Of a DNA stretch of 47,896 bases, positions 1 through 47,896 are shown in pieces. Made by a program: the position numbers and the translations under genes. The notes beneath the pieces are model-generated. The model was given only the letters and a program-made list of their open reading frames with translations. It ran no database searches and was not told the origin of the DNA. How positions within the stretch are numbered: the first letter of the stretch is position 1; every line of letters starts with the position of its first letter. The stretch comes from a virus (lineage: Duplodnaviria > Caudoviricetes). The stretch lies in IMG/VR virus record IMGVR_UViG_3300012943_000013, positions 1-47,896 of that record. One strand, written 5' to 3'.

Positions 1-123
1 GAGCCGAGAGAGGGACTGCTCCGAGGTCTCCCCCTCGCCGTAGCCTTGGGTCTGGGCGAGCCGGGCCGCCTCTGCCTGGTCGTCCTCGGCGGTGTCTGGG
101 ACGTAGCGGTAGCGCCCCTCGCC
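1..123. repeat. 123-bp end overlap, copy 1 (circular assembly)
   Basis: 1..123 is identical to 47774..47896, and an ORF reads through the junction. Confidence 0.97.
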
Positions 124-486
124 CTGCTCCTCGACGCCGCTGCCGAGGCTCGAGATGTAGGGGAGCATTGCCTCCGCCGCTTCCGTCTGCCCCTGACCCA
201 TCAGCTCCGAGTACTTCTGCTCCGCGGTCTGCCGCTTCTTGAGCAGAGCAGCCCTGGCGTCGGCGACGATCTTGGCCTTGTGCTGCTCGTCGAGCATGCG
301 GGCCCGGGCCATCTCGTTCTCTTCGGACAGCTGCCGCAGCCGCTCGTCTTCCTTGTTGCGGCGGCGCGTCTCCTCGAGCTGCGCGCGCATCTGCTTCATG
401 CGCTGCGCTTCGAGGAAGCCATCGCCGAAGTCCATCCCCCCGATTGGGGTAATGGGCATGAGGAACCGGCTGGGGTCGAGTGCCAT
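1..486 (-). CDS. N-terminal part of the internal virion/ejection protein with lytic transglycosylase domain (continues at 47773..46085; ~724 aa total)
   Basis: ATG at 486 (MALDPSRFLMPITP...) lies 2 nt after the stop of 489..2207. The frame is open through position 1 and in frame with ORF 46085..47767. Confidence 0.85.
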   Translation of the reverse strand, partial: MALDPSRFLMPITPIGGMDFGDGFLEAQRMKQMRAQLEETRRRNKEDERLRQLSEENEMARARMLDEQHKAKIVADARAALLKKRQTAEQKYSELMGQGQTEAAEAMLPYISSLGSGVEEQGEGRYRYVPDTAEDDQAEAARLAQTQGYGEGETSEQSLSRL

Positions 487-488
487 GG

Positions 489-2207
489 TTACGACATCCC
501 GCCTGCGACCTTGCCAAACTCGGACACGAGGCCGTAGAGCCTATCGATGTCCTTCTGCTCCATGCCCGCGGCTTGGAGCTGCGGCAGGATCTCCATCTGC
601 CACTGCTGCTCGGTCAGCTCCTGATCGCCGTTGAGAACCCCTGCGAGTGCATTGGCGATCGTGCTCTGGACGGTCTTCGAGTAGCCAGCCGTTGCGTCGA
701 GGAACGCCTGCTGCCGCGCCTGTCGCTGGTTCTCTGCGCCCTGAGACTGGTTGTTGAAGTCGTTGAGGCGCGCCAGATCGTTCTGGGATCCGCTGTTGGC
801 GATCTCGGCTCCGGTCCGCAGTCGCTGGTCCTTGATCTGCGCCGCGTTGTTGGCGGCCTGTGCCTGGCTGTCGAAGTTGGCCCGCTTGTTCTCGTCGACC
901 CGGAACGCCTGGTCGGCGCCGCTGTTCATGCGGTCGAGCGCCGTCTTGTCGGCGTTGTTCATGGCCTGGGTCGACTGCGTGTACCGGTCGATCTCGTTGC
1001 GGTCGGCGTTGTTGGCGAGCGTGCCGAAGGCGGTGAGCCCAGCGATGTTCGAATTCTGCGCCCCGAGCGCCTGGGTGTCGGCGTCGTTTGCCATCTTGCC
1101 CAGCAGCTCGTTCCGGTCGAGCTCGAGCGTGCCCATGTCCTTGCCGATGGTCCCAAACGTCTGGACGCCCTGGAGGTTCGACTGGAACGCCGCCAAGCTG
1201 GAGAGGTCGGAATTGCGCGCCTGGTTGCCGAGCAGCTCCTGACGGGCCCGCTGCTCCTGCGCCCGCTGCATCTCGGCGTCAAACGAGCGGTTTGCGCGCT
1301 GCGCCTCGATGTCCGTGATCACGTTGCCGACGCCCGACAGGGCCTCGCTCGATCCGTAGACGCCGCGCCCCGCCGCCTGGCGGTTATAGTCCTGGGTGCC
1401 GAGCTGGCGAGCCCGGTCGTAGAACGGGTCGAAGTTGGCAATCGGCATGTCGCCAAAAGCCTGCTGCGTCTGCCCGTACTGGGCGGCGCTCATGTTCTGG
1501 CCGTTGTACTGGCCCACGTTGCCGTACTGCCCGGCGAGCTGCTGGAGGTAGTTCTCGCCGCCCGTGCCGTTAGCCAGCGCCGACGAGCTCTGCCCGTACT
1601 GGCCCTGTGTGTTCTGCGGGCCCGAGTAGTTCGTGAACTGCCCGTACTGGCCCTGCGCCTGATCGTAGAAGCCGCTCGAGGCGCCCTGCGGGGAGAACTG
1701 CTGCGTGGCCTGGCGCGCGAACTGCTCACCGGCGAAGGGGTCCATGTACTGCCCCTGCATCTGGTTCCAATACTGATCGCCCTGACCCGGGCCCGAGAGG
1801 GTGCCCATGTTCTGATTGAGCCAGTCCTCGCCCTGCGTCGACTGTTGCGACTGCCCGGCGAGGTTCGCCATCGTGCCTCCGAAGGGGTCGTTCAGCAGAC
1901 GGTTCTGGGTGTAGTTGAGCGCCTGCTCGCCGTAGCCGGGGTTGGTCAGGTTGTTGCCCGGGTCTTGCAACGGGTTGAGCGAGGTAGGGCGCGTCGTCGG
2001 AAACGCTGCTGCCGCAACGCCGGGCTGCTTGACGTTCGGCGCGGCGAGCGGGCGCTGGGACCCTCCCAAGAAGTCGCCCGAGATTGCATACCCGCTGGTC
2101 TGCCCCGTCGACACTTTCTGCGGCGTGGGGGTGAGCGAACTCGCCGGGGACGTGAACGGCGACGTCTGCAGCGGGGTTCGCTTCTGGAGAACGGTGGCGG
2201 TGCTCAT
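489..2207 (-). CDS. internal virion (DNA ejection/pilot) protein, Q/N/G/A-rich
   Basis: 572 aa low-complexity helical protein with 'QAAGRGVYGSS' motif. Lies downstream of the tail nozzle, as podoviral ejection genes do. Confidence 0.7.
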   Translation of the reverse strand: MSTATVLQKRTPLQTSPFTSPASSLTPTPQKVSTGQTSGYAISGDFLGGSQRPLAAPNVKQPGVAAAAFPTTRPTSLNPLQDPGNNLTNPGYGEQALNYTQNRLLNDPFGGTMANLAGQSQQSTQGEDWLNQNMGTLSGPGQGDQYWNQMQGQYMDPFAGEQFARQATQQFSPQGASSGFYDQAQGQYGQFTNYSGPQNTQGQYGQSSSALANGTGGENYLQQLAGQYGNVGQYNGQNMSAAQYGQTQQAFGDMPIANFDPFYDRARQLGTQDYNRQAAGRGVYGSSEALSGVGNVITDIEAQRANRSFDAEMQRAQEQRARQELLGNQARNSDLSSLAAFQSNLQGVQTFGTIGKDMGTLELDRNELLGKMANDADTQALGAQNSNIAGLTAFGTLANNADRNEIDRYTQSTQAMNNADKTALDRMNSGADQAFRVDENKRANFDSQAQAANNAAQIKDQRLRTGAEIANSGSQNDLARLNDFNNQSQGAENQRQARQQAFLDATAGYSKTVQSTIANALAGVLNGDQELTEQQWQMEILPQLQAAGMEQKDIDRLYGLVSEFGKVAGGMS

Positions 2208-2208
2208 C

Positions 2209-2754
2209 TCAGTACCTCCGTGCCGGCGCGGGCTGGCTCATCTGCAACGGTTGCGGCCCCTGCGGCAGCGGCTGCAGCCGCTGCATCAACTGGTTCTGCC
2301 GGTCTCGGTTGGCGAGGAAGGCCTCGACTTGGGCCTGCTTGTCGGGGTCGGTGCCCCGGTAGTTCTGCAGCTCGGGCGGCAGCTGCTGCGGAACCATGGG
2401 GTTCTGCGCCATCTGGGCGAACTGCTCAGGGCTGAACGCTGCCTGCGGCCCGAACATCTGCGCCATCGCCTGGTTCTGGGGGTTGAAGGCGAGCATGCTT
2501 TGCCCGAGCGCGTTCATCCGCGCCTCTTGCATCTGCTGGCGGCGGAGCTTCGCCTCGCGAGCCAGCTCCTCCTGCTTCTTCTGCAGCGCCTTCTCGGCGT
2601 CGCCCTGCGCCCCCGTCAGCTCGTTGAGCCCTGGGATCTTCGACCGCAGGTCCTCATTCGTGGCGAGGTTGTAACCCATGCCGATCGGCGTGATCCCGAA
2701 CGCAGTCTTGCCGACGCTCTTTGCACCATCCCAGATGTCGCCGAATAGTCCCAT
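2209..2754 (-). CDS. small internal virion/ejection protein
   Basis: Starts MGLFGDIWDGAKSVG (amphipathic Gly-rich N-terminus) followed by a Q-rich coiled coil; first gene after the nozzle. Confidence 0.65.
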   Translation of the reverse strand: MGLFGDIWDGAKSVGKTAFGITPIGMGYNLATNEDLRSKIPGLNELTGAQGDAEKALQKKQEELAREAKLRRQQMQEARMNALGQSMLAFNPQNQAMAQMFGPQAAFSPEQFAQMAQNPMVPQQLPPELQNYRGTDPDKQAQVEAFLANRDRQNQLMQRLQPLPQGPQPLQMSQPAPARRY

Positions 2755-2763
2755 TACATCACC

Positions 2764-4371
2764 TCACGAATCGAGAACCCTGAAGCGCTCGCGCACGCTC
2801 ACGAGAAACAGCTCGGCGGCGTCCGGGAACCGGAACCGCCACTGCCGCCGCCGGTAGACGCCGAGCGAGCGCAGCGTCACCACGGGGTTCAAGTCGCCGT
2901 CCGCCACCCCGAGCTCGATGGTCACGCCCTCCCAGTTGCTCGACAGCTCGTCGCGCCACTCGAGCGTGCACGTCACGCCGTTGAGCGAGGAGGTGCGCTT
3001 GAAGGCCAGATCGACCGCCTCGCAGTGCTTGCGCAGCGAGGAGTCGCGATCGAGAAAGCCGCTCGTCACGTAGGCCTCGATGGCCGTGCCGAGGTCGGTC
3101 GTGTTGTCGAAGGAGAGCGTCCGGATGGTGCCGTCGGAGAGGCCCACCACGTTGAGGCCCCCATCCTGGCGCTGGTGGTGGCTCAGCACCGGGAACAGCG
3201 TCGGGCTGTCGAGGTCGCCGAACGCCCACTTGCCCCAGCCGATGCCCGGCTGGAACACGAGCGTCTGGGCGTCGGTCTGGAAGCGGAAGACGATGCAGTC
3301 GGCGAAGCTGTCGCTCACGCGGTAGCCGTAGCCCTCGCTCGGCACCGTCAGATCGTCGAGCGTGGTCTGGATGGGCGCGCCCACGTCCTCCCATTCCCGC
3401 CCGTCGCTCATCACCACGCGGGTGAGGTGGTCGAGCCAGACGAACTTCTCGTCGAACTTCACCGGCGAGTAGGCGGCGATGCACCCGACCTCCTTGGTGA
3501 TGCTCGGCGCGAACGTAACGGCCGTGTCCGGGCTGAAGAGCTGGAGGCTGGTCCGCCCGAAGACGAAGATGTCGTTCGTGTTCTCGGCGGCGGCGACGAT
3601 GGAGTCGGGGCGCGCCTCCGCCGTGAAGAAGCCGGCGGCGCCCGGGCTCGGCGTCCACGTCTCGTGCCCGACGTAGCTGACGATGCCCTGACTGATGTCC
3701 GAGTACCGCAGCTTCGTCTGGTCGAGCTGGGTGTCGTTGGCCAGGATGCGGCTGCTGTTGCCGATGATGTGGCTCGCCAGCGGGGGGCACCCGCCGAGAA
3801 AGCTCATCTCCTGGTAGTCGGCGTTGGTCGTGAAGTTCGGCGCGCTGAACGTCTCGGGGCGGATGTCGACCTTGCCAATCTCCGCCCCACCGGCGATGAC
3901 GAGCAATGCTTCCGTCTCGACGAAAGTGGGCCTCGGGAACCGCGTGGTGGCTATGGCAGGCGGCGTCGCTAGGCGGTCCTCGTTCGCAGTCCCGGTCCCG
4001 ACCAGTGTGGCCGACCCTCCGGCGACGCGGTAAACGTTGCGCCCGGCATTGTGCCCGCCTCCGGAGGCGTTCACCGTGGCGCCTACGGCATACAGGACGC
4101 CCGGGTGTGTTCCGCTCACCGTCGGGCTTCCCGAGGTATGGGCTACCCGGCTTTCCGTGAGGTACAGTCCGAGCACCCCGTTCGCGTCGACTGCAGTAGC
4201 GGGAGCGACACCCGTGTAGGCGCCGATGCCGGGGCGCTTTCGGATGACACCTCGAGCGTCGGCGAGGACGTTGAAGGCCTCGGGGCTGGCTCCGGCGATC
4301 TCCTCGCTGCTGGTCTCGAGAGTCGGACCAAAGAAGATGCTCGCGACGGACAGATCAGGCACGTCGTCCAC
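2764..4371 (-). CDS. tail nozzle / DNA stabilisation protein (P22 gp10 / T7 gp12-like beta-propeller)
   Basis: 535 aa, beta-rich. N-terminal 'VIRKRPG' and C-terminal 'SLGVYRRRQWRFR' resemble P22 gp10-like proteins; synteny after the adaptor. Confidence 0.75.
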   Translation of the reverse strand: MDDVPDLSVASIFFGPTLETSSEEIAGASPEAFNVLADARGVIRKRPGIGAYTGVAPATAVDANGVLGLYLTESRVAHTSGSPTVSGTHPGVLYAVGATVNASGGGHNAGRNVYRVAGGSATLVGTGTANEDRLATPPAIATTRFPRPTFVETEALLVIAGGAEIGKVDIRPETFSAPNFTTNADYQEMSFLGGCPPLASHIIGNSSRILANDTQLDQTKLRYSDISQGIVSYVGHETWTPSPGAAGFFTAEARPDSIVAAAENTNDIFVFGRTSLQLFSPDTAVTFAPSITKEVGCIAAYSPVKFDEKFVWLDHLTRVVMSDGREWEDVGAPIQTTLDDLTVPSEGYGYRVSDSFADCIVFRFQTDAQTLVFQPGIGWGKWAFGDLDSPTLFPVLSHHQRQDGGLNVVGLSDGTIRTLSFDNTTDLGTAIEAYVTSGFLDRDSSLRKHCEAVDLAFKRTSSLNGVTCTLEWRDELSSNWEGVTIELGVADGDLNPVVTLRSLGVYRRRQWRFRFPDAAELFLVSVRERFRVLDS

Positions 4372-4422
4372 CCCTTGTTGGCGAGGCAGGAGCCGCAGCG
4401 GTCAGTGCCGAAGCGCGCCACA

Positions 4423-5136
4423 TCAGTCGCTCCATTGCGTGGTGTAGGACACCACCGCCTGCGTGCCGGTGTGCTCGAAGGCGTAGTTGACCGCCTCCTT
4501 CTTCTTGCCGAGCGCCGTCTGCTGCAGGAACGCGATCTTGTCGAGCGGCATCGAGCTGTCGACCGCCACGTACCAGGCCAGCATCCACACGAGCACGTCG
4601 AGCCAGTAGCGCTGCAGGTCGGGCGTGTTGCCGCTCGTCTGGTTGTCGCCGAGCAGGCGCGCAATCTTGAGCCGCAGCGTCCCCGCCTCGTTCGGCACGG
4701 GCCAGAGCGTCACCACGGGCGTGGCCCCACTGCGCGAGACCATGTACAGCTGGGGCCGGCTCGACTCGGTGTCCTTGGTCGTCAGCGTCTGCCAGGTGGC
4801 GATGTCGATCTGCTTGCAGACCAGCTCGCTGTCGGGCGCGGCGTCCGAGTGGAACATCGCGTCCTCGTAGACGTCGAGCAGCGTGTCCGGCATCGTGTAC
4901 ACCTCGGTGCCCGCCACGATGTCGAGGTCGTAGAAGCTCATCGTGCGCGCGATGAAGCCCTCGACCGCGAGGTTGTCGAGGATGAGGTCGAGCAGCGTCT
5001 TGCCGTGCGCGAGCTTCGCGCTGTAGTTGGCGCCGCTGGTCGTGGCCTCCACCGGCAGCACCCCGGCTCGCTTGTAGGCGAGCAGCACGAGGGTGGTGAT
5101 GGTGATGGGCGTCGTCGGGGTGCTGGAGATGGTCAC
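4423..5136 (-). CDS. head-tail adaptor (tail tubular protein A-like)
   Basis: Motifs 'LAYKRAGV', 'VAGTEVYTMP', 'RPQLY..VTLWPVP'. GTG start inferred from GTGA overlap. Confidence 0.7.
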   Translation of the reverse strand: MTISSTPTTPITITTLVLLAYKRAGVLPVEATTSGANYSAKLAHGKTLLDLILDNLAVEGFIARTMSFYDLDIVAGTEVYTMPDTLLDVYEDAMFHSDAAPDSELVCKQIDIATWQTLTTKDTESSRPQLYMVSRSGATPVVTLWPVPNEAGTLRLKIARLLGDNQTSGNTPDLQRYWLDVLVWMLAWYVAVDSSMPLDKIAFLQQTALGKKKEAVNYAFEHTGTQAVVSYTTQWSD

Positions 5137-5366
5137 CGCAGCGCCCCCATCATTAGTGCCGCGTGCGAAGGCAGCGGCGTACACGAGCCGTCAGCGTGCC
5201 GCTTGAACCTCGGCTTCATCAGGCGCGCGTTAAGGCGCACCAAGCTGCGCTGGATCTTCTCGTGGTCGAACGTCAGGCGAGTGGTCGTCCACCTCTCGGT
5301 CAGAGGCGGGGCCCACTGATAACCGCAGTATCGACAATTGCCGCAGGTGCACATCCCGACGAACAT
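5133..5366 (-). CDS. hypothetical Cys-rich protein
   Basis: Fills the gap exactly, with start/stop overlaps on both sides; CxCxxCxxC. Confidence 0.45.
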   Translation of the reverse strand: MFVGMCTCGNCRYCGYQWAPPLTERWTTTRLTFDHEKIQRSLVRLNARLMKPRFKRHADGSCTPLPSHAALMMGALR

Positions 5367-5743
5367 CAGAACCCCGGCTTGTTGATGAGCGTCCCCGGGT
5401 TGGCGTACGTCGGGATCGCGCCGTTGTAGACCTGGCTCGCCGTCGTGCGCTTCGTCGCGCCCGTGTAGTCGGACCCCGAGCTCGGGTCGCCGTTGCTATC
5501 GGTGTCGGGTCTCGCGCCGTCGGCGGGAGACTGCGACCCGAGCCGCTGGGAGAGCGCCGCGGCCCGGGCTGCAGTGAGCTCCGATAGTGTCAGGGCATCG
5601 CGCCCCGACCAGTCCTGCTCGCAGCGGAGCAGGCCGTCACGGCCGCGCCGTAACGCGCTCCTCAGCCACATAGACCCGCACACGTCGCATTGCGACAGGT
5701 GCTGGCCCTTGCGGTCGATGGTGCGCGGTACGGTGCGTGCCAT
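5366..5743 (-). CDS. hypothetical virion-associated protein (CxxC)
   Basis: RBS GGAGG, 'CDVCG...GRDGLLRC' motif; located in the head-tail block. Confidence 0.65.
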   Translation of the reverse strand: MARTVPRTIDRKGQHLSQCDVCGSMWLRSALRRGRDGLLRCEQDWSGRDALTLSELTAARAAALSQRLGSQSPADGARPDTDSNGDPSSGSDYTGATKRTTASQVYNGAIPTYANPGTLINKPGF

Positions 5744-5752
5744 GTGCCTCCA

Positions 5753-6640
5753 TTACGCCCCCGTGACGATGAGGCTCTGCGCGGCCGTCTCTTCGCCGCC
5801 GTAGTTCTCGTGGTTGCCGACCGTGGTGATGGTCGCTGCCCCGAGGACGATGACACCGGCACCACCCGTGCCGGTCGTTGCCGTCTTGTAGAAGTTGCCC
5901 GCGTAGTGGCCGCTGATGCCGCTCGTGTTCGCCGTCGTCGAGAAGCTGCCGCCGCTCGTCGCCTGCTTCTGCCGCGCGATGTTGTTGAGCACGAGGAAGT
6001 CCGTGCTCGCCGCTCCCGTGATGGCAATCATCGTCGCGGTCGAGTCGGCCACGATGTTGTTGCCCACGATGGAGCAGGTCGCCGCTCCCGTCACAGCGAT
6101 GGGGCTGTTGGCGCCGAGCGCGAACCCACCGAAGTTGAGGAAGTTGCCCGCCAGCGTGCAGCCTGCGCCCGTGATGACGATCGACGCCGTCGCGGCCGCC
6201 ACCCCGCCCACGATGTTGAACCCGGCGAGCGTCACGTTCGCCACGTTCAGCGCCAGGCTCGCGCCCGTGTGCGTGAGGTTGATGGTCGGGGCGTTGGTCG
6301 CGCCCGGCACGCCGCAGCCCAGAATCTGAGCGCCTGCCACCAGGTTCGCCCAAGCCGCGCCCGTCGTGGAGTACGTCTCGGTGTGACCCGGCAGAACGTA
6401 GACGATGTCGTTCTGACCCGAGCGGCAGCGCTTGAGACCCTCGTTGATGGTCGCCAAGAGCAGGCCCGAGGCGGCGAAGTGATCCTCGCCGTCCTGCGCG
6501 CCCGTCGAGCGAACGTAGGCCGCGACGCGCCCGCCCGGCTTGACGAGCGTGCCCCAGGGGCTGCCCACCGCCGGGAAGTTCGACACGTACGGCGCCGCGT
6601 TGCCGAGGAAGTTCCCGGCGAAGTTGGGTACGGTGCTCAT
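5753..6640 (-). CDS. virion protein with probable right-handed beta-helix (head fibre/spike-like)
   Basis: 'TINEGL..DIVYVLPGHTET' cap followed by repeated 'I.GN' beta-helix rungs. Confidence 0.6.
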   Translation of the reverse strand: MSTVPNFAGNFLGNAAPYVSNFPAVGSPWGTLVKPGGRVAAYVRSTGAQDGEDHFAASGLLLATINEGLKRCRSGQNDIVYVLPGHTETYSTTGAAWANLVAGAQILGCGVPGATNAPTINLTHTGASLALNVANVTLAGFNIVGGVAAATASIVITGAGCTLAGNFLNFGGFALGANSPIAVTGAATCSIVGNNIVADSTATMIAITGAASTDFLVLNNIARQKQATSGGSFSTTANTSGISGHYAGNFYKTATTGTGGAGVIVLGAATITTVGNHENYGGEETAAQSLIVTGA

Positions 6641-6738
6641 TAGCAGCCCTTGCCCTTCTTGGTGCCCTTCGTGGCGCCCTTACCACCCTTCGGTGGGAAC
6701 GGCGCCGGCATGGGCTTGGTCGGCTTGGTCTTGGCCAT
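6640..6738 (-). CDS. 32-aa Lys/Gly/Pro-rich basic peptide (MAKTKPTKPMPAPFPPKGGKGATKGTKKGKGC)
   Basis: GAGG RBS right after the capsid stop; TAATG coupling to the next gene; not in the ORF track. Confidence 0.65.
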   Translation of the reverse strand: MAKTKPTKPMPAPFPPKGGKGATKGTKKGKGC

Positions 6739-6747
6739 GGCTACCTC

Positions 6748-7659
6748 TCAGGCGTTGCTGAACAGGATGGAGCGGGGGTTGACCCAGCCACGACTCCACC
6801 GCGCCGTGATGGCGTAGTTCATCATGGTCTTGTCCTCGGTGACCCACGTGTTGCTCTTGGGCTTGCGCCGCCAGAACCACATCAGGCCCAGGTCCGCATC
6901 CGTGATGAGGGCCCAGTTCGTGGTCGTGTTGGTCCAGTATTTCACCGGGACCGGCGTGATGTTCAGGTCGCGGTTCACCACGTTGATGGCGTTGAATGCG
7001 CCCGGCGTTGGGTCGAAGCTCGACCCCAGCACCTCGCGCCACACGCCCCACTGCTGCACCGGGAACACGGCCTTCTTCGGCTCGACGCCGTCGATGAGCC
7101 CGTCGTGCCCGACCTGCTGCATGAGCTGCGCCGTCGCGATGACGAGCGCCGCCTTGCTCGGCGACATGGCCGTCGCCAGCATGTTGGAGTAGGTGCCGCC
7201 GCCCGGCAACGTGTGGCTCGTGCTCGCCAGCGGCTGACCGTCGGCGCCCACGTAGGAGCTGCTCGTGGCGCGCACCAGCACCAGCGTCGCGTCGAAGTCC
7301 GCCAGCTTCCAGAGCGAGCGGTTGTTCCGCTTCGCGGCCATCACGACCTTGTCGTACTTCAGGTCCTCGAGGGCCTCGTCCGACACGATCATCCGCTGCC
7401 CGTAGGTGCGGGCGTTGAACCGCGTGGGCGGCCCCTCGTAGATCGTCCCGACGGGGATGCTCTCGCCCTCGGGCTTCTCGCCCGCGAGGCCAGAGCCGGC
7501 CACCTCGTAGAACTCGATGTAGTTGTCGCTCATGGGCTTGACGGTCATCCACTTGGGGAAAACCGCCTTCGACCCCTCGGAGCCGTGCTCGTCGGTGTCG
7601 ATGTCCTCGAGCGTCTCCTTGAGCGCGAGCGCTGCTGTACTGGTGAAAATCTCACTCAT
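6748..7659 (-). CDS. major capsid protein (HK97 fold, Mu gpT-like group)
   Basis: 303 aa; 'GEKPEGESI', 'VSDEALED', 'GADGQPLASTSH' and C-terminal 'RWSRGWVNPRSI' are typical of this capsid group; synteny. Confidence 0.85.
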   Translation of the reverse strand: MSEIFTSTAALALKETLEDIDTDEHGSEGSKAVFPKWMTVKPMSDNYIEFYEVAGSGLAGEKPEGESIPVGTIYEGPPTRFNARTYGQRMIVSDEALEDLKYDKVVMAAKRNNRSLWKLADFDATLVLVRATSSSYVGADGQPLASTSHTLPGGGTYSNMLATAMSPSKAALVIATAQLMQQVGHDGLIDGVEPKKAVFPVQQWGVWREVLGSSFDPTPGAFNAINVVNRDLNITPVPVKYWTNTTTNWALITDADLGLMWFWRRKPKSNTWVTEDKTMMNYAITARWSRGWVNPRSILFSNA

Positions 7660-7668
7660 GGCTGGTCC

Positions 7669-8370
7669 TCATTCGACGTTGGCGCCGAAGATGCTCGGGT
7701 CACCCTGCTGCGGCATGTCGAGCGCGGTGAACTGCACTTGGAAGGTCACGTTGGTGGCGCTGAAGTCCATCGCGTCGCCGGCCTTGCCGAGACCGAGGAC
7801 AGCGAGCTGGAGCTGGTTGGCGCCGCCCGCGGCGAAGTCCGCCACGTTGAGCAGCGGGTTGGCCTTCGGCTGACCGTTGCCCGTCGACAGGACGCTGTAA
7901 GCGATGCGCGCCGTCTGTCCGACGACGGCCAGGCACGCGCCCTTGGTGCCGGCGCCCACGACGGCGTTGGCGTCGATCTCGAAGATGTTGCCCGCCACCG
8001 GGATGACCGAGACGAGCGGGGCGCTGTCGCTGCCGATGCCGCCCGTGTAGGTCGTGCCCGTCGTGTAGAACGAGCCGGGCCGCGGGTAGCCGCCGACGAT
8101 GACGCGGGGGAAGCCGACGATGATGCCGAACGCGAAGTCGTCGCTGTCGGTGTTCGCGCCAGCGCTGTCCTGGCCCGTCTGGACGAGGCCGATGGTGCCG
8201 TCCTCGAGCAGCTTGACGGGGTCGCCGATGTTGAGGTTCACGCTCGTGCCGGCGCCCACGACCGTGGTGGGGGCGTACGCCGTAGCAATCGGGAACGTGA
8301 AGATCTGGGGAGTGTCGTTGCCGCTGATGGAGCGGACGAACCGGATGCCGTAACGATGGTTGTTTGCCAA
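7669..8370 (-). CDS. capsid decoration/cement-like protein
   Basis: 'MAN..YGIRFV', 'IGDPVKL..DG' pattern, small-residue rich, directly upstream of the capsid gene. Confidence 0.6.
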   Translation of the reverse strand: MANNHRYGIRFVRSISGNDTPQIFTFPIATAYAPTTVVGAGTSVNLNIGDPVKLLEDGTIGLVQTGQDSAGANTDSDDFAFGIIVGFPRVIVGGYPRPGSFYTTGTTYTGGIGSDSAPLVSVIPVAGNIFEIDANAVVGAGTKGACLAVVGQTARIAYSVLSTGNGQPKANPLLNVADFAAGGANQLQLAVLGLGKAGDAMDFSATNVTFQVQFTALDMPQQGDPSIFGANVE

Positions 8371-8403
8371 GGGTCGATCCTTATGGGTGAAGGGTCATGC
8401 CCG

Positions 8404-8865
8404 TCAGAACTGCCAGCGCTTCCTGTTGTCCTGCTCGGTGCGAACGGATGTGATGCCGCGGAACACACGCCTCTCTTCGGGAGAGAGGGGGTCGACGTCG
8501 CGGTTACGGATCGTCTCTTCGATCTCGTTGGCTCGCGCCTGACCTTTGCGGTCCAGGTCGAGCTTGTGCTCGAGCGGGCACTCCATGAGCACCATGCCCA
8601 TGCTCTTAATGGGGTCGCCCTGCTGAAACTCCTGGTAGCCCAGGCTCGGGCGAGCTTCGCTCGGGTCGTACTGCGCGACCTTGTAGCCCTGAGATTTGTA
8701 GAACCCGACGTTGATGGTCGGGTCGTTGACCTCGCTCACCCAAACGTAATGCTTGGTGGGGTCAGCGCCTTCGAGGAACCCGCGGTTCGCCGTCTGCTCT
8801 ACCGGGCGCGGCGGTGGATCCTCACGTTTGACGCCTCGCTGCTTGCTCTCCGTCGCTTCTGCCAA
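8404..8865 (-). CDS. hypothetical head-module protein
   Basis: 153 aa, TTG start; 'HYVWV..GYKV..MVLMECP' resembles small genes between scaffold and capsid. Confidence 0.65.
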   Translation of the reverse strand: MAEATESKQRGVKREDPPPRPVEQTANRGFLEGADPTKHYVWVSEVNDPTINVGFYKSQGYKVAQYDPSEARPSLGYQEFQQGDPIKSMGMVLMECPLEHKLDLDRKGQARANEIEETIRNRDVDPLSPEERRVFRGITSVRTEQDNRKRWQF

Positions 8866-8979
8866 AACGCCTGCTCATCAAACCCACTCAGGTCTGACGA
8901 GCACGTCGTGGAAGGAACGGTGCCGCCGCGAGGATGTTGGCGCGCGTCCGACGGTTGGAGGCCGAAGGACGCGCACGCC

Positions 8980-9009
8980 TATGAGAGCATGGGGGCTAGC
9001 CCCCGTCAA
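8980..9009 (-). promoter_or_regulatory. putative sigma70-like promoter for capsid genes with a palindrome in the spacer
   Basis: Minus strand TTGACG-17 nt-TCTCAT; the palindrome GGGGGCTAGCCCCC lies in the spacer. Confidence 0.4.
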
Positions 9010-9039
9010 GCTGTACCACGGAAGTAGTACAGCTCGCGG

Positions 9040-9957
9040 TCAAAGCATCTTCTTCTCGCGCATCCGCTTGCCGGTGCTGTTCACCCAGCGCTTGATCGCG
9101 TCCGCCTCCGACAGGTCGGGGTGCGCCGCCGTCGCGATGCGTCGGAGCTCGGGGGTCATCGTGACGCCCGCGTCGCGACTGCCGCCCCCGGACCCGCTCG
9201 ACGGCAGCCCGCTCATGCGGCTCCGGTCGCTCGCCGACGGGGCCTTCTTCGCGCCGAGCTTGAACTTGACCATGGCCTCCTCCATGACCTGCTCGACTAA
9301 CTCCGCCGACTGCGTCTCGCCGAGCGCCTGGCGCGCGTGGAACATCGCCTCGGCGTACTTGTACGCCTGGCTGTTTCCGTACACTTCGGGATACTTCGCT
9401 ACCCAGACACCGCGAGCGCGCTCCTGCTGCTGCGCCGGCTCGCGCTGGGCGAGGGCCCACTCCGTGTGGATGCGCGTCTTCTCGGTCTCGACCTCGCGCG
9501 CGATCGCCTCGTAGTGCTTGGCGCGCGCCTCGGTGAACGTGCCCGCCTTGACCTCCGCCTGCGCCGCCGTGTAGGCCGAGCTCTGCTTGGCGTAGACCGC
9601 GTCGAGCCGCTTCTCGTACTCGCTCTTGGCGTCGTTCGCGGGCTGCTGCTGCATCCGCTGCATCGCCGTGAGCTGCCCGCGCATCTCGGCCAGCTCGCGC
9701 TCGCGCTGGGTGTCGCGCTCCTCCAGCTCCTTGGTGCGCTTGACCGCGTCCTCCGCCTGCTTGAGGCGGGAATTCAGCCGCTCCTGCCGACGGTCCCGGC
9801 GGAGCTTCCGCTCCTCGGGGCTGTCGGTGGGCTTGTCGTCATCGTCGCCGTTGTCGTTCGCCGCGCTCGCTCCGCTGTCGTCATCCGAGAACGGGACCTG
9901 CGTTGCCTGGCGATCCGGATCGCCCATCATGAAGCCACTATCGGCTGTTGCTGCCAT
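9040..9957 (-). CDS. capsid scaffolding protein
   Basis: Acidic N-terminus, long coiled coil, C-terminal 'MTPELRRIA' helix; between portal and capsid. Confidence 0.75.
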   Translation of the reverse strand: MAATADSGFMMGDPDRQATQVPFSDDDSGASAANDNGDDDDKPTDSPEERKLRRDRRQERLNSRLKQAEDAVKRTKELEERDTQRERELAEMRGQLTAMQRMQQQPANDAKSEYEKRLDAVYAKQSSAYTAAQAEVKAGTFTEARAKHYEAIAREVETEKTRIHTEWALAQREPAQQQERARGVWVAKYPEVYGNSQAYKYAEAMFHARQALGETQSAELVEQVMEEAMVKFKLGAKKAPSASDRSRMSGLPSSGSGGGSRDAGVTMTPELRRIATAAHPDLSEADAIKRWVNSTGKRMREKKML

Positions 9958-9966
9958 CTGCTCTCC

Positions 9967-10659
9967 TCACCACGAGTCGGCCACGTAGACCGACTGCTTC
10001 TTGCGGGCGACCCACTCGCCGTTATCGTTCTGGGCGACCTGGTGGCTGTACGCCTCGACGCCGCCGATGTCGACGATGCGCTCCTGCCCAGCGCGGATGC
10101 GTTCCATCAGTGATTCGTTGCCGGCGAGGTCACCGTCGCGCATCACGAGGTAGTGCATCGCCTCGTTGCCGATCGTCTCGCAGCGGCGCGCGAAGGGGAC
10201 GTTCTTGTTCGTGATGACGATGTCGCCCAGCTCGTAACCGTGGCTCATCAGGCGGTCGAGCGCCGTGAGCCCCGCGCTGATGAGCACGCCCCGGTTGCCC
10301 TCCTGCAGGTCCCGGAGCTTGGTCGCGTTCGGCTTGATGATGCCGCCCGTCGTCTTCTCCGCCTTCTCGCCATCCTCGATGCTGAGCGGGAAGACGAAGA
10401 TGCGGTCGAAGCTCGCCTGCACCTTGAAGAAGGCGTCGGTGATGCCGTGCTTCAGTCGAGCCGCTTCGAGGCGAGGCGGCAAGCCGAGAGCGCCCTCGGG
10501 GCTCATGTGCTCTTTGATGCGCTCGGTGCGCGCGATCGCCGCCTTCAGCTCCGGGTCTTCGAAGATGCGGTTCGCGCGCTCGCGCTCCTTCTCGTCCCAG
10601 GCGCTGGTCTTCTCCGGAGCCTTAAACTCGGGGAATGAGTAAATCGTCCCGCTGCTCAT
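9967..10659 (-). CDS. groES: GroES/Cpn10-like co-chaperonin with N-terminal extension
   Basis: 'DRIFV..EKTTGGII.P..GVLISAG..GDIV..YLVMRDGDL' matches the Cpn10 pattern including the mobile loop. Confidence 0.75.
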   Translation of the reverse strand: MSSGTIYSFPEFKAPEKTSAWDEKERERANRIFEDPELKAAIARTERIKEHMSPEGALGLPPRLEAARLKHGITDAFFKVQASFDRIFVFPLSIEDGEKAEKTTGGIIKPNATKLRDLQEGNRGVLISAGLTALDRLMSHGYELGDIVITNKNVPFARRCETIGNEAMHYLVMRDGDLAGNESLMERIRAGQERIVDIGGVEAYSHQVAQNDNGEWVARKKQSVYVADSW

Positions 10660-10919
10660 GACCGCTCCGGCCAGGTCCAGCGCCCACGAGCCAGCTCAGA
10701 GCCGGCGGGGGCGTACGTGAATTCGACGTCGGGCATGTCGAAGAAGCCCGTGGGGTAAAACGCCTTGAGGGAGACGATGTGATCGCACTCCTCCTCACCG
10801 ACGGTCATGGCGCGCTCCTCGACCTTGGTGATGATGGCGGCGATGACCTGGGGCGGGTACTTCCCGTCCTTGTCGCCGAGGTTGGTGTAATGGACGATGC
10901 GTCCAACGGTTGGTGTCAT
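10656..10919 (-). CDS. phage hypothetical protein
   Basis: 'PTVGRIVHY...AAIIT...WTWP' pattern; strong RBS. Confidence 0.7.
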   Translation of the reverse strand: MTPTVGRIVHYTNLGDKDGKYPPQVIAAIITKVEERAMTVGEEECDHIVSLKAFYPTGFFDMPDVEFTYAPAGSELARGRWTWPERS

Positions 10920-11140
10920 GCTCTCTCCTTCAGATGCTCTTGGAAGAACTTGCCCGGGTCCTTGTCAAGCAGCTCGAGGGCCTCACGGACCCGCTCGAGC
11001 GTCTCGGACTGGCAAGCCATGATCTGGGCCTTCTGCAGTTGCTCCGCGCTGGTGGCCCCGACCAGCTGCAGGTGCGCCATCTCCAGCAGCTCGCGCCTGC
11101 GCAGCACGAGATAGCGATGGAAGATGTCGGTGGCGGTCAC
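10916..11140 (-). CDS. hypothetical helical protein
   Basis: GTGA-coupled start (MTATDIFHRY...); ATGA overlap with the next gene. Confidence 0.55.
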   Translation of the reverse strand: MTATDIFHRYLVLRRRELLEMAHLQLVGATSAEQLQKAQIMACQSETLERVREALELLDKDPGKFFQEHLKERA

Positions 11141-11328
11141 AGTCGATCTTCGCCGCGCACGATCAGACAGAGCGCTCTCGATTCGTGCAACGTCACCCGC
11201 GCGCGGTGCAGCTTGTTGAGGCACTCGTCGGTGGGTGACTTCAGCGCCACATCCAGGGCCTCCTCGGCGTCGATGAGCGCCTTTTGAAAGAAGGCCTCTG
11301 CCAGTTCGTTCCGCTCGGCTTGGGTCAT
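11137..11328 (-). CDS. hypothetical protein
   Basis: RBS AGGAG after the portal stop; 63 aa helical. Confidence 0.6.
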   Translation of the reverse strand: MTQAERNELAEAFFQKALIDAEEALDVALKSPTDECLNKLHRARVTLHESRALCLIVRGEDRL

Positions 11329-11337
11329 GCTCTCTCC

Positions 11338-13581
11338 TTACGCAGCCCCCTGCTGCTGGTTGCCGTTAGCCGGCGGTCCCTGCGGGGGCTTGCCTTGTTG
11401 TGGGGGTGGCCCTCCGGGAGGCGCCCCCGACCCGGGCGGGCCAGGAGGAGCCGCACCCGGGGGAGGCATCGGGGGGCTGGTGGGGATGCCGAACATCTGC
11501 GGCGCAGGCGGCGCTTGCCCGAGCAGCCCGATGAGGTCGAAGCGATTGCGCGCCTCGAGGCTCTTGCTGATGACGGCGTGCTTGAGCGCGTAGTTCTGGG
11601 CGAGCTCCGGGACCGCGTTCGGCATCTGGACGAGCGCGTCGGCCTCGCTGATGCGCTGCTGGGTGCTCGTGAACTTGAGGTCGGCGCTGATCTCCACGTC
11701 GTAGGGGCGATCGTACATCTCGCGCCCGACCGAGAACTGGCGCTGTCCGATCTGACCGACGGCGGGGTCGTGGTTCAGAACCGAGAACCACTCGACGTCT
11801 TCGAGGAAGATCGCGTTCAGCGCCGCGTTGTTCTGCAGGATGGTCGTGACGAAGTCGGCGTATTTGCCCGTCGGCACGCTCAACATCTTCGTCGCCTGCT
11901 CGATGCGGGCGCTCAAGCCCTGCGCCGTCTCGCCGCTCTTGCCGCTCTCGCCCGAGAGCACCTCGGGCGTGTTGCTCACGGTGTTGCCGTACCGGATGAG
12001 CATCTCGATGAGCTGCAGCATCTGGGGGTTGGCCTCGCCGAAGTCGAGCGGGATGACGTCCTTGCTCAGGTCCGTCGAGCCCTCCACCTTGTGGATCTTG
12101 CCCGGCTCGAGCGACAGCTTCTCCGGCATCCGGACGCCGCCCTTGACGAGCAGGTTCTTGAAGTTGTGCAGCGTCGCCTGGTCGATGAACGCCGACAGCG
12201 CGATGTTGGCCGCCTTGTTCTGCGCCGCGTGGATCGCGCCCGTGCCCATGCCCTGCACCCCGACGATGGGCTCGATGTTGACGCCGTGCGCGAACATCCG
12301 GATCGGAATGAAGTCGGGCTCGCGGGGCTGCGTGCTCGGGTCCCCGTTCATCCACGCCGGCATCTGCGGCTCGGGCGGCGGCGGCGCCTCCTCGATGGCG
12401 CGCGCCATCATGATGGCCTGGCTCGGGCCGTCCCCCTCGGGGTCCATCTCGTGGCCCATCTGCAGCGCGGCGAGCTTCGTCTGCTGCTGCTCCTGCTGGA
12501 ACGCCTGGATCGCCTGCAGCCCCTGCTGGTAGCGCTGCAGCTCCTGCTGCTCAAATTCGAATCGGCGCTTGTCGTAGGGGTCGATGCGCTCGTGGATGCC
12601 GAGCGCGACGATGGTGGCCGTCCCCTTGTCGATGACGACCTTGCAGTAGCGGTCCCGGTCCTGGCCGGGCAAGTTGATCCATCCCTCGTACTGGATGAGC
12701 TTGTACGGGCCCTTGGTGATGGAGGAGTCGACGCCGATGGCCTTGTCGACCACCGTGCGCAGCTCCTGGCTCATCTCGGCGTCGTCCCACTCGGGCGGCA
12801 GCCGCTTGAGCACCGTCGCGACGTCCTCCCAGTAGCCGTCCTGCTTGCGCAGCTCGTGCGCGTCCATGAACAGCACCTTGGCCACCCACGACACGTCCGA
12901 GTAGTCGGGCATCGTGCTCACGTGCGCGTTGGCGCACACGAACTCCTCGGCGGTCAGAATCTCATGTCGATTACTTCGACGCTGTGGGTCCCAGTAGCTG
13001 TGGCAAGTAACGTCGCCGAACAGATCGAAGATGAGTAGGCCGCGGTGCCCGATCTGACGCTTAAAGTCCTTGATTCGCTTCCGGATCTGCCAGTTGCCGT
13101 GAAGCGACAGGAGCTTCGCAGTCCGCTCGTCGTCGGGTCCGATGGGAGTAACACCAAATACGTTGGTCCAGTTGCCGAATAGCTCATAGCACTGCCTAAA
13201 CACCATTCGGATGGTGTTTTCCATCAGGATCGGGACGTGGGCGTTCGACATCTTCTGGAAGGGCGGGTCCTTCGGGTCGAGCGTGCCCGCGAACAGCTTC
13301 CAGATGTCGGCGTTGCGCTTGCGGACGTTCTCGGTCGAGTCCCACGCCTCCTTGAAGTCGGTGAGGCACTTCTCGGCGATGCGCTTGAGCGCCTGCCGCC
13401 CCTCGGGGTGCGCCTTGAACGCCTTGACGAGGTTCAGCTCCTCGGGGTCATAGTCGAAGGGCAGCTCGGTCTTGCCGTCCTGGCCTACCTCGTAGACGTT
13501 CTCCGGCTGCTCGGGCTCGGCGCCCTCGGCGTTGTCGTTGGCCGCCTCGATGCCCTCGCGGGTCTCTTCTTCACGCGGCAT
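11338..13581 (-). CDS. portal protein
   Basis: 747 aa after TerL; 'VLSGESGKSGETAQG..RIEQA' and Pro/Gln-rich tail typical of P22-like portals. Confidence 0.88.
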   Translation of the reverse strand: MPREEETREGIEAANDNAEGAEPEQPENVYEVGQDGKTELPFDYDPEELNLVKAFKAHPEGRQALKRIAEKCLTDFKEAWDSTENVRKRNADIWKLFAGTLDPKDPPFQKMSNAHVPILMENTIRMVFRQCYELFGNWTNVFGVTPIGPDDERTAKLLSLHGNWQIRKRIKDFKRQIGHRGLLIFDLFGDVTCHSYWDPQRRSNRHEILTAEEFVCANAHVSTMPDYSDVSWVAKVLFMDAHELRKQDGYWEDVATVLKRLPPEWDDAEMSQELRTVVDKAIGVDSSITKGPYKLIQYEGWINLPGQDRDRYCKVVIDKGTATIVALGIHERIDPYDKRRFEFEQQELQRYQQGLQAIQAFQQEQQQTKLAALQMGHEMDPEGDGPSQAIMMARAIEEAPPPPEPQMPAWMNGDPSTQPREPDFIPIRMFAHGVNIEPIVGVQGMGTGAIHAAQNKAANIALSAFIDQATLHNFKNLLVKGGVRMPEKLSLEPGKIHKVEGSTDLSKDVIPLDFGEANPQMLQLIEMLIRYGNTVSNTPEVLSGESGKSGETAQGLSARIEQATKMLSVPTGKYADFVTTILQNNAALNAIFLEDVEWFSVLNHDPAVGQIGQRQFSVGREMYDRPYDVEISADLKFTSTQQRISEADALVQMPNAVPELAQNYALKHAVISKSLEARNRFDLIGLLGQAPPAPQMFGIPTSPPMPPPGAAPPGPPGSGAPPGGPPPQQGKPPQGPPANGNQQQGAA
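13198..13220 (+). terminator. intrinsic terminator-like hairpin antisense within the portal gene
   Basis: AAACACCAT-TCGG-ATGGTGTTT is a perfect 9-bp stem ending in TTTT. Confidence 0.4.
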
Positions 13582-13726
13582 TCGAGGCCTTCTTCTTCTT
13601 GGGCGCCGGCTTGGCGGGGCGGGGATAGATGAACCGCATTCGGATCTGGATCCCCTCGGCCGTGGCCTTGCTGAAGACGATGTCCACGAGCTGCTGCAGC
13701 GTCAGCTTGTCCGAGTCGAACTTCAC
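13571..13726 (-). CDS. small basic hypothetical protein (51 aa, MKFDSDKLTLQQLV...KKKKASNAA)
   Basis: GGAGG RBS plus GTG; fills the TerL-portal gap. Confidence 0.6.
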   Translation of the reverse strand: MKFDSDKLTLQQLVDIVFSKATAEGIQIRMRFIYPRPAKPAPKKKKASNAA

Positions 13727-13750
13727 ACGCCCTCCATTGTCAGGATTTTG

Positions 13751-15262
13751 TCAGGAGCATCCGTAACCGAAAGTGCCCGTCGCCGGCAAGGGCTCTTCAT
13801 CGTTGTCGTTGGCGGCGAGGATGTCGTCCTCGTGCATCTCCATCGTGATGGAGCCGTGGCCCTGGCTCGCGCGCGCCGAGGCGTACGCCTGCACGTCGAA
13901 CCAATGCTTGAGCGCGCTCTTCTTGTCGGGGATGGTCGAGTCGTTCTCGTCGACCCCGATGCTCGCGAACATCTCGCGCGTCTTCTTGCAACCCTCGAAG
14001 ATCATGAGCGCGGGCGGCCGCTTGTCGTCGAAATCGCGCAGCCTCTCGGTGACGCGCTCGGCGTTGCGCGCGATGGATGCCTTGTCGGCGGGCTGCCAGT
14101 AGATGCCCTTTTCCGCGAACACCTCGGCTTTGCTCTTGCCGCTGTCGCCGCGCTCCTCCCAGAGCTGCGTGTCGGCGACCCCCATCAGCCGCGAGCGGCG
14201 CTGGCGATGGTTCCAGAAGCCGAAGCGCTTCTCGATGTCGATGACCCGCTCGGCGACCTCCGCGTCCCGCATCAGCCGGAAGTTAAACTCGTAGAACTGA
14301 TACAGGTTTTCGTCCGGGTCGATCGCGAACCAGCCGATGGAGCCCGGCGCCTTGAAGCCCCAGTCCATGCTGCGGAACTTGGGCCACTCGCGCGGGATCT
14401 TGAACGGCTCGATGACGTGGACGCCCGGGTTCCAGTCGTCCTCGAAGTAGCCGCCCTCGACGCTGTCCCAGTCGCCGTAGAGGTAGCGTGCGCGCATGTG
14501 CGACGGCTTGCTGAGAAGTCGGATCTTGTACTGCTCGACGAAGCCCTTGTCGGGGTTGTCGTCGAGCTTCGCCGGCAGGAACAGCCGCGTCCGGTAGAAG
14601 ACCTCGCCCGTCTGCGGATCGACCACCTTGCGCGCCAGCTCGACGCCGCCCTTGGGCTCCGGGGTGACGAACCGCTCCTTCAGCCACCCCTGCGCAGGGT
14701 TGCTCATCAGCCGGGTGCGCAGGAGCTTCGAGAGGACCGGATCGGCGGAGCGCACGCGCCCGTCGAGCTCCTCATACTGGAACTCCTCGAATTGGTAGGC
14801 TTCGTCGAAGCCGAGGTGCGTGTACTGCTTGGAGAGGTAGTCCTGGTGCGAGTCCCTCTCGCGGCAGTGGCCGAACGTGAACTTGTAGCCGCTGGTGAAC
14901 GTCCAGCTGTGCCGCTCGCGAGAGTAGACGGCACCAGGGTCGAACTTCGGGAACATGCGCAGGCTGCGGTCGATGTTCTCGAGCAGCTGCGGCATCGAGC
15001 GGCGCAGGTGCAGCGCGTGGCCCTCGCTCTCGCCGGGACGGATGCGGTGCTGCTTGCACATCTCGGCGAGCCACGGCGGGAGCTGGTCGAGAAACTGCCC
15101 CGTCGCCCGCGCGTGCTCGACCACCGCCTGCGTGACGAGCGGATCCCACAAGAGGGTGAGGCTCTTGCCGGGGCCGGCGCTGCCGCCGCCCAGCACCTCG
15201 TCGCTGGTCGTCTCGTGGAACTTGGCGCTCCACGGGGAGGGCGAATAGAGCGCGCGATCCAC
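13751..15262 (-). CDS. terL: terminase large subunit
   Basis: Walker A GGSAGPGKS, Walker B HLGFDEA, motif III LMSNP, nuclease RSMDWG. Confidence 0.95.
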   Translation of the reverse strand: MDRALYSPSPWSAKFHETTSDEVLGGGSAGPGKSLTLLWDPLVTQAVVEHARATGQFLDQLPPWLAEMCKQHRIRPGESEGHALHLRRSMPQLLENIDRSLRMFPKFDPGAVYSRERHSWTFTSGYKFTFGHCRERDSHQDYLSKQYTHLGFDEAYQFEEFQYEELDGRVRSADPVLSKLLRTRLMSNPAQGWLKERFVTPEPKGGVELARKVVDPQTGEVFYRTRLFLPAKLDDNPDKGFVEQYKIRLLSKPSHMRARYLYGDWDSVEGGYFEDDWNPGVHVIEPFKIPREWPKFRSMDWGFKAPGSIGWFAIDPDENLYQFYEFNFRLMRDAEVAERVIDIEKRFGFWNHRQRRSRLMGVADTQLWEERGDSGKSKAEVFAEKGIYWQPADKASIARNAERVTERLRDFDDKRPPALMIFEGCKKTREMFASIGVDENDSTIPDKKSALKHWFDVQAYASARASQGHGSITMEMHEDDILAANDNDEEPLPATGTFGYGCS

Positions 15263-15594
15263 TACTGCCGCGACCTCAAGTATCCGACGATCACGTCGAC
15301 CAGGCCCTGGTCATACGGCGTCGCGTCGAGCTTCACGGGCTGCCACCAGCGCGAGGGCTCGTGGCGCTCGATGGCGCGCAGGGCCCGGTCCGCCTCGAAG
15401 GCCACCTCGATGATTTCGCTGTCCCGCAGCGGGTGGACGCGGGTGTCGACCGCGACCCACTTCTCCATCTTGCCGGCGACGATGCGCTCGCCCCGGTCGA
15501 AGTAGGTGATGCGGGTCTCGCCGCCGAACAGCTCGACCTTGCCCGCCTTGCCGTCGTCGGTGCGGACCATCAGGGCGCCGAGGGTCAGGGTCAC
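15262..15594 (-). CDS. hypothetical protein
   Basis: Translationally coupled ORF with GC3-rich codons. Confidence 0.6.
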   Translation of the reverse strand: MTLTLGALMVRTDDGKAGKVELFGGETRITYFDRGERIVAGKMEKWVAVDTRVHPLRDSEIIEVAFEADRALRAIERHEPSRWWQPVKLDATPYDQGLVDVIVGYLRSRQ

Positions 15595-15809
15595 TCCTCG
15601 TCCCCCGCGTCGAGGCCGCTCATGTCCACGACCAGCCCGATCATGCGCCCGTCGAAGCCGCAGAACACGCAGCGCCCCTCCTCGTCGCGTTGCTCGCCCT
15701 GCGTCAGCAGTAAGTCGAACTCGCGGCAGAAGTGCCAGCCCTCCCGTTGCTCCTCGATGGTGAGTGGGCCATCGCTCGCGTCCAGCTCCCGGTAGCGCTC
15801 GTCCGTCAC
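15591..15809 (-). CDS. hypothetical protein (WHFC..CVFC)
   Basis: GTGA overlap start, GAGG RBS. Confidence 0.55.
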   Translation of the reverse strand: MTDERYRELDASDGPLTIEEQREGWHFCREFDLLLTQGEQRDEEGRCVFCGFDGRMIGLVVDMSGLDAGDEE

Positions 15810-16042
15810 TCGCTCACCTCGTAGGGGAGGTGGAGAGGGCACCAGGTGTGGTGGGTCCCGTCGGCGAGCCCGCACTCGTCACACGCGAGCCGCCAGACGC
15901 GCCCGTTTTCGAAGCTCACGTTGACGACGCCACCGCCGGGGGCGATGACGAGCTTGTCGCCCTGGTCGCTCACCAACGTGATGGGCTTCGAGGAAGAGTT
16001 GCGAAACTCGCAGGTCTTGCCGAAGCGCAGGTCAGGCAGCAC
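15806..16042 (-). CDS. hypothetical protein with C-terminal CxxC..H..C
   Basis: TAGTG coupling to the upstream gene. Confidence 0.5.
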   Translation of the reverse strand: MLPDLRFGKTCEFRNSSSKPITLVSDQGDKLVIAPGGGVVNVSFENGRVWRLACDECGLADGTHHTWCPLHLPYEVSE

Positions 16043-16464
16043 TACTCGATCTCCCTTCGGGGATAGACGCTGACCGTCGGATGGGCGGCGCTCGTCGGAG
16101 CCGGCAGCTGGATTTGGACGTTCAGCTCGTTCGCCTTGACCACGGCGCCCCGCCGAGCCCGGGTGACGGCCGTCACGTACTGAAGCGCGAGCTTGGTGGC
16201 GTTCGGCGCCAGCGCCTGGGGCAGCCACCCCGTCTTGGCGACGGCGAGCTTCTGCTTGGCCCCCTCGGCGCCGTACTGCTCCACCCACTCGGGGGAGGGC
16301 TCCTGCTGGTTCGGGGCCACCTCGTGGAAGGAGAGGGTCGCCTCGAGGACGCCAGCGGCGCGCTGGTAGATGTTGTCCTCAATCTCGACGATCCGGGCGA
16401 GGCGCTCTTCGACGCGCTTCGGGTCGCTCAGCTCCTTGGCGAGGAACGCTCTCTCGTTCACCAT
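16042..16464 (-). CDS. possible terminase small subunit
   Basis: 140 aa helical protein ending in a beta-like 'ELNVQIQLP'; first gene of the late operon. Identity from position only. Confidence 0.45.
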   Translation of the reverse strand: MVNERAFLAKELSDPKRVEERLARIVEIEDNIYQRAAGVLEATLSFHEVAPNQQEPSPEWVEQYGAEGAKQKLAVAKTGWLPQALAPNATKLALQYVTAVTRARRGAVVKANELNVQIQLPAPTSAAHPTVSVYPRREIE

Positions 16465-16475
16465 GGAGCACCAGT

Positions 16476-16793
16476 ATGCCCCGTCGGCCGTTCAGTGGCG
16501 AGTGTTCAGTGGTCCTTGGCCGGGAGGAGGGTCCCCCGGGGGAGCGCGTCTACCTCCACGAGCTGAGCGCGTACCTCGGTGTCCCGCTCGGCGAGATCCG
16601 CAAGTTCTGCCGGGAGCACTGCATGGAGCTGAAGGCGGGGATGGGCTCCTGCAGGCTCCCGATCGGCTACTGCACGCCCCAGAGCGCCCGGAACGTCATC
16701 CTGTACTTCCGCTCCCGGGACGGGGCCTTCCTGCTCGACCGGAGCCCGAAGCGGTACACCCCCAAGCGCCTACGGGGCCTGACGAAAATATGA
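16476..16793 (+). CDS. hypothetical protein, possible HTH (start uncertain)
   Basis: 'VYLHELSAYLGVPLGEIRKF' resembles an HTH; GC3-rich codons. Confidence 0.5.
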   Translation: MPRRPFSGECSVVLGREEGPPGERVYLHELSAYLGVPLGEIRKFCREHCMELKAGMGSCRLPIGYCTPQSARNVILYFRSRDGAFLLDRSPKRYTPKRLRGLTKI

Positions 16794-16802
16794 CGGGAGG
16801 AT

Positions 16803-17072
16803 CAGTATTAACACTGAACAAAAGTCCCGGTAGACTCGACACCAGGCGACTTCAGGACGCCGGTAACGAGTTGCCGGCGGGACTGTCAGACAAAAGACGC
16901 TCGAGAGCGAAGGGCGTCCCGCACCGCGGCTCTGCCGCGTTCGGAGAGGCCGCCGCCAGTCGAGTCATTGGCGGGTGGCTCATTTACAGCTTGAGAACGT
17001 AGCCTGCGGAACTTCTTCCACGGGAGCAGGCGGTCGGGCATGCGAGCCCACCGCCCACCTGTTCAGCTACTG
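16803..17072 (+). ncRNA. orphan ~270-nt structured ncRNA candidate
   Basis: Intergenic; nested long-range stems (CTGAACA/TGTTCAG, GACTCGAC/GTCGAGTC, GGCGGGTGGCTC/GAGCCCACCGCC) plus local hairpins. Confidence 0.55.
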
Positions 17073-17102
17073 GGGGCCGGCGCCATCGTGTAAGAGGGCG
17101 CG

Positions 17103-17378
17103 ATGGGGAAGATCCAAATGGGAGTGCCGGGTCGCTACGACTCGGAGGTTGAGCATCTGCTGCGTTCGACGACCGCGCGCGCAGCGATCGTCATCGTGGT
17201 CGATGGCTACAAGGGTGACGGCATGAGCGTCGCTGGCAGGCCGAGCGCGATGGAGTGGCAGGAGGCGGCTACCATCGTAGCCTGCCTCCGCGAGCATGCG
17301 GACTACATCGAGCAGCGTGGCGGCTATCTCGGCGTGGCCGCGACGTACACCGTTGTCAAACCGGCGGGCAGCGCATGA
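17103..17378 (+). CDS. hypothetical protein
   Basis: GAGG RBS; ATGA coupling to the next gene. Confidence 0.65.
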   Translation: MGKIQMGVPGRYDSEVEHLLRSTTARAAIVIVVDGYKGDGMSVAGRPSAMEWQEAATIVACLREHADYIEQRGGYLGVAATYTVVKPAGSA

Positions 17379-17659
17379 GCGAGAGGGATGTCGTCCTCCC
17401 GGAGGCTCGCATGGTCGAGCTGGAGGACAGCGAGATCATCGAACGCCAACGCAAGCTCATCAAGGAGCTGGAAGCGCAGCTCGAGGCGCATGTCAGAGCG
17501 TCGACGCACATCGAGCGCGTCGAACGTAAGCTGTTCGTCCGGCAGGCGGCCATCGCCATCTACAGCGCCGGCATGAGCGGTGACGGCGTCGGCTTCAGCG
17601 ACCGCACCGCATGGGAGGCCGCCGAGGCCTTGTGGCAAGCCAAGCCGGAGGATTGCTGA
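17375..17659 (+). CDS. hypothetical protein
   Basis: Coupled start MSERDVVL; coiled coil. Confidence 0.6.
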   Translation: MSERDVVLPEARMVELEDSEIIERQRKLIKELEAQLEAHVRASTHIERVERKLFVRQAAIAIYSAGMSGDGVGFSDRTAWEAAEALWQAKPEDC

Positions 17660-18438
17660 TGTTCGGCACCAACGAACAGAGCGAAGCCGAGGTGCTGGCG
17701 TGTGAGCGAGAAGTCGACCGCCTGAGCAAGGCGCTCGACGCCGCCGAGGCTGACAGCGACATGGCAAAGACCGAAGCCGTGCGTCTTCGGCTCGAGCTGG
17801 GCGAAGCACACGGGGAGCTAGAGCGCCGCACCGCGTGGTCCAACGACCAGATTGCGCAGCGGGACAAGCGTATCGAGGAGTTCACGGCAGAGGTGCGCCG
17901 GCTCGAGCTGCGGGAGACGACGTTAGAGGGGCAGTGTGCCGAGTACCGCGAACGCATCGAAGAGCTGCAAGCCGTGGCCATCAACGTCGACATGCTGACC
18001 GCCGACCTGGCTGCAGAACGCGAGAAAGCCGAGGCCAATATCCGGGCTATCGCAGAGTCGTGGCGGGTCCCGTGCGAACGTGCGGAGGCGCGCATCGCGG
18101 AACTGACCGCCGCGAACGAGCAGACGCACCAGGCGCTGGCCATTAGCCGTGGCGAGGTCGAAATGCTGACCGAGGAGAACAACCAGCTCATCGCGCAGGT
18201 GGCGGAGCTGCGCGATGAGCTGCGGAGATACCAGCCGAGCGATGGCGTGATGTTCAAGCTGATGGCGATGCATGAGTGCATTGCGGATGCGGCGGAGCTG
18301 CTCGAGCGAAGCCAGCAGCGCGGAACGGAGGCGTTGGGCAATCAAGGCTTACCCGAAGCGATCCGGAAGTGGCTCGGGCGCAGTGGCGTGATGGAGACGA
18401 TCGTGCTGGTGAGCGAGCGCCGAAAGATCCGCGGATGA
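17659..18438 (+). CDS. coiled-coil hypothetical protein
   Basis: TGATG coupling; heptad-rich E/R/A/L sequence. Confidence 0.65.
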   Translation: MFGTNEQSEAEVLACEREVDRLSKALDAAEADSDMAKTEAVRLRLELGEAHGELERRTAWSNDQIAQRDKRIEEFTAEVRRLELRETTLEGQCAEYRERIEELQAVAINVDMLTADLAAEREKAEANIRAIAESWRVPCERAEARIAELTAANEQTHQALAISRGEVEMLTEENNQLIAQVAELRDELRRYQPSDGVMFKLMAMHECIADAAELLERSQQRGTEALGNQGLPEAIRKWLGRSGVMETIVLVSERRKIRG

Positions 18439-18629
18439 CCGGGGCTGAGCGCTGCGCGCACTGCAAGGCGCCCGTTGCTCGACCGAGTGCCGAGCAGGAG
18501 AAGGCGAACGCCGACTACTGGAGGCAGTACGGCGGCTATGGCGAGGACGGCGGCGTCAAGCTGTGCGCGAAGTGCCACGCCAAGGTGATGGCGTGGTGGG
18601 AGCGCGAGGGGAAGCACGGGGTGCAATGA
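18435..18629 (+). CDS. small Zn-finger protein
   Basis: CAHC...CAKC; coupled start. Confidence 0.6.
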   Translation: MTGAERCAHCKAPVARPSAEQEKANADYWRQYGGYGEDGGVKLCAKCHAKVMAWWEREGKHGVQ

Positions 18630-18964
18630 TGCCGACCTGCAACTTCTGCTTCATGGGCGAGATGCTGAAGCAGGCGAGCAAGCCCGGGCGTCGCGAGACG
18701 CTCTGGCTCTGCGAGGAGTGCGGGCACTTCGAGACCATCGGCCCCATCGACCACGTCGTCATCGGGCATCCGAACACGGTGACGTGTCGCGCATGCGGGT
18801 ACTCCTACGAGTGGAGCACGCCGGTGCCCATCCGCCTGTTCGTTGGCGGCAACCTTGCGTTCACGTACGAGCACCGGCACTGCAAGAAGGACCTCGACGA
18901 GGCGCGCAACGAGCTGCTCGCGGTGCTCATCACGCGCTTCTTCAAGCTGCAGGGATACGAGTGA
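18626..18964 (+). CDS. Zn-ribbon protein
   Basis: CNFC, CEEC and CRAC motifs; coupled start. Confidence 0.6.
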   Translation: MMPTCNFCFMGEMLKQASKPGRRETLWLCEECGHFETIGPIDHVVIGHPNTVTCRACGYSYEWSTPVPIRLFVGGNLAFTYEHRHCKKDLDEARNELLAVLITRFFKLQGYE

Positions 18965-19218
18965 GTCTCAGGGCAATGGTCGAGGCGGGCTTCATCTCGT
19001 GGCTCGACATCGGGTTCTTCGGGCTCGCGATGGTGGGGCTCGGGGTGATCTTCGGAATGAAGCTCAGCAGCGCGTCGGACAAGCCCCTCATGGCACTGCT
19101 CGTGGCGCTGCTGCGCGACGTGCAGTACCTGCAGTCGAGGGCCCTCATCGAGCTGCCGAGGGACCTCGACGACCAGATCACACGGACCATTGGCGCTCAC
19201 CCGAGGGATGGCGGATGA
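18961..19218 (+). CDS. small membrane protein
   Basis: Hydrophobic helix 'IGFFGLAMVGLGVIFGM'. Confidence 0.55.
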   Translation: MSLRAMVEAGFISWLDIGFFGLAMVGLGVIFGMKLSSASDKPLMALLVALLRDVQYLQSRALIELPRDLDDQITRTIGAHPRDGG

Positions 19219-19502
19219 CCGAGCCTGAGCACCAGCTGATAGAGGAGCTGGCCCGAGTCACCGCAGAGATGACGGCATGGCGACAGCGGGCGCGAGAAAC
19301 CGAGGGCTTGCGCATCGTGGCGGTCAGTCGCCTCGCCCTAATGGACCGCGCGTATGAGGAGGCGTTGCGCCGCATCGAGACCGCCAACGCGCTGCTGAAC
19401 TCGTGGCTGCTGAGCACGCCGCCTCTGCGCGGGGCGCGCCCTGTTGAGGCGACACGAGCCCATCTCGCCAACACCGTGCACGCCAAGAAGGACCCCACGT
19501 GA
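19215..19502 (+). CDS. hypothetical coiled-coil protein
   Basis: ATGA-coupled ORF MTEPEHQLIEEL. Confidence 0.55.
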   Translation: MTEPEHQLIEELARVTAEMTAWRQRARETEGLRIVAVSRLALMDRAYEEALRRIETANALLNSWLLSTPPLRGARPVEATRAHLANTVHAKKDPT

Positions 19503-19678
19503 AGTCGATTCAGCAGTTGGTCCGCGAGGACCTGGACAAGCGAGAGCAGCTCGGCCGCGAGAGGTACGGCACGAGCCTGTACCCCAACAACGGGCGCGAC
19601 GCGCTGCTCGACGCCTACGAGGAGGCGCTCGACCTGGCGTGCTACCTCAAGCAGGCGATGGTGGAGCGGGACGGATGA
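19499..19678 (+). CDS. 59-aa all-alpha NTP-pyrophosphatase (MazG-like) type protein
   Basis: 'REQLGRERYG...DAYEEALDLACYL' has an EExxD motif; coupled on both sides; below the ORF-track cutoff. Confidence 0.55.
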   Translation: MKSIQQLVREDLDKREQLGRERYGTSLYPNNGRDALLDAYEEALDLACYLKQAMVERDG

Positions 19679-19836
19679 GCATGGCGAAGGAGCTGATGGA
19701 CCACATCGCGTGGAACAACGCGGCTGCCGCGTTCGTGGATGCCTGGAAGCCCGGCAACATCGTGGGCTGCGTGGTCGCAGGCGTGCTCGCGGTGCGGCTC
19801 GGGTGGCTGTTCCTGAACAAGGTGTTCGATGAGTAA
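19675..19836 (+). CDS. small membrane protein
   Basis: 53 aa with TM segment IVGCVVAGVLAVRLGWLFL. Confidence 0.5.
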   Translation: MSMAKELMDHIAWNNAAAAFVDAWKPGNIVGCVVAGVLAVRLGWLFLNKVFDE

Positions 19837-20002
19837 CGCCAAGCGCCGCTACCGGAGGCGACGGCGGTGTCGGCTCGAGCGAGAGCGGCAGGTGGCGCGC
19901 TGGGAGGCACAGGGCCTGTGGGACTTCAGCCGGTCGGGGTGGTACCAGGCGGAGGGCGGCGGATACGTCCACATCACCCGTGGGGGCTTCGGGTATTACT
20001 GA
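19829..20002 (+). CDS. Arg-rich small protein (MSNAKRRYRRRRRC...)
   Basis: 57-aa ORF overlapping the previous stop. Confidence 0.45.
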   Translation: MSNAKRRYRRRRRCRLERERQVARWEAQGLWDFSRSGWYQAEGGGYVHITRGGFGYY

Positions 20003-20029
20003 GGCAAAGCGCCCTGATAGGAGTAGCAG

Positions 20030-20275
20030 GTGTCCAGAACGGGTGGATTTGAGGTGATTTCGGTGGTGCGCCGGAGGGGTGCCGACTTCTGGCCGTGCAC
20101 CCCCGGATTCGGGGGTCCGGTGTCCCGGGTTGGGGGCAAATTGCACCGGATGCAGCCGAAAAAGGCGCCCGGTTCGCAGCAGCCGGGGTTTTGCCCGACC
20201 CGTTGCAGGTACTGGGACTTCATCGAGATTCGGGGGCTGTGGCGCCCGAATCAGTGCGTGAGGGGGCGCCTGTGA
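20030..20275 (+). CDS. hypothetical protein
   Basis: AGGAG RBS plus GTG; atypical codon usage. Confidence 0.35.
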   Translation: MSRTGGFEVISVVRRRGADFWPCTPGFGGPVSRVGGKLHRMQPKKAPGSQQPGFCPTRCRYWDFIEIRGLWRPNQCVRGRL

Positions 20276-20571
20276 GCTACGAGCCGCGCGAGGGTACGGG
20301 GTGGGTCGAGGGCAATTCGCCCATTGAGGGGGTCAGGCGCTGGCGACTGCTGCTCGAGTGGGGCGTTCATCTGCAGGTAACCGTCGGAGATGTTGTGTTT
20401 TTCGTGTCTCGGGTCACCGGGAACGAGCATTCGGTGCCGATGCCGGAGGACGTGGGGCGCGTCGAGCGGGATTTTGGGGTGCGGGGCTGGTCGATTCAGG
20501 GGGTGATGTCGGTCGTGCCGCCCTCGACGGGGCAGACGCTGTCGCTGGTGGCGGTGGAGGCAGGTGTCTGA
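20272..20571 (+). CDS. hypothetical protein
   Basis: GTGA-coupled start MSYEPREG. Confidence 0.5.
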   Translation: MSYEPREGTGWVEGNSPIEGVRRWRLLLEWGVHLQVTVGDVVFFVSRVTGNEHSVPMPEDVGRVERDFGVRGWSIQGVMSVVPPSTGQTLSLVAVEAGV

Positions 20572-20719
20572 CCGGTTCAAGCGTGCAGCGCTGCCGGGTA
20601 AGGGGGACTGGTGGCGCGAATACGGCCGGTGGCTGCATGTCACGCTGCGCCGGAAGGCTAGGCGACTGCTGCGGCGTGAGCTGAAGAAGTCCGGCCCGCA
20701 GGGTCCCGACCAGAAATAG
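20564..20719 (+). CDS. small basic protein (51 aa, MSDRFKRAALPG...)
   Basis: GGAGG RBS plus GTG. Confidence 0.45.
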   Translation: MSDRFKRAALPGKGDWWREYGRWLHVTLRRKARRLLRRELKKSGPQGPDQK

Positions 20720-21129
20720 CACCACTCTGGAGTGGGGTGCGCCCGACCCCCGCCTGGGTCTCGACCCCAGGGGGTACCCGGTGGGTGTGCGGCGCGTGGG
20801 AGCGCCTGAGCAGGTGCGCGCGCGAGCAGGCGTGCGCGCATGCGCAGGTGCGCGCGTGTGCAGGTAGCGCGCGCGAGGAGCTCGCCATCTGCGCAGTGGA
20901 CAGCCGCGCAGTGGTAGCCCGCGCAGTGTGCCGAAGGGGCGAGCAAAGCGCTGGGGCGTCCTGTTTCGGGCCTGAAAAGGCCCTTGCCTGCCTTGACCGC
21001 GTCAGGGTGGTGGCGCATTGTAGTGGGGTGGACAGGGCGACGGGCAGCCTGCTCGTCTCCTCCTCCTCTCGGTACTCCCATATTCCCATGGGCCGACCGT
21101 ACATACTCCCACCGATAGGAACGTACATC
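20720..21129. other. non-coding region, candidate physical genome end / packaging site and early promoter region
   Basis: GGGTACCC palindrome, four GCAGG repeats in a (GC/GT)n tract, three TAYTCCCA, and a visible G-rich to C-rich skew switch. Confidence 0.4.
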
Positions 21130-21276
21130 ATGTCTGCTCTCTCCCTCTCTCGTCTTGCAGTCCGCTATGCCCGCTTGGCTCGCCTGGCCCGCACAGTCGA
21201 GTCACGGCTGGTCCTCGAGGCCCGCGCCGCCCTCGCCATGCGTGCCATGCTCCGCGCTCACTCGGAGGCTCGCTGA
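21130..21276 (+). CDS. early small protein (48 aa)
   Basis: TAGGAAC RBS motif shared with downstream genes. Confidence 0.5.
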   Translation: MSALSLSRLAVRYARLARLARTVESRLVLEARAALAMRAMLRAHSEAR

Positions 21277-21278
21277 AC

Positions 21279-21545
21279 ATGGCTCGCCGCAAGCCACTCG
21301 AGCGCCTGCAAACGGCCAACGGCGACTGGTACGTCGCTACCACGCCCGAGCAATGGCCAGCCGCTATGGCACGCCAAAGCGCTGACGTGCACGCGCGAGA
21401 GACACGCATGCGCGACTGGCGACTCGATAACCCCGTCGTCGGCTATCCGCCCGCCTCCTATTGGGTCGCCTACAACGCGGAGATGTACCGAATTAGCATC
21501 GAGTGGCCCATCCCTGCCGGCCACGTGATGTTTGAGCAGGCCTGA
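21279..21545 (+). CDS. early hypothetical protein
   Basis: GGAGG RBS; 88 aa. Confidence 0.6.
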   Translation: MARRKPLERLQTANGDWYVATTPEQWPAAMARQSADVHARETRMRDWRLDNPVVGYPPASYWVAYNAEMYRISIEWPIPAGHVMFEQA

Positions 21546-21626
21546 CCTTCCGGCAAGCGCTGTCAGCTGCACAGGCTCGCAGCGCTTACCGGGCAATCAG
21601 GCCCGCATCAATAGGGAACACTGAAC
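21546..21626 (+). repeat. structured intergenic element copy 1
   Basis: ttCCGG-c-AAGCGCTG..CAGCGCTT-a-CCGG overlapping CGGGC-aatcag-GCCCG, then AGGGAAC RBS. Confidence 0.75.
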
Positions 21627-21875
21627 ATGAACAAGCTCACCATCGGCTCACTCGTACGGCTCACCCCCAAGTTTCTCCGCTCCACAGGCCAGTACACTGG
21701 CGACGAGCCGCGCAAGGTCTGGACGGTGACCGGGCTGACGAACGGCGACCGTTGGGCCATCGTTGACGAGCGCACCGATACGTCGCGCTACACCGAAAGC
21801 GAGCTAGCCGAGGACCCGTCGCTTGCGTTCCGTCGCATCGCGGTGGGCAACCTGCAGGTGTGCCGCACGCGTTGA
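21627..21875 (+). CDS. early hypothetical protein (SH3/KOW-like beta fold possible)
   Basis: 82 aa, starts MNKLTIGSLVRL. Confidence 0.65.
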   Translation: MNKLTIGSLVRLTPKFLRSTGQYTGDEPRKVWTVTGLTNGDRWAIVDERTDTSRYTESELAEDPSLAFRRIAVGNLQVCRTR

Positions 21876-21951
21876 CCTTCCGCTTGACGCCATCACCCTC
21901 GGGTCGTGGCGTCATGCGGGCATGTCAGCCCGGCCAACCTAAGGAACGACC
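21876..21951 (+). repeat. structured intergenic element copy 2
   Basis: ttCCGC-t-TGACGCCA..TGGCGTCA-t-GCGG overlapping CGGGC-atgtca-GCCCG, then AGGAAC. Confidence 0.75.
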
Positions 21952-22527
21952 ATGAGAGCAGACGAGATAGTCGGTTACGCCATTGAGGGCGCGTTCTACT
22001 GCGCGGAACACGCGCAACTAGAGCCAGGCGACGAGGACGAGGGCCACGCCACGGCCGTGTTTGCAGGCGACGAGGGCGCAGACGACCACGCCTGCGACAC
22101 ATGCCTGGCCGACGAGGTAGCGGAGCGCAACGCGAAGCGCGCCAAGAGCCGCGCTGTGTCGCCTCTAGGGCCGCGCTGGCAGGATATCGGTTCGGACGTC
22201 AATTGGCTCGAGCACGGCGGGCTGTGGGCGCGCAAGCTTGACGACAACACTTGGCACGTCATTGCCTTTCACAATGACGGCGAGCGTTTCGACGGCGGCG
22301 ACCGATACGGCGTAACGCTATCCGAGGTGTGCCTGGACGACGACGCGCTCGAGTCCGCGCGCGAGTGCTCTGGTTACACTGACGACTGGTGTGACGACTA
22401 CGGCGACCCGTTGCCCGATGCCGTCAAAGTCGAGGCGTTGCACACCTATGGTGCGCGCTCTCAACTCGGGTCCTACCAGGGAAACAACGCACACGACTTG
22501 CTCCGTGCCGCTCGCCGCGCCTCCTAA
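21952..22527 (+). CDS. early acidic hypothetical protein
   Basis: 191 aa, D/E-rich; CAEH..CDTC; 'DVNWLEHGG'. Confidence 0.7.
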   Translation: MRADEIVGYAIEGAFYCAEHAQLEPGDEDEGHATAVFAGDEGADDHACDTCLADEVAERNAKRAKSRAVSPLGPRWQDIGSDVNWLEHGGLWARKLDDNTWHVIAFHNDGERFDGGDRYGVTLSEVCLDDDALESARECSGYTDDWCDDYGDPLPDAVKVEALHTYGARSQLGSYQGNNAHDLLRAARRAS

Positions 22528-22602
22528 TCTTCCGCCCGGCGCCGTCGCACACGCAACGGCGCCCAGCGGGCAATTAGGCCCGATACAACGATAGGAACGA
22601 CT
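22528..22602 (+). repeat. structured intergenic element copy 3
   Basis: ttCCGC-cc-GGCGCCGT..ACGGCGCC-ca-GCGG overlapping CGGGC-aattag-GCCCG, then AGGAAC. Confidence 0.75.
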
Positions 22603-22992
22603 ATGGCACGCAAGCAACGCGCACCCCGCCCGCTCACTCTCGCTGACGTGGAGATCACGATCCAAGTCGAGCCCGAACAGGACCAGGTTCACGGGCACTT
22701 CGCTAGTGGCGACGAGGACCAGGATCGGGAACTCGAGGACGAGATTATCCGGCTCGCTGACGCGGGCTACGTGGAGGCGTGGTGCTGCATCACGGTCACC
22801 GCGCGCTGGAAGGGATCCGAGGGATCCGACCATTTGGGCTGCTGCTCGCACCTCATTCGAGACGACCTGCCCAGCCTTGCCCAGCAAGTGGAGGACACGA
22901 TCGCGTCGCACGGCATGCGCGAGCAGGCGTTAGAGGACCTGAACCGCGAGATAGCGGCCGCGCATGCAAAGCTGGCCACGCTGACCGCCTGA
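22603..22992 (+). CDS. early acidic hypothetical protein
   Basis: 129 aa; 'AWCCITVTARW.G..GSDHLG'. Confidence 0.7.
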   Translation: MARKQRAPRPLTLADVEITIQVEPEQDQVHGHFASGDEDQDRELEDEIIRLADAGYVEAWCCITVTARWKGSEGSDHLGCCSHLIRDDLPSLAQQVEDTIASHGMREQALEDLNREIAAAHAKLATLTA

Positions 22993-23063
22993 TACCGGCC
23001 CGGGCCGCCACTTCGGTAGCGGCCCGCACCGGCAATCATGCCGTATCACCGAAGGAACACCGT
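22993..23063 (+). repeat. structured intergenic element copy 4
   Basis: taCCGG-cc-CGGGCCGC..GCGGCCCG-ca-CCGG overlapping CGGC-aatcat-GCCG, then AGGAAC. Confidence 0.7.
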
Positions 23064-23213
23064 ATGCTCCGTTTTCTAGCTGGGATCGCTGCCTGCCTCC
23101 TCTGCCAGGCCGTTGGCTATCCGCGTATCGATGCGGCGCTCGCCAGCGCAAACAAGGCCGTCAAGGCCGCCTATCACGCCGCCCTCGAGTCCGTGCAGGG
23201 GGGTGGCAAGTGA
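23064..23213 (+). CDS. small protein with hydrophobic N-terminus
   Basis: MLRFLAGIAACLLCQAVG, 49 aa, after an AGGAAC RBS. Confidence 0.55.
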   Translation: MLRFLAGIAACLLCQAVGYPRIDAALASANKAVKAAYHAALESVQGGGK

Positions 23214-23590
23214 GAGAGCGCATTGGAGTCTGGCGCAAGCCGAGCGACCCGGCCGTGCCGTGCTGCCGGTGCGACGAGCCCGCTACCATCACGGAATGGG
23301 TGCCTCTGCGCACCGGTACAACGGCGTACTACGCGCATTGCTCCGCGTGCTGGGACCTGCCGGCAGCGAACGGCGGCCCTAGCGCTTTGGAACGCACTGG
23401 CATGGCCGCACCTGATGCGCTTGCAGTGGTCCGGGCGGACGCTGCCGACTATGAGCAGCGCTGGCTCGCGGAGTGCCGCGCGCACGGCGAGACGAAACGC
23501 CGCCTCGAGCTGGCCGAGTGCGAGCTACGCCGCTGCTCTCAATGCGATCGCGACCCGTGCGTGTGCGACGGCTTCCCGATAGGCACTTGA
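23210..23590 (+). CDS. Cys-rich hypothetical protein
   Basis: GTGA coupling; CxxC pairs. Confidence 0.55.
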   Translation: MRERIGVWRKPSDPAVPCCRCDEPATITEWVPLRTGTTAYYAHCSACWDLPAANGGPSALERTGMAAPDALAVVRADAADYEQRWLAECRAHGETKRRLELAECELRRCSQCDRDPCVCDGFPIGT

Positions 23591-23661
23591 CCCCCACCCG
23601 GCGCCTTACCTTGGTAGGGCGCCGCGATGGCGGCCAAACGCCTACACCAGGAGAGACCCCA
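23591..23661 (+). repeat. structured intergenic element copy 5 (divergent)
   Basis: CCA-cc-CGGCGCCTTAC..GTAGGGCGCCG-cga-TGG overlapping GGCG-gccaaa-CGCC, then AGGAG. Confidence 0.5.
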
Positions 23662-23726
23662 GTGACAAACGCACAAGTCAAAGCCACGATGATCGATTAC
23701 AGCGACGCCATCGCGGGAGACCGCTA

Positions 23727-23942
23727 ATGGGCTACATCATTCTCGCCTGTGTGGCCCTCACCCTCTATTGGAGCGCGTTCCCGGACAAGGCCCCGCGTGA
23801 GGGCGACGACACCGCGATGGGCGGCGCCATTGCCTCCGTGGTCGGGCTCATGTTCAGCGGCGTCGCCCTGGTCGTCGTGGTCGCGCTCATGATCGCTGGC
23901 CCCCTGCTCGTGCTAGGAGGCGTGGCGTGGCTGCTTCACTGA
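23727..23942 (+). CDS. small membrane protein
   Basis: Two to three hydrophobic helices in 71 aa. Confidence 0.6.
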   Translation: MGYIILACVALTLYWSAFPDKAPREGDDTAMGGAIASVVGLMFSGVALVVVVALMIAGPLLVLGGVAWLLH

Positions 23943-24322
23943 GACCGAGCCCCCGACACGAGGCCTACCTCGAGGCGATTGCAGCCCTCGTGGAGGCCCG
24001 GCAAACGCCTACCGCCACGGCCATCGCCGCTCGGCTCGGCGTGACCAAGCAGGCCGCGCACGAGGCCCTCGGCGCCATGGTCGAGAAGGGCGAGCTTCGC
24101 TACTCGCCCCCTCGCCAGGCCTCCTACAAGCTGCCCAAGGTGAAGCCAGAAACCGACTGGGCAGCGATCGCGCAGCGCAATGCCGAGCGGTTCGCGTCTG
24201 TTCCGCGTTGCCGTGCTTGTTGCGGCCGCCCGCTCCTCCGCGGGGCCAGCGACCAATGCCCCTGGTGCAACGCTCAGAACGGGATATCGTCGTCGTCCAC
24301 GTCGGGCGACGACGAGGGCTGA
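23927..24322 (+). CDS. winged-HTH (LexA-DBD-like) protein with C-terminal Zn ribbon
   Basis: 'PTATAIAARLGVTKQAAHEALGAMVEKGEL' plus CRAC..CPWC; AGGAGG RBS. Confidence 0.65.
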   Translation: MAASLRPSPRHEAYLEAIAALVEARQTPTATAIAARLGVTKQAAHEALGAMVEKGELRYSPPRQASYKLPKVKPETDWAAIAQRNAERFASVPRCRACCGRPLLRGASDQCPWCNAQNGISSSSTSGDDEG

Positions 24323-24681
24323 CCCGGGCGAGGTGAGGCCTGACCCTTGCGGTCGGGCCCGCCTCCCTGGAGCAGCACGTCGTTCGCCACGATTTCGGTC
24401 CGGAAGCGCTTCTCGCCGTCCTTCTCGTAGCTCGAGGTCGAGAGGCGCCCCTCGATGTAGAGCCTCGACCCCTTGTCTAGGATGCGCGAGAGGCCCTCCG
24501 CGCGCTTGCCGAAGATGGTGACGTTGTGCCACTCGGTGCGCTCCTGGCGCTGCTTGTCCTTGTCCAGGAATTGCTCGCTGGTGGCCAGCCTGAGCTTCAG
24601 CACGGCGCCGCCACCCGTCTGCTTCAGTTCGGGCGGGGCGCCGAGGTTTCCGATCAGTAGTACCTTGTTGAGTCCCTGCAT
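24274..24681 (-). CDS. ssb: single-stranded DNA-binding protein
   Basis: 'LNKVLLIGNLG','TEWHNVTIFG','KGSRLYIEGRL' and C-terminal DDDIPF. Confidence 0.97.
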   Translation of the reverse strand: MQGLNKVLLIGNLGAPPELKQTGGGAVLKLRLATSEQFLDKDKQRQERTEWHNVTIFGKRAEGLSRILDKGSRLYIEGRLSTSSYEKDGEKRFRTEIVANDVLLQGGGPDRKGQASPRPGQPSSSPDVDDDDIPF

Positions 24682-24687
24682 GAGGGC

Positions 24688-25050
24688 TCATTTACCACGT
24701 TGCAGGTCGGCTTTGGTGGCCACGAACCAACGCGGGCGCGCCGTCTCGTGTGTGGGGTCGTCGCACCCGTCACCGTAAAACTCCTTCCGCGGGCGCTGGC
24801 AGGCGTCGCAGAGCCCGAACGTGCCGCACGCATGGCACTGGCCCCCGTAAACGAAGATAGGGGCGTGTGCGCATGCGCTGCGCTGCTCGGGCGGCCACAG
24901 CTGCTCACTCAACACTCCCACGTGATGCTCCGCCAGGATGCTCAGTCTGCCCGCCAGAAGCCAGCAGCGGCTCGTCGGGGTCCACATCGCCACCTCCGCC
25001 ACCTCCGACCCGGGCACGTAGACCCAGTAGAAGCCCGCCTCGCGCGTCAC
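24688..25050 (-). CDS. hypothetical protein with Cys cluster
   Basis: 'REAGFYWV' start; coupled. Confidence 0.55.
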   Translation of the reverse strand: MTREAGFYWVYVPGSEVAEVAMWTPTSRCWLLAGRLSILAEHHVGVLSEQLWPPEQRSACAHAPIFVYGGQCHACGTFGLCDACQRPRKEFYGDGCDDPTHETARPRWFVATKADLQRGK

Positions 25051-25403
25051 GCCTGCACCCCGCGCTTGGGCTTGAGGTACATCGAGCGGATCGTCGCCTG
25101 CGCCTCTCGGATGTCGGCTCGCGTGGCCCCGGGCAGGTGCCGCATCTCATCCTCGGAGAACGCCACCAGGGCCAGCTCGGGGGAGAACTGCGCGACGCCC
25201 GCGCAGTAGATGCAAATCGAGATGTCGCCCGGCTTCGGCCGTACCACGCGGTCCTCGTGGGTGGCAGCGTCCATCACCTTGTGGCAGTGCGGGCATGGCG
25301 AAGGCGGCACGGCGTCCTCGTTCTCGCTCTGGTTCATGGCCTCGAGCACGCTCGCCAACCTGCGGTAGGAGGAGCCGGGCATGGCGCTGTATTTGGCCTT
25401 CAT
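25047..25403 (-). CDS. Zn-binding hypothetical protein
   Basis: CPHC...PKPGDISICIYC; ATG 2 nt after the upstream stop. Confidence 0.6.
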   Translation of the reverse strand: MKAKYSAMPGSSYRRLASVLEAMNQSENEDAVPPSPCPHCHKVMDAATHEDRVVRPKPGDISICIYCAGVAQFSPELALVAFSEDEMRHLPGATRADIREAQATIRSMYLKPKRGVQA

Positions 25404-25405
25404 GG

Positions 25406-25990
25406 TCAGCAACTGCAGCTGAAAAAGAAGTCGCTTTTGCCTTCGGCGATGGGCTTGCCCGTCACCACGGCGTAGAGCCGCCAAAACTCCTCGGCGGGCC
25501 AGCTGTAGTCGAGGTCGAAGCCGAAGTGGATGTACTCGCCCGATTCCAGGTACTCCTCCGCGCCCGACATGAGCCGGTCGAAAGAGCAGTCGCAGTCGAC
25601 TGCCAGCTCCCGAATGCGCGCCCGAGCGCCCTCCACCGTGCTGACGTCCAGCGGGGCCGCTGCCTCGGCATCGGGGAAGGCCGGGTGCGTCCAGACGTGC
25701 CGCAGCGAGCGCACCTGGCGCGGGTACATGACGAACCAGAAGCGCTGGCCCTTCTGCACGGGCCCCACCAGGAACGGGTCCACGATGCCGAGCCCTTTGC
25801 CTGGCTCCGCCAGCCGCGCGCGCCCGTCTTCCACATAGATGTGATCGCCCGGCATCAGCGCCATACCGGCCTCCACCGGCTCGACGGCGAGATGGATCGC
25901 GTCTCGGTGTTCGATGCGCGTGTGAATCTGGCCCAGCGTCTCGAGCGCGTCGGTCGTCACGCTGCGCTTGTCTCCGTGTGCTTCTGACAT
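25406..25990 (-). CDS. phage hypothetical protein
   Basis: GAGGAG RBS; 'RDAIHLAV','GIVDPFL','SLRHVWTHP', ends FSCSC. Confidence 0.75.
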   Translation of the reverse strand: MSEAHGDKRSVTTDALETLGQIHTRIEHRDAIHLAVEPVEAGMALMPGDHIYVEDGRARLAEPGKGLGIVDPFLVGPVQKGQRFWFVMYPRQVRSLRHVWTHPAFPDAEAAAPLDVSTVEGARARIRELAVDCDCSFDRLMSGAEEYLESGEYIHFGFDLDYSWPAEEFWRLYAVVTGKPIAEGKSDFFFSCSC

Positions 25991-26011
25991 TTGCTCTCCT
26001 CGGTTATGGGT

Positions 26012-26087
26012 TGGTGGAGGCGACGGGACTCGAACCCGTATCTCCTTGGGGATAAGCCCTGTTGCTCTTCCCTTGAGCTACGCCCCC
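26012..26087 (-). tRNA. tRNA-like RNA with Ala identity (G3:U70, A73, CCA) and non-canonical anticodon arm
   Basis: GGGGGCG-TA-GCTC-AAGGGAA-GAGC-[24 nt]-ACGGG-TTCGAGT-CCCGT-CGCCTCC-ACCA. Confidence 0.8.
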
Positions 26088-26094
26088 TGTGGCT

Positions 26095-26868
26095 TTAGAG
26101 GGCTGCCATGAGCTCGGCCTTCAGCTGCTCGAGGCGATGCTTGGCGGCGGCGATGTCCGCAACGATGTCCGCTACGGACCGCCCACCGCTGGTCAGCGGA
26201 GCACTCGCCAGTGGAGCGCTCGGCGGCGGCAGAGGCTGGCTCACCGGCGCTGCTGCTGCTGCTGCTGCTGCTTTGTTCGCGTGGAGCGTTGCCATGCGCT
26301 TGGCCGTCTTCTCAGCCTTGGCGCGCTCCATCTCCTCGGCCCGCACCCAATTCCCGAACACCGTCTTTTCCACTTCATGGCGCGCCGCAAACACGCGGTA
26401 CGTCAGCGTCGGGTCCTGCGCCCGCTCGTCCAGAAATGCCCTGGCCAGCTTCACGCGGTACTCCTCGTGGTACATCTTCCGTCCATCGGCGCCGATGGAC
26501 TTCACCCCTTCGGGCAGCGGCTTTGCCTTAGGCATCTCGACCTCCACCGGTGGCTCGGGCGCAGTGGGTGGCGCGGGCCTCGACAGCAGCGTCTCGTGCT
26601 CGGCCTTCACGGGTGGTGGAGGCTCGGAAGGCGCTGGCATCTGCGGGCGTATCAAGGCAACGGGAGCGCGGAGCACCGGCGTCTCCTCGCGGCGCCGAGG
26701 CGGGGGCGGGTCGCGACGCTCCGCGGGCTGCTCGACGTATCCCCGGTCTGGCCCGCTGTGTGATGACGGCGGCGGGCGCCGGTTGATGTCGTTGGCTCTC
26801 ATGTCGGCGCGCCAGTTGCCGCCCTTGGCGGCTATCGCATCTCCAAGCGTGGTTAGAGGCTTGCTCAT
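26095..26868 (-). CDS. Pro-rich protein with homeodomain-like HTH and C-terminal coiled coil
   Basis: 'YHEEYRVKL...TYRVFAARHEVEKTVFGNWVR'. Confidence 0.65.
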   Translation of the reverse strand: MSKPLTTLGDAIAAKGGNWRADMRANDINRRPPPSSHSGPDRGYVEQPAERRDPPPPRRREETPVLRAPVALIRPQMPAPSEPPPPVKAEHETLLSRPAPPTAPEPPVEVEMPKAKPLPEGVKSIGADGRKMYHEEYRVKLARAFLDERAQDPTLTYRVFAARHEVEKTVFGNWVRAEEMERAKAEKTAKRMATLHANKAAAAAAAAPVSQPLPPPSAPLASAPLTSGGRSVADIVADIAAAKHRLEQLKAELMAAL

Positions 26869-26949
26869 AGGCTCTCATTCGGTGTTCGGTTCCTGGTGTT
26901 GGGGCGAGGCGCGTTGCTCATGCACGCCTCGTGTCCCCCGGGTTGTCCT

Positions 26950-27078
26950 TCAGCGCAGTAGCGAGGCGAGCCCGCTCAGCGTGTCGGTGTGCAGTCTGTC
27001 GATGAGCCAGGCCGCGACCGTGAGCGGCACCAGCATGTGGATTGCGTACAATGTGCGAAGCTTGAGGTGGTTGAGCAT
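26950..27078 (-). CDS. small hydrophobic protein (42 aa, MLNHLKLRTLYAIHML...)
   Basis: GGAGG RBS plus ATG. Confidence 0.45.
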   Translation of the reverse strand: MLNHLKLRTLYAIHMLVPLTVAAWLIDRLHTDTLSGLASLLR

Positions 27079-27130
27079 CCGAGTCCTCCAGCGCCGGAGC
27101 GTGGCACCAGTGTGGCGCTCTGGTCCATCG

Positions 27131-27379
27131 CTAAGCGATGGCGCGCCGCTCGGCGGCGAGCTGCTCGTTGGCCACCCGCTCGCCGAGCAGGATGCCGAGC
27201 TTGTTCGCGAGATGATCGGCGAGCCGCTGCGTGATGAGGCCCCTTTCGTGCAGCATCGCGATGGCCGTAATGCTCTCTGCCGCCTCCTCCACCACGCCGG
27301 GGTCGAGCAGCCCCTCGCGTACCGACTGCTGCAAGTGCTCCCTGATGTGTGCTCCTAGCTCTCCGATGTTCGCGTTCAT
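27131..27379 (-). CDS. hypothetical helical protein
   Basis: ATGA-coupled 82-aa ORF. Confidence 0.6.
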   Translation of the reverse strand: MNANIGELGAHIREHLQQSVREGLLDPGVVEEAAESITAIAMLHERGLITQRLADHLANKLGILLGERVANEQLAAERRAIA

Positions 27380-27717
27380 GGCCCGCCCTTCTTGTTTTTG
27401 GGGTCCCTCTCGAGCGTGAGGCGCAGATCGTCCGGCATCTCGACCGTTCGTGCTTCGCTGAGCGGGGGCGGCGGCGCGTGCGTGAGCTGGAGGCTCTGCA
27501 CGTGCCGCTTGGCCCGCTCCTCGTGGAGGTTATCGAGACGCAGCGAGATGAGCTTCGCCACGTCGGCGTGCTTATCCAGCCGCTTGCCGATGACGTTCAC
27601 GACCACCAAGGCCGCGACGACCACCACGATTGCCAAGACGATGAAGGGCAGGAGCGCGAGCGCCAGCCCCTCGAGGAGGTCGAGAATATCCACCCCCCAC
27701 GTGTACCATGAGGGCAC
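27376..27717 (-). CDS. membrane protein (start uncertain)
   Basis: Long hydrophobic segment LALALLPFIVLAIVVVVAALVVV. Confidence 0.6.
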   Translation of the reverse strand: MPSWYTWGVDILDLLEGLALALLPFIVLAIVVVVAALVVVNVIGKRLDKHADVAKLISLRLDNLHEERAKRHVQSLQLTHAPPPPLSEARTVEMPDDLRLTLERDPKNKKGGP

Positions 27718-27774
27718 CGGCCCCTTGTAGGTGTCAAGTACCCTCCCCGCACGCTCACCCCTCCGGGTGAAGGG

Positions 27775-28308
27775 CTACGATGTGGGAGCGACCACGGCAG
27801 CCAATTGCGTCGCGAGCTGCTCGCACTCGTCCTTCACGTAATCGAGGCGACGGTAGCGCTCATCGCGGTCGAGCCACGAGTCCACCGTCAACGGCGGCTC
27901 GACGTAGGGCTTCCACGGGCGGATGCCACTCCGCGAGAGCCTCGCGTTGAGCCCTGGGCTGTAGTCGCCTGCATGCGAGCAATCGAAGCCGAGCCACCAT
28001 ACGTGATCGGGCTCACCCGGCGCGGGCACGTGGCAGATGTGGCCTGCGCACTCGGCCGCGTACGTGATGCCGCCGTGCGCGTTCAGCTCGGAGACGCGGT
28101 CGTCGTCGTTCTCGCCGCCCGTGCCCCAGCCGCTCTTGCCGTGCAACGGATGGCCCGGAGGTAACCCCACGTAGCCACACCACGCACCCATGGGGCCGCG
28201 CAGCGCTAGGCACACGAATCCCTGACTGCGCCACTCGACGCGGTCGGGCTCCTCTTGCCACGGACCCGGGCCCCAGTTCTCCTTCTTGTCGTCTTCCCGT
28301 TCAGTCAT
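27775..28308 (-). CDS. phage hypothetical protein
   Basis: 'GPWQEEPD','WCGYVGLPPGHPLHG','HGGITY','WWLGFDCSHAGD'. Confidence 0.8.
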   Translation of the reverse strand: MTEREDDKKENWGPGPWQEEPDRVEWRSQGFVCLALRGPMGAWCGYVGLPPGHPLHGKSGWGTGGENDDDRVSELNAHGGITYAAECAGHICHVPAPGEPDHVWWLGFDCSHAGDYSPGLNARLSRSGIRPWKPYVEPPLTVDSWLDRDERYRRLDYVKDECEQLATQLAAVVAPTS

Positions 28309-28939
28309 CCCTCTCGCTCTCCTTCCATTCGCAATTGCGGCATTGCACCGTGGCGACGCCGTTGACCAGCGTCAGTATGGCTCCGCCGTACACTGGACAG
28401 GCTGGGCACTTGCCGCCGCCCTGCAGGCCCTTGCCTTCGCCGAGTAGGCTGCGCACGACGCCCCAGAACGCCAGCTCCGGCATGCGCCTCGCCATGCCTC
28501 GGTTGGCGAGGCGCTGGTTCTCGATGCGCTGCTCGAGGCGCTTGCGCACCTGCTTGCTCTCGTCCAGCTCCGCCCGCAGCCGCTCGACCTCGGCGCTCAG
28601 CCGCGAGCGCTCCCTGACGAGCCAGCACACCGCGTCGATGCGCTCGTTGTGCACCGCGATGCTCGGGATGAGGTTGGCCAGCACTTCGAGGTGCCGCACG
28701 ACGGTAGCGTTGTCGTCCAGCAGCTTCTCGCCTGCCGCCATCACCTTGGCGTACAGCTCGGGCGGCAGTTGGGGCGGGGGCGATGCCAGCGCGCACTCGA
28801 GGCTCCCGCAATCGTTGCAACGGCCCCCATCGCCGACGTACCCGCTCACGCACGGCAGCTTCTCGTCGCTCATCGGTTGCCCTTCCCCTTGCCGCGGTTT
28901 CGGATCTCCCCGCTCTTCCCTGGTCACCGGCTTTCTCAT
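28301..28939 (-). CDS. hypothetical protein, coiled coil flanked by Zn fingers
   Basis: CNDC, CPAC..CRNC; start may be 28873. Confidence 0.6.
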   Translation of the reverse strand: MRKPVTREERGDPKPRQGEGQPMSDEKLPCVSGYVGDGGRCNDCGSLECALASPPPQLPPELYAKVMAAGEKLLDDNATVVRHLEVLANLIPSIAVHNERIDAVCWLVRERSRLSAEVERLRAELDESKQVRKRLEQRIENQRLANRGMARRMPELAFWGVVRSLLGEGKGLQGGGKCPACPVYGGAILTLVNGVATVQCRNCEWKESERDD

Positions 28940-29193
28940 CGCTTCCCCTTCGCCACCTTGAGGCGGATGGAGGTGATGGGCTTTAGCGCTTTGCGTCGCA
29001 CGCCGGGGTCAGCGATGGCGCCCTTCTCGTGCAGCTTCTTGAGCCGATAGCGCACGCCGGTCCAGTGCACGCCGAGGACCTTGGCGAGCTCGCGGAGCGT
29101 CGGCGGGTAGCCGTGCGTGAGCACGTAGTTGGTGTGAGCGGCCAGGGTCTCCTTTTCCCCCGTGGTCAGCTCGAGGTTCGGGGCTAGGGGCAT
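28936..29193 (-). CDS. LexA-type winged-helix repressor, DNA-binding domain only
   Basis: 'HGYPPTLRELAKVLGV..GVRYRLKKLHEKGAI'; 85 aa with no S24 peptidase; divergent from the xis/int operon. Confidence 0.75.
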   Translation of the reverse strand: MPLAPNLELTTGEKETLAAHTNYVLTHGYPPTLRELAKVLGVHWTGVRYRLKKLHEKGAIADPGVRRKALKPITSIRLKVAKGKR

Positions 29194-29448
29194 GCGTTCT
29201 GCGTTTCCTTCCGTTAACGTCTGGACTTGAGTAAACGGTTTATACATCATGTAGACACCGTGCCAGTTGATCAACCCCAATCGTCACCCCGCTGGGGGAT
29301 GTGTGGGGCGCGCACCCCCGCGCACCGAACTGACACGCTCGAGGCGTTTGGCCATGACACGTCACCGCCACGGTCTGTATACCGTAGCGGCCCGGTAGCG
29401 AGACGTAGCGCAGCACACGCTACGTCCGGACACAAGGAGGTGGAACCG
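29194..29448. promoter_or_regulatory. divergent control (switch) region
   Basis: AT-richer start, GTTTATACA motif (also at 32916), several inverted repeats. Confidence 0.55.
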
Positions 29449-29790
29449 ATGGACGAGTTTCTGGACAAGCTCGCCGAGGTCTTAGCTAAGAAACTGGCTA
29501 AGTGTCTCGGCGGGCCCGACGGCAATGCGTTGGTCGGGCAGGGCGAGAGCCCGCTCGGCCCACGCAAGCACTGCGCTGCTGTACGGCGCAGGCTGGCCCG
29601 CAGTGAAGGGGGAGCTGCCCGAGTGGGCAAGCGATATCTACTCACCCAGGAGGCGCTCCAGGCGGAGCTGCGGATGGAGAGCGGGCCCGTGAACGACACG
29701 GACCCACCCGCCGCCGCTGCTCTACCGGTCTCGGACCCCGAGGACGACGCCATCTACGAGAGCCTCCTGCGCAAAACAGGAAGGAAGTAA
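29449..29790 (+). CDS. excisionase-like / recombination directionality factor candidate
   Basis: AAGGAGG RBS; 'AARVGKRYLLTQEAL' wing motif; immediately upstream of the integrase. Confidence 0.5.
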   Translation: MDEFLDKLAEVLAKKLAKCLGGPDGNALVGQGESPLGPRKHCAAVRRRLARSEGGAARVGKRYLLTQEALQAELRMESGPVNDTDPPAAAALPVSDPEDDAIYESLLRKTGRK

Positions 29791-29794
29791 CGCA

Positions 29795-31066
29795 ATGGCT
29801 AAACCGGTGGAACAAGGCTACGAGATCAGGGTTCGTTTGGGCGGGGGAAAGCGCCTCGAGCGCAACATCCCCAAGACGCTGACGCAGACCCAGGCCGATG
29901 CTCGGGAAGAGGTGATCAAGGACCTCGCCCGCCTGCTCAAGGCCGCCGGTGACCCCAAGGCAGCACACATCATGCTGAGCGACCTCGCCACCGCCAAAAC
30001 GGTGGACGAGGGCGCCAAGCTCGAGAAGGCCATCCGGCGCTTCATTCGCGACAACACCGGGCGGGGCACCCCGTCCCCCCAGCCCCACATGATCACGTTC
30101 CGTGAATTCGGGATGCGGTGGGCGACGGGTCAGCTCGCCAAGGAGCACCCCCACTATCTGCGGGTCCCGAGCGACACCCACATGCGCAACAACTGCAGCC
30201 GGGTGCGCAAGCTGAGCGAGACCGTCGGCGACGTGCCGCTGGTGCTGTTCACCCACGAGGATGCCAAGCGCGCGCTCGCCGCTGCCACTCGCAAGGACGC
30301 GAGCAGCACGACGTTCCGTCATCACGCCCAGGTCATCCAGACGATCCTGCGCAAGGCCATCGAGCCGTGCGGGATCATCAAAGCCGAGAAGTACCCACTC
30401 CCCTGGAAGGGCTTCCTCCCCGTCATCGAGGCGCCCCCCATGTACCCCATCCTGTTCCCCCGCGAGGACCGCTCGCTGCTCGGCGAGTCGGACATCCCGC
30501 CGTGGCGCCGGGTGCTCTATGGGTTCTCCGTCCGTGAGGGGATGCGCGTGTCGCATATGTTCCGCCTCAAGTGGGGCAACGTCGACTTCGAGAACGGCAC
30601 CATCACCGTCGGCATCGGCAAGAACAACGCCGACGCCCGCAGCTGGGACCTGAACGCCGGGGTGGCCAAGGTGCTCTACCAGTTCAAGGGCGGGGCCAAG
30701 GCCCGCGACTTCATCTTCCCCCGGCTCGACCACGACGAGATCGTCGAGCTCGCCGAGGGGCTGCGCACCGACCTCAAGCGGGCGGGGCTCGAGCGAGCCG
30801 ACCTGTTCGCCAGCGGCGACGGGCAGGAGCCCATCCGCTTCCAGGACCTGCGAGCCACGTTCGTCTCCCTCCACCTCGCCATGGGGTGGAGCGAGGTCGA
30901 CGTGATGCTCCGGACCCAGCACACCAGCACCACCGTTCTCCACCACCGGTACGCCCGGCGGCTGGCCCTCGCGAAGACCATCGTGAAGCGCCAGGGCCCC
31001 CTCCTTCCCCTGGACCAGGTCCTGAAGGGTGGGGGGAGCCGTGGGGGTAGTGTCCAAGGAAACTAA
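29795..31066 (+). CDS. int: tyrosine integrase
   Basis: 'GMRVSHMFRLKWGNVDF', 'FQDLRATF', 'QHTS...RY'; attP directly downstream. Confidence 0.92.
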   Translation: MAKPVEQGYEIRVRLGGGKRLERNIPKTLTQTQADAREEVIKDLARLLKAAGDPKAAHIMLSDLATAKTVDEGAKLEKAIRRFIRDNTGRGTPSPQPHMITFREFGMRWATGQLAKEHPHYLRVPSDTHMRNNCSRVRKLSETVGDVPLVLFTHEDAKRALAAATRKDASSTTFRHHAQVIQTILRKAIEPCGIIKAEKYPLPWKGFLPVIEAPPMYPILFPREDRSLLGESDIPPWRRVLYGFSVREGMRVSHMFRLKWGNVDFENGTITVGIGKNNADARSWDLNAGVAKVLYQFKGGAKARDFIFPRLDHDEIVELAEGLRTDLKRAGLERADLFASGDGQEPIRFQDLRATFVSLHLAMGWSEVDVMLRTQHTSTTVLHHRYARRLALAKTIVKRQGPLLPLDQVLKGGGSRGGSVQGN

Positions 31067-31269
31067 TCGATTCAGCATGATTTACGGTACGCCCGGAGGG
31101 AATTGAACCCCCGACTAGCGGATTAGAAATCCGTCATGGCGCCAATGGCGCCCGTTGGTGGTCTAAAAACTCCGAGTAATCCTCCTCCAGGCGCCACGAG
31201 CGGCGCCTACCCCCACCCGTCCGAAGCCAGGGTGGGGGTAGCTGGGAGGGGGGTATGGGGGGAGCCGTG
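31030..31269. repeat. 14-bp direct repeat TGGGGGGAGCCGTG flanking the attP core (putative integrase arm sites)
   Basis: Copies at 31030-31043 and 31256-31269; GTGGGGGTAG also occurs on both sides. Confidence 0.6.
31085..31134 (-). mobile_element. attP: attP core: 3' half of tRNA-Arg(UCU)
   Basis: Minus strand ACGGA-TTTCTAA-TCCGC-TAGTC-GGGGG-TTCAATT-CCCTC-CGGGCGT-ACC; no D arm or 5' acceptor strand. Confidence 0.88.
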
Positions 31270-31329
31270 CCCCCGAGAGACCACGTACCCACATGACGTG
31301 GGGAGTAGGGCCAAGGAGGGCCCCCACCG

Positions 31330-31617
31330 ATGCAAGCAGACCGACCCTTACCGCCTCGTCCGCCCACCGCTCGCCGCGTCACCAAGAAGCAGATCGAGGT
31401 CCTGCAGTTCATCCTCGACCACCAGGGCAAGCACGGCGTCGCCCCCACCCGGATCGAGATGCGGGTCCACTTCGGGTGGCGCTCGACGTTCTCGTCCGTC
31501 ACCCACATCGAGTCCCTCGCTCGCAAAGGGCTCGTGACCTGGACCCCGACCAAGGCCCGTACCCTCAAGGTCACCGAGGCGGGGCGCATGGCGGCGCGGA
31601 TGGGGGGCTCGCTGTGA
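31330..31617 (+). CDS. LexA-type DNA-binding domain protein (no peptidase)
   Basis: 'TKKQIEVLQFI..HGVAPTRIEM..HFGWRS..HIESLARKG..KARTL'; AAGGAGG RBS. Confidence 0.85.
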   Translation: MQADRPLPPRPPTARRVTKKQIEVLQFILDHQGKHGVAPTRIEMRVHFGWRSTFSSVTHIESLARKGLVTWTPTKARTLKVTEAGRMAARMGGSL

Positions 31618-32657
31618 GGCAGTACTGGACCCCCGTCTTCCGGGACATGCTGCAGTCGAGCATCTGGATCACCGACCCCACCACGCGGTGCGTGTGGATC
31701 ACGTTCCTCTTGAGCGCCGACCCCGAGGGCTACGTGCCGGGCGCCATCCCCGGTATCGCCCACGCCGCCAACGTGAGCCTCGAGGACGCCGAGCGCGCCA
31801 TCGCTCTCCTGCTCGCCCCCGACCCGTACTCGCGCTCCACCGAGCACGAGGGACGGCGCATCGAGACGGTGCCCCGCGGCTGGCGCATCCTCGGCTTCGT
31901 CGAGGCGCGCAAGCGGGCGGTCGCCGAGAGCGAGAAGAGCCGCAAACGGGAGTGGGCTCGGACCAACCGGAAGCGGCTCGCCGCCAACGACAACGCCGAC
32001 CCCGAGATGGGCGACACGATCGTGTCGTCGATGCCCGTAGCGACGAGTAGCGAAACCGTCGACGCAACTAAAACGAAAACCAAAACTAAAACTCTCTCCT
32101 CGGAAGGAGAGATCCCCCCTACCCCCCACGGGGTCTTCGACGCTCCAGTGCAGCCGCTCGTGCTGCGGGAGATCCCCGAGGGGCTGAGCTTCGAGCACCT
32201 GCGACCCGAAGCCGTCGCGGCGGGCGTCACCCCTGCCGACTTCGACCGGCGCCTCGCCGACCTGCGCAAGGGCCCCATCGGGGGCCAACGTGGGGTGTTC
32301 GCCCACAAGCTGGACGACTACGTGAGGGGCTTCTTCGGCAACTGGAAGACCTGGGGCGAGACCGAGCGCGTGAAGGCCCAACGCGACGCCGTGGCGCCAC
32401 CAGGACGCGCCTTTGGCGGCGGGGTGGGGGGTAACCAGGGGGGACCCACCGGAGCGCGCTACACGGGCTGGGGACGCAACCCAGACGTGCGCCATCGGGA
32501 GCTCGCCGAGAAGCTGAAGCTCGACGTCTACGGTGAGCTTCGGGACTTCATTAGCAGCGGCGCCGCCGACCTCGTGACCCACGCCGAAGCCGACAAGCTG
32601 TTCGCCGCTCACCTCAAGCGCCGCGCCACCGAGAAGCGCCAGCGGGGGGTCGCGTGA
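31614..32657 (+). CDS. replication initiator / replisome organiser-like protein
   Basis: N-terminal wHTH ('SSIW..D..TRCVWITFLLSAD..G'), charged helix, TKTKTK linker typical of phage O-like initiators; GTGA coupled. Confidence 0.7.
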   Translation: MRQYWTPVFRDMLQSSIWITDPTTRCVWITFLLSADPEGYVPGAIPGIAHAANVSLEDAERAIALLLAPDPYSRSTEHEGRRIETVPRGWRILGFVEARKRAVAESEKSRKREWARTNRKRLAANDNADPEMGDTIVSSMPVATSSETVDATKTKTKTKTLSSEGEIPPTPHGVFDAPVQPLVLREIPEGLSFEHLRPEAVAAGVTPADFDRRLADLRKGPIGGQRGVFAHKLDDYVRGFFGNWKTWGETERVKAQRDAVAPPGRAFGGGVGGNQGGPTGARYTGWGRNPDVRHRELAEKLKLDVYGELRDFISSGAADLVTHAEADKLFAAHLKRRATEKRQRGVA

Positions 32658-32860
32658 AGACCAACATCGACGTCGACTTCGAGCTGCGCCGCTGTTGGAC
32701 GTGCGGGCGCTTCTACTACATCGAACGGGAGCGCCGCGCCGACTGCCCCTACTGCGCCGTCCGGCTCGAGCATGAGGCGCAGGCCTTCGCGGCCCAGCTC
32801 GCCCGGTCCATCGTCGCGCTGCGCGGCACCATCACCCGCCTCAAGAAGCGACGACGCTGA
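32654..32860 (+). CDS. small Zn-ribbon/coiled-coil protein
   Basis: CWTC..CPYC. Confidence 0.65.
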   Translation: MKTNIDVDFELRRCWTCGRFYYIERERRADCPYCAVRLEHEAQAFAAQLARSIVALRGTITRLKKRRR

Positions 32861-32897
32861 TTTGTGTCCCGCCCCGGGACGAACACGCCAGATTGCC

Positions 32898-32926
32898 TTG
32901 CAGACAGTAGAACAAGTTTATACAAG
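32898..32926 (+). promoter_or_regulatory. putative promoter/operator for the recombination operon
   Basis: TTGCAG-17-TACAAG in an AT-rich island, containing GTTTATACA. Confidence 0.45.
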
Positions 32927-32940
32927 AACAGAGGTGACCC

Positions 32941-33123
32941 TTGTTTGTGATCGAGTTTATTTGGAAGCAGCGGCTCTACGATGCCGAGGAACCCAACGAC
33001 CTCGACTGGACTCCCATCCTGTCCGTCGAGTACGCGACGGAGGAGCTGGCCAACGACAACTGCCGGCTCTGCGAGCTGGACGATTCCAGCTACGTCTACC
33101 GCCCGCGGGAGGTGGCAGCGTGA
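32941..33123 (+). CDS. small acidic protein
   Basis: GAGGTG RBS; GTGA coupling to the next gene. Confidence 0.6.
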   Translation: MFVIEFIWKQRLYDAEEPNDLDWTPILSVEYATEELANDNCRLCELDDSSYVYRPREVAA

Positions 33124-33377
33124 CCCGGAGCGCCTCGCTCTACGCCGAGCACCGAGCCCGCGATGGGTTCAAGCGCAACATGGATCGCCTGCGCCTGGCG
33201 CTCGCGTTCGGTGACGCCCGCCGTCACCTCGACCCCCTGCTCGAGCTGTGCGAGCTGCACCTCGCTGGCTGCGGCGACAACCGGCTCGCCGACGACTTCA
33301 AGCAGCAGCTCGACCGCAGCAAGCGGCTCGTCGAGGTGCGTCACATCCTGCTCTCCAAGGAGGCCGCCAATGATTGA
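33120..33377 (+). CDS. hypothetical helical protein (ends EAAND)
   Basis: Coupled GTG start. Confidence 0.6.
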   Translation: MTRSASLYAEHRARDGFKRNMDRLRLALAFGDARRHLDPLLELCELHLAGCGDNRLADDFKQQLDRSKRLVEVRHILLSKEAAND

Positions 33378-33771
33378 GCTCCGCGAGTGCTGCGCCAACT
33401 GCAGCCGCAACCTCTGCCTCTACGAGCGCCACAGCTCCTGGGTCGTGTCCTGCTACCACGGCTGCTACGACCCGGGCGCCGACGACTCGGCCGTCGCCGA
33501 GCTGCTCTCGGGCTGGGGCGATACCCCCGAGGACGCGATGACCGACTACGTCAACAGTCGGGAGGCGCTCGACCTCGACCCCCTCTACGTGCCGAGCGAG
33601 CTGGCCTCGTTCATCGTGCCGCCCCCACCCGAGGGCTTCGTCATCAGCCCTGACCCGAGCGAGCCCGCCCGCTTGTTCTTCGAGAGCCTGTCCAGCGCCG
33701 AGCGCCACCCCGAGCTCGGACCCATCTACTACGGGCCCATGCTGGCCCAGAAAGCAGCGAACGACTCATGA
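33370..33771 (+). CDS. hypothetical protein (ends KAANDS)
   Basis: AGGAGG RBS, Cys-rich N-terminus, ATGA coupling. Confidence 0.6.
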   Translation: MIELRECCANCSRNLCLYERHSSWVVSCYHGCYDPGADDSAVAELLSGWGDTPEDAMTDYVNSREALDLDPLYVPSELASFIVPPPPEGFVISPDPSEPARLFFESLSSAERHPELGPIYYGPMLAQKAANDS

Positions 33772-35309
33772 CCGCCACCGCCGAGAACCTGGAACTCGTC
33801 CCCGCCTACGACCGCATCGCCCTCGTCGACCTGAGCGCCCGCTTCAAGCAGACGTTCCACTCGGGCGAGCCGAGCACGGCAGCCGAGCGCACGATGGCGG
33901 AGCTGACCTCCATCAGCGCGGATGTCGAGCACATGATCATCTGCGCCGACGCGCCGCCCTACAAGCGCGCGGCGGTCTTCCCGGACTACAAGGCGCACCG
34001 GGAGGAGCCGACCCAGCAGGAGGTCTACCAGAAGAAGCTGCTAGGGCGCCTGCTCAAGCAGCGCGGCTGGCCCGTTGCCAAGGTGGACGGGTACGAGGCG
34101 GACGACGTCATCGCGACGCTCGCCCGCATCTACGGGCAGTGGTGCCCCGAGGTGCTCATCCTCGGCGCCGACAAGGACCTGGCCCAGTGCATCACGGCCA
34201 ACGTGCTGCAGATTGTCCCCGCCTCCGGCGAACGCCAGACGGCGCGGCGCGATATCAAGGGCTGCAAGCAGAAGTTCAAGGTGCTGCCCGAGCACATGCG
34301 GCTCTACCAGGCGCTCTGCGGCGACAAGGAAGACAACGTCCCGGGCGTTCGTGGCATCGGCGCGAGCGGCGCGGCCACCATCGTCGACCAGCTCGTCGAG
34401 GCGAAGCTGCCGGTCACCCCGGAGGGCATGGTCGAATTCCTCGCCTACGCCAAGGAGGCGCCGCCGCGCCCCTGGTCCCTCGTCGCCGACCACTGGGAGC
34501 AGCTGCGCCTGTCCTTCGTCCTGGTCACCCTCGACACCAACGTCCCCCTCGACGCCGACGCCTTGCTCGCCAAGCCCACACGACCGGAGCCCACCCTGAT
34601 GCCACAGCCCGAAGAGACCCCGGCCCCCGCCAACGAAGTGACCGAAGCCGAATTCGATCCCATCAGCGACAACCGTGAGGAGAAGCCTGCACTGCCTCCG
34701 AAGCCGGCACCCGTTGCCACCGAGCCCGCTCCCGCCGCGACGGCCATCGTCAAGGTCAAGGAGTGGGGCACGGTCGACGGCAAGCTGCAGCCAACGGACC
34801 TCCAGAGCGCCTGGCAGATCAGCAAGATGCTGTGCGCCAGCGGTCAGTACGGCAAGAAGTTCGGCACAGCCGAGGCCGTGTTCGCCGTGCTGATGCGGGG
34901 GCGCGAGCTGGGCATCAGCGCCGGCACCGCGCTGCTCGGCTTCCACGTCATCGAGGGCAAGCCGAGCGCGAGCGCCGATCTCCTCCGGGCCCTCGCCGAG
35001 GGGGACCCCAATTGCGAGTACTTCATGCTCGTCTCGTCCGACGACAAGCACGCCACCTGGGAGACCAAGCACAAGAAGCACCCGAGGCCCAAGCCCTTCA
35101 CCTACACCATCGAGCAGGCCCTGCTCGTCCCCGAGTACTGGAAGAAGGACAAGTGGGGCAACGACCCCAACTGGGTCAAGCGCCCCGAGGACATGCTGAT
35201 CAAGACGGCGGGCTCGAAGCTCGCGCGCCTCGTGTACCCTCGCGCCTGCCTCGGCCTCTACTGCGCCGAGGAGATGGGCCTCCAGACGTACGAGGAGGCC
35301 GCCGCATGA
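33768..35309 (+). CDS. fusion: FEN/PolI-type 5'-3' exonuclease plus RecT/Redbeta-like ssDNA annealing protein
   Basis: Exo: 'PDYKAHR','YEADDVIATLA','ADKDLAQ','GDKEDNVPGVRGIG'. Pro/Ala/Glu linker. SSAP: 'RGRELGI..AL.GFHVIEGKP','W.KRPEDML...LARLVYP'. Confidence 0.8.
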   Translation: MTATAENLELVPAYDRIALVDLSARFKQTFHSGEPSTAAERTMAELTSISADVEHMIICADAPPYKRAAVFPDYKAHREEPTQQEVYQKKLLGRLLKQRGWPVAKVDGYEADDVIATLARIYGQWCPEVLILGADKDLAQCITANVLQIVPASGERQTARRDIKGCKQKFKVLPEHMRLYQALCGDKEDNVPGVRGIGASGAATIVDQLVEAKLPVTPEGMVEFLAYAKEAPPRPWSLVADHWEQLRLSFVLVTLDTNVPLDADALLAKPTRPEPTLMPQPEETPAPANEVTEAEFDPISDNREEKPALPPKPAPVATEPAPAATAIVKVKEWGTVDGKLQPTDLQSAWQISKMLCASGQYGKKFGTAEAVFAVLMRGRELGISAGTALLGFHVIEGKPSASADLLRALAEGDPNCEYFMLVSSDDKHATWETKHKKHPRPKPFTYTIEQALLVPEYWKKDKWGNDPNWVKRPEDMLIKTAGSKLARLVYPRACLGLYCAEEMGLQTYEEAAA

Positions 35310-35548
35310 GGACCGCCGCCAAGCGCTCGACCGTCACCGTCATCAGCGGCGAGGTCAGCCTCGAGGAGGTGGTCAAGTGGATCAGCCGGGAGCTGCCCAT
35401 CCCCAAGGGCTCCGAGGTCAAGGTGTGGGTCGGCGATGACCCGCTCGACATGGCCGTCAACCTCGGCAACCCCCTGCGCTTCACGGTGCAGTGGACGGGG
35501 TCGGAGGACCTGGCCCTGCAGGCTACCACTCGCGAGGTTGGAGCCTAG
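35306..35548 (+). CDS. hypothetical protein
   Basis: ATGA coupling; 80 aa. Confidence 0.6.
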   Translation: MRTAAKRSTVTVISGEVSLEEVVKWISRELPIPKGSEVKVWVGDDPLDMAVNLGNPLRFTVQWTGSEDLALQATTREVGA

Positions 35549-35693
35549 CCCGCCCCGCGAACCGCACCCAGTATTCGAGCAGAGCGTCGCCGATCACTTC
35601 GGCGGCGCTCTTGTTTTGTGCAGCCGCGATGCGCGCTACCCGCTCCGCCAGCTCGGGGGTGAGCACAGGCACTCGCGAATGAGAGCGACCCAC
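35523..35693 (-). CDS. ribbon-helix-helix-like small DNA-binding protein
   Basis: 'LTPELAERVARIAAAQNKSAAEVIGDALLEY'. Confidence 0.45.
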   Translation of the reverse strand: MGRSHSRVPVLTPELAERVARIAAAQNKSAAEVIGDALLEYWVRFAGRARLQPREW

Positions 35694-35962
35694 TGATGGG
35701 CCTTGCGCCACTCGTTCGTCGGGAACCTGAGCACCCTCCACCCGAGCAGCGTCGCCTGGTTCAACTTCTCGCAGTCGTTCCTCTGCCCCCCGTACGTGCG
35801 GTGGTACTTCCCGTCCACCTCCACCGCCAGCTTCTGGCTCGGGAAGGCGAAGTCGAAGCGCCAGCGCCTCGTCGGGTGGAACTGGTACTCGCGAACCAGG
35901 TCCCACCCCTCGATGGGGCTTTGCTCCAGAGCGGCGGCCAGGCATTCCTCCCCCTTACTCAT
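35636..35962 (-). CDS. PD-(D/E)xK endonuclease (DUF559/Vsr-like; possible resolvase)
   Basis: 'EYQFHPTRRWRFDFA...AVEVDG...DCEKLN.A.LLGWRVLRF'. Confidence 0.8.
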   Translation of the reverse strand: MSKGEECLAAALEQSPIEGWDLVREYQFHPTRRWRFDFAFPSQKLAVEVDGKYHRTYGGQRNDCEKLNQATLLGWRVLRFPTNEWRKAHQWVALIRECLCSPPSWRSG

Positions 35963-36179
35963 CGTAGCGGTTCGGCGAGCGCTTGAGCACCACCGTCTTG
36001 GCCGAGGCGCGCGCCGCTGCCGTCGCCGAGTCGACCTGCTTGCGGATGCCCTCGACGTCCTTGAACGTGAGCGGGTGGGGCGGGTCGCCCTTCGGCTCGC
36101 TCAGCTTGACGATGACCCACTCGATGCCCTTGAGCGCGTAGAGACCGAGCGCGCGGGTGAGGCGCGGGGGGATCTTCAT
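35955..36179 (-). CDS. hypothetical protein downstream of the endolysin
   Basis: ATGA-coupled, 74 aa (MKIPPRLTRALG...). Confidence 0.55.
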   Translation of the reverse strand: MKIPPRLTRALGLYALKGIEWVIVKLSEPKGDPPHPLTFKDVEGIRKQVDSATAAARASAKTVVLKRSPNRYDE

Positions 36180-36643
36180 TGGCCCCTCACGAGCTGGAAG
36201 TGCGGCATGTCGATGAGCGGGTGCTTGCCGGGGCGTGCCTTCCGGAAGCGCGCCCCGTACGCCTCGATGGCTTCTTCGAGGTGGTCGGGGTCGAGACTCG
36301 CGAGCTCCCGGTCCCAGACGCCACCCCATACGAGCCGCACCGACAGGTCCCGGCTCGCCTGCAGCATCACCCTGGCGACCGCGAGGCACAGCGGCGCCTG
36401 CCACTGCAGCCGCCCCTCGATGTACGGCACGAGGTCGACGGCGTGCCCGTCGAGGTGCTCGCTGTCGAGCGTGCGGCTCACGCCCGAGGCGAACAGAACC
36501 TTCTGCCGCTCGAGCGAGCGCCGCCCCTCGTGCACCCCGAAGTCGACCGGGGTGCGTTTGATGGCGTAGCGCACGCAGCACACGAGCTTGGGCTGCACGT
36601 CGAGCAAATGCGCCTCACTGGTTTTGCCGAGAAAGAACGTCAT
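36176..36643 (-). CDS. endolysin, M15 L-Ala-D-Glu-type peptidase
   Basis: 'EGRRSLERQ','SEHLDGHAVD','WGGVW','DMPHFQL'; GGAGG RBS. Confidence 0.9.
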   Translation of the reverse strand: MTFFLGKTSEAHLLDVQPKLVCCVRYAIKRTPVDFGVHEGRRSLERQKVLFASGVSRTLDSEHLDGHAVDLVPYIEGRLQWQAPLCLAVARVMLQASRDLSVRLVWGGVWDRELASLDPDHLEEAIEAYGARFRKARPGKHPLIDMPHFQLVRGQ

Positions 36644-36721
36644 CGGTCCTCCGCTGTGACGAGAATGACCAGCGCCCACACCGCGAGCACCGCGATGACA
36701 CCGACACGATCTGCGGCGCCA

Positions 36722-37231
36722 TCACAGCCCCACCCCCTTGAGGATGTCGGCGAGCCAGGGCCACTGCGTCGCGAGCACCTTGAGCACGACGAGACCCACC
36801 GTGCCGCCGACGGTGTACTTGCCCCCGCCGAGCGCGAAGTGCGCGGCCCGAGCCGACACGGGGACAGCCGGCTCCTTCTTCTCCTCGCTGTCCTTGCCGC
36901 CACGCAGCAACGCCAGCTCGCGATGGAAGATGTCCATCCGCCCGTTGACGGTGCCCGAGAGGCCATCAGACTGGCGCGCCATCTTGCGCTGGACGTGCAG
37001 CACTTCGGTGCTCGAGGCCCACGCCTTGCCGAGCACGATCTCGATCTCGCTGAGCTTGTCCATCAGCTGGGCGTTGCTCGGCTGCTTGCGAGTGAGCAGC
37101 GCGAACGGCTCGCTCGGCACGCGCGGGGGCGGCGGGATGACGGGATGCCGCTGAGTGCTCGGCGGCTCATCCTCCTCGACCACCACCACCTCCGGTTCCT
37201 GATGACGAGGCGGCAGCGGCGGCGGCTTCAC
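36722..37231 (-). CDS. membrane-anchored lysis-cassette protein (holin/spanin candidate)
   Basis: Coiled coil plus C-terminal hydrophobic helices; upstream of the endolysin. Confidence 0.5.
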   Translation of the reverse strand: MKPPPLPPRHQEPEVVVVEEDEPPSTQRHPVIPPPPRVPSEPFALLTRKQPSNAQLMDKLSEIEIVLGKAWASSTEVLHVQRKMARQSDGLSGTVNGRMDIFHRELALLRGGKDSEEKKEPAVPVSARAAHFALGGGKYTVGGTVGLVVLKVLATQWPWLADILKGVGL

Positions 37232-37458
37232 GGCGCTCCTGCGTCCGGGTGTTGCACCTTGCAGGCGTGCACCCGCTCCCAGATGTCGACCGCATCGTAG
37301 ATCGTCAACATCCCCGGGTCTGGCGGTAGGACTTTGAGCGCGTCGAGCTGACACCGCGCCATAGGTGAGAGCTGCGCTCCTGTGCCACAGGCCCAGACGA
37401 TGAGGGCAACCACCGCGCTCGACACGACCCCCACACCGACCTTGACCGATGGGCGCAT
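37228..37458 (-). CDS. lipoprotein (lysis cassette, spanin-like candidate)
   Basis: AAGGAGG RBS; signal peptide with lipobox-like VWA-C. Confidence 0.65.
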   Translation of the reverse strand: MRPSVKVGVGVVSSAVVALIVWACGTGAQLSPMARCQLDALKVLPPDPGMLTIYDAVDIWERVHACKVQHPDAGAP

Positions 37459-37476
37459 ACGCACCTCCTTCGATAC

Positions 37477-37505
37477 ATACTACTGCACGGATGCACCGGG
37501 GTCAA
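37477..37505 (-). promoter_or_regulatory. sigma70-like promoter for the lysis cassette
   Basis: TTGACC-17 nt-TAGTAT. Confidence 0.65.
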
Positions 37506-37507
37506 AG

Positions 37508-37536
37508 TTGACCGGCGATTGACGCGCAGCTACGTT
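37508..37536 (+). promoter_or_regulatory. back-to-back sigma70-like promoter
   Basis: TTGACC-17 nt-TACGTT. Confidence 0.55.
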
Positions 37537-37542
37537 CTGTCA

Positions 37543-37705
37543 GCGTTCTTCGGTGTGACTCGCGTCTGGGCAGCCAGAACGGTGGTGGCGGGACCGGTAT
37601 CCCGTCTCAGGCTGGGCTCGTTCCTATAGCCCCAATGCGTCGACCCCCGCGCAGGCCGTAAGGGGGCGCTTCATTCCAGGTCCGTTGCACGCCGTGCAAC
37701 ACCTG
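37543..37705 (+). ncRNA. structured sRNA / 5' leader candidate
   Basis: Five consecutive hairpins downstream of the promoter. Confidence 0.4.
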
Positions 37706-37718
37706 CCAGACTGAAGGC

Positions 37719-37997
37719 ATGGGGAATCAAGGCTTCACCCCCCGGGGTGATACGTGGATGGTGCTCGCTCTGGTAGTGGTGCTGGGTGCTCCGGCGGGGT
37801 GTAGCGCTCCCCCCGTTCTCCCGCCGGAGCGACCTAACGATGCTGGCGCCGACGCTGGCTGCGGCCCGAGCTTCGACGAAGCAGTCGAAGCCTTCGCGCC
37901 CGAGCGCGTCTGCCAGACCATCGTCTACGATCGCGTGACGGGGTACTGCAGCTTCTGGCACCCGTGCTCGGAGCTCACGAGTACTCCTCGACGATGA
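37719..37997 (+). CDS. small lipoprotein moron (superinfection-exclusion candidate)
   Basis: Hydrophobic stretch plus PAG-C lipobox, DAGADAG linker, paired Cys; opposite to the late operon. Confidence 0.55.
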   Translation: MGNQGFTPRGDTWMVLALVVVLGAPAGCSAPPVLPPERPNDAGADAGCGPSFDEAVEAFAPERVCQTIVYDRVTGYCSFWHPCSELTSTPRR

Positions 37998-40900
37998 CGA
38001 TGCCGGGGGAGCCGTTGCCGCCTGCGCGGTCCGTCGTGCTGGCGAGCGATAGCCCGCCACCGCCACCTGCGCCGGGCCCGCTCGCGGCTCCGCCGTTGCT
38101 GCTGCCCGTCACGAAGGCCACGCCACGCCCAGCGCCGCAGCCCTCGTAGCCGACGCCGCCGTTGCCGGCGTTGCCCCACGGCGTGCCCTCGAGGTTGAAG
38201 GCGTAGCCCGGCGCCCCTTCGTCGCCCTTGCCCCGCCAGAACGCCCCGGTCGCGCTGGGCAGCGTGCCGCCGTCTCCGCCGTACGCAGCGACGGGCGTGG
38301 CGCTCAGCGTGCCCAAGCCTCCGCCTGAGCCGCCAGGGGCCGTGCGTGTTGCACTGCCGTCGTGGAACGTGGTGTCGCCACCGTTGCCACCGACGTCGGC
38401 GGTAGCGCCCGTACCGCCGGCGCCGATGGCGTAAGCACTGGACGTGGGCACGGCCGTGATGTCGAGCCGCAGGTCAGCGCCCGCGCCGCCGCCGCCGCCC
38501 GCTGCTGCGCCCACCGCAGTGCCGCCGCCCTCGATGCCGCCACCGGCGCCGCCTCCGCCCTTCATGCGCACGACGGCACGACGGGTGCGCAGGTTGTACG
38601 TGTGGGTGCCGCTGCCCGTGAGGTAGACCGTGCGCGCAATGAGGCGGCCTGCCCCGCCCTCGGCGATGACGCGCCAGCGGCTGTTGGCGTAGAAGACCGT
38701 TCCCTGGATTCCGGCTCCGACGATGTCGAGGGCGTCGAGCATCACCATCCGGTTCGTCGAGGTGGCCGTGGCGTCTTCGTAGAAGAGCGTCGCGACTTCG
38801 CTCTGCGACAGTGCCAGGCGGAACCAGAAGCCGTCAGTCTTCGCCGTGAAGCCTTCGAACTGGTAGGCGCCCGCCGGGCTCGACACGATGAGGGTGCCGC
38901 CGACGTCGAGCGTCGAGATGTTGACGGTGCCCTGGTTGCCGCTGATGCCCGTCAGGGTGATGGTGCTGGTCGACCCCGCGGTGGCGGCAATGGTGACGTC
39001 GAGCTCCTGATCTGTCGGGTCATCTACGGGGGTGATCGTGATGCCCGTGCCGGGGATCAGGTTCAGGCGACGGCGCACGTAATCGGTGGCGCCGCTGTTG
39101 ACGCGCACGGTGTAGCGCGGGACGTTCGAAATGCGCCAGCGGGCGAACCCGCCGCCGTCCGTCATGTGGCGCAGGAGCGCGGCGTCGTTGTAGGCGTGCA
39201 GGAAGTAGGTGGCGCTGGCCGGGGTCCAGATGCTGTCGCTGTCGGTGTTGTTGTCCCGGAGCTCGAGCCAGCCGTCGGTGCCTTCCTTCCGGATGGTGAC
39301 CTCGACGCCCGCGTTGCCGGCGCCATGCGAGATGCCGGTGATGATGACGGCGCCGTTGCTCGTGGGGTTGACCAGGACCTCGGTGGTCGTGGCCGCGAGC
39401 GTCAGCTTGTAACTGCCCGGGGCGAGGTTGAATGTTTCGCGCGAGTCGCTGGCAACGTGGTGCGCCCAGTTGGGGATGTTGTTCCGCAGCACCCGCGTCG
39501 TGGCCTGGCCCGGCGTGTTGAGCAGCGGCCCCGTCAGCGACCCAAGCAGACGGTTGCCCTCGATGACGTAGTTGTCCGAGCCGCTCGCAACGCTGATGCC
39601 GTAGCGGTGACCGTCGGTCGCGCCCGTCGCAGTGCCAATGTGGCAGTTGGCGATGGTGAACCGGTCGGCGCCGTTGGTAACCTCGATGCCGTCGCGCGTG
39701 TTCGTGGTCGTGAGCCCGATGCTCGCGAACGTCATGTCGGCAATGATCCCGTCGCTGGCCGCGACGGTCATCCCCGCCTTTGCCGTGCCGAACACCTCGC
39801 CGCCGACGAATTCCCAGCCGCCGCTACAGCCCGACCCGATGACGATGCCGGAGCCTTCGAGAACGCTGGTCACGAAGACCTGGTTCATGCGCGCCGCCGC
39901 CCCCGCCGAGAGCGTGATGCCGCTGGTGAAGGGGTGGTCGATCTGCAGGTTCTGCACGCGGGTAAAGAGCGGCGTCGACCCGGAGCCTGGCGCGCTGTCC
40001 GAGACGGCGAGTCCCGTGCCGCCCTGCAGGGTGCCGCAGTCGATGACCTCGAAAGTGTGCGCGTAGCTATCTTGCAGAAACCATGTCATCAGCGGCATCG
40101 CAAACACCCAGTTCACGCCCCCATCGCTGATGGTCGTCGAGTGTGCGTTGCCGGGGGTTGTGCCGCTGCCGCTCGGCGCGGTAGCCCCGCTCGTGCCGTT
40201 CGAGATGGCCTGGTAGATGGCGCTATTGGAGAAGACGATGTTGCCGATGACGTAGGCGTGGCCGCTGGCCCACACCGAGGCGGCGCCGACGACGGCCGCG
40301 GGGTAGTCGGTGCCGCATACGCACTGCTCGAAGCGGACGGCGTGGTTGTAGAAGCCGCCCGAGCCATGGGCGAGGAAGCCGAAGACGCCGTACAGGTCAG
40401 AGAGGTGGGTCTCTTTGATGTCCGTGAAGACCGTGTTTAGAATCTCCACCCCAAAGCACATATTGGTGATGACCACCTGGTTCATGTGCGCGCGGTAGGT
40501 CCCATCGAACTTGACGGCCCACCCTCCGGTGTAGATGCGGGCGCCAACGATCCACAGGTTCTCCAGGCTGCAGTACTGGCCCAGGAAGAACGTGAAGACG
40601 TCGATGTTGGTGGGCGAGTCGACCTGCAGGATGGTGCCACCGTTGAAGGCGCCACGCCCGATGATGCGGATGTTGTTGTTGGTGATCGTGGTCAGCGCGG
40701 CGGTGATGCGGTGCCGGCTGCCCAAGTAGATGACGCCGGGGGCGGCGTTGGCGGCGGCGATGGCGGCGTTGATGGCGGCAGTGTCGTCGCCCGCCAGTGA
40801 CCCGCTCGCATTGAACGGGTACGCCATGACGTCGTAGATGGGGGCGCCCGGGAAGATGGCCGAGAGCGTGCGGAAGTCGACGGTGTTCGCCGCCGTGCTC

Positions 40901-41550
40901 GTCGCCAGAAACTGCCGGGGGCCATCGGCGGGTCCGATGGCGGTGCCCGGAACCGTCGTGCCCTGACTCGCGACGCCCGGAATGAACGAGAGCACCACCT
41001 CGTCGCCATCAACGAATGGGTTTTCGTCGGGGGCGCCCTCGATGGGACTGATGACCAGGTCCCAAAAGACGCCATTGTTGGCCATCGAGGTGAGGTCTGC
41101 CCGCAGAAAGCGGTTCGGATTCGTGGCGTGGCTGAGCGTGACAGTGCCGAGCGGCTCCGTCACGCTGCCCGCCATTACGTTGAACCAGGGGGCAACGTTC
41201 TGAAGGCGCGCGTTATTGACCTGCGCGATGATGCGCGTCGCTGCGTGCTGGTCCGTATCGTTGAGCCGCAGGCGCCCCTCGGACGGGTCGGCGTCGGCGG
41301 TCGCTTCCGAGAAGTAGAACTGCAGCGGGTTGCCGCTCGGCGCGTTGTCGCGTACCCGCAGGTAGGTGTCGTTGACCTTGCTGCGCGCAGAGCGCACGAC
41401 CGGGACGAGCTCCCGATTGAGGTAGTCGATCAGGTTCTCGATCGTCGCCCGCCCAGTGAACGGACGGATCGCTTGCACGACGCCAGTGCTACCGTTCTGG
41501 TAGCCCGACTCGCGCTGCGTCTGACTCAGCTGCCTATTGTCGCACGCCAT
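37975..41550 (-). CDS. tailspike/tail fibre: beta-helix depolymerase-like domain plus Gly-rich tip
   Basis: 'DDTAAINAAIAAA..GVIYL' pectate-lyase-3-like start, beta-helix rungs, C-terminal GGGGAGG repeats ending 'GIVIVEEY'. Confidence 0.85.
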   Translation of the reverse strand: MACDNRQLSQTQRESGYQNGSTGVVQAIRPFTGRATIENLIDYLNRELVPVVRSARSKVNDTYLRVRDNAPSGNPLQFYFSEATADADPSEGRLRLNDTDQHAATRIIAQVNNARLQNVAPWFNVMAGSVTEPLGTVTLSHATNPNRFLRADLTSMANNGVFWDLVISPIEGAPDENPFVDGDEVVLSFIPGVASQGTTVPGTAIGPADGPRQFLATSTAANTVDFRTLSAIFPGAPIYDVMAYPFNASGSLAGDDTAAINAAIAAANAAPGVIYLGSRHRITAALTTITNNNIRIIGRGAFNGGTILQVDSPTNIDVFTFFLGQYCSLENLWIVGARIYTGGWAVKFDGTYRAHMNQVVITNMCFGVEILNTVFTDIKETHLSDLYGVFGFLAHGSGGFYNHAVRFEQCVCGTDYPAAVVGAASVWASGHAYVIGNIVFSNSAIYQAISNGTSGATAPSGSGTTPGNAHSTTISDGGVNWVFAMPLMTWFLQDSYAHTFEVIDCGTLQGGTGLAVSDSAPGSGSTPLFTRVQNLQIDHPFTSGITLSAGAAARMNQVFVTSVLEGSGIVIGSGCSGGWEFVGGEVFGTAKAGMTVAASDGIIADMTFASIGLTTTNTRDGIEVTNGADRFTIANCHIGTATGATDGHRYGISVASGSDNYVIEGNRLLGSLTGPLLNTPGQATTRVLRNNIPNWAHHVASDSRETFNLAPGSYKLTLAATTTEVLVNPTSNGAVIITGISHGAGNAGVEVTIRKEGTDGWLELRDNNTDSDSIWTPASATYFLHAYNDAALLRHMTDGGGFARWRISNVPRYTVRVNSGATDYVRRRLNLIPGTGITITPVDDPTDQELDVTIAATAGSTSTITLTGISGNQGTVNISTLDVGGTLIVSSPAGAYQFEGFTAKTDGFWFRLALSQSEVATLFYEDATATSTNRMVMLDALDIVGAGIQGTVFYANSRWRVIAEGGAGRLIARTVYLTGSGTHTYNLRTRRAVVRMKGGGGAGGGIEGGGTAVGAAAGGGGGAGADLRLDITAVPTSSAYAIGAGGTGATADVGGNGGDTTFHDGSATRTAPGGSGGGLGTLSATPVAAYGGDGGTLPSATGAFWRGKGDEGAPGYAFNLEGTPWGNAGNGGVGYEGCGAGRGVAFVTGSSNGGAASGPGAGGGGGLSLASTTDRAGGNGSPGIVIVEEYS

Positions 41551-41565
41551 CGAGCGCCCTTAGTG

Positions 41566-42003
41566 TTAGTTGTCGACCAGCAGCGCTCCGTCTGGCACCT
41601 TGCTCGTCGCCTTGTGGCTGTTGAGCGCCATCTGCGGCTGGAAGATGGTGAGCTGCTCGGTCGCGTTCGTGTATTGAAAGCGCACGTCCTTGTACATGCC
41701 GATGTACACCTCGTCGGTGTAGACGTCGGCCACCGCTGCGGCGTTGTCATCGTCGGCGTCGGCGGTCGTCTTGCTGTAGAACGGCAGCCACGTCGTGCCC
41801 TTGTCCGTCGAGTAGCTGCCGGTGATGGTGCCCGTCGCGGTGCCACCGTCGCTCGCCGTGCGCAGGCTGAACTGGAACCACTGCTGCCCGAGCAGATGCA
41901 GGCTGCCGCCGGGCGGATAGGCGGTGACGCTGTTGAACAGGGTGACGGTGCCGGACGTTGCCGGGATGCCCGCGGTGTACTCGATGATGGTCTGGTCGTT
42001 CAT
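41566..42003 (-). CDS. virion beta-sandwich protein, paralogue of the 42013..43149 N-domain
   Basis: Long identical blocks such as SLRTASDGGTATGTITGSYS. Confidence 0.75.
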   Translation of the reverse strand: MNDQTIIEYTAGIPATSGTVTLFNSVTAYPPGGSLHLLGQQWFQFSLRTASDGGTATGTITGSYSTDKGTTWLPFYSKTTADADDDNAAAVADVYTDEVYIGMYKDVRFQYTNATEQLTIFQPQMALNSHKATSKVPDGALLVDN

Positions 42004-42012
42004 GGCTCGCTT

Positions 42013-43149
42013 TCAGGTCAGGGGCTCGAAGCGCATGAGCGCCTCCCGAGCGGTCGATGTCAGCAGCCCCTGGGTAGCGCCGGGCATCTTCGCGTTCATT
42101 ACAAAGAAGTTGCGGCCCAGCGTGCCAAGGAGGCCGCTGGTGCCCGAGGTATCGATGGCGCCGATGGTCCACGTTCCCGTGGCTGCGGCCAGGGCTGCGG
42201 GCAGGTTGTCGACCGTGGTGGCGACCAGCACGTTGTCGACGAAGAGCGAGTGCCTGGCAGCGAGGGCGGCGGTCCCATCGTACTCGATGGAGATGAAGTG
42301 CGCCGCACCCGTCGTGATGGACGCCGCCGCGTTGGAGCCGGCGCCGCCCGCCGCGCCGCCCGTGCGGTCATGTGCTCCCGTCGCGAGGAAGTCCGAGCGG
42401 CCCCGGCTCGCGCTGGCGCCTGCGGCTCCCGTCTGGCTCCACGGGACGCGGGTAGAGGCGAGGTTCGTCAGGTTCAGCCAGAAGGCAAAGCCGATGGCGG
42501 TCGTGCCGTTGTTGTTCGCGTGGAACGGCACTACCAGCACGTCGCCCCCGTCGAGCGTCATGCTGCCGTTGGCCTGCCCCGTGGGCTGTAGCCCCGCCGT
42601 GCCCTGCGTCGCTGGGCTCGAGGGGTTCAAAATGTCGGGCATGGAGGCGACCCCGCCCGAAAGCGTCGCGTTGCGCAGCCAGCTCGTCACGGCGCCGAGC
42701 GTGATCCCGTTCGGGTCGAACACCACGAGCCCCGCCCCGTCGACCACCTTGCTGACGGGCTTGCGCGAGGCGAGCGACAGCACGGCGTCGAACACCGTCA
42801 GCTGCTCGACCGCGTTCGTGTAGGTGAAGCGGACGTCCTTGTAGGTCCCGACGTAGACCTCGTCCGTCACCACGTCGCCCGTCGCCGCCGCGTTGTCGTC
42901 GTCGGCGTCCGCCGTGCTCTTCGAATAGAAGGGGACCCAGGTCGTGCCCTTGTCGACGCTGTAGCTGCCCGTGATCGTCCCCGTGGCAGTCCCGCCGTCG
43001 CTCGCGGTGCGGAGCGAGTATTGGAACCACTGCTGCCCGAGCAAGTGAAAGCTCCCGCCCGGGGGGAACGCCGTGGCGCTGTTGAAGAGCGTGACCGTTC
43101 CGGTCGTGCCGCTCGGGATGCCTGCCGTGTAGCCGAGCGTGGTCTTCAC
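42013..43149 (-). CDS. virion protein: shared N-domain plus ConA/LamG-like C-domain
   Basis: 'FAFWLNL','HFISIEYDG','SLFVDN','WTIGA' fit a LamG-like pattern. Confidence 0.7.
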   Translation of the reverse strand: MKTTLGYTAGIPSGTTGTVTLFNSATAFPPGGSFHLLGQQWFQYSLRTASDGGTATGTITGSYSVDKGTTWVPFYSKSTADADDDNAAATGDVVTDEVYVGTYKDVRFTYTNAVEQLTVFDAVLSLASRKPVSKVVDGAGLVVFDPNGITLGAVTSWLRNATLSGGVASMPDILNPSSPATQGTAGLQPTGQANGSMTLDGGDVLVVPFHANNNGTTAIGFAFWLNLTNLASTRVPWSQTGAAGASASRGRSDFLATGAHDRTGGAAGGAGSNAAASITTGAAHFISIEYDGTAALAARHSLFVDNVLVATTVDNLPAALAAATGTWTIGAIDTSGTSGLLGTLGRNFFVMNAKMPGATQGLLTSTAREALMRFEPLT

Positions 43150-46088
43150 CGGTGCCTCCGCTTCTGGGTCGAGCGCCGCTTCTTCTTCGGCAGGCGCTTC
43201 TTGGTCTGCTCGTCCACGACGGCTTGGCGCCGCTCGGCGTAGCCCTCGCTGGCCGTGCGGGAGCTGGCCTTGCGCCGCTCCCGGTCCTGCTCGTCATCGA
43301 TGACGGCGGCCCTGCCGGCAGCGCCCATGCCCACGGCGCCGAGGGGGCCCTCGAGCGCTTTGATGGCGGGGTAGGCGAAGCGGATGTTGCCCGCGTCGAA
43401 CGCGCGCGGGACGAAGCTGAAGAGCCCGTCGCCGCTCCGCTTGGCCGTGAACGAATTGAGCTTGTCGAACTTGTCGAGCAGCACCGGCACCCGAGTCCGC
43501 TCGAGGTCGCGCCGCACGTCAGGCCCCGCCTTGTCGGCGGCGGCACGGAGGGACTTGTCCCGTTGCCGGCTCGGCTTGCGGGCGAAGCCCACGACCGAGT
43601 CGTTGCCCGTGTCGTGCTCGCCGCCGGGGGCGACGTGCTTCTCCATCGTCTGCGCGGCTTTGATGTCCTTGCTCTGCCGGTTCTTGAACTTGCTCCAGCC
43701 GCCGGGGCGGCCGTCCATGGGGCGCGCGTCCCGGTCGCGCCGGACCGCCTTGTCGAGCTCGGCGACGTCGCGGTCGAGCGTGCCGTTCTTGCCGCGGTAG
43801 GCGCCGATCGAGTCGAGCAGCGTCTCGGTGTGCTCGGCGCTGTGGGCCCGGGGCACGACATAGACCCGGTCGTAGCCCTGCGCGCGCAGCTCCCCGGCGA
43901 GCCCCTTGGGGCGCTCTGGGGGCTTGCTGGCGCGGCCTTCCCCGGTGACCCGCACGGGAGGCTTCTTCGGAGCCTCGGGCGCAGGGGGGCGGCGACCCGG
44001 TAACGCGTTCTTGGTGCCGTAGCGCGGCCCCTCCCGCACCGGCTCCCGCTTGCTCGGCACGCCAGGGACGCTGTCGGGGGCGCCCGGCGTGGCGCGTGCG
44101 GGACTTGCGGCTCGCCCCGGCGCGCTGCCCCGCTCGATGGTCTCTGGCGGCGAGAGCGCGGGGGCGCCGTTGGGGGCCGGCTTCGTCGGCAGGGGGGGCG
44201 CCTTCTCGCTGCGGGTCGAGCGACGCAGGAGCACCTGGTTCTTCTCGTCGAGGAAGGACTGCGCCTCCTCCGGCGTCAGCTCCACCGCGCCCCGGGTGGG
44301 CTTGATCGTGACGTCGTCCAGCTCCTGGTTCCAGAGCTTCTTGGTCGCGGCGCCCTTGTCGGGCGTGCCGACCGCGTCGGGGACTTCGCCGCGCCCGGCG
44401 CGCGCCTCGGGAACGCGCCTCTCCGTGTCGCCGCGCAGCTGCTTGAGCGCCGTCTTGTGAAACTCGTTCACCCGCAGCGGCGCCTGTCCCTCGGCGGAGG
44501 GATGGAAGGCTTCGTTCTCGCCCTTGGTCTTGGCGTAGGTCTCCGAGGCGTTGTTCGCCGAGGCCTCCCGGATCTTCGGGGCGACGCGCTCGGCGAGCAC
44601 CTCCTCCGCCGTGTCGCCCGTCTTCTGCGCCTCGGCCGCCGCCGCCTTCACGTCGGCAGGCGTGCGGTAGCCGCGACCAAACTCCGGCTGCACCCCGGCT
44701 CGCTCGAGCTTGCCCGGTAGCCCCTTGTACCGCTGCCCCTCACGGACCCAGTTACCGACCCCGCCGGCTACCGCTTGGGCGGCGCCGCCGTAGGCGCCGA
44801 ACTTGCCGCCGCTCTTGCCCGCTTCGAGGACCCGACCACCCGCCGCCTCGAGGTCCTCGACGCCCGGCGTGGGGTCGCCCTGCGCCAGTGAGGCGGCAGC
44901 CCGCACGCCCTCGCGAGCGACCTGATCGACGGCGCCCGCTGCGGCGCCACCCACGGCGCCTGCCCCCGTCTTGACGATGGCGCCCGGCAGCCCCGTCTGC
45001 GGCGCCTTCTTGGTGATCCCCGCCGCCGCCTCTTGGATGGTGTCCCAGAGCGCGTTGCTCGCCGTCCACGGGCGCAGCGCGCGGATGCCCTGCTCGGCCG
45101 TCTCGGACACGAGCCCCGCCACCTTGGCCGCTGCGCCCTTCACGAGGCCGGGTGCGATCCCCGCGATCTGTCCTGCCCGGTAGAGGTTCGGGTGCTCCTC
45201 GGCGAGCATGTCGTTCGTCTCCGACGCGCCGAGCCCCTCGGTGTCCGCCGTCTCGAGGACGCCGCCATGGATCTCGCGACCCTTGCCGAGCTTGGCCGTC
45301 ACCTCCGGCGGCTCGGGCTCGCGGGGCCCGCTGCTCTGGATGTCGGTGAGCGAATTGCCGAGGCCGCTCTCCTGCGCTGCGCGCGCCGCGCCGAAGTTGG
45401 CCGTGTCGTCCTCGCCCATCACGAACGCGCTCAGGCCCTCGAAGGCCGGCACCCCCGCCGCCCCGAGCTTGAGCCCGAGCGACTGGACCGCGCCGCCGAG
45501 GCTACCGTCCTGGAGCCACGGCGCCTTGGAGTAGCGGTACGCCGAGCGCCCCGACTTCGCCGCCGCGTCCGCCGTCTCGCGCCAGTAGTAGTCCTGCACC
45601 GACTTGGCCAGCGCGCTGTCGGGAGTCAGGTTGAGGATGTCCTGGGGGTGGGGGATGAAGTCGCTGTGGCTGATGGTCGGGATGAGCTCCGGGTGCTCGA
45701 GCAGCTTCTGCCGCACCTTGGCCATCGGCATGTCGTAGACGATGACGGGCGAGCCCGTGGCGCCGGGCGTCTGCCGCATCCACTCGTCGGCTGCCGCCTC
45801 GTCGCCGTCCGGATGCGTCGTCGCCGGCTGGGTCGCGAGCGCCTGCGCACGTAACGGCAGCGCCGGGTCGAGCTTCTTCTTGAGCCCGTCCACGAGCGAC
45901 GCCTCCGTCGGCGCCTGCCCCTGGATGACGGAGTACGGCTCCTCGGGAGCCGAGCCGCCCGCGCTCTTCTGGAACCCACCCTCGTAGGCGGATAGCTCCT
46001 CGAGCAGCTTGCGCCGCACGGGCTCGCTCAGCCCCTCGCGTCCCGCGTAGGCCTTGGCCTTCTCGTAGTTCGCTGCCGTCACCGTCAT
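43146..46088 (-). CDS. large internal virion/ejection protein
   Basis: 980 aa, Gly/Ala hydrophobic segments, Pro-rich linker; follows the transglycosylase-bearing ejection gene. Confidence 0.65.
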   Translation of the reverse strand: MTVTAANYEKAKAYAGREGLSEPVRRKLLEELSAYEGGFQKSAGGSAPEEPYSVIQGQAPTEASLVDGLKKKLDPALPLRAQALATQPATTHPDGDEAAADEWMRQTPGATGSPVIVYDMPMAKVRQKLLEHPELIPTISHSDFIPHPQDILNLTPDSALAKSVQDYYWRETADAAAKSGRSAYRYSKAPWLQDGSLGGAVQSLGLKLGAAGVPAFEGLSAFVMGEDDTANFGAARAAQESGLGNSLTDIQSSGPREPEPPEVTAKLGKGREIHGGVLETADTEGLGASETNDMLAEEHPNLYRAGQIAGIAPGLVKGAAAKVAGLVSETAEQGIRALRPWTASNALWDTIQEAAAGITKKAPQTGLPGAIVKTGAGAVGGAAAGAVDQVAREGVRAAASLAQGDPTPGVEDLEAAGGRVLEAGKSGGKFGAYGGAAQAVAGGVGNWVREGQRYKGLPGKLERAGVQPEFGRGYRTPADVKAAAAEAQKTGDTAEEVLAERVAPKIREASANNASETYAKTKGENEAFHPSAEGQAPLRVNEFHKTALKQLRGDTERRVPEARAGRGEVPDAVGTPDKGAATKKLWNQELDDVTIKPTRGAVELTPEEAQSFLDEKNQVLLRRSTRSEKAPPLPTKPAPNGAPALSPPETIERGSAPGRAASPARATPGAPDSVPGVPSKREPVREGPRYGTKNALPGRRPPAPEAPKKPPVRVTGEGRASKPPERPKGLAGELRAQGYDRVYVVPRAHSAEHTETLLDSIGAYRGKNGTLDRDVAELDKAVRRDRDARPMDGRPGGWSKFKNRQSKDIKAAQTMEKHVAPGGEHDTGNDSVVGFARKPSRQRDKSLRAAADKAGPDVRRDLERTRVPVLLDKFDKLNSFTAKRSGDGLFSFVPRAFDAGNIRFAYPAIKALEGPLGAVGMGAAGRAAVIDDEQDRERRKASSRTASEGYAERRQAVVDEQTKKRLPKKKRRSTQKRRHR

Positions 46089-47896
46089 CGCAGGATGTCC
46101 AGTACCTCGGCGTCGAGGTCGTTCTCGGGGTCAGGCGCGGCGCTGCCGCCCTCGCTGCCCAGGCCATAGAAGGCGGCGATGCTGTCGTTCGTGATGTCGC
46201 CGCCGTCCGCCGGGCGCCACGCGGGGTTATCTTGCCACGCCTTGCTGCCCTTCTTGTAGACGACCGTGCCCGGCGGGGCGCCGATGAAGGCGGGCGCTGC
46301 GACGGCCATCACGTAGTCCTCGGGCGGGCTGTCGGCGGTGATGCCCTTGTCCTTGAGGTACTTGATCGCGTACGGCAACTGCTGCGCCGGAGTCATCTGG
46401 CGCAGCTTCTCCGGCGAGGTGCCGAGCGACTTCGCAACGCTCGGCATGAACTGGATGATGCCCGTCGCGCCGCTCTTGCTGTTGACCGCGTCCGCTCGGC
46501 CACCGCTCTCGGGCCCGATGACGATGCCCATCTTGTCGGGGTCGAGGTCAGCCTCCGCCGCCTGCGCCACCAGCTCGTCCTGGAATTCGGCGTCGGCGGG
46601 GACGTTGCTGCCCTGGGGCTTCTGGTCGTCGGCGTCGGCGTCTCCCTCCTCGTCCTCCTCCTCGCGCGCGTCGAACTGCTCCCGCATCCACGCCGGCATG
46701 GTGCCCATGGCGGTGTCGATGACGCCGTGGGCGCCTTCGGAGGCGAAGCGACTGGGGCTGCTGTCGGCCTTCTCCCGCTCGGTGTCGAACCAGTTGAAGA
46801 CGGCGTCCCGGTCCTCGTCGCCGAGGCGCTGGGCAAACGCGATCATGCTCGTCTTCGAGCCCTCCCAGTAGCCGCCCTGGATCTGTTTCTTGATCCAGGC
46901 CTGCGCCTTCTCCGGGAGCGAGAGGTTCTCGTCGCCCGTCATGCGCATGGCGTCGGCTTCCGTCTGGGGGCCCTTGTTCTTGGACAGGGTCATCAGGAAG
47001 TTGATGGCCTTGGAGTCGTTGGTCTCGTCGTCGTCACTCAGCATCTCGACGACCAACTTCGCCGACGAGGCGGCGTCGATTCGGTCCTTGACGCTGCCCG
47101 TCTTGAACGACGTGGTCGTGCGCCGAGCGCCCTGGTCGACTTCCGCCTCCTGGTCGTGCGGCGAGAGGGTGTCGTCCTTCTCCTTCTGCGCCTTGAGCTG
47201 CAGGCCCTGGTTGATGGCGGAGTCCGGACCCGAACGCATCTTCTGGTAGAGCTCGAGCCGCTTGTCGGCGGGCATGCCCGCCATCGCTTCGACGCCGGCC
47301 TGGGTCGAGCCTGCGCTGCCCACGTGAGTGTCGGGGTACGCCTCGGTGAAGGCGCTGAGCGCCGGCTTGAGCCGCTTGAGCGTCGACATCTCCATCGCGC
47401 CCGTGTCGATGACGTCGTTCGGGACGGAGCCCGAGATGTCGGCCTCGTCCTTGCGGATGGGCTGGCCTCCGTGCTCGCGGGCGTACTGCTGGGCGATGAG
47501 TGCCTGGGTGTAGGCGTCCCCCATCGCCAGCTGCGCCGGCTGCATGCCGAGCCCGCCCACCGAGACGTCGGCGACCTCGTCCCCGCCAAACTCGCCCGAC
47601 GTCTCCATGTCGGCATCGCCCGGTGTGAGCGCGTCGGCGGTCGCCTCGTCGAATTCGGGTTCGTCCGGGTCCGCCACGAGCTGCTGGTCCGTCGCCGTCG
47701 GGGCGGTGCCCTCGGGGCGCAGGAGTGGGTCGCCGAGGTTGCCCCGCTCGTCTTCGGGGTAGCCCATCGCGCCGAGCCGAGAGAGGGACTGCTCCGAGGT
47801 CTCCCCCTCGCCGTAGCCTTGGGTCTGGGCGAGCCGGGCCGCCTCTGCCTGGTCGTCCTCGGCGGTGTCTGGGACGTAGCGGTAGCGCCCCTCGCC
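46085..47896 (-). CDS. C-terminal part of the ejection protein with soluble lytic transglycosylase domain
   Basis: 'IGPESGGRADAVN..SGATGIIQFMPSVA' (SLT motifs I and II); frame open to the window end. Confidence 0.85.
   Translation of the reverse strand, partial: GEGRYRYVPDTAEDDQAEAARLAQTQGYGEGETSEQSLSRLGAMGYPEDERGNLGDPLLRPEGTAPTATDQQLVADPDEPEFDEATADALTPGDADMETSGEFGGDEVADVSVGGLGMQPAQLAMGDAYTQALIAQQYAREHGGQPIRKDEADISGSVPNDVIDTGAMEMSTLKRLKPALSAFTEAYPDTHVGSAGSTQAGVEAMAGMPADKRLELYQKMRSGPDSAINQGLQLKAQKEKDDTLSPHDQEAEVDQGARRTTTSFKTGSVKDRIDAASSAKLVVEMLSDDDETNDSKAINFLMTLSKNKGPQTEADAMRMTGDENLSLPEKAQAWIKKQIQGGYWEGSKTSMIAFAQRLGDEDRDAVFNWFDTEREKADSSPSRFASEGAHGVIDTAMGTMPAWMREQFDAREEEDEEGDADADDQKPQGSNVPADAEFQDELVAQAAEADLDPDKMGIVIGPESGGRADAVNSKSGATGIIQFMPSVAKSLGTSPEKLRQMTPAQQLPYAIKYLKDKGITADSPPEDYVMAVAAPAFIGAPPGTVVYKKGSKAWQDNPAWRPADGGDITNDSIAAFYGLGSEGGSAAPDPENDLDAEVLDILR
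47774..47896. repeat. 123-bp end overlap, copy 2
   Basis: Identical to 1..123. Confidence 0.97.

Follow-up and report, generated by a model that had tools for sequence, protein, structure and literature searches.

A phage-borne family of tRNA-like RNAs with an alanine-type acceptor and a rebuilt anticodon arm

The RNA gene and the phage that carries it

The window (the whole stretch of DNA analysed, 47,896 nt) is a complete temperate phage from soil, with a GC content of 67 %, a 123-nt terminal repeat and genes for terminase, portal, integrase, SSB and endolysin. Capsid identity to annotated phages was at most 30 %, so none of them is close, and 40 loci with capsids 76–93 % identical to that of the window were present in IMG/VR. 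The host is tentatively placed in the Polyangiaceae, as judged from two Polyangiaceae-named relatives of the window proteins, one capsid (83 %) and one integrase (30 %); the capsid cluster also holds two actinobacterial bins with Microcella and Agromyces names, and the SSB and Atlas searches for a host found none. The head module contains a GroES-like gene (9967-10659, minus strand) with a weak PHROG match (E 7e-4), which is 42–63 % conserved in most relatives. The features relevant to this work are as follows.

26095..26868, minus strand: Pro-rich, HTH-like ORF of 257 aa upstream of the RNA gene, its stop codon 7 nt before the RNA
26012..26087, minus strand: tRNA-like RNA gene of class A (see below), with Ala acceptor identity, a rebuilt anticodon arm and encoded CCA
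26081..26087, minus strand: 5' strand of the acceptor stem (G1 G2 G3), pairing with 26016-26022 to give G3:U70
26064..26078, minus strand: D arm, 4 bp and a 7-nt loop with conserved GG, 9/12/23 covariation
26040..26063, minus strand: 24-nt middle, with C27-G43, an internal loop (G29 and A41 invariant), a G/C upper stem, the loop and the variable region
26052-26054, minus strand: triplet UAU of the loop C32 U33 U34 A35 U36 C37, within the 24-nt middle
26023..26039, minus strand: T arm, A49-U65, C50-G64 and G51-C63, predicted EF-Tu binding about -10.8 kcal/mol
26015, minus strand: A73
26012-26014, minus strand: CCA
25406..25990, minus strand: downstream 194-aa ORF, phrog_11912, of unknown function, its start codon 21 nt past the CCA
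31086-31134, minus strand: 3' part of a tRNA (Arg(UCU)-type loop and T arm), 20 nt beyond the integrase stop

The 76-nt gene at 26012-26087 is tRNA-shaped, with G1-C72, G2-C71, G3:U70, A73, CCA, a 4-bp D stem and a 5-bp T stem. The initial annotation had described an intact acceptor, A73, CCA, D stem and T arm around 24 nt devoid of an NGC anticodon, and both parts of this description were borne out. It was the sole tRNA call in the window, where a second copy of the same class was looked for and not found. ARAGORN called it tRNA-Ile(UAU) with mismatches A28.A42 and G29.A41, and the Rfam tRNA model matched it with 45.8 bits, leaving the anticodon arm unaligned. A genuine tRNA-Ile(UAU) would combine UAU with a canonical arm and a purine at position 37; C37, only three of five stem pairs and an acceptor of Ala identity were found instead. 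The fold z-score of the RNA was -2.87, with equally good shuffles in 2 of 200 cases. One public contig, possibly the source of this DNA, spans the gene without any difference. A relative with 10 substitutions and 6 gaps, the listed ones (5 and 4, respectively) lying in the middle arm, is present on a contig of another study, where a second tRNA-like 3' end follows it.

Since the RNA gene lies so closely behind one ORF and ahead of the next on the same strand, excision of the RNA from a longer transcript is probable; the region 24000 to 30000 showed no promoter-like site. Homologues of the HTH-like ORF lie upstream of most family copies, yet they are also present elsewhere without the RNA. An obligate protein-RNA module was rejected, as the gene was matched in 8 of 29 records, among which G001, G006, G015 and G022 have no RNA. 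The phrog_11912 ORF showed no linkage to the RNA among the relatives: the 25 loci with its homologue held no class A copy and other tRNA genes in five.

The tRNA fragment at 31086-31134 is likely the attP of the phage. Comparable fragments in relatives (G006, G013, G015, G027, G007 and G010) are of Arg(CCU), Arg(CCG), Arg(ACG) or Ala(CGC) type. The RNA at 26012-26087 was rejected as attP: it is a full gene with covarying relatives, 3.7 kb from the integrase, and the separate tRNA-Arg(UCU) 3' fragment beside the integrase is 5 kb off. The integrase itself is flanked by two small repressor-like HTH genes, at 28936-29280 (minus strand) and 31330-31617 (plus strand).

A family with a conserved body and a rebuilt anticodon arm

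Rfam tRNA searches, pattern scans and a covariance model built on 19 copies were combined to assemble the family termed class A, which comprises 22 distinct sequences, including that of the window, from about 16 phage loci. Patterns fixing G3:U70 yielded 12 of the copies; the other ten are the window copy, six found with Rfam and three found with the model. The Rfam tRNA search of 28 related records gave 11 tRNA-like genes in five records, all with irregular arms, and six of these genes, in four records, belong to class A. Judged by their contig names, eight metagenome loci come from a single campaign. A tblastn match to a window protein was obtained for 12 of 17 family loci tested versus none of 12 control loci, the HTH gene being the commonest match. 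Most class A loci are linked to the phage clade of the window, usually behind the same HTH gene, and their flanks have a GC content of 64–70 %.

The RNA is accessory: it is carried by two of ten near-complete relatives, and G022 has the upstream gene alone. Tandem arrays of three copies were found in G019 and in L129, in each case with different loops. CCA is encoded in the window copy only (1 of 22). Acceptor, D-arm and arm types occur mixed, and the L084 copy, which has two acceptor mismatches, joins two acceptor types; this suggests that modules may be shuffled. A weak G3:U70 acceptor-like match (E 0.09) at L245:120-200, upstream in G027, is possibly a decayed class A copy.

The species-genome collection gave no family copy among 16 matches to an exact, and hence limited, pattern. 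Exact and near-exact patterns of the window RNA had no match in viral_contigs, and blastn against annotated phages returned short tRNA-end matches only. No description of the class A family was found in the open-access literature, to the extent that it was covered; the figures of irregular 7/5 tRNAs in the supplements of PMC5389517 may bear on the novelty of the family.

The G3:U70 pair suffices for charging by AlaRS whatever the anticodon. In all 22 copies the pairs G1-C72, G2-C71 and G3:U70 were unchanged and in 21 A73 was kept; the window RNA has all four of these features of a canonical tRNA-Ala acceptor. Pairs 4:69, 5:68, 7:66 and 49:65 swap. G3:U70 is also present in each of the ten copies obtained otherwise than by the G3:U70-fixed patterns. 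When viral contigs were scanned with no constraint on the acceptor (66 loci), seven family copies were recovered, every one with G3:U70, and no copy with a different pair. Charging by AlaRS is predicted from G3:U70 alone.

Paired cells amounted to 99 % (19 copies), and the covariation score was 0.436 versus 0.191 after shuffling, with none of 500 shuffles as high; since the copies are related and apparently shuffle modules, the cells are not independent events, and this relatedness inflates the shuffle control. The base triple 9/12/23 covaries (A-U-A in nine copies, C-C-G in nine, C-U-G in three and C-A-G in one), and U48 accompanies A15 in 10 of 16 copies and G15 in none of six (p=0.015). Predicted EF-Tu binding, calculated with the pair energies of PMC3239215 and a base value of -10.1 derived from its Table 3, ranged from -10.3 to -11.2 kcal/mol in class A. 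It equals or exceeds the means for tRNA-Ala (-10.0 to -10.3 kcal/mol) and is tighter than that of tRNA-Ile (-9.4 kcal/mol for tRNA-Ile(GAU)) or tRNA-Arg(UCU).

The anticodon arm is a different matter. A full arm of 5 bp and 7 nt was present in none of the 22 class A copies versus 37 of 40 control tRNA-Ala genes (the other distinct hits of the same pattern, after removal of three misparsed loci, L109, L112 and L157). An NGC triplet was found in 38 of the 40 controls; a canonical tRNA-Ala has this triplet together with a 5-bp stem and a 7-nt loop, and no class A copy forms five pairs. In the subtype with a 22-nt middle (seven copies) the arm has a 3-bp stem, paired without exception (21 of 21 cells) and with two-sided changes at each of its three pairs; it closes an 8-nt loop with an invariant UAAGC core. 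The eight copies of the window's subtype keep C27-G43, G29, G30, U33, U36 and A41, and Y32, like U33 and U36, is present in all eight. When folded with a 3-bp stem, a 6-nt loop and a 1x2 internal loop, they were 90.6 % paired (8 of 500 shuffles), in comparison to 62.5 % (126 of 500 shuffles) in the canonical register. An exception is L129:1843-1916, with a complete 7-nt loop of tRNA-Arg(CCU) type.

The anticodon arm is thus rebuilt into conserved alternatives and is not random. The initial annotation had advised a search of relatives for a conserved body with a variable anticodon arm, and the 22 copies display it; random decay across all arms was looked for, and the covariation of acceptor, D and T pairs and of tertiary contacts speaks against it. 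The earlier description of the arm as collapsed holds insofar as the canonical arm is lost, but "rebuilt and conserved" is the better term; C27-G43 is retained by all eight copies of the window's subtype. The proposal that the determinants of processing, alanylation and EF-Tu binding are kept while canonical decoding geometry is lost is supported by the acceptor pairs, by the predicted T-stem energies and by the lack of canonical arms throughout the family.

Other unusual tRNA-like genes were observed as well. Those of class B, in the same phage clade (L066:1501-1576 and 1619-1692, L067:1413-1576, L068:1501-1578, L169:378-571 and L265 near 6000 on the minus strand), vary in acceptor and discriminator; in L066-L068 they lie between the scaffold gene and the next head gene. 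In one group a 5-bp stem carries a 9-nt loop that does not vary; the remaining members have odd arms, and some T loops have U at position 56. Where relatives hold class B, the window has a 174-nt gap (8866-9039) with inverted repeats discernible by eye and no tRNA match. Unrelated phages of 39–42 % GC carry a G3:U70 tRNA-like gene (L172:1494-1563, L187:1494-1562 and L226:197-266, also L212, L214 and L230) that has a shrunken loop and G73, lacks CCA and adjoins another odd tRNA-like sequence; it is possibly an independent parallel. In two Acidobacteriaceae MAGs (L151:5001-5072 and L153:5001-5072) a tRNA with G3:U70 has an irregular arm and shows a triplet that is not of Ala type. The phage gene at L166:1501-1572 (the same as L011:14515-14588) is tRNA-like too; its arm is short, with a 6-nt loop, and it has a non-Ala acceptor and U73.

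Displayed triplets and comparison with known RNAs

The triplet behind the U-turn is UAU in the window and UCU, CCU, UGU, UAA or UUA in other copies. The initial annotation had left the choice between UUA and UAU; the register set by the homologues (C32 U33 U34 A35 U36) gives UAU and discards UUA, and with it the suggested ochre reading by the window copy lost its support. Loop positions 3–5 of 11 distinct loops correspond to the codons AUA (2), AGA, AGG (2), ACA, UUA (3) and UAA (2). Among the 61 sense codons of the phage (11,809 codons in total), AUA is the rarest and AGA the second rarest, with six occurrences each, and UUA ranks 4th, ACA 8th and AGG 21st. The mean log10 frequency of the matched codons was -0.23 versus 0.46 in within-loop shuffles (p about 0.001), a rare-codon match that is suggestive only, since the loops are related, the register was picked after inspection and the longer loops (L071a-c and L148) were omitted.

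Codon usage of the carrier phages, based on crude ORF calls, showed no clear avoidance of the displayed codon. AUA made up 1.2–2.5 % of Ile codons in the three UAU carriers versus 1.9–10.7 % in the 11 most complete non-carriers, and UUA was not depleted in three of four UAA carriers. Such a lack of clear depletion would be in keeping with an RNA that seldom decodes.

Among known RNAs, the allo-tRNAs and the mini-tmRNA of phage DS6A come closest, and class A belongs to neither group. The allo-tRNAs (Mukai et al., PMC5389517) constitute the nearest functional parallel. They share with class A an anticodon-independent identity (some have G3:U70), rare-codon anticodons (predominantly UAU, besides others that match AGA/AGG, UUA/CUA and UAA), an origin in soil metagenomes, polycistronic location and, within the UAU group, destabilised stems. 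They differ in their 8/4 or 9/3 acceptor branch, long V arm, Sec-like D arm, mostly Ser identity and location near TA systems, whereas all class A copies have a 7/5 branch, a short variable region and Ala identity, together with a normal D arm and a rebuilt anticodon arm, and are phage-borne. An identity mismatched to varied rare-codon anticodons is common to both, with the class A register assigned post hoc. The CDS-less tmRNA of DS6A (PMC11915505) resembles class A in being phage-borne and short, with an Ala-type acceptor and T arm and no normal anticodon; class A departs from it by its covarying D stem, anticodon-like loops and the lack of a UUCGAC motif.

Phage tRNAs with an anti-defence function are a further point of reference. 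The tRNA-Lys of T5 counters PARIS (PMC11464382), and tRNA-Tyr and tRNA-Lys counter retron-Eco7 and PrrC (PMC11555353); background on tRNA cleavage in defence is given in PMC13692257. Like class A, such tRNAs are accessory, have altered anticodon stem-loops and are tied to tRNA-targeting defence (PMC11464382 and PMC11555353; as a hypothesis in PMC10264068). According to these three papers they act by replacing the cleaved tRNA and not as decoys, and hence are cognate, decoding replacements, whereas in class A, as far as can be read from the sequences, acceptor identity and triplet disagree and the arm is non-canonical. Reassigned mitochondrial tRNA-Ala (PMC7609411) likewise combines G3:U70 Ala identity with a foreign anticodon, but serves codon reassignment across a whole genome, whereas the class A triplet varies between copies and even inside one phage.

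Possible functions of class A RNAs

The reading we tentatively prefer, at somewhat short of an even chance, is that class A RNA acts as an alanylated, poorly decoding decoy against a host tRNA-targeting defence. By the established rules for tRNA, the RNA would be cut from an early phage transcript, processed by RNase P and the CCA enzyme, charged by AlaRS regardless of its anticodon and bound tightly by EF-Tu. G3:U70 would keep it charged whatever triplet its loop shows, and the distorted arm would limit misinsertion of alanine. With efficient decoding by such U34 anticodons, Ala would probably be inserted at AUG or ACG too, both frequent in the phage (19 and 35 per 1000 codons, respectively), so poor decoding is the expected state, and this favours the decoy reading. 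The rare-codon loops may mimic minor tRNAs attacked by a nuclease or another tRNA toxin; alternatively, only such triplets may be harmless. Accessory distribution and arrays with varied loops fit the typical pattern of counter-defence cargo. The decoy option of the initial annotation is thus in line with a conserved charging half and a lost canonical decoding geometry; its mistranslating-tRNA option stands too, as the keeping of Y32, U33 and U36 and the loop of L129:1843-1916 would fit real decoding equally well.

Such decoding is the main rival, possible though rather doubtful. Class A would then consist of modular Ala-charged missense or nonsense adaptors against the rarest codons of the GC-rich host, weakly reading AUA in the window copy and AGA, AGG, ACA, UUA or UAA (ochre) in relatives, and would be active only when the cognate minor tRNA of the host is depleted or cleaved; or they would corrupt AT-rich host defence genes and spare the GC-rich phage, similarly to the selective damage proposed for allo-tRNAs in PMC5389517. 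The match of the loop triplets to rare codons or ochre (p about 0.001) and the retained Y32, U33 and U36 argue for it, as does the shared anticodon set of the allo-tRNAs, some G3:U70 members of which insert Ala in E. coli (PMC5389517). The part of the claim that fares badly is the decoding geometry: the arm departs from the canonical form in every copy, with a 6-nt loop favoured in the window's subtype and a 3-bp stem and 8-nt loop in the other, and allo-tRNA(UAU) with destabilised stems was inactive in translation according to the same source. The rare-codon bias, drawn from related loops with a post hoc choice of loops and register, would also follow from selection against harm, and the carriers show no clear codon avoidance. 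An antagonist of tmRNA, which as a mini-tmRNA like that of DS6A would compete for SmpB or stalled ribosomes and block tagging of phage proteins, is unlikely. The acceptor and T arm of the window RNA match RF00023 with 36.1 bits (E 1.2e-14), five copies scored best against this model, 10 of 22 middles contain UAAGC, and a 9-nt match to a conserved tmRNA motif was found in one of the 22 copies tested (shuffle p=0.0005). Yet every score is below the cut-off of 47, the best copy matches at the acceptor/T-arm end only, and the search also fires in archaeal control genomes. tmRNA has no D stem, and its stemless D loop goes with UUCGAC; class A has a true, covarying D stem, and none of the 22 copies contains the motif. 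A tag frame is lacking as well, and the suggested co-occurrence with AANDN motifs did not hold: they were found in three of six RNA-bearing records (G036 and G007 pooled) versus five of 16 RNA-less ones. The tmRNA-mimic suggestion is weakly supported by the acceptor and T-arm resemblance, with the CDS-less form of DS6A as a precedent (PMC11915505). The window has five ANDN/AANDN motifs, at about 9864, 13545 and 13816 (minus strand) and 31980 and 33049 (plus strand), in the scaffold, portal, terminase, a replication ORF and a small ORF; they presumably resemble tmRNA tags and also occur in relatives without the RNA.

The location of the gene allows another, improbable explanation, in which the tRNA shape would draw RNase P and 3' nucleases to tune an early polycistronic transcript, charging being incidental. 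The tight spacing between two ORFs, the lack of a promoter-like site in 24000-30000 and the absence of encoded CCA from 21 of 22 copies are in agreement with it; the invariant G3:U70, the EF-Tu-tuned T stem, the conserved loops and the tandem arrays with varied loops would be left unexplained, and the same upstream gene lacks the RNA in G022. A decaying tRNA-Ala pseudogene, a remnant of an integration site or an assembly error is largely refuted and very improbable. Absence from most relatives and the mismatched acceptor of L084 would suit decay, but pairing extends to 99 % of the cells, with compensatory changes, and covariation is seen in the rebuilt arm as well; many independent contigs carry the family RNA, and the likely attP is a separate fragment. 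The least probable explanation, an Ala donor for a non-ribosomal transferase in lipid or cell-wall aminoacylation, can hardly be upheld. Such donors need Ala identity without decoding, which class A would offer, but the scan of 24 window proteins against PHROGs named no transferase. The T stem, moreover, is of a type predicted to bind EF-Tu tightly, whereas such donors are suggested in PMC3239215 to evolve weaker binding, and this option of the initial annotation was not supported.

Class A is a real, conserved phage RNA family, a variant among irregular, identity-mismatched tRNAs, for which we infer a function. Annotation tools report its members as tRNA-Ile, tRNA-Leu/?, tRNA-Phe or pseudogenes, so such families are easily missed. 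Phage tRNAs are generally thought to act by replacing host tRNAs; conservation of the charging and EF-Tu half together with a rebuilt decoding half suggests a role other than replacement. If the adaptor reading were true, deliberate codon-selective mistranslation would be a phage weapon. The 22 natural variants, with their swapped modules and varied triplets, make the preferred decoy role, mistranslation and tmRNA antagonism directly testable.

Follow-up and report, generated by a model that had tools for sequence, protein, structure and literature searches.

The window analyzed here, the whole stretch of DNA of a virus record that is complete at 47,896 bp, has direct terminal repeats, and has a GC content of 67%, carries a gene in which a FEN/PolI-type 5′ nuclease and a RecT/Redβ-like annealase share one reading frame. 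We think that this gene probably specifies a one-gene single-strand-annealing recombinase, which links a FEN-type nuclease covalently to an annealase of Redβ/RecT fold and takes the place of the usual two-gene exonuclease-annealase pair. Both the fusion and its use as a one-gene nuclease-annealase had been proposed in an earlier, sequence-only reading of this DNA; the former is borne out by Pfam, PHROGs, and the predicted folds, and the latter gains strength because no PD-(D/E)XK exonuclease was found alongside the fusion and because the annealase has been exchanged within the family. Coordinates are collected in Table 1.

Table 1. Features of the fused gene and its surroundings in the window.
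Feature	Position	Strand	Basis or remark
SSB ending DDDIPF	24274..24681	-	Pfam; 9 kb from fused gene, opposite strand
Tyrosine integrase	29795..31066	+	Pfam; integrase in 16/27 fusion-bearing genomes
Most conserved neighbor, 336 aa	31647..32657	+	Homologs in 18/35 fusion loci
Fused nuclease-annealase gene, 513 aa	33768..35309	+	Single open frame, no internal stop
PolI/FEN-type 5′ nuclease, aa 14-270	33807..34577	+	Ligands, helical arch, helix-3-turn-helix
Disordered Ala/Pro/Glu linker, aa 271-333	34578..34766	+	Net charge -6
Predicted internal start	34586..34601	+	GGAG 34586-34589, 9-nt spacer, ATG (M278) 34599, -5.8 kcal/mol
Redβ/RecT-fold annealing domain, aa 334-505	34767..35282	+	Profile, Foldseek, VIA
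C-terminal Ala-Ala-Ala and stop	35298..35309	+	Stop overlaps start of next gene
Terminator-like hairpin	35581..35611	+	Consensus match; 3′ of gene block

Pfam assigned 5_3_exonuc_N to aa 30 to 169 of the fused protein (84.6 bits; cutoff, 34.3), 5_3_exonuc to aa 173 to 265 (44.5 bits; cutoff, 40), and RecT to aa 456 to 509 (31.8 bits; cutoff, 24; a short match of 54 aa). The PHROGs matched were the exonuclease phrog_107 and the RecT-like phrog_4171 (E = 4.7 × 10−10). In the AlphaFold prediction (34 sequences; mean pLDDT 87), both domains were ordered and the linker between them was disordered, and structure comparison of each half, a check named in the sequence-only reading, recovered a FEN-type fold and a Redβ/RecT fold. 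Every nuclease motif listed in that reading is present (LVD, CADAP, YKAHR, EADD, DKD, and GDKEDNVPGVRGIG), and its Pro/Ala/Glu linker of ∼60 aa measures about 63 aa. The RecT-like strings it quoted are also there, WVKRPEDML among them, but the spacing had been written slightly off for GRELGISAGTALLGFHVIEGKP and LARLVYPRACLGLYCAEE.

We also considered whether two adjacent genes had been joined artificially, by misassembly or read-through. The linker, where a stop or frameshift might have been expected on that reading, is open in frame. No RNA data set was listed as carrying the gene. One Logan contig spans the fused gene with no difference or gap; it may come from the same source and so is not independent, and a relative (L093) is frameshifted, both of which leave some room for an artifact. 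However, a search with the C-terminal half returned 113 proteins (query included), and 107 of them also carry the nuclease, the other 6 being shorter stand-alone annealases. Because this evidence is independent, a frameshift artifact is unlikely. We further collected 266 fused proteins of full length, which fall into 120 groups that share less than 55% identity, and ESM Atlas clusters have the same architecture. With 107/113 two-halved homologs and 202 full-length fusions that conserve the key residues, the artifact reading is effectively refuted, and we give it a negligible chance.

The nuclease half has a PIN-like core in which all seven acidic PolI ligands are present, along with the helix-3-turn-helix (H3TH) aspartates (ligand list of PolI-type 5′ nucleases from PMC5499597, Table 2), as well as a basic helical arch, the H3TH double-stranded DNA-binding motif, and the corresponding fold. 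Its acidic metal ligands are D21, D61, E110, D112, D113, D135, D137, D186, and D189, which align to Taq from D61 onward. Across 202 full-length fusions, D21, E110, D113, D135, D137, D186, and D189 are invariant (202/202), D61 and D112 are each kept in 201, and the arch residues Y74, K75, and R78 are kept in all 202. Given this retention of acidic ligands and arch residues in 201 to 202 of 202 fusions, the nuclease is very likely catalytically active. The best structural matches of the full model were PEN1, ExoIX, T5 FEN, and Taq (Foldseek; TM[target] of 0.73 to 0.87 against PEN1 and ExoIX); the fusion nuclease keeps the full acidic ligand set, whereas that of ExoIX is reduced. In trees, all of which are quick trees with SH-aLRT support only, the phage nucleases separated from PolI domains (support, 99; 30 of 45 eligible PolI rows) and from the stand-alone viral FENs sampled (support, 95). 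One “solo” row inside the phage nuclease clade, L270, runs off its contig.

For the C-terminal domain, all three comparisons gave Redβ (7UJL) as the top match: profile search (E = 4.5 × 10−5), Foldseek (E = 1.8 × 10−5; TM 0.57), and VIA (Z 9.2; rmsd 3.5; 138 aligned; LiRecT second at 6.3). RAD52 and Sak were weaker matches amid a dsRBD background. The domain is of RecT/Redβ type by PF03837 and by fold, and 21/21 aligned members match. W469 corresponds to Redβ W143 (201/202 fusions) and R487 to Redβ R161 (202/202), residues that are described for Redβ as DNA-binding, near-universal, and functionally critical (PMC9512822). Predictions with four copies of the domain gave head-to-tail packing (0.70 versus 0.00 for the best control, on a score whose mark was reached by 20/30 solved pairs and 1/23 single chains), which may echo solved Redβ/RecT filaments; contacts agreed at ≥92% between runs, with pLDDT of ≥82.

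The layout of the protein departs from that of RecT and Redβ, in which the annealing domain is N-terminal and a partner-binding domain (CTD) is C-terminal (PMC9870868): fused annealases end 0 to 10 aa past the core, compared to tails of 24 to 299 aa in the unfused relatives found in this set of loci. The Redβ CTD binds λ Exo and host SSB, and the contact with SSB has been termed absolutely required (PMC11611040); Redβ without the CTD anneals yet gives no recombination in vivo (PMC5052646). Since the CTD and the SSB contact are essential in Redβ, the CTD-less fusion protein must bypass that step. The sequence-only reading had envisaged action at Okazaki gaps and use in recombineering. This now appears doubtful, because the protein has no CTD and CTD-truncated Redβ anneals without recombining (PMC5052646), and a fork-based recombineering use is less likely than had been hoped. 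Its suggestion of a cognate SSB was not supported: the SSB gene is real, but PF00436 was found in 1/27 fusion-bearing genomes, the window's own. We rejected SSB as a conserved partner and regard it as accessory in the window genome.

Between the two domains, the linker is of low predicted confidence (pLDDT <50 at aa 285 to 309) and varies in length from 34 to 228 aa across the family. Initiation at M278 within it would likely yield a 236-aa, nuclease-free annealase. Across 120 dereplicated proteins, the frequency of Met was 6.1% at linker positions 10 to 19, 3.2% at positions 20 to 29, and ∼1% at most others, and an ATG fell within the first 40 linker codons in 28/35 loci. A Shine-Dalgarno (SD) site of ≤−6 kcal/mol accompanied such codons in 18/35 loci (taking the best of several ATGs per locus) versus 4.7% of 321 in-domain ATGs. 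For ATGs at +8 to +22, the median SD energy was −5.7, compared to −2.3/−2.4 for controls; early-linker ATGs surpassed both late ATGs and non-ATG positions. Acidic codons themselves mimic SD sites (shuffled mean of −4.5 versus −5.5 observed); nevertheless, the SD of early-linker ATGs outdid synonymous shuffles in 26/36 cases (P = 0.002). The pattern was replicated in 31 further nonredundant loci, 25 of which had an ATG at +8 to +22 and 14 an SD of ≤−5 (median SD, −5.0 versus −2.1). The early ATG is absent in 7/35 and 6/31 loci, respectively, so the internal start is not universal. A VTEAEFDPI-like linker motif was seen in 16/120 representatives only.

In the fused gene itself, the internal SD is only GGAG but is stronger than the SD at the gene start (−5.8 versus −1.0 kcal/mol). 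The gene start overlaps the stop of the upstream gene (ATGA), and because of this overlap and the weak SD, the fused gene is likely to be translationally coupled to its upstream neighbor. The expected outcome would be that the full-length protein is the minor product and that free annealase is made in larger amounts. At the other end of the gene, a terminal Ala-Ala was present in 18/43 fused genes versus 25/576 other called genes in the same loci, in 7/18 versus 7/286 where stop and start codons do not overlap, and in 45/120 family representatives. In Escherichia coli, recognition by ClpXP depends critically on a terminal Ala-Ala, which does not suffice by itself (PMC10862746). The Ala-Ala end is thus a possible ClpXP degron and no more than a lead; shared ancestry also contributes to its enrichment.

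A profile search of 1.84 billion representatives returned 1,892 matches at an E value of ≤1 × 10−30. Among the best 150 of these, all of which end ≤23 residues past the core, the nuclease was full in 106, partial in 16, and missing in 28, the last of which appear to be 5′-cut fragments. In the annealase tree, which omits 22 near-duplicate or cut loci, 44/45 fused annealase domains fell into one clade (support, 98), with L149 as a long-branch outlier. Searches of cultured phages gave 224 weak matches (27 to 28% identity among the 30 listed), and a scan of genome contigs with the full alignment, in which PolI dominated the matches, gave the annealase domain in 0/80 loci. The architecture is visible in databases as ESM Atlas clusters that share it and are named automatically.

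The nuclease has not kept a single partner. Among the best 120 of 1,312 matches to the nuclease half, 91 carried a RecT-type domain, 27 another domain, and 2 were cut or frameshifted. Four of those 27 were scanned, and these match PHROG 3290 “single strand annealing protein” (E of about 1 × 10−50). In a PolI-rooted tree, 12 phrog_3290-type rows nest in and interleave with a young RecT-type subclade, forcing at least 3 changes, and the RecT-type partner looks ancestral and the phrog_3290 type derived. No match was obtained when the phrog_3290 domain was aligned to the RecT-type profile, nor did its alignment find a Rad52 structure by sequence; judging from its motifs, it may be Rad52-like. On one viral contig (L246:2737-4575, plus strand), a FEN domain that lies within the fusion nuclease clade (SH-aLRT 95) is in frame with a Sak4-like AAA_24 annealase. 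Viral and metagenome scans for this FEN-Sak4 fusion gave back only the L246 sequence, making it a single unreplicated case. In L246, AAGGA lies nine bases upstream of an in-frame ATG at the domain junction.

Several other loci depart from the common form. At L232:2962-4552 (plus strand), a fused-clade nuclease is followed by a frameshift and then a phrog_10048 open reading frame (ORF), possibly a fourth partner or an assembly error. At L093:8725-10573 (plus strand), the frameshift falls in the last nuclease motif rather than in the linker and is probably an error or a pseudogene. L224:2734-4116 (plus strand), on a 73.6-kb viral contig, joins a PolI-like 5′ nuclease to a 174-aa C-terminal part that matched neither Pfam nor PHROG families.

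To place the fusion among the recombination genes of its phages, we compared 49 of 71 candidate records after dropping shorter and near-duplicate ones: 22 were unfused and 27 fusion-bearing (in one of the latter, G003, the end of the record truncates the fusion gene). The PD-(D/E)XK (YqaJ/RecE-like) exonuclease families PF12705, PF09588, and PF10926 were found in 0/27 fusion-bearing versus 13/22 unfused records and, among records ≥90% complete, in 0/23 versus 5/8. Since the fusions form one clade, the 0/27 contrast amounts to nearly one evolutionary event, and a Fisher P value overstates it; 9/22 unfused genomes are likewise without a match to the three families. Where a PD-(D/E)XK nuclease is present, it often adjoins the unfused annealase. 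In L135, L144, and L158, a DNA_pol_B_exo2 3′-5′ exonuclease-like gene adjoins the unfused RecT-type gene, replacing the 5′ exonuclease. Neither PolA (0/27) nor PolB (0/27) was found in the fusion-bearing genomes.

The window carries terminase, portal, tail, and endolysin genes together with LexA-like repressors (Pfam/PHROG), and its tyrosine integrase marks the phage as temperate, judging from gene content. The fused gene lies in a plus-strand block downstream of the integrase, and its stop and start codons overlap both neighbors. Two LexA-like DNA-binding genes flank the integrase (28936-29280, minus strand; 31330-31617, plus strand). The most conserved neighbor matched neither a Pfam nor a PHROG family; we take it to be, possibly, a replication initiator. 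No sigma-70 promoter match was found within 29000 to 36000, and the 4 terminator-like hairpins found in the region by consensus match compare to 3.6 expected by chance. A small DUF559 endonuclease-like gene (35636-35962, minus strand), with homologs near 5/35 fusion loci, converges on the block. Elsewhere, a weak GroES-like PHROG match (E = 6.7 × 10−4) occurs among the head genes (9967-10659, minus strand), and DNA methyltransferase genes (N6/N4, Dam, and C5) recur around the fusion gene in loci L083 to L149. The best 9 SSB matches among 38 titled genomes include 6 titled as Myxococcota and 1 titled “Deltaproteobacteria ACE_MYX2,” a weak hint toward a Myxococcota host; the ESM Atlas taxa for SSB were uninformative on the host. 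In a 401-genome sample of the phylum of a Myxococcales-titled genome, 16 genomes had matches, all unfused in the loci read, so that no host is named by a prophage.

Taken together with the retained active-site residues, these observations are consistent with the following model. Like T7 gp6 and T5 FEN, the nuclease would start at ends or nicks in phage DNA and digest the 5′ strand. On the 3′ strand thus exposed, the tethered annealase would nucleate an oligomer packed head to tail, and the covalent linker would do the loading that in Redβ falls to the contact between CTD and exonuclease. Initiation at M278 would supply nuclease-free annealase for filament extension, so that the 1:1 limit of a pure fusion would be removed. 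After annealing, the nuclease may trim 5′ flaps that have been displaced, leaving a nick that can be ligated. Such an enzyme would likely serve to join ends of the phage chromosome, form concatemers, and repair breaks, and less likely to anneal strands at the host fork with the help of SSB. A broader version of this model strikes us as possible but doubtful: the nuclease clade might be a universal loading module for plug-in C-terminal annealases (RecT/Redβ, phrog_3290, and the ATPase Sak4), in which the nested start sets the ratio, a ClpXP degron caps the lifetime, and the CTD-less design carries no host-SSB specificity. If true, it would offer a host-portable, one-gene enzyme for double-stranded DNA assembly and recombineering.

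Alternatively, the nuclease could be a finisher only, clipping 5′ flaps after the annealase has assimilated a strand at gaps or D-loops, with resection left to the host. Its nearest folds are indeed flap endonucleases (PEN1, ExoIX, and T5 FEN), PolI-type domains favor 5′ flaps (PMC5499597), flap removal after annealing has been proposed for T7 gp6 (PMC4124056), and in the available text of these two papers long resection is documented for T7 gp6 and not for the clade of the fusion nuclease. However, the fusion nuclease stands in for the PD-(D/E)XK resection nucleases that adjoin unfused relatives and has the full ligand set that ExoIX lacks, and we judge a purely finishing role unlikely. A replicative role in RNA primer removal at Okazaki gaps, akin to that of the PolI 5′ domain or T4 RNase H, in which the annealase would keep hold of the single strand, would agree with the family function of 5_3_exonuc_N (PMC5499597) and with the position of the gene in an early block, close to a conserved gene that may be related to replication. 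The lack of PolA and PolB in the 27 genomes means that host PolI would be expected to do this job, SSB is not conserved, and there is no CTD for contact with SSB or the fork, all of which make this role very improbable.

It is also conceivable that the tether is unneeded and that a nuclease for host DNA breakdown or defense evasion merely shares a frame, for economy, with an annealase for recombination. An internal start would make the annealase independently, the linker is disordered and variable in length, and T7 gp6 degrades host DNA too (PMC4124056). Yet the linker frame stays open in 107/113 homologs, and the position after the nuclease is filled by any of three annealase families. No close stand-alone nuclease was found (the best match under 282 aa had an E value of 6 × 10−23 and 34% identity), and in loci L081 to L162 no FEN gene lies beside an unfused annealase, except for the frameshifted fusion L093. 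We consider an arrangement for gene economy alone improbable, and the tethered recombinase remains the reading that we prefer.

No description of a FEN-annealase fusion was found in the literature searched, a scope outside which subscription papers, bioRxiv supplements, and InterPro lie. By term look-up, the fusion is unmentioned in the available text of PMC11611040, PMC8093625 (with supplements), PMC9870868, PMC5499597 (with supplement), PMC7824862, PMC12825301, and PMC13454183. The large family carries only the label “5′-3′ exonuclease” at its sources. This analysis adds that SSB is not conserved and in which direction the partner was swapped, together with the FEN-Sak4 fusion and the terminal Ala-Ala. 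The fusion offers a natural answer to how the nuclease of an exonuclease-annealase recombinase loads its annealase, and with the nested start it bears on how a 1:1 complex gives the excess annealase that coats long single strands (PMC11611040, PMC9512822). A strongly conserved, CTD-less annealase is, moreover, a direct test of the need for the CTD-SSB contact in phage recombination. If active, a tethered 5′ nuclease and annealase would be a candidate one-enzyme reagent for DNA assembly.

Among known systems, lambda Red (Exo and Redβ) and Rac RecE and RecT are two-component recombinases of the EATR/SynExo type, defined by a separate exonuclease and annealase in protein-protein contact (PMC11611040). 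The fusion resembles them in its Redβ/RecT-fold annealase with W143 and R161 equivalents, its 5′-3′ nuclease partner, and its temperate phage. It differs in being one polypeptide from a single ORF, in its FEN/PIN-fold rather than PD-(D/E)XK nuclease, in the C-terminal position of its annealing domain, in having no CTD, and in a likely second start for free annealase. MxRecET of myxobacteria, used for recombineering of the RecT type and native to the phylum weakly indicated for the host, is a two-gene RecE/RecT operon, with no fusion shown in the available text (PMC13454183). The sequence-only reading had held that FEN-family nucleases are not used in such systems, which does not stand, as the T7 gp6 FEN/5′-3′ exonuclease is needed in T7 recombination and is stimulated by gp2.5; gp6/gp2.5 is thus a two-gene FEN precedent (PMC4124056). 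In T7, RecA-independent recombination depends on this FEN-family 5′ nuclease, which acts with an annealing-capable partner (PMC4124056), a pairing that the fusion resembles. Unlike the fusion, T7 uses two genes, its gp2.5 is an SSB and not a Rad52-superfamily annealase, and it has its own polymerase; where a T7-type system combines a FEN with an SSB annealase from another gene and with a phage-encoded PolA, the nuclease here has a fused, Redβ-fold partner, and PolA was found in 0/27 fusion-bearing genomes. Finally, the nuclease shares its fold, acidic metal ligands, helical arch, and H3TH motif with the PolI 5′ domain, ExoIX/Xni, T5 FEN, and plastid PEN1, but fusion nucleases form their own clade, distinct from the stand-alone viral FENs and PolI domains sampled, and the place of the PolI polymerase is taken in them by an annealase.
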